From positions 1-64,000 of the forward strand of contig NIVC01001281.1 in the NCBI GenBank assembly GCA_002269645.1: 64,000 nt of DNA, written 5' to 3'. Positions 1 through 64,000 of the stretch are shown here, in pieces (position 1 is the stretch's first letter; the number at the start of each line of letters is the position of its first letter). The notes beneath the pieces are model-generated. The model ran no database searches. It was given only the letters and a program-made list of their open reading frames with translations, and was not told the origin of the DNA. The DNA is from Macrostomum lignano (Eukaryota). Both the position numbers and the translations under genes were made by a program.

Positions 1-104
1 GGACAATCTCGGCTATTTCCCTACACATGGACACTATTCTCAAGGACCACTGGACTCGTAACTTTTAGTGGTGTCTACTTAGTCCCTCTTTTAGTGGACG
101 CTCT

Positions 105-1550
105 TATCCTTGCAGGCAGACACCCTATTCCACAGGTGGACACCCTATCCTTACAGGTGGACACCCTACTCTAACAGATGGACACCCTATCTTTACAGGT
201 GGACAACCTATCCCGGACAGCCTATCCCTACAGGTGGACACCCTATCCCTACAGGTGGACAGCCTATCTTTACAGGTGGACAACCTATCCCGGACAGCCT
301 ATCCCTACAGGTGGACAGCCTATCCCTACAGGTGGACAGCCTATCCCTACAGGGGACAGCCTATCCCTACAGGTGGATACCCTATCCCTACAGGTGGACA
401 CCCTATCCCTACAGGTGGACACCCTATCCTTACAGGTGGACACCCTTATCCCTACAGGTGGACACCCTATCCCTACAGGTGGACACCCTATCCCTACAGG
501 TGGACAGCCTATCCCTACAGGTGGACACCCTTATCCCTACAGGTGGACACCCTATCCTACAGGTGGACACCCTATCCCTACAGGTGGACAGCCTATCCTA
601 CAGGTGGACACCCTATCCCTACAGGTGGACACCCTACCCCTACAGGTGGACACCCTTACCCTTACAAGTGGACAGCCTATCCCTACAGGTGGACACTGGT
701 CACTCTCTATCCCTACAGGTGGACACCTTACCTCTACAGGTGGACACCCTTACCCCTAAAGGTGGACACCCTATCCCTACAGGTGGACAGCCTATCCCTA
801 CAGGTGGATACCCTTACCCTTACAAGTGGACAGCCTATCCCTACAGGTGGACACCCTATCCATACAGGTGGACACCCTATCCCTACAGTTGGACACCCTT
901 ACCCTTACAAGTGGACAGCCTATCCCTACAGGTGGACACTGGACACTCTCTATCCCTACAGGTGGACACCTTACCTCTACAGGTGGACACCCTTACCCCT
1001 AAAGGTGGACACCCTATCCCTACAGGTGGACAGCCTATCCCTACAGGTGGATACCTTACCCTTACAAGTGGACAGCCTATCCCTACAGGTGGACACCCTA
1101 TCCATACAGGTGGACACCCTATCCCTACAGTTGGACACCCTTACCCTTACAAGTGGACAGCCTATCCCTACAGGTGGACACTGGACACTCTCTATCCCTA
1201 CAGGTGGACACCTTACCTCTACAGGTGGACATCATTACCCCTAAAGGTGGACACCCTATCCCTACAGGTGGACAGCCTATCCCTACAGGTGGACACCCTT
1301 ACCCCTAAAGGTGGACACCCTATCCCTACAGGTGGACAGCCTATCCCTACAGGTGGATACCCTTACCCTTACAAGTGGACAGCCTATCCCTACAGGTGGA
1401 CACTGGACACTCTCTATCCCTACAGGTGGACACTGGACACTCTCTATCCCTACAGGTGGACACTTTACCTCTACAGGTGGACATCATTACCCTAAAGGTG
1501 GACACCCTTACTCCTAAAGGTGGACACCCTACTCTAATAGGTGGACAGTC
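105..1550. repeat. 21-bp minisatellite (ACAGGTGGACACCCTATCCCT) with ~242-bp higher-order blocks
   Basis: Direct reading; variant blocks recur at ~661, 904 and 1146. Confidence 0.95.
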
Positions 1551-2071
1551 TGTCTTAATTTCTGTTACTTATTACTATAATAGTGCTATTTATTATGGTC
1601 TAATGTAGAAAAAATTAACTTTAAGAAAACAGATTGTTCAACCTTGACAGTGGCTCACGGTTTAATACCCATCATATATGTAATAAGTCTCTGGCTAAAA
1701 AGCAATACTCATATATATGCTATTTCACAATAAAAGTTACAAAACAATAGTTAATCAATTACCAAGCCAGCTCATGACAATCAGAGCAAAGTATCGAATC
1801 GCGCGTTGCATTTTTTTGCAATCTATCTTTGATTTTTTGCAATTTTTTGCAAAAATTGTCTCCAAATGCGTGTCTGCCGCATGCAGTCTCTTATATTATC
1901 CACAGCGCAAGGGTCCCGGGGGTCTGGGAAGTTTGCGCATCAGCTGACGCTGTCTTCGTGCAGAAATCCCCCCCCCCAGCCGACATTTAACTTTTTGTTT
2001 TCTTCCAACCGATAATTTCTGCGAAAGAATTCCTGCTTCTTCTTCTTCTTCTGTGGCTGTTTGTCGCTCGG

Positions 2072-16884
<14,813 letters not shown>

Positions 16885-17199
16885 TTAAACTGACTATGAA
16901 TATTACTAGCTACTGCAAGTAGCAAGATTGCATGTGACTATGTAACTTTTTGTCTTTGTCTTTTAATGCGTCGTGTTAACGTCCGACTTCTATATACTTT
17001 ATATGCGTTTTTATTTATTACTAACAATATGAGCTATAAACAAAAACATTTTCCATCAAGAGATGCTTCCGTGTGTTTTCAATTGAATAAATGATGAAAT
17101 ATCAATATTAAATATTAGAGCTAATCGGTAAACCTTCAATTTTTTTAATAGTTTTTTCGGAGTCATTCATCAGTAAATCCACTAGTTTAATAAGTTGGT

Positions 17200-18765
17200 A
17201 TCGTGACAGTGACGGGGTTGCAGTGACAGTGACGGGGTTGCAGTGACAGTGACGGGGTTGCAGTGACAGTGAGGGGTTGCAGTGACAGTGACGGGGTTGC
17301 AGTGACAGTGACGGGGCTACAGTGACTGTTTCAGTGACAGTGACTGGATTACAGTGACAGTGAGGGGTTACAGTGACAGTGACTGTTGCAGTGACAGTGA
17401 GGGGTTACAGTGACAGTGAGGGGTTACAGTGACAGTGACTGTTTCAGTGACAGTGAGGGGTTGCAGTGACAGTGAGGGGTTACAGTGACAGTGAGGGGTT
17501 ACAGTGACAGTGACTGTTTCAGTGACAGTGAGGGGTTGCAGTGACAGTGAGGGGTTACAGTGACAGTGAGGGGTTACAGCGACAGTGACTGTTTCAGTGA
17601 CAGTGACGGGGTTGCAGTGACAGTGAGGGGTTGCAGTGACTGTTTCAGTGACAGTGACTGGATTACAGTGACAGTGAGGGGTTACAGTGACAGTGAGGGG
17701 TTACAGTGACAGTGAGGGGTTACAGTGACAGTGACTGTTGCAGTGACAGTGACGGGGTTACAGTGACAGTGAGGGGTTACAGTGACAGTGAGGGGTTACA
17801 GTGACAGTGACTGTTTCAGTGACAGTGAGGGGCTGCAGTGACAGTGAGGGGTTACAGTGACAGTGAGGGGTTACAGTGACAGTGAGGGGTTACAGTGACA
17901 GTGACTGTTTCAGTGACAGTGACGGGGTTGCAGTGACAGTGAGGGGTTGCAGTGACTGTTTCAGTGACAGTGACTGGATTACAGTGACAGTGAGGGGTTA
18001 CAGTGACAGTGCCTGTTTCAGTGACAGTGACTGTTTCAGTGACAGTGAGGGGTTGCAGTGACAGTGACTGTTTCAGTGACAGTGAGGGGTTGTAGAGACA
18101 GTGAGGGGTTGCAGTGACAGTGACGGGGTTGCAGTGACAGTGACGGGGTTGCAGTGACACAAAGGAGTTGCAGTGACATTGACGGGGTTGCAGTGACAGT
18201 GACGGGGTTGCAGTGACAGTGACGGGGTTGCAGTGACAGTGAGGGGTTACAGTGACAGTGAGGGGTTACAGTGACAGTGACTGTTTCAGTGACAGTGACG
18301 GGGTTGCAGTGACAGTGAGGGGTTGCAGTGACTGTTTCAGTGACAGTGACTGGATTACAGTGACAGTGAGGGGTTACAGTGACAGTGCCTGTTTCAGTGA
18401 CAGTGACTGTTTCAGTGACAGTGAGGGGTTGCAGTGACAGTGACTGTTTCAGTGACAGTGAGGGGTTGTAGAGACAGTGAGGGGTTGCAGTGACAGTGAC
18501 GGGGTTGCAGTGACACAAAGGAGTTGCAGTGACATTGACGGGGTTGCAGTGACAGTGACGGGGTTGCAGTGACAGTGACGGGGTTGCAGTGACAGTGACG
18601 GGGTTGCAGTGACAGTGACGGGGTTGCAGTGACAGTGACGGGTTGCAGTGACATTGACGGGGTTTCAGTGACACAGAGGAGTTGCAGTGACATTGACGGG
18701 GTTGCAGTGACAGTGACGGAGTTGCAGTGACAGTGAGGGGTTGCAGTGACAGTGACAGTGACAAC
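17200..18765. repeat. 20-bp minisatellite (CAGTGACAGTGACGGGGTTG) with a 376-bp block duplication
   Basis: Identical ORF-track peptides at 17876 and 18252. Confidence 0.95.
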
Positions 18766-19265
18766 TAAAGTGCCGGTGGCAGTGACCGTGAGAGCGCCAC
18801 GAAACAGAACGTGTGAAAAAACATTTACAAAAGTGTGATGCATGAAAATTCTGTCAAGAATTCGATTTTAATCAATTGGTTAATCAGACAACTGCAAATT
18901 GCTTTCAACGTCTTGTTTGGTCTTAATTCTCCAAAGATCTAATCGGATCCAATTGGTGCTCATTCCCTGCTCAGACGGCTGCTCAATATTGTAGAGCTTG
19001 GCAGTTCCCACGCTGCTGTTCCCCTCTGGCCTGCTCAGCAACAGCTCAACCCAACCCCTCTAACTCCCTTCTCATCTGTTTGCCTTGTCCAAAACCCGCC
19101 TCCATGCCCAGCTCTATAATTCCCAGCAGAAATAATCGCGCAACTTCTCCCTATGCCCAAATTCCCCCAATCCGTGGCTCCATCTCTCCCGCTACCCAGC
19201 CTCCCAAACGCCTGACAGTTTTCCTGCTGCTTCCCCACTCCAACCCCGATCCCAACCCCGAGCCC

Positions 19266-19279
19266 GTTGCCATGCCAAC
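19266..19279. promoter_or_regulatory. RFX X-box-like motif GTTGCCATGCCAAC
   Basis: One mismatch to GTTGCCATGGCAAC, ~345 bp upstream of the MGCNSSK start codon. Confidence 0.5.
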
Positions 19280-19622
19280 AAGCATATCCTGAAGCAAAAC
19301 CTGGGGTGCAAATAAAAATCCTGTCGCCAGCCCCCCCCCCCCCTCAAGAGAGACCTCCCGCCTCGCCTCGGCCCCATTGTCTTTGCCAGTCCCTCCTTTG
19401 TCCTTACTTCTGCTTCTGCAGCAGCTGCCGCCAGTCTCTTCTAATCTTGCTTGCTTTGAAATTATAGTTCTTCTACCCCAGCTTATAGAAATCGATTTTT
19501 TCTTGACTAGAAGCAGTTCGACTTCCCTTAAGCCGGTTAAATAACAAAGTCTTGACCGGGTTTCGCTTTCGTGTGTACACACAGTCGACAGGACAGGAAA
19601 ACCAACTGATTGACATATCGGC

Positions 19623-22600
19623 ATGGGTTGCAACAGCAGCAAAGGCCAGCAGCAGGGTAAGAACGAAGTACATGTATTTTAATAAAAGAGCTTGTGAATG
19701 TAATCAATTGTAATCAACGAAATCATTGTCACGTATATGCTCGTAACATAAGTCAGGAATGGAAGTGAGGCCCTCAGTGCCATCATCTCTTTCAGCTGGT
19801 TTTCTAGCTATGCTGGTTTTTCGTTAGCTACTACCCCACAATCCGAAGATTCTGAGTAGACAAATGCTTCAAATCTTCCCAGCACACCAAAATTATTGAA
19901 TTGTAGCATTCAAATGTCCAATCTCCTTTCTCTTCATCGGTTATCGTCAAACGGGGCCTTCAAATCTCTGCAAACGCGAAATGACTATAGTATTCGTAAA
20001 AAAACTGTTGCCATGGTAACCAATGCTAAGCGTGTGCAGAGTTGGAGCGAACAGCTGCAAAAATAAAAATAGAGAAACGAGGGGGGGGAAGCCCACATCG
20101 CATTGAAATCTCATCTCATTCTCCTCTTTCTCTCGCTTGAGAACTCCACAGAGTTAGCTGTCCATGGCCCTGGCAACCAGGGTAGGAACAGGGAACAGGG
20201 AATAGAGAATGCAGCTGGCAGGTCTATAGGGAATCTATTTACTCCCCAATTCCCCACTCCCACCGCAGCGAGCCATTTTTTACCTTCCCTACCCGCCTCT
20301 CTCTCTTCCCCTCTCCTGCCTCTAGTAGAAGCGCTCTGAGGATTTGGGGTGGAAAATTGTTTTTGTCGGCGTCTACAATACTGCCGCACACTTCAGCAGC
20401 CGGGTGGGGGGGGGGTTGAACTGGGGCATGGAAAACAGGGCTTGTCCCGTCTGGCGACTCTCCTATTTCCCTCTTCCTCTCTCCCCCAGTCCTCAGCGTT
20501 ACCATGGCAACGTATTTACTGACGCTCGTTTGTTTTAGTGGGCAAGCCCGCCAGCCACCCACACCAACCCATTCGCTACCGGACACCCGGACACACACAC
20601 AGAGACAGAGGGTCGCGGCGAAATCATTTGGCTAACAACGCGACAGGGGGCCGCAGCTTTAAAGAGGCTGGAAGTTCCATCCCCTCTAACCCGCCTCCCC
20701 TCTTCCTCATACCAGATATGGATAATTGGGAATCGTGAGGGCCGCGGGGTGGACAATGGACATGCGATAACCCCTCCCCCACCGTTTCAACTGACTATTT
20801 TGGCTAGCAACGCGGAGGCGGTGGAGATCCGACAGGGCATCGATTAAAAAAAATTCCGTTGCGCAGTATAAATTTTCCACGATGTTGAATGACGCACATG
20901 GTCCTTTAAACTGATAGTAAAAAGACAGTCCTGACGAGAGGCGGATTATGGGGGGCGGAGGATAAGGGATGATAGAGAACTGAAGACAAACGAGGAATAT
21001 TTAAGGGCAGGTGATGGGGCGGTTGATAACTGGTTGGTTGATTAGACAGATGATGAGGCGGACAATGGAGAGCGGATGATGGGGCGGATGATGGGGCGGA
21101 TGATAGAGAGCGGATGATGGGGCGGATGTTAGAGAGCAGATGATGGGGAGGATGATGAGGCAGATGATGGGGCGGATGGTGGGGAGGATGATGAGGCGGA
21201 TGATGGGGCGGATGATGGGGCGGATGATAGAGAGCGGATGATAGGGCGGATGATAGGGCGGATGATAGAGAGCGGATGATGGGGCGTTTGATGAGCGGAT
21301 GATAGACAGCGGATGATGGGGCGGATGTTAGAGAGCGGATGATAGGGCGGACGATGGGGCGGATGATGGGCGGATGCGTGTTGGGATGTGAGGTAGGAGA
21401 GACTCATCGCCATTACAAGCAGACTAACTTTACTTCCGCAGCCATAAAAACCCGCCCACCCTTTCCCACCATCCAGTTGCGAACGGCAACAAGCCGGCAG
21501 GCGGACAGACGGCGGCCAGCGGCAACGCGGCCGCGAACTCCTCCAAGCCGGCAGCGGGCCAGCAGCAGCAGCAGCAGCAGGCCAACGCGGCCGACAACGC
21601 CGACAAGAAGCAGGAGAACGGCGCTGCCCCCGAGGCAAACGGGGAGACTGGTAAACATTTTAATAAGCGATGAAGCCGGCCAGTTTGAAATCTACTTAAT
21701 TACGACCGTTCACTTTTTTCAACTGGCAGGCGCCGCCGCAGCCGGAAGTTCCACGCCGCAGCCAGCCGAGAATGCCGAAGGTGCGGGCGAAGAAAAGCCG
21801 GCGGACGAGGCGGCGGCAGCGCCGGAGGCCGGAGACCAAGCCGAGGCTTCAGCGACGCCGGCGGCCGGTGACGCCCCGCCAGATGCCGCTTCGCCGGCGC
21901 CGGCAGCCGAGGGAGAGGCCGCCGCTCAGGGCGAGACCGCCGGGGAGGAACGTGAGTTCAAAGAGCGGATCTGAGGGGCGGATCTGAGGGCGGATCTGAG
22001 GGGCGGATCTGAAGGGCGGATCTGAGGGGCGGATCTGAAGGGCGGATCTGAAGGGCGGATCTGAAGGGCGGATCTGAAGGGCGGATCTGAAGGGCGGATC
22101 TGAAGGGCGGATCTGAGAGAGAATTGGAGGGGCGGATCTGAAGAGCGGATCTGAAGGAAGGGCGGATCTTAGAGAGGATTGGAGGGGCGGATCTGAAGGG
22201 CGGATCTGAAGGAAGGGCGGATCTGATAGAGGATTGGAGGGCGGATCTGAAAAGCGGATCTGATAGAGAATTGGAGGGGCGAATTTGAGGGCGGATCTGA
22301 ATGGCGGATCTGATAGAGGATTGGAGGGGCGAATTTGAGGGCGGATCTGAATGGCTGAACTGATAGAGGATTGGAGATTGGAGGGGCAAATCTGAAGGGC
22401 GGATCTGAGGGGCGGACGTGAGGGGCGGATCTGAGAGGCGGATCTGAGGGCGGATCTGAGGGGCGGATCTGAGGGGCGGATCTGAGGGGCGGACGTGAGG
22501 GGCGGATCTGAGGGGCGGATCTGAGGGCGGATCTGAGGGCGGATCTGAGGGTGGATTTGAGGGCGGATCTGAGGGCGGATCTGAGGGCGGATTTGAGGGC

Positions 22601-22973
22601 GGATCTGAGGGCGGATCTGAGGGGCGGATCTGAGGGGTAGATCTGAAGGGCGGATCTGAAGGGCGGATCTGAGGGGCTGATCTGAGGGGCGGATCTGAAG
22701 GGTGGGCTGAAGGGCGGATTTGAGTGAGGATTGGAGCGGCAGGTCTGAAGGGCGGATCTAACTTTACCTTCCTCATCTTCATCATGAGCCTTCATCATCC
22801 GCCAGATCTTTGGAGCGGATCTGAGAGAGGATTGCAAGGACGGAAGTTGGTTCTGAGGAAGTATCGGGGGCGGATCTTAGGGGCGGAATAGATGGGGAGC
22901 GGAAACGACAAAGTTTACCGAGGTGAATTCGCAAATGCAAACTTAATGCTGAATTTCAGAGCAAGCTGCCTGA
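19623..22973 (+). CDS. Uncharacterised 147-aa Ala/Gly/Glu-rich disordered protein with N-terminal MGCNSSK acylation motif (MARCKS/BASP1/cystin-like architecture)
   Basis: Exons 19623-19656, 21477-21650, 21730-21951, 22960-22973. All are phase-1 GT-AG junctions and total 444 nt in one frame: [21 protein letters not shown]...[14 protein letters not shown]...GEEQQAA*. Confidence 0.8.
20007..20020. promoter_or_regulatory. RFX X-box GTTGCCATGGTAAC
   Basis: Consensus 14-bp X-box in intron 1 of the MGCNSSK gene. Confidence 0.65.
20498..20511. promoter_or_regulatory. RFX X-box GTTACCATGGCAAC
   Basis: Consensus 14-bp X-box in intron 1 of the MGCNSSK gene. Confidence 0.65.
21050..21375. repeat. 12-bp repeat (GGGGCGGATGAT)
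   Basis: Direct reading. Confidence 0.9.
21965..22900. repeat. 12-13-bp repeat (GAGGGGCGGATCT)
   Basis: Direct reading. Confidence 0.93.
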
Positions 22974-23664
22974 GCCGGGAGTTCGAGACGGACAACCCAG
23001 AGACTCTTGGCTTTCTGTGTCTACTTTTCTAAGGCATTGTCTCCTAACAGTAAAGTTGTCTCAAAACTTCTCTCTCTCTCTCTCTCTATGAAAACAGTGC
23101 ACTAAAAACTCGAATATTTTTGTACTCTTTCTCTCTTCAGTCAAATTTTCTATCGCTGAAATGAAAAAAAAATCGCAGACGAATAAAAAGGCGAGAACAA
23201 CGCTTCGTGTTTTTTGGCTCAATTGGTTTTTTTCTCGGCAGTTTTACCCAAGCTCTTTTGTTGTGCCTTCTCTGCTTTTTTTGTGTGAGTGATTTTATTT
23301 TTCAAAGCCTCTTTATTTTTTATGCTACCCGCTGCGGCTGCAGCAATATAAAATCTGACTGACTGATTTCCAGAGAGGCCTTAATTGTAAATTGTTGAGC
23401 ACTCTAACTATTTTTATTACTAATGATATCTAATTGATCCGAGTAATTAAGTCAAGGTGTGAACAACTGCGCAATGCACTGAATTTTGCAAGATTATTCC
23501 TGTTTGGAAAAAATGTTAATGGCTTATGTTAATAAAACAAATAAACAGTTTGAACTGCGTTTTACTGACTAATATTTAAACTAAATACGAGTTTGGTGAT
23601 CTTTGCTGACTTCACTTGACAGTTGGTGCCAGCCGTTTCAGTTCAACGGGGCTGCGATCTTGGA

Positions 23665-24075
23665 TAAGCCAAGGACCACTAGCAGTATATCAAGACTTGA
23701 GTCAAGGACCACTAGCAGTATATCAGAACGTGAGCCAAGGACCACTAGCAGTATATCAAGACTTGAGCCAAGGACCACTAGCAGTATATCAAAACGTGAG
23801 CCAAGGACCACTAGGAGTATATCAGGACGTGAGCCGAGGACCACTAGTAGCAATCAGAACGTAAGCCAAGGACCACTAGCAGTATATCAAGGCGTGAGCT
23901 AAGGACCACTAGTAGCAATCAGTACGTAAGTCAAGGACCACTAGCAGTATATCAGGGCGTGAGCCAAGGTCACTAGTAGCAATCAGTACGTAAGTCAAGG
24001 ACCACTAGCAGTATATCAAGGCGTGAGCCAAGGACCACTAGTAGCAATCAGAACGTAAGCCAAGGACCACTGAAA
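23665..24075. repeat. 33-bp minisatellite (CAAGGACCACTAGCAGTATATCA...)
   Basis: Direct reading. Confidence 0.9.
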
Positions 24076-24464
24076 GTATATCACTAATTAAATTACTGAT
24101 TTCTGTATCTCGGACGCACTCAAATCAAGTCCGTGAATCGATGACCCAACGGAAGTCCAAGAAAGCAATCGTTGAGTGATACTTGAGATGATCAAATTAC
24201 CAGAGTTTCAATATCATATTTCACGGGATACTTATGTAGGGAATAAGCATTTTTCCTGTAGGAAAAAACTAAAAAATCAACAACAACAGAATTCGAAATT
24301 GTTATCGGTGCTTTAAAGATTTTTGGCAAAATGTTGATGCAACGGCCAGCCTTTATTGGCTTTAAAATTTGGCAGAGTTATATTGGTTTTTACTACTAAT
24401 AGTACTCGTGCAAGCGTAATGTACTCGTAGGAAATGGCACGCATGTGGGATATTAGAAACTATG

Positions 24465-25045
24465 AAGGCAGAGAGGGTGGCAGAGGGTGACAGAGGGTGT
24501 CAGAGGGTGGCAGAGGGTGGCAGAGAGGGTGGCAGAGGGTGGCAGAGAGGGTGGCAGAGGGTGGCAGAGAGGGTGGCAGAGGGTGGCAGAGAGGGTGGCA
24601 GAGGGTGGCAGAGAGGGTGGCAGAGGGTGGCAGAGAGGGTGGCAGAGGGTGGCAGAGGGTGGCAGAGGGTGGCAGAGGGTGGCAGAGGGTGGCAGAGGAC
24701 TGGCAGAGGGTGGCAGAGGGTGGCAGAGGACTGGCAGAGGGGCAGAGGACTGGCAGAGGGGCAGAGGACTGGCAGAGGGGCAGAGGGAGGCAGAGGGAGG
24801 CAGAGGGAGGCAGAGGGTGGCAGAGGGTGTCAGAGGGTGGCAGAGGGTGTCAGAGGGTGGCAGAGGGTGTCAGAGGGTGGCAGAGGGTGGCAGAGGGTGG
24901 CAGAGGACTGGCAGAGGGGCAGAGGACTGGCAGAGGGGCAGAGGGAGGCAGAGGGAGGCAGAGGGAGGCAGAGGGAGGCAGAGGGAGGCAGAGGGTGGCA
25001 GAGGGTGTCAGAGGGTGGCAGAGGGTGTCAGAGGGTGGCAGAGAT
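24465..25045. repeat. 10-bp repeat (GGCAGAGGGT)
   Basis: Direct reading. Confidence 0.95.
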
Positions 25046-25379
25046 AGATACATGTAGGTACAGAGATAACGGCAAGCAGCTCAATGGTAATTCGTTCAAG
25101 CCAAGCGCACTTTCATAGAGATATTGAAAATTTAATTACAAATGTTAAAAATAAAAATCAGAAACAAATTGGTACTCCAGAGTCACTCAAATCAGGGGTC
25201 TGGACCAGAACGGGCCGCTAAGATCTGGCAAACCCTCTGCTCCGTAAGTTCATTTTCGAGACGATTCTGCAACTCGGGTTAGTCCGCAGTTTTGATGCAG
25301 GCAGTTATAGTTGAAGAAATGAGTGAACTGTCCTTTGTTTTAAGAAAAAAAGAAATCTAAAAGAGACTTTAGAAAATTT

Positions 25380-25950
25380 TCTATTGGAAAATTCAGAAAA
25401 ATCAGGATGTTATGTAAATTTGGTAATTTAGGAAGTTCAGATTATCAGGAAAATGAAGACAGACTGAATTTGGGAAATTCGGAAATCGGGAAATTTGGGA
25501 AATGCTAGAGAAATTTCAGAAAATTGGGAAATTCAGGAAATTCGGGCAATTGGGAGATTTAGAAAATTCAGAAAATTCAGGAAATTCAGAAAATTCAAGA
25601 AATTTGAAAATTCACGAAATTCAGAAAATAGTAAAGTAAACTCAGAAAATAGGGAAGTAAACTCTGAAAATTCTGAAAATTCAGGAAATTCAAGAAATCG
25701 GGAAATTCAGGAAATTCAAGAAATCGGGAAATTCAGGAAATTAAAAAAAATTGGAAATTCAGGAAATTCATGAAATTTCAGAAAATTGGGAAATTTAGGT
25801 CAGAAAATTGAGAAGAAAAGCCGGAACATTCAGAAATCCAGGAAATTTAGGAAATCGGGAAATTCAGGAAATTCGGACACATTCATGAAATTTAGGAAAT
25901 CCATGAACTTGGAAAGGAAATTCAGAAAATTCGGAAAATTCATGGAATCG
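25380..25950. repeat. Degenerate 9-bp repeat (GGAAATTCA)
   Basis: Direct reading. Confidence 0.8.
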
Positions 25951-26099
25951 AGCATTACGAGAACAGCACATGCAAGCATGAAAAATCCGGCCGCGATAAA
26001 AGACTGCAATCTAAGAGCTAAAGTCTACAAAGTACGCAAGCAGCTACCAGCAGAGTCCTGCACACCTGTGACAGCAGGAAGTCCCCGCCCCCTCGCTAG

Positions 26100-33639
<7,540 letters not shown>

Positions 33640-34659
33640 CAGGGTCTGCTTGTGGATCAAACTCCAACGGTCAAAATGCGGAATCGTTATTATTAAAGCG
33701 TGGTGCAGGGGCTCGGCTCGCGCTGGCAGGACTGCTGCTATACAGAGAGGAGAGGAGAGTACCAAGTCCAACTGTTGCGGGCTTAGTAAAGTTAAAAAGC
33801 TAAGCTATAAGAACTCCGCGAGACGCAAGCAACCACGTTGGCTGTAGGCGGCAGAGTTTTTAATCTGAAATAAACGCCGCGTCTTTTAGCAGTTAAAACC
33901 GTTTGTTAGATAACAAAACAAAATTGCATGGGACGGGGAGGTGGGGACACAGAGAGAAAATAAGGGGGGCGGGGCGCGCGCGCACGCCTCTGCTTGGTGC
34001 GGTCCTGCAATCAATTCCAATCTGTTTAGCAACTATATAATAACTGGTCTATTGCTGTGCAGCCTGAAGACAGGCGCGGTGACGGCTGCGTGCGAACTGC
34101 TTCACTCAGCAGAGGGGTGCGGAGAGAAAAGATAAGAGAGAGAGAGGAGAATATCTACCATGTATAACAAGTCAGTAGGCAGGCGTTAAAAGCTTGAAAA
34201 ACAGAGAGAGAGAGAAATCCGGCCCATTTCCGATTGTATAGTGGCGGCGAACTGCGGCCTGGACAGCCAAAAAGTCAGCGCAAACGCGCTACACATGCAG
34301 TCAACATAAAATGTACAAGTCCCGGTTCATGCACAGTACTCGTACTTGTGTACGAGCAATTTAATAAGAAATTGGCAACATTCTGTAACGCAGAGTGCTT
34401 AGATCGGAATCTCAATACACTAAAACAGGCTGATTGCACAGTGCCTCAGGTAAAAATCCACATGTAGTTAAGACGTTGCTAGAGTATGCTTTGCGTGCAT
34501 ACGAGCGACGTACTAAAGCCGCACCCCAAATGAAGTTTTACCAGCACTTTAACACACCCCTGTACGAATAACCCGTGACTTGTACGGGCATGCTTTTCAA
34601 AGATTATGATTTCTCTGGGTGTAGATTTTTATCAACGCCAATAGATTTACAACACTTGT

Positions 34660-36040
34660 AGCTTATTGGTGGCAATCAAGGCTGGCTTATTGGTGGCAAT
34701 CAGGACTGGCTTATTGGTGACAATCAAGACTGGCTTATTGGTGACAATCAAGACTGGTTTATTGGTGACAATCAAGGCTGGCTTATTGGTGACAATCAAG
34801 ACTGGCTTATTGGTGACAATCAAGACTGGCTTATTGGTGACAATCAGGACTGGCTTATTGGTGACAATCAGGACTGGCTTATTGGTGACAATCAAGACTG
34901 GCTTATTGGTGACAATCAAGACTGGCTTATTGGTGACAATCAGGACTGGCTTATTGGTGACAATCAAGACTGGCTTATTGGTGACAATCAAGACTGGTTT
35001 ATTGGTGACAATCAAGGCTGGCTTATTGGTGACAATCAAGACTGGCTTATTGGTGACAATCAAGACTGGCTTATTGGTGACAATAAAGACTGGCTTATTG
35101 GTGACAACCAAGGCTGGCTTATTGGTGACAATCAAGACTGGCTTATTGGTGACAATCAAGGCTGGTGGCTTATTGGTGACAATCAAGGCTGGCTTATTGG
35201 TGACAATCAAGACTGGCTTATTGGTGACAATCAAGGCTGGCTTATTGGTGACAATCAAGACTGGCTTATTGGTGACGGTCAATGCTGGCTTATTGGTGAC
35301 AATCAAGACAGGCTTATTGGTGACAATCAAGGCTGGCTTATTGGTGACAATCAAGACTGGCTTATTGGTGACGGTCAATGCTGGCTTATTGGTGACAATC
35401 AAGACTGGCTTATTGGTGACAATCAAGGCTGGCTTATTGGTGACAATCAAGACTGGCTTATTGGTGACGGTCAATGCTGGCTTATTGGTGGCAATCAAGA
35501 CAGCTTATTGGTGACAATCAAGGCTGGCTTATTGGTGACAATCAAGGCAGCTTATTGGTGACAATCAAGGCTGGCTTATTGGTGACAATCAAGACTGGCT
35601 TATTGGTGGCAATCAAAGCAGGCTTATTGGTGGCAATCAAGACTGGCTTATTGGTGACAATCAGGACTGGCTTATTGGTGGCAATCAAAGCAGGCTTATT
35701 GGTGGCAATCAAGACTGGCTTATTGGTGACGGTCAATGCTGGCTTATTGGTGGTAATCAAAGCAGGCTTATTGGTGACAATCAAGGCTGGCTTATTGGTG
35801 GCAATCAAAGCAGGCTTATTGGTGACAATCAAGACTGGCTTATTGGTGACAATCAAGACTGGCTTATTGGTGGCAATCAAAGCAGGCTTATTGGTGACAA
35901 TCAAGACTGGCTTATTGGTGGCAATCAAAGCAGGCTTATTGGTGGCAATCAAGACTGGCTTATTGGTGACGGTCAATGCTGGCTTATTGGTGGCAATCAA
36001 GACTGGCTTATTGGTGACACAGTGACAATCAAGACCGGCT
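34660..36040. repeat. 24-bp minisatellite (GGCTTATTGGTGACAATCAAGACT)
   Basis: Direct reading. Confidence 0.96.
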
Positions 36041-36784
36041 CAGCTTACTGGTGCAGTGACAATGCAGCCTAACTGCTAATACTGATAATTAGGCTATATA
36101 ATATTAGCGTTACAGCTACACTCTGAGCTTCTATGAATGCTTGAAAGCTTGAAGGGTCTTTAGAATATTATTATACTAGATGTATATAAATCAGGAACCA
36201 TCAAATAAATGAAGGCCAGTTCAAAGACAGTATACAGCTACTAATAACATAATTGATAAGGTAATAAATAAAAAAAACATTGTAGTAGCAGTAGCATATA
36301 TTTGTACGAGCTAATAAGGGGTCAACAAGATTGTGCATAATATTACACCAAGCAGCATTGGTTAAGAATACAACTATTTGTGACAGACTGATGAGCGCAT
36401 TGAATTATTTTTTTCTAGTCTAATTTAAACTGTATAGGCTGCTGACAGTTTCTAGACTGGCGTTCGACTTCAAATACTCCTGGTAAGCAAGAAAAGTACA
36501 TTAATTTTCTTATAATACGCGCAGCATTTTTAAATAGAGACGCACAGTAATATATGATGGTACATGCTTAATCCGCCGTGAAACATGCCTTTGCCTATAG
36601 TCGAAATATGGATTTTTTAATTTAGTTCAGAAAAACGGGAGCAAAGAAAAAGCAACGCTGTCTTTGCAAGCAATCAAAGAGCATTATTTCAATATTTGTA
36701 CAAAACAATAGCGCCTCACCTCGCCAACATAATTAGGTGAGCGAACAAGTCTAACCAAATATATGCACAGCTCAGGCCTCGGGT

Positions 36785-38545
36785 GGTAGTGGAGTGTGGG
36801 TTGGGGAATGGGGATGGTAGTGGGGTGTGGGTTGTGGATGGTAGTTGGAGTGTGGGTTGGGGATGGTAGTGGGGTGTGGGTTGGGGATGGTAGTGAGGTG
36901 TGGGTTGTGGATGGTAGTTGGAGTGTGGGTTGGGGATAGTAGTTGGGTGTGGGATGGGGATGGTAGTGGGGTGTGGGTTGTGGATGGTAGTTGGGGTGTG
37001 GGATGGGGATGGTAGTGGGGTGTGGGTTGGGGATGGTAGTGAGGTGTGGGTTGTGGATGGTAGTTGGAGTGTGGGTTGGGGATAGTAGTTGGGTGTGGGA
37101 TGGGGATGGTAGTGGGGTGTGGGTTGTGGATGGTAGTTGGGGTGTGGGATGGGGATGGTAGTGGGGTGTGGGTTGTGGATGGTAGTGGGGTGTGGGTTGG
37201 GGATGGTAGTGGGGTGTGGGTTGGGGATGGTAGTTGGGGTGTGGGATGGGGATGGTAGTGGGGTGTGGGTTGTGGATGGTAGTGGGGTGTGGGTTGGGGA
37301 TGGTAGTGGGGTGTGGGTTGGGGATGGTAGTTGGAGTGTGGGTTGTGGATGGTAGTTTGAGTGTGGGTTGTGGATGGTAGTTGGAGTGTGGGTTGTGGAT
37401 GGTAGTGGGGTGTGGGTTGTGGATGGTAGTTGGAGTGTGGGTTGGGGATGGTAGTGGGGTGTGGGTTGGGGATGGTAGTGAGGTGTGGGTTGTGGATGGT
37501 AGTTGGAGTGTGGGTTGGGGATAGTAGTTGGGTGTGGGATGGGGATGGTAGTGGGGTGTGGGTTGTGGATGGTAGTTGGGGTGTGGGATGGGGATGGTAG
37601 TGGGGTGTGGGTTGTGGATGGTAGTGGGGTGTGGGTTGGGGATGGTAGTGGGGTGTGGGTTGGGGATGGTAGTTGGGGTGTGGGATGGGGATGGTAGTGG
37701 GGTGTGGGTTGTGGATGGTAGTGGGGTGTGGGTTGGGGATGGTAGTGGGGTGTGGGTTGGGGATGGTAGTTGGAGTGTGGGTTGTGGATGGTAGTTTGAG
37801 TGTGGGTTGTGGATGGTAGTTGGAGTGTGGGTTGTGGATGGCAGTTGGAGTGTGGGTTGTGGATGGCAGTTGGAGTGTGGGTTGTGGATGGTAGTGGGGT
37901 GTGGGTTTGGTAATATAGTGGGGTGTGGGTTGTGGATGGTAGTGGGGTGTGGGTTGTGGATGGTAGTGGGTGTGGGTTGTGGATGGTAGTTGGAGTGTGG
38001 GTTGTGGATGGCAGTTGGGGTGTGGGTTGTGGATGGTAGTTGGAGTGTGGGTTGTGGATGGCAGTTGGGGTGTGGGTTGTGGATGGTAGTTTGAGTGTGG
38101 GTTGTGGATGGTAGTTGGAGTGTGGGTTGTGGATGGTAGTGGGGTGTGGGTTTGGTAAGATAGTGGGGTGTGGGTTGTGGATGGTAGTTGGAGTGTGGGT
38201 TGTGGATGGTAGTTTGAGTGTGGGTTGTGGATGGTAGTGGGGTGTGGGTTGTGGATGGTAGTGGGGTGTGGGTTGTGGATGGTAGTTGGAGTGTGGGTTG
38301 TGGATGGCAGTTGGGGTGTGGGTTGTGGATGGTAGTTGGAGTGTGGGTTGTGGATGGCAGTTGGGGTGTGGGTTGTGGATGGTAGTTTGAGTGTGGGTTG
38401 TGGATGGTAGTTGGAGTGTGGGTTGTGGATGGCAGTTGGGGTGTGGGTTGTGGATGGTAGTTTGAGTGTGGGTTGTGGATGGTAGTTGGAGTGTGGGTTG
38501 TGGATGGTAGTGGGGTGTGGGTTTGGTAAGATAGTGGGGTGTGGG
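36785..38545. repeat. 24-25-bp G-rich minisatellite (GTGTGGGTTGTGGATGGTAGTTGGA) with a 439-bp block duplication
   Basis: Identical ORF-track peptides at 37064 and 37503. Confidence 0.96.
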
Positions 38546-39344
38546 TCGGGGATGATAGTAGGGTGGGTTGAGGACATTGCTATCAATTGTTGTAGTTTGT
38601 TGAAGCAACAAAATTGAAAATCCGGCCACGGAACCGGAGTAGACACGGTGAATAGAGATTCAACAGAACCGGGAGAATCTTATTCGCACTATACTACTAA
38701 AAATTCGGAATTAAAGTGTAGCTAACAAGAGATCCGATATCGCTTTAATACAAGTAGTATGCACGCGTATTTACCGTCTAAAAATAAATAAAATTTACAA
38801 ACTACCGACGACAAAAGTTACTTAAAAAATCTTACAATAACAATAATAACGCCAAATTTAGATGAATATAGTAATACAAGTAGTATAATACGAGTCAGCT
38901 AGTAAGCTAAAAAAGCGATACAAATAGCATGCGCAAGTCTGTACAGAGAATTTCATTACAATTGAATCCATAGCTTGACTTAGTAACAGAGAGATTAGAG
39001 GCTGATAAATTTATCGAATTTTGATGAGAATTAATATACTACTATTAGCAATCAGGCAGTTATGAGTAGTAAGTGGGGTGTGGGTGTGGACAACGAATAC
39101 TCAAAAAAGAAGCGCTAAAACAAAAATGTTTCACGAAGAGCAAACAATTTGTCAATTTCTGTAGCGAATAAAAGTACTTTTATTTCTTTAGCTGGTACTG
39201 ATTAATTCGAACAGAACATTTCAACAATAATTCTCGCCAATTTGCATTGAAAATAAACAATAATGCAACACATAACAATAATCAACTGGCTGCTAAATAC
39301 TCATGGATTGCTGTGACCTGTGGCTTCTTGAACTGGTTCTGTAC

Positions 39345-40335
39345 CAGATTCTCGGACACTATTAATGGGAGATTCTCGGACACTATTAATGGGATATTCT
39401 CGGACACTATTAATGGGAGATTCTCGGACACTATTAATGGGAGATTCTCGGACACTATTAATGGGAGATTCTCGGACACTATTAATGGGAGATTCTCGGA
39501 CACTATTAATGGGAGATTCTCGGACACTATTAATGGGAGATTCTCGGACACTATTAATGGGAGATTCTCGGACACTATTAATGGGAGATTCTCGGACACT
39601 ATTAATGGGAGATTCTCGGACACTATTAATGGGAGATTCTCGGACACTATTAATGGGAGATTCTCGGACACTATTAATGGGATACTCTCAGACTATATTA
39701 TGGGAGTTTATCGGGCACAATTTATAGGAGATTCTGTCTGGGACACAATTTATGGGGATTCTCGGACACTATATAACGGGATTATCGGACACTATATAAT
39801 GGATTCTCGGACACTATATAAGGGATTCTCGGGCATTATATAAGGGAATTCTTGGACACTATAAAAGGAGATTCTCGAACACTATATAAGGGGATTCTCA
39901 GACACTATAAAAGGGAATTCTCGGACACTATAAAACGGGATTCTCGGACTATTTAAGGGGGATTCTTGGACACACTATTTACAGGGATTCACGGACACTA
40001 TATAGAGAAGATTCTTGGACACTTTATGGGGATTCTCGGACAAATTTAAGGTGATTTTCGGACACTATATAAGGGGATTCTCGGACACTATATAAGGGAT
40101 TCTCGGACACTATATAAGGGGATTCTCGGACACTATAAGGAGATTCTCGGACACTATATAAGGGGATTCTCGGACACTAAGGAGATTCTCGGACACTATA
40201 TAAGGGGATTCTCGGACACTATAAGGAGATTCTCGGACACTATATAAGGGGATTCTCGGACACTATTAATAGAAGATTACTAAGCAAAAATTATGGGAGA
40301 TTCTCAGACAACTTTGGGATATTCTCGGACACCAG
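39345..40335. repeat. 24-bp minisatellite (GGGAGATTCTCGGACACTATTAAT), homogeneous 5' part and degenerate 3' part
   Basis: Direct reading. Confidence 0.93.
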
Positions 40336-40422
40336 TTGAGAAGATTCTTGGATACTAGTTTTGGGAGATTTTCGGGAGATAGTAAATTTTCTGACACTGT
40401 TAAGGTAAATACGAGACATTTA

Positions 40423-43400
40423 TCAGGCCGACATTTCTACGTCCACACTGCCGGCAGCTGCAGCAGCCACCAGGTCCGCCGTCGCTGGAGGACTACCGTT
40501 GCAGCTGCCGTTGCCTTCGGGCACTTCGGCGACGGCCGCAGCATGGTCGGCATTAGCGACGTCGACCTCAAGACGGCGAAGAATTCTTGACGTAGCCAAA
40601 CGCGAAGCGGCTTTGGACCGTTTGCGAATTCGACGCAGATACTTGCGCACTAGCTGGCGAGTTTGCCTGTGGCCTGTAGAAGTTCGAGCGAAATAGGGCG
40701 CGGTATTATATACTACTGACCAATGCTGAATAGTAATACAAGTAGTGCATCATCGTAAAATAAAATGTGGAATATAAATTAATTTTAAATGTGAAAATGA
40801 TCAACTATACATACATGAATTATTAATGTACGGTGGGGAAAAACTTTATCCCAAAGAATTGATAATACAGACCTGCGATCTAAGGTAGGGATCTCTGATC
40901 TATGGTAGGGACCGCCTATCTAGGGTAGGGACCTCGATCTAAGGTAGGGACTTCCGATTTAAGGTAGGGACTTCCGATTTAAGGTAGGGACCTCGATCTA
41001 GGATAGGGACCTCCAATCTAGGATAGGGATAGCCGATATAGGGTAGGGACCTCCGATCTACGGTAGGGACCTCCGATCTAGGGTAGGGATCTCTGATCTA
41101 GGGTAGGGATCTCTAATCTAGGGTAGGGACCTCCGATCTAGGGTAGGGACCTCCGATCTAGGGTAGGGATCTCTGATCTAGGGTAGGGACCTCCGATCTA
41201 GGGTAGGGACCTCCGATCTAGGGTAGGGACCTCCGATCTAGGGTAGGGACCTCCGATCTAGGGTAGGGACCTCCGATCTAGGGTAGGGACCTCCGATCTA
41301 GGGTAGTAGGGATTTCTGATCTAGGGTAGGGATCTCCGATCTAGGGTAGGTACCTCGGATTTGGAATATACATTTCGAATTTAGAGATTTATGGTTAATG
41401 GGGAAAGCCAAACAAGAAAAGAAGAAATTGCTTACAAATTTTCTGAGCATGGCTGAGCGGTCGCAGGTGAAATTTTCGCAAAAAATTCGATTTCTCTTTG
41501 AGGTTTCGCCGCAACAGGTCGGGCGTGTGGGCCGGCGAGTCGTTGCCCTCCTCGGACGAGTCCGTGTCGACCCGAGAGCCGGAGGCAGCGGCGGCGCTGT
41601 GATTGTCTGACGGGGCCGCTGCAGATAATGCAGACGCGGCGGCGTCCACGCGACTCTGCTGCGGCGACAGAGTTGGCGGCTTAGGGCTGCCGGCGGTAAC
41701 GGCTGCGGTGGCAGCTGGGCGGGACGGAGACAGGGACGAGAGCTGATGCTGCTGATGATGATGCTGAGAAGCTGTATAAAGAGTATGCTGCGAGGGCTTC
41801 GGCGGCGTCGGCTTGGACTCGTCGTCGCTGTCCTCGAATGGGCGAAACATTTTGTGGGCGGAACCGGCAGGCCGAGTGCTGACAGCGGCCGGGGCCAGGA
41901 ATGGCGGCCGGATCACAGGCGCAGGGAGACCCGGCTTCCGGCTGAGATCCAGGGCGTCCTCATGCTGCTGCTGCTGCTGGGTGGAGGCAGCGGGCGGTCT
42001 TGAAGTTTTCATACTGGGCGAGGAAGGAATCACAGCGCCAGGGCCTCGATTAGAAGAAGGCGCGGCTGTAGGCGCGAGCGACTTAGCGGGAGTCGGCGGC
42101 TTGGCTGCTGTAGCTGCCGCCGCTGTCACGGTGGTTGTCTTGGCAGCGCCTGCTGGCCTGGCGGGGACGGACTGATGCCCCAGCAGGCCGGCGCCCATGG
42201 CCGAATTGGCATAGTAACCAGCCGGGCCGCCCGACATCATCTGTGAGGAGTCCATCATCATCATTGCCGCGGCTGCGGCCGCCGCCGCCGATGAACTAGA
42301 AGCGCTGGAGGCCATGGCGCCACTAGTGCTGAATGGAGGATAGGAGGCGCTAACTGGCTGATGCCCGGGCCTGTGCTGCTGCTGATGGTAGCCATAAAGC
42401 ATAGCCAGAGAGGCCGGATCTGACGGATAAGGAGGATAAGCTGAGGCCAGGGCCTGCAGCATCTGGTACTGATAGCTATAGCCAATCATCTGGTTATAGT
42501 AGGCGGCAAGCTGGTCGGGGCCCAGCCAGCCAGGCGGCGGCAGGGTACCCAGCGCCATGCTTGGATTGTCCATCGCTGACGATGTTGGAGTGGCGGCAGC
42601 AGCAGCCGCCGCGGCCGCATTCTTGGCTGCAATGTTGCGCAAAGCGTCGGAATAACCGCCGCCGCCGCCACCGCCGGATCCGTGGTGATGGTGAAGCTGC
42701 TGAGCGGCCGAAGCAATCGGCGTCGAGGCCATCGCTGGCCGAGTCTCCGAGGAGCGCGTGATGGGCGGCACAGTGACCGTCACCCGCTCGCGGCCGCCGC
42801 TGCTGCCACTGGCGCCAGCGCGACCACCAATAGTGGCGCAATCCAAGCAGAGCAAACAGTCGCCCTGCAGTCGGACCTCCTCTTTCGAAGTCTTCAATTG
42901 CAGACAGCCGCTGCAAATATATTCGGTTTGATAACTGGCGGAGGCAGCGTCGGGTGCTGAATTTACGCTACTGGAGCTTCGGCGAATCCACTGCCAGCGC
43001 AGGTTAGTATAGCAGAGATCGCAGACTGGGAAGGTGCCATTAGCGCTAGCCTGGCTATTGTGACGCAGGTTGGCTAGAAATGGGAAATAAGGCGAAGCTG
43101 GCCGACCTGATTTGGGCTTGTGACGCAATAGTTTAAGAGTTTCTGGATTGTGCAAAGCGCACAGGCACACGTGACACTGGGCTATCATTGGCCGGACGCC
43201 GGGGTTCGAGCCCGGGGACCCGGCTACACCACCGCCGGCTGGCGATGGCTGACTAGGCGGAGTTCGGCGCAGCTGATAATACCTGGACTGGGGCGGCAGG
43301 CGCTCCTGTTGGGTCCACTGCTGGTGCAGGTGATCGCAGCAGGTGCGACAGGCCAACAAGCGGCCGCGCTGCTTGTCAATCAATAGATGCGAATATTCGC

Positions 43401-44355
43401 AAGTCACTTTGCTCAGCAGAGGATAGAACGGATTCGAACTGGAATTGCCGCCTCCGCCGGTAGAGGACGCCGTTGGTTTCCATGACAACCAAATTGGTGT
43501 ATCTTTAAACGAATCGCCGCACAACGGGCAACTAAGACTTAACGTGCCAGTATTGCAATAAAACTTAGTCTGTCCGCCCTCGCTTACAACTTGATAGACT
43601 CGAGAGTCCTGCGGAGTCTTGACCATCTCGTAGTGCCGATACTGCTCAGCTAGAGACGAATGGCACTGCAAACACAGCTTTGTAGCGCCCTGCGTCAGCG
43701 GCAGCGCCTCAGGCGGCGGGACCAGCTGTTTCAGAAACGGGAAATGCTCGCAATTATCCGACACCCTGGTCGCGTACACAATCTTAGCATCCTGTTTGGC
43801 CATGCTTTTGCGGCATAGGAAACAGCGAATCTGCTGAGCGCCGACTGACGGACTGGCGCGAGACGAAGATCCAGCGCTACTGTTTGCTGCCGACCTGACA
43901 GCTTGCTGCTGTTGCTGCTGCTGTTGCTTCTGATGCTGCTGGTGTTGATGATGATGCTGCTGCTGCTGCTGATGTTGCTGAAGCTGGGCCAGCCTCATCA
44001 ACGCTTCCGGACCGTAAGCCGAGGACGGAGTAAAAAAATCGGACGCACTGGCGCCAGCTCCGGCTGGGCCGGTCATGCCAGCCGATTTGAGCATGCTCAT
44101 ATAGATCTGCTGCTGCAGTAGCCATTGTGCGCTGGCTTCGTCTGTTGAACTTGGCTGCCGCCAGCTGGCTAATAGCTGGTGCCGGCACTGGGCGCAGGTG
44201 CGCACGCTGCCAGATACGCTTGGCGGCTTGGCGCCCCTCGGACACTCGTAGCACATTAGAGAGGGAAAGTAGGGCTCGTGCGGCGCACTTGGATTCGGCG
44301 TCGCTTGTACCTCGCAGGTGGCGGCCGCTGTGCCGCACATGTAGCATACGTCCAT
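40423..44355 (-). CDS. GSE1/Plexus-like nuclear protein with repeated CxxC...(Y/H)FPFL...CxxC motifs, ~1056 aa
   Basis: Exons 41436-44355 and 40423-40673 (phase 1, in frame). Four Cys-pair repeats (e.g. CFLCRK...HFPFLKQLVPPPEALP...LCLQCHSSLAEQY) and EKSNFLRKFHLRPLS resemble recalled GSE1 (KLKFLTIFNLTHIS) and Drosophila Plexus. An upstream exon ending at 44531 (GTGAGT donor) is possible. Confidence 0.7.
40875..41355. repeat. 20-bp minisatellite (CTAGGGTAGGGACCTCCGAT) in the GSE1-like intron
   Basis: Direct reading. Confidence 0.94.
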
Positions 44356-44687
44356 GCTCACACACTGGGCTGTGAGATGAGGCAGCGGGAGAAAAGTCGG
44401 GATAACATTTCTTTGGGAAACTCTCGAGATAGAAACTTCTCCTTTAGATCGATACACAAAAATGTCAAGTTGCATTGGCGGATTGGCTCTCATAGACTCG
44501 TGAATCGTGAAATCGAACCCACGGACTCACCAAGTATTCACTATTTAGCTTTTTTATTAGAGGCAGGGGGTTGTGTGCACCCTGGCGCACTTTAAGCGAC
44601 ATAGGCACGCAACCGGCGAGAGGCATTACTGCCCATTCCGCCGACTCCCCTGAGCAGGCATACAAGCGCGCGGATACGTACACAGGC

Positions 44688-44915
44688 ACACACTCACACA
44701 GGAGTGTACAGCGGCCCTAAGCCCCTAACTTTATTTATCGTTAGTCATGTGCACTTCACTGCGCCTTGGGGGGTTGGCTCTCAAGGCCGTTAATTGCACG
44801 AGCAGAGCCAAGCCGAGATTCCAATTCAGCCCCAAATTAATGTGACTGCACTTGGAATCGAACCAGGGCCGCTGGCACACCAGAGCCTGCGCTAGACCGC
44901 TGGGCTACGGCCCCC
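44688..44915 (-). mobile_element. tRNA-derived SINE
   Basis: Head GGGGGCCGTAGCCCAGCGGTCTAGC (A box) ... GGTTCGATTCC (B box), non-pairing acceptor stem, body, and (TG)-rich tail. The body is shared with 27,322-27,480. Confidence 0.7.
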
Positions 44916-45613
44916 ACTTATTCAGCTTAAAATATAACTATTCATAGCACAAACCAACTAGCTTATATAAGTTTTCATAAATCAATAAAGCAGAATAAAA
45001 ACTTTGAAAAGTATAGCTCTTTTCAGTCCATTTGGGCTTACACGCATAAAGTAAAGGAGCTTTCGTCTGTGGCAGCAAGGCTGGCACAGCGGCATCTAAT
45101 TTGGTCCCATAGCCGCTCTGCAGTTTCACCCCTAGATTCTCATTTAGACATGACTGCCACAGGCAGTGAGGAAGGAAGCAGTGCTTCATCAGCCCCATAA
45201 TCGTGGACCATAGTCCAGACTGTTTAACAAACGCTTGTGATCGTTTGTGATCGAAGCGCAGTTTTGACCATGCTAAAATGCTCTATTTGTTTTTGTTATA
45301 GTTGGGTAGATTGTTTTGATGAACTTATCTTGGATTAAATTCAATGCGTGCAAGCCTAAATGGGTTGCAAAAAAGCTATATTAATATTAGTATTAATTTA
45401 TTTATTAGACAAAAACAAACTGAAAGACGTTTCATCTATAAGCGGGATAAATACAGAAAATTATTATATTATTAATCTCGTTTGAAAAACCAACAAATGC
45501 AGATAGAATTGATAAAAAGGATTTTGAAAAGACTCAAAAAACCAACCATAGTGCCAAACTGAAACCGTGTGAGCAAAAAAAAACAATAAAAAGCGTTCAG
45601 GTCTCAGATTTTC

Positions 45614-46645
45614 TTAGCCGCGCAATCTCAGATCGCAGCAGCCAGCCGCCTTCAGCATAGCCTCAATAATGTCTGCCGCGGACTCGTCACGACGACGCCT
45701 GCGCCGAACTTGCGACAGTCTCGATGGCCGCCGCCAGGCTGGCACCAGCAGGCGCAACAGGCCGGCTGCGTCGCGTAGTGCCAAACGCAAACAGCCGGCA
45801 GGATCGGCGCTCAGGCACACCTGCAGCTGCTGAGACCCTGACTGGGTATGCATGGGTGCGTGCAGGTGCCGTGAGAATAAGTAGGGTCGCCTTTAATTGC
45901 TTACTGGCAGAGTTCTAAAGAGTGACTATTTATTCAGGTGACCGCTGCTAGCTGCTACTCTCCCCATCCCTGATCGTTCAGGTGACCAGTGCTACCCCCC
46001 ATCCCTGATTGCTCACGTGACCAGTGCTACTCCCCATCCCTGATTGCTCAGGTGACCAGTGCTACTCCCCATCCCTGATTGCTCAGGTGACCACTGCTAC
46101 TCCCCATCCCTGATTGTTCAGGTGACCAGTGCTACTCCCCATCCCTGATTGTTCAGGTGATCAGTGCTACTCCCCATCCCTGATTGCTCAGGTGACCAGT
46201 GCTACTCCCCATCCCTGATTGTTCAGGTGATCAGTGCTACTCCCCATCCCTGATTGCTCAGGTGACCAGTGCTACTCCCCATCCCTGAGTGTACCAACTA
46301 TACCAACTCTACCAAACTAACCCGCGGTCCACTGCTTTTAGCTACCTGAAATGTCTTGCGCCTCCGAGGCCAGCAGCAGCAGTCGCGGCGAATGCAGCGA
46401 CCTGCTCCGGCACCGTTGTAGCGCAGGCCTAGCCGTTCGGCGAAACGGGCCGCAGACAGCTCCTTCGGCGTGAGCAGTCGCGGCGGCTTCGGCAGGCGCA
46501 GACGCGGCACCAGCCGGCCAATGAGACGCCGAGCAGCGCAGCGGAGCCTGGCGAGCTCCCGATCGCAGCGGAGGGCCCGAGCCGACCAAGCCGCTAGACG
46601 GAGCTGCTCGCGTTCAGTTGGCGAGGGCGGTTCAGCTACAGGCAT
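45614..46645 (-). CDS. Possible orphan Arg/Ala/Leu-rich 2-exon gene (~170 aa)
   Basis: GC-rich open frame 46346-46645 ending in CAG|GTAGCT. It splices in frame to 45614-45820 (or 45841) ending in TAA. No recognised family. Confidence 0.42.
45935..46290. repeat. 35-bp minisatellite (GTGCTACTCCCCATCCCTGATTGTTCAGGTGACCA), array 1
   Basis: Direct reading. Confidence 0.94.
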
Positions 46646-46789
46646 ATTAGTCACGTGACCTGTGCTCACATTCACCTGTGTTTCAATGAGAGCAGAATGA
46701 GGTAGGAGCAGAATGCCTTCCCTGTGTGTGCAGTGCGGTACTGACAGTGCACTAACAGGTCAACGCTGTTACCTCCATCCCTGGTTAAA

Positions 46790-47238
46790 AGCTGCTACTC
46801 CCCATCCCTGATTGTTTAGGTGACCGGTGCTACTCCCCCATCCCTGATTGTTCAGGTGATCAGTGCTACTCCCCATCCCTGATTGTTCAGGTGACCAGTG
46901 CTACTCCCCATCCCTGATTGTTCAGGTGACCAGTGCTACTCCCCATCCCTGATTGTTCAGGTGACCAGTGCTACTCCCCATCCCTGATTGTTCCGGTGAT
47001 CGCTGCTACTCCATATCGCTGATTGCTCAGGTGACCACTGCTACTCCCCCATCCCTGATTGTTCAGGTGACCACTGCTACTCCCCATTCCTGATTGTTCA
47101 GGTGACCACTGCTACTCCCCCATCCCTGATTGTTCAGGTGACCAGTGCTACTCCCCATCCCTGATTGTTCAGGTGACCAGTGCTACTCCCCATCCCTGAT
47201 TGTTCAGGCGACCACTGCTACTCCCCATCCCTGATTGT
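46790..47238. repeat. Same 35-bp minisatellite, array 2, cut mid-unit at the compositional boundary
   Basis: Ends CTGATTGT|AGCC instead of CTGATTGTTCAGG. Confidence 0.94.
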
Positions 47239-47520
47239 AGCCAAATGAAAGACGGTCAGTGGATAGTGGCAGCTAAGGTTGTTATTTGTTTTAAATCCAG
47301 TCACTAACTAGCACATGGGGCTTAAAATTCAGTTGGCAGTGGTCACCTACTGTACAGTTAGCCTGTTATTGGCAACTGGTCCAGAAAAAACTCCAAACTA
47401 AAAAACTGCAGCTTCTGCTAATTTGGGACCTATTTTTGAGTAGCTTATGTCATTTTTAATATTAATTAACATAGTTTACAGAGCAATGGTAATAAATCTA
47501 AAGTAAAAAAACTTACTGAC

Positions 47521-47762
47521 CTGAACACAGACTTCAAACAATGCAAATGACTGAGCAGCTGCACCATTCTCTTGCAATAAGTGAGTAGTATTTTCAGTTT
47601 CTAGATGTTCTGAGCCCAATAGTTCAACAGTGCCATCATCAAACAAAAAGCCAAGCTGATAATATTCAATGACTTTTAGCACCAGTGGTTCATAATTAAC
47701 ATCCAATAAAGGTTCCATTTTCTTTAAATAAATGCAAGCTGTTTTTCTCAAAATCAAATCCT
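47521..47762 (-). CDS. Internal coding exon of an unidentified gene
   Basis: 80-codon open frame (DLILRKTACIYLKKMEPLLDVNYEPLVLKVIEYYQLGFLFDDG...FALFEVCVQ) with protein-like composition in AT-rich DNA, bounded by tacag| and CAG|GTCAGT. Confidence 0.5.
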
Positions 47763-47906
47763 CTGTAGTTAAATATAGTTTGGAATAATTTGTTATAATA
47801 TTTTTAGTGCCAAAGGAATTATATGCTTAAATTATTATCTAACCTATTGCTTGAAAAAACCAACAAAATATATTAAGACAATATTTTATATATTCTCCTT
47901 CCCAGA

Positions 47907-48060
47907 CATGTGCAACCTTGGAAATCACTTGGCTGTTTTTATTGGTAACACACACACACACACATGTAAGTCACTATTGGCTGAGAGCAGTCACGTGACT
48001 ACTATTCTGTTCTGTAAAAGATAAACAGCTGGGTGAATCCCTAGGTTGTGCTTAAGCATG
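47907..48060. mobile_element. Inverted, partly deleted copy of the palindromic MITE (a further half copy lies at ~48,343-48,413)
   Basis: CATGTGCAACCTTGGAAATCACTTGG...GTCACGTGACTACT...GGTGAATCCCTAGGTTGTGC matches the reverse complement of 55008-55182. Confidence 0.7.
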
Positions 48061-49869
48061 CTCCTTTCAATGTGTATCTTATCTTTTAACACATCTAAGA
48101 AAGTCAAACAGATATAGGCATAAGACAAAGTCAGCAATGGATAATGTCCTATTTGAATCTAAAGACTCTAAAAATTACTACTATAAGAAAAGCTAATATG
48201 AAAACAACAATTCATTTTGTTACATAACTAAAAAAACAGCAATCTTTGCAAGTTAACTGATAATGTATACTTTTTTATTTGACAAAAAATTAGCAAATCA
48301 TAAAAAGGAAATGACAATAAATGTTATAGCTTAAATTATGAAATCAGCCAATAGTGACTTATATGTATTTGTTGCCAATAGTGATAGTTGGGTGATGCCT
48401 AAGGTTGCACATGAATGCTAAGACTATAATTATATTATAGATGACAATATAGATAACATGCCAATGATACAAGTGGTTGGTTATCCTAAAAAAGAAACTT
48501 TATGATATTCTAATCCATTAGACATTTTATTTGGGTCATTTTCCCCAAAAAAAAATTTTATTTTTCATACAATAACTTGGACCTACAATAACTTTATCAT
48601 ATAAATCTTATAGAGAAATTTCTTTTTTTGTTGCTCAACTTTTTGAAGGTTAGAAAATATTTTGATTTCTTTTTCTTTTTATTCTTTCTTTTCCATCTTT
48701 TATCTTTTTCTCTCTATCTCTTCCATATACTAAAATTGGTTTATTGGTATTCATGTGATTGATTAGAAAAAATGGCTGAACCAATTTTCTTTAAACTTGC
48801 ACCATTTAATCAGAAATTTTCTATGACAGTACATGCATTGTGGATAAGAAATTGCTTGATGCTAAAGGGATTATCTAATCAAAAACCTGCTTTTTGCAAA
48901 GGTCAAACAGAGTTTTAACTTAAAATGCATTGTAAAAATGCCAGAGAAAAAACTGACCAGCTGAATTCTCATTCAGAAATAGAATGTATCACACTAGGCT
49001 TTTTATTTATCTTCTGTGTACTGCCTGAATTTTGACACTAAATTGAATTGTGTCACAGTTGAAATCACAATGTGGAAGTATATAGCACCACACTTGATTT
49101 ATATTGTGTAGCCATATAAGTTAAGTCATTTTTCCACTTCCCCCTAGGGTGTAGGACAGGAGCTCTAACTATGGACCTGGTGGTTGCAGCTTCCCAACAA
49201 GGTTCAGCTATAGGCATTGCTTGAGAGGACAAGGCTCACAACAAGGTTAAAAGTATTAAAACAGTAAGATTAGACAAATCCAAGCTTCGTTGTACTATAT
49301 AATATAATAGATTCATCCCTCTCTTCTAGCTCTCAAATAGTCACAGACAGACCATTTTTTTATATGGTCAAAATGACTAGTTGGCCTATAATAATGCATT
49401 TAAGTAAAAAATTATGGATTAGTCAGGGCCAAGGTCAGTTGACATTTGAAACACACCTGATAGCAATAGACTAGATAAGGAAAAAGCTAAAAAAATCTCC
49501 CATCTAGCCTGGAAAAAGCTTGTCTATTGAGCTTTTTTATAGACTAGTCCAAGGAAAGCTTATTTGTTTTTAAACATTTGTATTTCAATGCAATAAGGCT
49601 AGAAATTTACTAATTCAATACCTTTTGCTTGATCTGTTAGAGATCTATATTTTGAAATATGACTTTGTTTTAATAAGCTATATGGATTAGAATGAATTTA
49701 AAATTCATTAGCAAGATACTCAGCTTATGGCCTGGCACATATTCCATGGATAGTAATAATATGACTTACTTATCAAACATGCGCAACAGTCGGCCAATCC
49801 GGCCAACCAATTTGGTAGCCAACCAAGGAAGTTGCAAAAATGCCCACCCAAGAAACACCAAGTAGTAGT

Positions 49870-49933
49870 ACTAAGTAGCTGATGGGGCATTGTGGCTTAA
49901 TAAGACAGTTATAGTTACTCCTGCCGTTTACCC
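49870..49933 (-). pseudogene. Diverged 28S rRNA fragment (H68-H71, R2/I-PpoI target region) inside a dispersed repeat
   Basis: Reverse complement GGGTAAACGGCAGGAGTAACTATAACTGTCTTATTAAGCCACAATGCCCCATCAGCTACTTAGT aligns to conserved 28S GGGTAAACGGCGGGAGTAACTATGACTCTCTTAAGGTAGCCAAATGCCTCGTCATCTAATTAGT (first 33 nt 30/33). Confidence 0.85.
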
Positions 49934-50000
49934 AGAGTTGCATTAATTTTGCTTTAGGGTTTTTTACATGTAAGTCGCATTTTTGGCCAAAAACTATGTC

Positions 50001-51408
50001 GGCTCATTCCATATAAGATGGACATATTTGGAAAATAGAAAAAAGTCAATATTTTTGCTTGCCATTGCCTAATTAGTCTATTTTTTTACCAAATGTTTAT
50101 ATTGTGCAATATATACAATCTAAGAATAAAGGAATGGTAAAATGTTAGATTAGTATGTTATCAATTGGCAAAAAGTCATTTTTGTAAAAATTTGGACATT
50201 TTTCGAAGCAAAAGACATCATTAAGATTTTGTACCTTTTAAAAACAAATAGAAAGCTTTTGAAGGTTGAAACAAACTATAGATAAAAGTATAGTACTTGC
50301 ATCATCAGATAAAAGCATTGGTGACCAAATAATCTATTATATTTTTAATGTATTAGTACCTCAAAGTTACTGAATTGACAGAAAAAAATATGTTACGACC
50401 ATAATGTTACGACCATAAGGCTGCCTTTTCTTTTGTATCTTTGTTGCCTTTTGAGTTTATATATTCTAATAAAAGAGTATGATTTCTAAAGATGTTCTTA
50501 GTCAAACTTTAAAAATGTATTGCAAAATATCAAAAATGAAAAATGTTATAAGACTTTTACCTTTTAGTTTCTATTTGTAAAAAATCTTGTCGTTACAACC
50601 ATAAGTGTCATTTAAGGTTTAATAGCATCTATACTAATGATGATATCTATATGAAACTCTATAAATATATTCTAGACAAAATAATCTTTCATTTAAAATA
50701 TTGGTTTAGTATATTCTATTATTAGATTTCATTTTATAAGTAAAAATAACCTGTCATGTTATGACCATGCTTATATAGAATGAGCCAATTGACAAAAGTC
50801 AATTTGTAAAAATTTTGACATTTTTCGAAGCAAAAGACATCATTAAGATTTTGTACCTTTTAAAAACAAATAGAAAGCTTTTGAAGGTTGAAACAAACTA
50901 TAGATAAAAGTATAGTACTTGGATTATCAGATAAAAGCATTGGTGACCAAATAATCTATTCTATTTTTAATGTATTAGTACCTCAAAGTTACTGAATTGA
51001 CAGAAAAAAATATGTTATGACCATAATGTTATGACCATAAGGCTGCCTTTTCTTTTGTATCTTTGTTGCCTTTTGAGTTTATATATTCTAATAAAAGAGT
51101 ATGATTTCTAAAGATGTTCTTAGTCAAATTTTAAAAATGTATTGCAAAATATCCAAAATGAAAAATGTTATAAGACTTTTACCTTTTAGTTTCTATTTGT
51201 AAAAAATCTTGTCGTTACAACCATAAGTGTCATTTAAGGTTTAATAGCATCTATACTAATGATGATATCTATATGAAACTCTATAAATATATTCTAGACA
51301 AAATAATCTTTCATTTAAAATATTGGTTTAGTATATTCTATTATTAGATTTCATTTTATAAGTAAAAATAACCTGTCATGTTACAACCATGCTTATATGG
51401 AATGAGCC
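50001..51408. mobile_element. Non-autonomous TIR DNA transposon, composite L-R-R form, 4-bp TSD TGTC
   Basis: TIR GGCTCATTCCATATAAG ... CTTATATGGAATGAGCC. TGTC flanks both ends. Internal right TIR near 50,788 followed by AATT. Confidence 0.85.
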
Positions 51409-51714
51409 TGTCGCATTTTTGTTAAAACTAAGTTGCATGGCTGACTGAATTTTGGAGGTTGCATATGTATGTTACTTATCATGGTGAAGTTGAAGTGAAT
51501 GGCTTGCATACATGCGCAACTGCTGGCCGACCTGGCCGATCCGGCCACCGTAAATCGTGGCTGACCAGGGGTAAGTCGCAAAATTGAGTCAACCAAAAAC
51601 AGAAAAACACAAGAACCAAGAAAGGCAAGAGGAAAGCGAAAGAAAGTGCAGTTCAGGGAAAATGGTGAAGCAAAAGAAAAACTATTCGCAAAAGAAGCAA
51701 ACTAAGTTGTAAAA

Positions 51715-52205
51715 ATAATCAGGTAAGTCGCAAAAAGGATCAGGTAAGTCGCAAAAAGGATCAGGTAAGTCGCAAAAGAAGCAAACTAAGTCGCAAAAAG
51801 GATTAGGTAAGTCGCAAAAGGGTTAGGTAAGTCGCAAAAGGGTTAGGTAAGTCGCAAAAGGGTTAGGTAAGTCGCAAAAGGGTTAGGTAAGTCGCAAAAA
51901 GGATCAGGTAAGTCGCAAAAAGGATCAGGTAAGTCGCAACAAGAATCAGGTAAGTCGCAAAAGGATCAGCTAAGTCGCAAAAGGATTAGGTAAGTCGCAA
52001 AAAGGATTAGGTAAGTCGCAAAAAGAATCAGGTAAGTCGCAAAAGGATCAGCTAAGTCGCAAAAGGGTTAGGTAAGTCGCAAAAGGATTAGGTAAGTCGC
52101 AAAAGGGTTAGGTAAGTCGCAAAAGGATTAGGTAAGTCGCAAAAAGGATTAGGTAAGTCGCAAAAAGGATTAGGTAAGTCGCAAAAAGAAGCAACTAAGT
52201 CGCAA
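51715..52205. repeat. 20-21-bp minisatellite (AGGTAAGTCGCAAAAAGGATT)
   Basis: Direct reading. Confidence 0.93.
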
Positions 52206-52363
52206 TAAGAGGGAAGTAAGTCACAATCAGAGGCAATCAGGGGGTAGTAGGTGCAAGTGTGGCAGGAGAGCAAAAACAGAATAGAAGCCTTCAACCACAG
52301 ACAAGATCTTTGAAATCAGAAGCCCGCGTCCACAGTTTCCCATTGATTTCTTAAACTCTGGAG

Positions 52364-52420
52364 CAGGGGTTGGCAAACTCCGGCTCGCGAAGCCCCTCTA
52401 TCTGGCCCTCGCCCCTCGGG
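52364..52420 (+). mobile_element. hAT-type terminal sequence
   Basis: CAGGGGTTGGCAAACTCCGGC. A related end occurs on the minus strand at ~61,900-61,921, and both abut polypyrimidine tracts. Confidence 0.4.
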
Positions 52421-52449
52421 TTCTTTGAAACTTCCTAACCAGCAAGGTT

Positions 52450-53150
52450 GGTGTCTCTTCAATTCTCATCTCTCTCTTCTTCTCTACCTTGCCTCCCCTC
52501 TTCTCTCTCTCCCCCTTTTCCCTCTTCTCTCTCCTCTCATTTTTACTCTCCTCTCTTCTCCCCCTTTCTCTCTACCCTTTCTCCTCAATGCCCTCTTCTC
52601 TCCTCTTATCTTCAGCAAAAATATGTGCATATTTTCTTACTTCAAAGTAAAGGGAATAGAAGATTAGAGATAAGCAAACAGAGAGGCGAGCGATGCGATG
52701 GGAGAAAAGATTGAAGAGGAGAGAAAAGCTGAGGGAGGAAAAAGAGATGAGAGAGAAGAGGAGATGAGAGGAAAGAGGAAAGAAAAGATGATGGATGAGA
52801 TCAGAAGAGAGGAAAGAGGAAAGAGGAGAGAGTAGATGAGAGAAGAGAGGATAAAGAGGAGATGAGAGGAGAGTGAAGAGAGGAGAGATGAGAGAGTAGA
52901 AAAGAGAGATAAGATGAGAGAGTAGAGTGGAGAGAGACGAGAGGGAAGATAAGATGAGAGAGTAGAGTGGAATGGAGAGACGAGAGGAGATAAGAATGTA
53001 GAGAGGAGACAGAAGAGATAGGAGAGGAGAGGAAAGAGAGTAGAGAGGAGAGGAAAGAGAGGAGAGAGGAGAGGAAAGAGAGAAGGGACAAGGGATGAGA
53101 GAGAAAAGAAAAAGAGGATGAGAAGATTGAGGAATGGAGAGAATTTGCAA
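52450..53150. repeat. CT-rich tract followed by a GA-rich low-complexity tract
   Basis: Direct reading. Confidence 0.9.
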
Positions 53151-53560
53151 AGGCCTCAAATCTTAGTTTAACATGCATTACTCCCATCTTTGCCTTTTCC
53201 TAACTGTTAACAAGTTTTTGTTTGAGCATGACTTCAAATTTAGAATCTATGCAAAAATAGTTCCGGGAATTAGAATTCAGTGGTTTAAAAATCTGTGGGT
53301 TTTCACAGCTTGTATCTCTACTGGATTCGTATTCTGCATCTGATGAGCCATCTGAATTAGGGCTCTCATCTTCCATGCCAAATCGTCTAGCAAATCGTTC
53401 TTGAGCTATAGGTCACACTGTATTCACTTCACTTACTTCTGGACATTCATGAATCATGACTTTTGTAGTATGCTCACTACACTGTACTGACAATTTACTA
53501 ATTGCTTCATGCCGCCACTAGATGACACTGATTAGCTGTTATAAAAACGCGGAATCTGCA

Positions 53561-53629
53561 CGCAGCACTAATTAGCTGGCGAGGCATTTAGCATTAAAAA
53601 TATGGTCATAGTTACTCCTGCCGTTTACC
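53561..53629 (-). pseudogene. Second diverged 28S rRNA fragment, same region
   Basis: Reverse complement GGTAAACGGCAGGAGTAACTATGAC (24/25 to 28S) + CATATTTTTAAT + GCTAAATGCCTCGCCAGCTAATTAGTGCTGCG (28S GCCAAATGCCTCGTCATCTAATTAGTGACGCG). Confidence 0.85.
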
Positions 53630-55007
53630 TAAAGTTTTTGCTTGGCTCTTTCATAGGTAAGTCGCATTTTTTATCGAAAACTAAGTCGCACGGCCAGCGT
53701 AATTTCAGAAGTTGCGCATGTATGATGGCTTGCATCAAATTATTGCGCAATGTATCAAATATAGTTAAGCCACTATTAACTACATATTAGATTAGGTTGT
53801 ATTAATGGAAATTTACTAAACTGTTTAGTTTTATTAACTATTGAGTATTTTCTGATGTCAAACTTCTAATGACGATGAGTAGAGATCAAGATAGGCTATT
53901 ATAGACTGTTATATAGGCTATTAGTATTTTCTAAGCATTATCCTATAGGCTAATATAGCCATACAGTCAAAGAAAATTAATAAACTCTTTCAAAATACTA
54001 AAACCAAAGCTTATATACATAATATAGTATAGTATATAGTATAAAATATATATTAATATTTAGCAATTGTATTTAGCAATTGTCTTTTTATACTATATAT
54101 ATTATCTAACTTATTTTAGCTAAAAGTACATTCTTTTATTATAATCCCTCTATTTAGATTGCAAAGATTTGATAATTATCAAATAATATGTCCATATGCA
54201 TGCCTTATATAAAATTCTAAATTAAAATACTTTCCAATTATATTGCAAGGCCAATATTTACTACCCTGTGCCTTCTTATAACTATTAAGCTACCTATACC
54301 TTCTCAATATATTGTCCTCTACTACTTATCCTCTACCTAGTTGCCTTGTCTCCTATACATTTGCCTTGTATTTTATCTAGCTATCCTGCCTTTTAGTCCT
54401 CCTAGCTATCTTTCTTTGCCTTCTAATCTTCTTAGCTATAAATTGTTGCCAACTATTTGAACTTTGTATGCAATGCAAAGTAAGCAATTGAGATTAAACA
54501 AATTTCAAAACAAAAAATCTATAAAAAAACTTTTTTTGCCTTTTAGTTGCTATACTGCCTTTTAATCCTCTTAGCTACATTGCCTTCCAATTATCCTAGT
54601 TTTTGCCTTTTCTAACCTAGTTGCTTATCCCCTAACTAGCTGCCTTGCCCTCCAACAAGGCTGCCTAGCCTTTCTCCCCAACCTAGCTAGCTGCCTTGCC
54701 CTCAAATTAGCTGCTTTAACCTTTAACCTAGCTGCCTTGTCCCTAACCTAGCTATTTTTTAACTTACTTGCCCTCTTCTCTAACTTAGCTATCTTGTTCC
54801 CAACCTAGCTAGCTACCTTGCCTCTACCTTTTAACCCTTGCTCTTAATTCAGCTACTCTACTTTTTGATCTACCTACCTTGCCTCTACCCAATCTCCCAA
54901 AATTTATTTGGTATTAATATATTACAAAGGAATAATAAATAAATGTTTTCTATATTTTTAATAAGAGTTATATTTATTTGAACTTATAACAATTAATGAT
55001 ATAGATT

Positions 55008-55182
55008 CATGCTTGGGCACAACCTAGGGATTCACCTGACCATTTCTATTGGCAACACATACATGTAACATGTAAGTTGCTATTGGATGGAATAGTAGTC
55101 ACGTGACTACTCTCAGCCAATAGCGACTTATATGTGTGTGTTGCCAATAGAAATGGCCAAGTGATTCCTAAGGTTGCGCATG
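55008..55182. mobile_element. Palindromic MITE (CATGCGCAAC-type ends)
   Basis: Whole element is an imperfect inverted repeat centred on the perfect 18-bp palindrome AGTAGTCACGTGACTACT (55094-55111). Confidence 0.75.
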
Positions 55183-55326
55183 TATATGTAGATTTTATAT
55201 ATTTATTATAGCCATGAAGACAACAAACCACACACTAACTAATAGCTAAAATTGGATTAAATTATTTCTAATTAAAAAAACTGCGTTTAGCAAAACAATA
55301 AAAAGCTCATTTTCAAATATACTTGG

Positions 55327-56880
55327 CTCATTCCATATAAGATAGACATTTGGAAAATAGAAAAAAGTCAATATTTTTGCTTGCCATTGCCTTATTAGCC
55401 TATTTTTTTACCAATTGTTTTTTATGTGCAATATATACAATCTAAGAATAAATTAATGGTAAAATGTTGGATTAGTATGTTATCAATTGGCTCATTCCAT
55501 ATAAGATAGACATATTTGGAAAATAGAAAAAAGTCAATATTTTTGCTTGCCATTGCCTAATTAGTCTATTTTTTACCAAATGTTTATATTGTGCAATATA
55601 TACAATCTAAGAATAAAGGAATGGTAAAATGTTGGATTAGTATGTTATCAATTGGCAAAAAGTCATTTTTGTAAAAATTTGGACATTTTTTGAAGCAAAA
55701 GACATCATTAAGATTTTGTACCTTTTAAAAACAAATAGAAAGCTTTTGAAGGTTGAAACAAACTATAGATAAAAGTATAGTACTTGCATCATCAGATAAA
55801 AGCATTGGTGACCAAATAATCTATTATATTTTTAATGTATTAGTACCTCAAAGTTACTGAATTGACAGAAAAAAATATGTTACGACCATAAGGCTGCCTT
55901 TTCTTTTGTATCTTTGTTGCCTTTTGAGTTTATATATTCTAATAAAAGAGTATGATTTCTAACGATGTTCTTAGTCAAACTTTAAAAATGTATTGCAAAA
56001 TATCAAAAATGAAAAATGTTATAAGACTTTTACCTTTTAGTTTCTATTTGTAAAAAATCTTGTCGTTACAACCATAAGTGTCATTTAAGGTTTAATAGCA
56101 TCTATACTAATGATGATATCTATATGAAACTCTATAAATATATTCTAGACAAAATAATCTTTCATTTAAAATATTGGTTTAGTATATTCTATTATTAGAT
56201 TTCATTTTATAAGTAAAAATAACCTGTCATGTTATGACCATGCTTATATAGAATGAGCCAATTGACAAAAGTCAATTTGTAAAAATTTTGACATTTTTCG
56301 AAGCAAAAGACATCATTAAGATTTTGTACCTTTTAAAAACAAATAGAAAGCTTTTGAAGGTTGAAACAAACTATAGATAAAAGTATAGTACTTGGATTAT
56401 CAGATAAAAGCATTGGTGACCAAATAATCTATTCTATTTTTAATGTATTAGTACCTCAAAGTTACTGAATTGACAGAAAAAAATATGTTATGACCATAAT
56501 GTTATGACCATAAGGCTGCCTTTTCTTTTGTATCTTTGTTGCCTTTTGAGTTTATATATTCTAATAAAAGAGTATGATTTCTAAAGATGTTCTTAGTCAA
56601 ATTTTAAAAATGTATTGCAAAATATCCAAAATGAAAAATGTTATAAGACTTTTACCTTTTAGTTTCTATTTGTAAAAAATCTTGTCGTTACAACCATAAG
56701 TGTCATTTAAGGTTTAATAGCATCTATACTAATGATGATATCTATATGAAACTCTATAAATATATTCTAGACAAAATAATCTTTCATTTAAAATATTGGT
56801 TTAGTATAATCTATTATTAGATTTCATTTTATAAGTAAAAATAGCCTGTCATGTTACGACCATGCTTATATGGAATGAGC
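55327..56880. mobile_element. Same TIR element, self-nested L-[L-R]-R form
   Basis: Left TIRs at ~55,327 and ~55,490; right TIRs at ~56,260 and 56,880. The inner copy is flanked by AATT/AATT. Confidence 0.85.
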
Positions 56881-59331
56881 CAATTATATCATTGATATTT
56901 TAATATTTTAAGATCAATAAAAGTTGGCAGCTAAATTTAAGTCTTTTAACAAGATGAAAAAATAGTGGCTCATTGCAAAGGCAGCTAAGACTGCCCCTAA
57001 GCTCTTAATGATAGAAAAAATGATAAATAGCATTTTGATATTCGCTAAGCAGACTCATTTTTATTTTGCTATAAAATTTGCTATTACTTATTATAAAAGT
57101 TTAGCTTTGCAAGAATAGGTAGCTGTACTTTTTATGCAACTCAGAAGACATAGAACTTTATCAATTGGTACTACAAATAATAGAGATATGAGCCACCTTT
57201 CATTGGTTAATTATTAGGCCTATTTTACATTTAAACTTGCTGAATAAATATTGCTTTGATTGAACTACATTTTTAGATGCTTTTTAACCATTAGAATAGG
57301 CCTAATACACTTAAAAATAACAATATTAGGCTTATAAAAGGCCCTTTGCATTTTTTGCGAGTAGGCTAAGACTAGGGCCTACATATAATAAGTTTTTGTT
57401 ATTGTTATGTGTGAAAATTAATACAGCCTAATTTTGTAATAAAACTTATGACAAGTTATGTCAATAGAATTAGGCCTATAATTGTGTGGTAGCCGTTAGG
57501 CCTACCTATTTTGATTTTATGGGGCCTAGAAATCCTAGAATATGTAGGCCTATTCAAATGGAATTATAAAATGTGGAAAAAAACAGCATATAATTTATCA
57601 TAGATTGAACAAATTTTTAGATGCAATGAGGTTTTAGGCCTATGGCTGCATCCAGTAGGCCTAGAAGAAATTTCCTTTCCTTGGACAATTCAAACCATGG
57701 CTATGCAATTCTATATGGATAAATTGGAATCAATTAAGATGGCACTATAAAGGCCAATTTTATTCCACCCATCAAGATCAGGTATTCATATACTTTCTTC
57801 TTACCATGGGCATTGCTTACATTTTTTACTTATTTATTTATTTGCATTGTTTCATTAATTAATGCGACAAAGTAATTTTATTAACTGGAGAGCAGTTTGA
57901 GTGCTTTGAAATTGAAATTAAACATGTGATGTAGCATGTTCTGTTTCTGTTTCTACTTAATCACCGAGACTTGGTTATCCGTCTTTTTAAATAGGCCTAA
58001 GGTCATGAAACAATTTAAATTAAGGCGTAGGCCTAGAAATTGCCATTAAAATATAATAAACCCGCTTTTTTGTCCATGTAAAGAACTGTGAAATTAAATG
58101 GCACTTGTGCGAATCAAAATTCAATCAAAATTGAATTTAAATAAAAATAGATACGCAATTTTTTTTGTTTTGTCTTACGAATATGAGGCAAGTTAAGCGA
58201 AATGGCTTGAAGGCAAGCTAGCTCGAGAAATGAGTAATTTAAGTCGTCATTTAAATTGAGTGAATTCAATTTTGAATGAATTTTGAATTTTGAATTTTGT
58301 TACAAAATGAGCAGTTGTAACAAAACAATATTTACGAAAAAGCTAATAAACTGCTAAATTAGATTGAGTAACACATTCAGAGCAAATAAATGTACTCATG
58401 AAAATTAAGTATTTAACCTTATAATGTCTAATAAACTTTGCGCTCAGTCAGCGAAGGGTGCAATTATTATTTTTTAATGCAAAAAAGCAAACATCAACTT
58501 TTTGCTTGCTAGGCGTACAATTAAATTGGGTCTCTAAAATTAGGTAACATTCGATCTAAGTTTTTACAGCCCTACTACAGCAGTAAATTTTGAATATAAT
58601 AAACTGACAAACAAACTGTTCTGGTACGGGTTCCGAAATACCAAATTTTGATGTTTAATTTCCATGATACATCATACATGTATGATATAGGACAGTGATA
58701 GGGATCCTACTTTCTACTTTCTACTTAGCATGTTTTTGTCTTTCCATGGTATAGGCCTACATAATATTATACAGAAAGTACCTTGCTTAAAAGACGCGAC
58801 ACCAATTTTTGATTTATTAAGTTGTAAAACAGGCCTATTTTATTGTGATGATTTTATTTGTATCTTGTCCTGTCCTGTATCATAGGCTACTCATAGGGCC
58901 TACTCATAGTCATACTAAGGAGTGATGTCATAGGACATAAATAGGTTTTTTTCTATTTTTTAATTATAAACAATAGACCTCAGAAGTTAGAGCTACAAAG
59001 CAATAAAGGTTCTTGATTTCTAGGCCTATAACATAGATATAAAAAGGCCTAGGCCTAAAAGCCAGTGACAATATATATCTTAATAGGCCTATGTCTATGA
59101 TACATTAATTATAATCTTAGTAGGCCTAGGCCTAGGCCTATATATAGGGCCTAGTATTTTTTATTGTAGGCCCCTAGGCCCTAGGCCTAGTTGCATACTT
59201 GCATTCAATTTTTTAAAGATAACCAGGTTTTTTCCATAAGTTACAATTATAGGCCCCTAACTTTGTCATTCATTATAAATAAAAAAGATTTACAATTTTT
59301 TTTATAATTTATAAATGTATTTATTAAATCA

Positions 59332-59520
59332 TCTATGCATATAAAAATCAAAACTCTGTATATGTGTATATATGTATGTATATGTCTGTGTACAATTTTG
59401 ATTGCTATGGACTCCTAAACTACTCAACCAAATTATACCAAATTTTGCACCCACCCTAAACTCATTAGGGCCTATGGAAAATGTCTTAGGCTACCTTTAA
59501 ATTTCGTAAATTTGAGTCTT
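59332..59520 (+). mobile_element. Possible non-autonomous Helitron 5' portion
   Basis: A|TCTATGCATATAAAAATC start, TGTA microsatellite, then AAACTACTCAACCAAATTATACCAAATTTTGCAC, as in Lep1/DINE-like elements. No 3' CTRR end was located. Confidence 0.33.
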
Positions 59521-60599
59521 CCTACCTAAAAAATAAAAAAACTACTCAAAATACACTATTTTTTCACTAAATCCTCCATAGCACCACTCTATTTCTACCA
59601 ATTCTCTTTAAATTTAACAGAAAATCTTCAACTGTTTTGACAAAATCATGTAAAATTTTGAGTCTTAAAGTTAATCCTTAATGGCGCTATGCACATTTAA
59701 AGTTAGGCTATTTTTTATTAGTGAGATAGCTACCCTAACCTCCGCCTACCTGCCTCTCTTTCTTAATCAGGGTGGTATATATATGTAAAAGGGGTTTCAA
59801 AATTGACTAACTTTTGGCTACCATAAGTTTGCTCCATGTAAAGTGATTGACTTCAAACTTGACACATTCTTCATTGACTCATTCTCTATCAAAATATAAA
59901 GTCTCAACTTTGTAACTTATTCAGAACAGAAACTATAAGCATGTGAAGTTTGTCTGCTTTTTCTGTTGTTTGTGCCATTCACTCACTCATTCCCCAAGAG
60001 CCAGACCAAGGGTCAGGCAATAAAGCTGAATGTACATAGCAATGTACAGTATTTTGGAATAGCTTTATTTATAGCCTTCTCTGCACCCCAGTGGAGAGGC
60101 TATGTTTAGCCATCTATAACAGTTTAGTGAGAAATTCTAATCACTGCCCTCTGTCTATATTGGCAAACTCTATAGCAATTGAATAGTAAATGGCAATTGG
60201 CAAATCAAGGCAATTCAGCATGGTTTGTAAAAGCAAAAGATTGAAAAAGCAATGCAATGCAGTACAAATCACACCATTGAAGTTTTAATATTAAGTTTTA
60301 ATTAAGTCTTAAGGGTACTCTAAAATTTTAATGGCCTCTTCAGAAATGTGTATTTCCTTGGTTGTTACATTAGACTAATGTAGACTGCAGTAGAGCTGAA
60401 GTTACGCAACTTCTTCACAGAGCTGCAAATTGGCCAGAAAAATGACATGATCAAAGCATGAAAACAACCATGAGAATACTACGTCTAACAAACTGGCTTT
60501 CCAAGCAGTGATCAGCAGACTTTTACCTCAAAGGCCAGATAAAGAATCTAGCTCATGGCCAAAAGGCAAATGAAAGTGGAAAAAAGGAATAGACAATTA

Positions 60600-61860
60600 T
60601 TTAAAAAGAGAAGAGAGTGAGAAAGGGAATAAAGAGAAAAGATAGATGATAATAGGAGAGATGAGGGGGTGAGGACAATGAGAGGGGAGGAGAGAGTAGA
60701 GAAGAGCAAGTAGAGAAGAGAGAGATAAGAGTAGAAATGAGAAAGCAGAGAGCTGCAGATAAGAGGAAAGAAGAGACAAGAGAGATGAGAGGATAGAGGA
60801 AAGAAGTGAAGGGAGAGGTGAGAGAGTAAAGGGAAGAGAGAAGAGATAAGGTTATAGAGATGAGAGAGGAGTAAGGAAAGATAAGAAATGAGAAATGAGA
60901 GATTGAAGATGGGGGAGAGAGGAAAGTGGAGAGAGAGAGAAGACAGGGGAGACAAGAGAGGGAAAGAGTATAGAAGAAGAAGAGAAGAGAAGAAAGACAA
61001 AAGGAAAGTGAGGTCAAAAAAGGAAAAAAAGAGTACAGAAGAGAGAGGTGAGAGAACATATAGGACAGTAAAGATGACAGATGAAAGAGGGGGATGAGAG
61101 AGCAGAGACGAGAGTGAACAGACAAGAGACTCTCGGAGGAGACAAGGAGAGACTCAAGGAGAGACAAAGGGAGAGAGACGTGAGTGAGGAGAGAGAAGAG
61201 GGAAGAGAGTAGAAAGGAGAAGAGAGATAGGAGAGGAGAGATTAAAGAGAAAGACAGAAAGAGTGAGAAAGAGAAAGAGAGAAAGAAAAAGAGAGAGAGG
61301 GAGTAGGAGAGCAGAGAGAAATGAGAAGAGATAAGAGAGAAAAGATAAAAAAAGAAAGGAGAGATAAGAAAGCAAAGACGAGAGAGAAGAGAGGTGAGGG
61401 AAGAGATAAGAGGAGAGGAGAGGGAAAAGAAGAGAAGAGATGAGAGGAGAGATATAAAGCGAGGAAAGAGTTGAGATACCAGTAAGAGGGTACAGGAGAG
61501 AGGAGAAAAGAAGGAAGTGTTAAGAGAGGAGAGAGTGAGGAATGAGAAAAGGGGAGAGAGAAGAGAGAGTAGAGAGCAAAAAGAAATGAGAAGAGATAAA
61601 AGAGGAGAAAGGAGAGATAAGAGAGCAGATGTGAGAGAAGAGAGAAAATAGAGAGGAGAAGGAAGAGATGAGAGGAATGGAGTAAGAAAAGTAGAGAGAA
61701 AAGATGAGATAGGAGAGATAAAAGAGAAGAGAGATGAGGGAGGATACAAGAGAAGAGGGGGGGAAAGGAGAGAAGACGAGAAAAGAAAAAAGAGATGAGA
61801 AGATAGAGGAAAGATGAGGGACAAGAGAGAAGAGAGGAAACAGAAGAGAAGATAGAAGTT
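60600..61860. repeat. ~1.25-kb polypurine (GA-rich) low-complexity tract
   Basis: Direct reading. Confidence 0.93.
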
Positions 61861-62479
61861 TTAAAGTATCCAAGGGACATAAGAAGAGTCAGAGGCAAAG
61901 GCCAGAGTTTGCCAATACATGTTTTAATACCAATAGGCAATACCTCTCTCTGTCAGACAGACATTGCCCGACATTCTGCATAGCATCCCAGCCAACAATA
62001 TCATCAAATGTTTGCTTCAAATCCTAATTTTATACAAATGTACTCAGATTTCAGAATACATGCAAAAATACCATAGTTCTGGGGATTAGAATTCCCCAGG
62101 TTAAAAATCCGCAGGTTTCAACAGCTTGTATTTTATAAATACATTAGTAAACTTTTAATAGATAAAATTGGTATTCTCAAATAGGCCCAATATCAAAATT
62201 TTTATTTGGCTATGACTAATGCCTATGTAATTTACTTTTTCAACCAAAATGCAATTTATATATGAAATAAAACCTAAAGCAAAAATTAATATAATTGTAG
62301 ATAAATAGTAGCAATAACTGACAATTTTATTAAGGCCTTGCCTTGCCTAAATGCCTTGTTATCTAATTAGTATTATATCTATTTTAGGTCAACTTTTTAT
62401 GTGACTTACCTTGGCCACCTAGCTAAATCAGCTAGGTTGGCTAGGTGTTGAGGGCATATATAAGTATTATTTAAATGTA

Positions 62480-63260
62480 CTAGGCCTATTGTTGTATTGA
62501 TTCTCTTGAGAATTATCTTGCTAATTTTACCAAAACTATATTAAAGCTATTTGATCTTTCCTAGAAAAATACCATTGTTAATACTAAGTTATACTAAGAG
62601 GTGCAGGTGTTTACTATTAGCTATTTGCCTTATTCTATTCCACTAATGCCACCAAGTTGTTACAAAGCTCTAGCTTATTCTATTGTTACTATATTAGTTT
62701 AAACAACTTACTAAACTGAGTAGGCTATTGTTGGTAGAATCTATCACTCATAGTTTCAGTATCTAAGTGGCAAGAAATTGCATAACTACTAATTGTAAAT
62801 TTCAAAATGGCATTACCAATTATCAAGAGGTTCTTTGATTTTTTCATGGAATATAGTCTATCACTACTTAATACTAGATCATACCATCTTTACTTCTTGG
62901 AAGTTCTTTCCCTTGTTACCTGGCACTAAGCAATCTATCATCTTTATTCTGCAATATTATTTTACTCAATAAGTACTTTGGTTCACAGTTAGAATATTCC
63001 ACTTTCTACCTAAAGTGTTTTCAATTTGCAATAATTGCTACTTTATTTGGAAAACATTATTTTAAACTCCTCAATTTGTAGACATTGCTTCAATTAACTA
63101 AGAAAGTACTAAAGATTTTGAACTTGAATGTGCACTAGTAATTAATAAACTAGTAAACTCCAGGTTGAACCAAGTTAGTGAACATTTTGCTTCTTGCATT
63201 TGCTATATTTAAACTAATTAAAATAGTCTCCTATTAGATTGTGCATAGCCCAATTAGGTT
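62480..63260 (-). mobile_element. Highly degenerate LINE ORF2 relic
   Basis: Minus-strand remnants WFNLEF and SFGKISKIILKRIN (RT domain-1-like), interrupted by many stops. Confidence 0.35.
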
Positions 63261-63590
63261 TAACATTGGTAAACAAAGATTTGTATTAATAAGTTGTATG
63301 GTAAAACAATTTTTTATCATTTTTTATCAATAAAATAGTTGGCTATTTTATTTCTAAGGTTTAAGATGTCAAACACTCTCAGATGTCAAATTGAAAATCA
63401 GAATGCCTATTGGCATTAGTCTCAAAAATCAAATTAAATGGTGTTATACCAATGGATACTATAGTAGTGTTAAGATAAAGTAACAGGTAAGAACCACAAA
63501 TAATGCCAAATAAAATGTTGTAATGCCATACTGGCAAATTTACTTATAAAATATCTAAATAATCTATAAACCAATATTCCAGTAGTCGCA

Positions 63591-63974
63591 ATGGATACCG
63601 GACTTGAAAGCCACTCAGCTGCCATATTTGTGCAGAGTGCCGATGCCAATGGCAAAGAGCTGCTATTTGTTAAACTGACAGACGCTGCCCTGCGTGGCTT
63701 AGAAGAGGCAGCTAGGCATAGCCGCGGCCAGACAGGCTTTGTAAGCTTCGATGGTCCAGCTAACGAATTGCAACTGCCTGGCGGGTCCAGCTTTGCCTTG
63801 GCTATATCTGACGCTGTCCAGGGCTCAGATCAGCTGGACCTGGTGCAGCCAGCTGGGGCCCAGCCACACCAAAGTGGGCATCCAACTATTGGCAGGCTAG
63901 GCGCTGTGCTAAAGAAAGTCACTGTACAAGCTAAGGATGATGTCTATTCTAATACTAAAGAGAAGATTACTCAG
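63591..63974 (+). CDS. ELL: RNA polymerase II elongation factor ELL, first coding exon (gene continues beyond the window)
   Basis: 128 codons MDTGLESHSAAIFVQSADANGKELLFVKLTDAALRGLEE...LGAVLKKVTVQAKDDVYSNTKEKITQ|GTGAGT. Matches recalled ELL N-domain motifs FHVKLTDSALRAFE and LGSIQDKITVCATDDSY. Acceptor TTCCAG ends at 63582. Confidence 0.85.
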
Positions 63975-64000
63975 GTGAGTTCTTGGCCTGCTTTATGTTA

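Follow-up and report, generated by a model that had tools for sequence, protein, structure and literature searches.

We identified an unannotated candidate gene of ~3.7 kb and four exons on the + strand of a Macrostomum lignano contig, within a 64-kb stretch of DNA that was analyzed whole and is here referred to as the window. Its predicted product is a 147-residue protein that opens with a dual-acylation consensus and continues as an acidic, low-complexity chain, and its first exon lies amid a non-random cluster of X-boxes, the sites bound by RFX. With confidence slightly short of even, we favor the reading that this is a real, lineage-restricted M. lignano gene encoding a dually acylated, disordered membrane protein under RFX control.

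Four GT..AG-flanked exons, all on the + strand, join into a 444-nt coding sequence, and this model reproduces the 147-aa protein quoted in the initial annotation. The coding part of exon 1 (19623-19656) has its ATG in the context atcggcATGG and contributes 11 residues plus 1 nt (phase 1) before the donor AGG/GTAAGA. Intron 1 (19657-21476; 1820 nt) contains the X-box cluster, paired 16-mers, and a 12/26-nt minisatellite at 21049-21376 and ends in the acceptor ccctttcccaccatccag. Exon 2 (21477-21650; 174 nt, 71% GC; donor CTG/GTAAAC) is followed by the AT-rich intron 2 (21651-21729; 79 nt, 38% GC; GTAAAC...ttttttcaactggcag), read-through of which would reach a stop codon after 7 codons. Exon 3 (21730-21951; 222 nt, 77% GC; donor AAC/GTGAGT) encodes an acidic Ala/Glu/Pro/Gly tail. 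Intron 3 (21952-22959; 1008 nt) is mostly a 13-nt-period minisatellite (21965-22759) with the acceptor aatgctgaatttcag, and its retention would give a predicted protein of 150 aa with a different end. The coding part of exon 4 (22960-22973) ends with QQAA and a TGA stop at 22971-22973. In the probable 3' untranslated region (22974-23210), AATAAA at 23182-23187 is followed ~20 nt on by the GT/T-rich GTGTTTTTTGG and would mark the poly(A) site; further AATAAA signals at 23531 and 23540 are alternatives. DRC6 and HNF4, also in the window, have splice sites similar to those of the candidate. The open reading frame track misses the spliced protein, as had been stated, since its list holds only an unspliced 211-aa frame at 21339-21974.

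The spliced gene model is supported by sequence statistics. Triplet periodicity is strong in exon 2 (position-by-base chi-square, p=5e-6) and exon 3 (p=1e-12), compared with p>0.2 for two control stretches from the same island. Codon position 2 lacks T in both exons; exon 3 further shows 71% G at position 1 and its greatest variety at position 3 (H=1.85). We scored frames with two independent codon tables trained on genes of the window itself, one on a low-complexity set and the other on DRC6 plus HNF4. Under both, the proposed frame of exon 2 leads the other two by 36-71 bits, while that of exon 3 is favored by the low-complexity table and neutral under the DRC6+HNF4 table. Synonymous choices (GCC, GGC, GAG, CAG, CCG, AAC, AAG, and GAC) agree with those of the window's own genes. 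Exons 2 and 3 lie in different genomic frames, and the length of the 79-nt intron 2 is 1 mod 3, so that its removal accounts exactly for the change. Composition also separates exons (71-77% GC) from intron 2 (38%), and repeats within exons are triplets, (CAG)n, whereas the introns carry 12-, 13-, and 26-nt arrays. Since the exon sequence is T-poor and five of the six frames are open across exons 2 and 3, openness itself is no evidence of coding.

Because exons 2 and 3 contain no in-frame Met and the frame of exon 2 is closed 49 nt upstream, the coding sequence must begin in an earlier ATG exon of phase 1. Among 41 ATG..GT phase-1 options between 16.1 and 21.5 kb, the proposed exon 1 has the best donor (7/9 to MAG/GTRAGT), and its start codon has G at both -3 and +4. 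The probable core promoter and 5' untranslated region (19274-19622), with TATA-like TATAG at 19463 and 19484, form an ATG-free leader: the 351 nt before the start codon contain no ATG where ~4.0 are expected from local composition, an absence seen in 1.1% of shuffles. An MGC start fitting PROSITE PS00008 occurs at only 4 of the 1553 ATGs in the window (0.26%). The leader also contains tttcgctttcgtgtgtacacacag, a good 3' splice-type site with its end at 19584, which could serve as an acceptor for a spliced leader or in the 5' untranslated region; M. lignano produces multi-gene precursor transcripts that are resolved by trans-splicing, from which spliced-leader use at this site may be supposed (PMC5730564). 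Downstream, a second good acceptor at 21441, 35 nt before the one in the model, combines the branch point CTAAC with cgcag/ and would yield an Arg-rich frame if joined to exon 1. Competing first exons are present at the 3' edge of the intron 1 minisatellite.

The predicted protein begins MGCNSSK. GCNSSK fits PS00008, defined as G-{EDRKHPFYW}-x(2)-[STAGCN]-{P}, with Ser6 and Lys7 both favored residues, and Cys3, beside the candidate myristoyl-Gly, is the sole Cys of the protein. The dual-acylation consensus of the initial annotation is thus borne out, and it applies only if coding truly begins in exon 1. Met-Gly-Cys serves as a general signal for the plasma membrane or rafts. Dual acylation at Gly2/Cys3 is established for calflagin, RP2, and Src-family N termini and can serve ciliary targeting, yet acylation by itself is reported to be insufficient, and known ciliary proteins of this kind depend on further determinants (PMC6678300). 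The description of the rest of the protein as acidic, low in complexity, and domain-free also stands: it has a pI of about 4, uses only 13 residue types (A46 G18 Q17 E15 P12 N10 S9 K6 D6 T5 M1 C1 V1), and matches no Pfam family at E<=0.1. Residues 8-56 form a neutral Gln/Asn/Gly/Ala linker (pI 9.5), the N-terminal third being weakly basic, and residues 57-147 form a strongly acidic Ala/Glu/Pro/Gly tail with 19 acidic residues and 1 basic residue. I, L, F, Y, W, H, and R are all absent; lacking hydrophobic core residues, the product would be an intrinsically disordered polyanionic chain.

The sole exact matches to the X-box consensus GTNRCCNNRGYAAC in the 64 kb are two palindromes, each exact on both strands: GTTGCCATGGTAAC at 20007-20020 (+384 from the ATG) and GTTACCATGGCAAC at 20498-20511 (+875). 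Shuffles predict 0.20 exact strand-hits per window, and both-strand palindromes, of which there are 2, are expected at 0.011 per window. A near-consensus site, GTTGCCATGCCAAC, at 19266-19279 (-357) has one mismatch on either strand, and a weak X-box-like site, ATGGCCCTGGCAAC, at 20164-20177 (+ strand, +541) has one mismatch and a perfect right half; all four fall within 1.25 kb. The 20498 site is the exact reverse complement of that at 20007 (14 nt, 100%), with unrelated flanks. None of the 14-mers belongs to a longer repeat, and the 19266, 20007, and 20498 sites share the 14-mer only. By these counts, the X-box cluster is non-random. A forkhead-type core, TATTTAC, lies 2 nt past the 20498 site; such cores are common here (3.8 per kb). 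Paired 16-mers, TTTGGCTARCAACGCG, on the + strand at 20627-20642 and 20799-20814 each contain an RFX-type half-site (0.02 copies expected, for a pattern recognized post hoc) and are possibly further regulatory elements.

The two consensus sites and one near-consensus site described initially are therefore present, but the consensus pair is found past the ATG, within intron 1, and only the near-consensus site at -357 is upstream of the coding start. We accordingly retain the cluster but soften the claim of triple X-box control, because two sites are intronic and X-boxes can repress when they lie past the start site, as at MAP1A (PMC3245922). Human RFX1/RFX3 repress MAP1A in non-neuronal cells via two exon 1 X-boxes, Caenorhabditis elegans F25B4.2 is repressed by a distal X-box, and more than one X-box per gene is known (PMC3245922). 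In a planarian, cilia gene modules with RFX-motif-enriched promoters have been linked to an Rfx orthologue (PMC12660999). In Drosophila, the presence alone of a degenerate X-box was not predictive, and conserved, restricted sites were confirmed in just 16 of 25 genes (PMC2375033). On the pattern of sites, we consider the gene probably RFX-regulated.

The upstream neighbor is indeed the axonemal gene DRC6/FBXL13 (8860-17091, + strand), with leucine-rich repeat exons at 11.9-12.3 and 15.1-16.0 kb, a last exon at 16809-16922, and AATAAA at 17086. It carries an FBXL-type repeat array (Pfam LRR_6, 2.2e-28), and its best named matches are FBXL13/DRC6 (37-43% identity, E 1e-46 to 1e-82; FBXL2/20, E ~1e-20). 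In line with an M. lignano origin of the window, a DRC6 exon matches an M. lignano UniRef protein at 91% over the aligned 74% of the query, with differences that include an internal deletion and frameshift-like stretches. A 19-nt-period minisatellite of 1.56 kb (17203-18763) separates DRC6 from the candidate gene. No X-box with <=1 mismatch was found in the 2.5 kb 5' of the DRC6 ATG, and we give adjacency little weight as an argument for a ciliary role.

Searches by phmmer with the whole protein, with its N-terminal 69 aa, and with exon 3 returned no homologue, at a sensitivity limited by low complexity, and the exact protein was not found in a collection of 15 billion sequences. The label "orphan" is valid only for the databases covered, from which M. 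lignano transcriptomes and other species of Macrostomum appear to be missing. By design, the GenBank annotation of this genome left out repeat-overlapping transcripts (PMC5730564), which could explain why the candidate is absent from databases.

The sequence anatomy and its statistics are observed directly; from them we infer transcription, splicing, both lipidations, the binding of RFX and the sign of its effect, cell type, and any ciliary-membrane enrichment, in the following way. RFX dimers on the X-boxes around exon 1 (the -357 site and the two intron 1 palindromes) would set transcription in RFX-positive cells, which may be multiciliated epidermis, protonephridia, or ciliated sensory neurons. 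Met would be removed from the SH4-type N terminus (Met-Gly-Cys-x-x-Ser-Lys), Gly2 N-myristoylated, and Cys3 then S-palmitoylated, and the two acyl chains would hold the disordered polyanionic chain against ordered domains of the plasma membrane, on their cytosolic side. Enrichment of the protein in the ciliary membrane, for which the X-boxes and the acylation motif are the basis, is in our estimate unlikely. Still more speculative is the picture of a flatworm-restricted, RFX-driven, dually lipidated, purely disordered polyanion coating the inner ciliary membrane of multiciliated epidermal cells.

Two alternatives concern the gene itself. We think it quite unlikely that transcription starts downstream of the X-boxes, with a first coding exon at the 3' edge of the minisatellite, giving a protein that keeps the Ala/Gly/Glu-rich body without dual acylation and making the X-boxes ordinary promoter elements that lie 0.9-1.4 kb upstream of the start. 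Such an exon could begin at ATG 21339 or 21354 and use the donor GAT/GTGAGG at 21388 with an 89-nt intron to 21477, or begin at ATG 21374 and use the same donor with a 54-nt intron that ends at the 21441 acceptor, 17-21 nt downstream of a consensus branch point. These options preserve the favored exon 2 frame, imply short introns like intron 2, and place both perfect X-boxes upstream of the start, the usual arrangement. Their donor is weaker, however (6/9 versus 7/9), their start contexts are poorer, and minisatellite ATGs in all frames would fill any leader that crosses the array with upstream ATGs; the coincidence at exon 1 of the best donor, an ATG-free leader, and a 0.26% MGC motif would also go unexplained. 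That there is no protein-coding gene, merely a GC-rich, T-poor, triplet-biased stretch between minisatellites through which a reading frame was threaded by chance GT/AG sites onto a chance MGC, we strongly doubt. The five open frames, the equivocal exon 3 codon statistics under one training set, the absence of the protein from all databases searched, and the multiple-testing problem of a model picked by eye would all fit a non-coding stretch. Yet wobble-like variation at position 3 is not expected of a degenerate (GCC)n repeat, the frame is handed over exactly across a compositionally distinct 79-nt GT..AG intron, and codon preferences are common to the candidate and neighboring genes. Donor strength, start context, ATG-free leader, acylation motif, and AATAAA with its GT/T-rich element agree independently, and database absence could stem from the exclusion of repeat-overlapping transcripts (PMC5730564).

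Two others keep the gene but change what the X-boxes do. If the X-boxes were repressive or neuronal, RFX bound downstream of the start would restrict a membrane-cortex protein to the nervous system, and the product as modeled would be a GAP-43/BASP1-like membrane protein of neuronal growth or plasticity, not a ciliary one. The position of two X-boxes downstream of the ATG, the composition, which we take to be BASP1-like, and the MAP1A and F25B4.2 precedents (PMC3245922) suit this idea, but the chain has no basic effector domain or IQ motif, only 6 Lys plus Arg, no I/L/F/W/Y/R, and no Pfam match, and the RFX motif in flatworms goes with cilia modules (PMC12660999); we regard the idea as quite improbable. 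The cluster might instead act as a downstream enhancer of DRC6, or as the promoter of an unrecognized non-coding transcript, with the small gene only sharing the interval. Of the genes nearby, only DRC6 is clearly ciliary, its poly(A) signal lies 2.2-3.4 kb upstream of the X-boxes, the 2.5 kb before its ATG contain no X-box with <=1 mismatch, and M. lignano has trans-spliced multi-gene precursors (PMC5730564). Against this, validated invertebrate X-boxes lie near the start of their own gene (all validated C. elegans sites within 500 bp), and here they flank exon 1 of the candidate, with the 1.56-kb minisatellite between them and DRC6, which makes such a role very improbable in our view.

If the favored reading of an RFX-controlled, dually acylated protein is confirmed, a lineage-specific, domain-free protein would join the RFX regulon of a flatworm that moves by a multiciliated epidermis, and its N terminus would offer a compact natural dual-acylation tag for M. 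lignano transgenics; transgenesis and RNAi are established in this species (PMC5730564; PMC12435804). Were the protein to coat cilia, it would represent a new domain-free class of ciliary-membrane component, recognized from regulatory and lipidation signals alone, and would show lineage-specific "orphan" genes being recruited into an ancient RFX cilia program. More generally, annotation pipelines that discard repeat-overlapping transcripts can miss short, repeat-flanked, low-complexity genes. The candidate bears on no long-standing open question, and what we say of its function we infer.

Comparison with known systems places the candidate among lipid-anchored proteins of several kinds. With SH4-type proteins (the Src-family kinases Lck/Fyn/Yes/Lyn, G-alpha i/o, RP2, and trypanosome calflagin/FCaBP), in which myristoylation at Gly2 and palmitoylation at Cys3 are established, it has Met-Gly-Cys, Ser6, and Lys7 in common, but the likeness is limited to the first 7 residues, and the candidate has no kinase, GTPase, TBCC-like, or EF-hand domain; in calflagin/FCaBP, EF-hands follow the acylated N terminus, while the candidate has no Pfam match at E<=0.1. 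An SH4-type dual lipid signal can deliver proteins to flagellar/ciliary membranes (PMC6678300), but most SH4-type proteins are general plasma-membrane proteins, so the Met-Gly-Cys motif does not specify cilia. Cystin-1 (145 aa versus 147) is likewise acylated at Gly2, largely unstructured, and membrane-associated, and it requires AxEGG for ciliary targeting and retention (PMC6678300). A regular-expression search for A.EGG found no match in the candidate, the nearest strings being AAEGE and NAEGA; no homology between the two proteins was found, and Cys3 palmitoylation of cystin is not described in PMC6678300. The candidate has a general plasma-membrane motif and lacks the AxEGG of cystin and the EF-hands of calflagin; the initial proposal of a ciliary-membrane protein is plausible but is not supported by these features.

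In composition, the candidate resembles BASP1, with a predicted acylated N terminus followed by an Ala/Glu/Pro-rich disordered chain. BASP1/CAP-23, MARCKS, and GAP-43 similarly pair an N-terminal acyl anchor with an acidic Ala/Glu/Pro-rich, disordered, low-complexity chain, and the candidate is likewise a small protein. That group is defined by a basic effector domain or IQ motif that engages acidic lipids or calmodulin, whereas the candidate, with 6 Lys and 0 Arg, has no basic cluster, no IQ motif, and no aromatics, is predicted to be doubly acylated, and showed no sequence or profile similarity to the group by phmmer and Pfam. Genes of the RFX regulon in C. elegans, Drosophila, and vertebrates have their sites within ~500 bp upstream, while the two best sites of the candidate are in intron 1; like it, they carry the palindromic 14-bp GTNRCC-NN-RGYAAC near the 5' end, with more than one per gene. 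X-box screens owe their predictive power to conservation of the sites across species. Leishmania HASPB belongs to an unrelated organism, has its palmitoyl Cys at position 5, is exported to the outer leaflet, and has, to our knowledge, no sequence relation to the candidate; it is nevertheless like the candidate in being lineage-restricted, hydrophilic, and repetitive or low in complexity, with an N-terminal myristoyl-plus-palmitoyl signal as its sole membrane determinant.

The candidate on the forward strand is probably a genuine, lineage-restricted and unannotated gene that encodes a disordered, dually acylated protein and likely receives RFX input. Its GT..AG-bounded exons (coding part of exon 1, 19623-19656; exon 2, 21477-21650; exon 3, 21730-21951; coding part of exon 4, 22960-22973) join into a 444-nt ORF encoding 147 aa, as the initial annotation had proposed, and an AATAAA followed by a GT/T-rich element lies 209 nt 3′ of the stop codon. 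The predicted start, MGCNSSK, fits the N-myristoylation pattern and has Cys3, Ser6, and Lys7, so that the proposed Gly2/Cys3 acylation-type N terminus is upheld as a sequence pattern. Also borne out was the description of an acidic, low-complexity protein lacking a recognizable domain: the product uses 13 residue types only (46 Ala, 18 Gly, 17 Gln, 15 Glu, 12 Pro, 10 Asn, 9 Ser, 6 Lys, 6 Asp, and 5 Thr, with Met, Cys, and Val), has a pI of ∼4.05 and a GRAVY of −0.93, and matches no Pfam family at E ≤ 0.1. Residues 57 to 147 are strongly acidic (19 Asp plus Glu versus a single Lys) and residues 1 to 56 weakly basic; beyond the lipid signal, the chain has a net charge of about −15 and no hydrophobic residues. 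A cystin-like AxEGG motif, an IQ motif, and a CaaX box are all missing from the protein.

T is so scarce in the exon DNA that five of the six frames are open, and open frames are therefore worthless as coding evidence here. Triplet structure, in turn, is strong (exon 2, p = 5e-6; exon 3, p = 1e-12) and is not seen in two control stretches of the same island. In the annotated frames, codon position 2 lacks T altogether in both exons; in exon 3, G makes up 71% of position 1, and variation is greatest at position 3, as expected of wobble. Synonymous codon choice agrees with that of the window's own genes. For exon 2, the annotated frame leads by 36 to 71 bits with codon tables taken either from the neighboring DRC6 gene plus an HNF4-type gene or from a 1,032-aa ORF of the same window; for exon 3, it leads by 27 to 38 bits under the 1,032-aa-ORF table only, the DRC6-plus-HNF4 table being nondiscriminating. 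The favored frames of the two exons are different genomic frames, and the 79-nt intron 2 (21651-21729) has exactly the length that converts one into the other. This intron is 38% GC versus 71 to 77% in the exons, starts with GTAAAC, ends with ttttttcaactggcag, and contains an early stop. Candidate splice sites resemble those of DRC6 and the HNF4-type gene, and tandem repeats identified with TRF are triplet (CAG)n in the exons and 12-, 13-, and 26-nt arrays in the introns. Exons 2 and 3 are very probably coding. Overlapping and antisense ORFs (19151-19642, 20239-20598, 21129-21638 on the minus strand, and 21339-21974 on the plus strand) match no Pfam family and have poorer codon statistics. The region contains no known RNA family and no tRNA.

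The X-box (RFX binding-site) consensus GTNRCCNNRGYAAC is matched exactly at just two places in the 64 kb, 20007-20020 and 20498-20511; both sites match on either strand and are mutual reverse complements (palindromic X-boxes expected per window, 0.011). One-mismatch sites start at 19266 and 20164, placing the four, in order along the strand, at −357, +384, +541, and +875 relative to the candidate ATG. The two consensus sites and the near-consensus site reported near the gene start are thus present, but the consensus pair lies within intron 1 (19657-21476) and not upstream. The cluster is statistically real, and by sequence the candidate qualifies as an X-box gene. An origin of the sites as transposon or inverted-repeat ends was rejected, as only the 14-mers are shared and the flanks are unrelated. 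Our literature search found nothing linking Macrostomum to X-boxes; in a planarian, Rfx is associated with cilia modules that show promoter enrichment of the RFX motif (PMC12660999). Given this association and the reality of the cluster, our best single guess is that the candidate is expressed in ciliated cells under the control of RFX.

Other motifs were seen around these sites and elsewhere. Just 3′ of the X-boxes in intron 1, a 16-mer, TTTGGCTARCAACGCG, occurs twice on the plus strand (20627-20642 and 20799-20814, 172 bp apart), each copy with an RFX-type half-site inside and CGACAGGG nearby downstream; the pair, for which 0.02 copies are expected under a pattern set post hoc, may be an extra duplicated regulatory module. 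A forkhead-type TATTTAC (20513-20519) sits 2 nt past the 20498 X-box, and a minus-strand TGTTGGC (19274-19280) overlaps the 19266 site. The arrangement is reminiscent of RFX/FoxJ1 or FKH-8 pairing but is not significant, such cores occurring at 3.8 per kb. Near the window's 5′ end, one-mismatch X-box-like sites are found at 4043-4055 (GTTGCTATGCGAC, 1-nt spacer) and 4429-4442 (GTTGCTGGGGAAAC), ∼390 bp apart.

Because exons 2 and 3 are Met free and the frame of exon 2 closes 49 nt upstream, an ATG exon further upstream is required. Among 41 right-phase ATG..GT combinations in the preceding 5.4 kb, the annotated exon 1 has the best donor (AGG/GTAAGA); its ATG has G at −3 and +4, its 351-nt leader is ATG free (as in 1.1% of shuffles), and it is one of only 4 of the window's 1,553 ATGs with an MGC-type acylation consensus. 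A different 5′ end, starting either at ATG 21374 and spliced through a 54-nt intron to an alternative acceptor at 21441 or at phase-1 ATGs in the last minisatellite repeats, is unlikely. The first of these starts would retain the favored exon-2 frame, and its acceptor (cgcag/CC, region 21420-21442, 35 nt 5′ of the modeled one) has a textbook CTAAC branch point 17 to 21 nt upstream; its product, however, carries no acylation motif, and the rival first exons have weaker donors and leaders crowded with ATGs. Splicing of the annotated exon 1 to the 21441 acceptor would yield an Arg/Pro/Thr/Ser-rich exon-2 frame that codon statistics disfavor. Acylation-like N termini can arise by chance: 32 of the 1,553 ATGs fit the PROSITE N-myristoylation pattern PS00008, and a minus-strand ORF (5154-5531) starting with a myristoylation-like MGGGLSK overlaps, in a different frame, a Cys-rich ORF with CxxCxGxG-type repeats (5177-5665).

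The X-box cluster may also, or instead, serve DRC6/FBXL13 (8860-17091, plus strand), whose ATG is preceded by 2.5 kb free of X-boxes with ≤1 mismatch; adjacency to this axonemal gene adds little to a ciliary reading of the candidate. The identity of the neighbor itself is confirmed: a 304-aa ORF (15098-16012) encodes an LRR array of the FBXL type (Pfam LRR_6, 2.2e-28) whose best match is an M. lignano UniRef protein (91% identical across the 74% of the query that aligned), followed among named matches by vertebrate and mollusc FBXL13/DRC6 at 37 to 43% identity. These matches assign the window to M. lignano or a very close relative. The older UniRef model differs by, among other things, an internal deletion and frameshift-like stretches. 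As in that model, DRC6 continues past the ORF stop at 16012, from a donor (CAA/GTGAGT) at 16009 to a last exon at 16809-16922 ending in IRWDPGREHSSVKQLSSVGLIKLTMNITSYCK. An operon-like unit of DRC6 and the candidate is unlikely, given the 2.5-kb spacer with its 1.56-kb minisatellite of 19-nt period (17203-18763) and DRC6's own AATAAA at 17086.

If the candidate behaves as established for N-myristoyltransferase and Met-Gly-Cys proteins, Gly2 would be myristoylated cotranslationally and Cys3 then palmitoylated at a membrane. With both lipids attached, the protein would become trapped in ordered plasma-membrane domains on the cytosolic side, with the rest of the chain a tethered disordered polyanion. 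A double lipid signal can direct proteins to cilia, as in calflagin, RP2, and the N termini of Lck, Fyn, and Yes, yet acylation is described as needed but insufficient for ciliary targeting, and such proteins are not cilium specific (PMC6678300). In Drosophila, RFX regulation was confirmed for only 16 of the 25 genes tested that carry conserved, restricted X-boxes, and matching a degenerate consensus without conservation had no predictive value (PMC2375033); X-boxes downstream of the start site or distal to it can also repress (MAP1A, F25B4.2; PMC3245922). A ciliary-membrane role is accordingly tentative, because X-box prediction is fallible, such sites can repress, acylation does not suffice, AxEGG and EF-hands are missing, and DRC6 adjacency is weak evidence. 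Transgenesis, RNAi, and single-cell resources exist for M. lignano (PMC5730564, PMC12435804), among them an expression and chromatin-accessibility atlas cited in PMC12435804 and the public RNA-seq, spliced-leader, and poly(A)-tag (CEL-seq/T-fill) data named in PMC5730564 (SRP082513, SRR2682326).

Homology searches returned no match for the full protein against 5.8 billion clusters, for the 73 aa of exon 3 in a search of 1.84 billion representatives that used no word index, or for the N-terminal 69 aa at E ≤ 10. Neither the 147-aa product nor a 150-aa product retaining intron 3 (21952-22959) was found by exact look-up in the sequence collection, tblastn detected no paralogue elsewhere in the window, and the string MGCNSSK was not encountered in the literature searched. 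The databases evidently contained neither M. lignano transcriptomes nor other Macrostomum species, and a DRC6 exon query returned just one old M. lignano model; moreover, the published GenBank annotation left out transcripts that overlap repeats (PMC5730564). The claimed orphan status is therefore unrefuted rather than demonstrated.

Over the first 40 kb, much of the sequence consists of minisatellites with units of ∼6 to 65 nt and higher-order periods reaching 376 nt, which give rise to many long spurious ORFs; such a density fits the M. lignano genome, 15% of which is simple and tandem repeats (PMC5730564). Of the M. lignano assembly, 180 Mb is duplicated at ≥95%. GC content drops from ∼50% to ∼30% at roughly 48 kb. 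Convergent with the candidate is an HNF4-type nuclear receptor gene (29693-33442, minus strand), with a zf-C4 domain (1.6e-29, 33017-33442), a ligand-binding domain (2.6e-21, 30426-31028), and a helix-12-like segment near 29700; between its ligand-binding-domain exons lies an almost perfect minisatellite of 24-nt period (29981-30565; 24.4 copies, 98% matches). The uninterrupted 1,032-aa ORF (41395-44493, minus strand) is Gln/Ala/Ser rich, contains several Cys-pair modules as well as F/YPFL-type motifs that recur, and matches no Pfam family above threshold.

Judged by its predicted sequence, the candidate is not a member by homology of the acylated protein families that it recalls. It lacks the features that define them: the basic effector or IQ domain of BASP1, MARCKS, and GAP-43, cystin's AxEGG motif, and calflagin's EF-hands. 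With Src-family kinases, G-alpha i/o, RP2, and calflagin it would share an SH4-type lipid signal, and with BASP1, MARCKS, GAP-43, cystin, and Leishmania HASPB the predicted character of an acylated, natively unfolded membrane-cortex protein.
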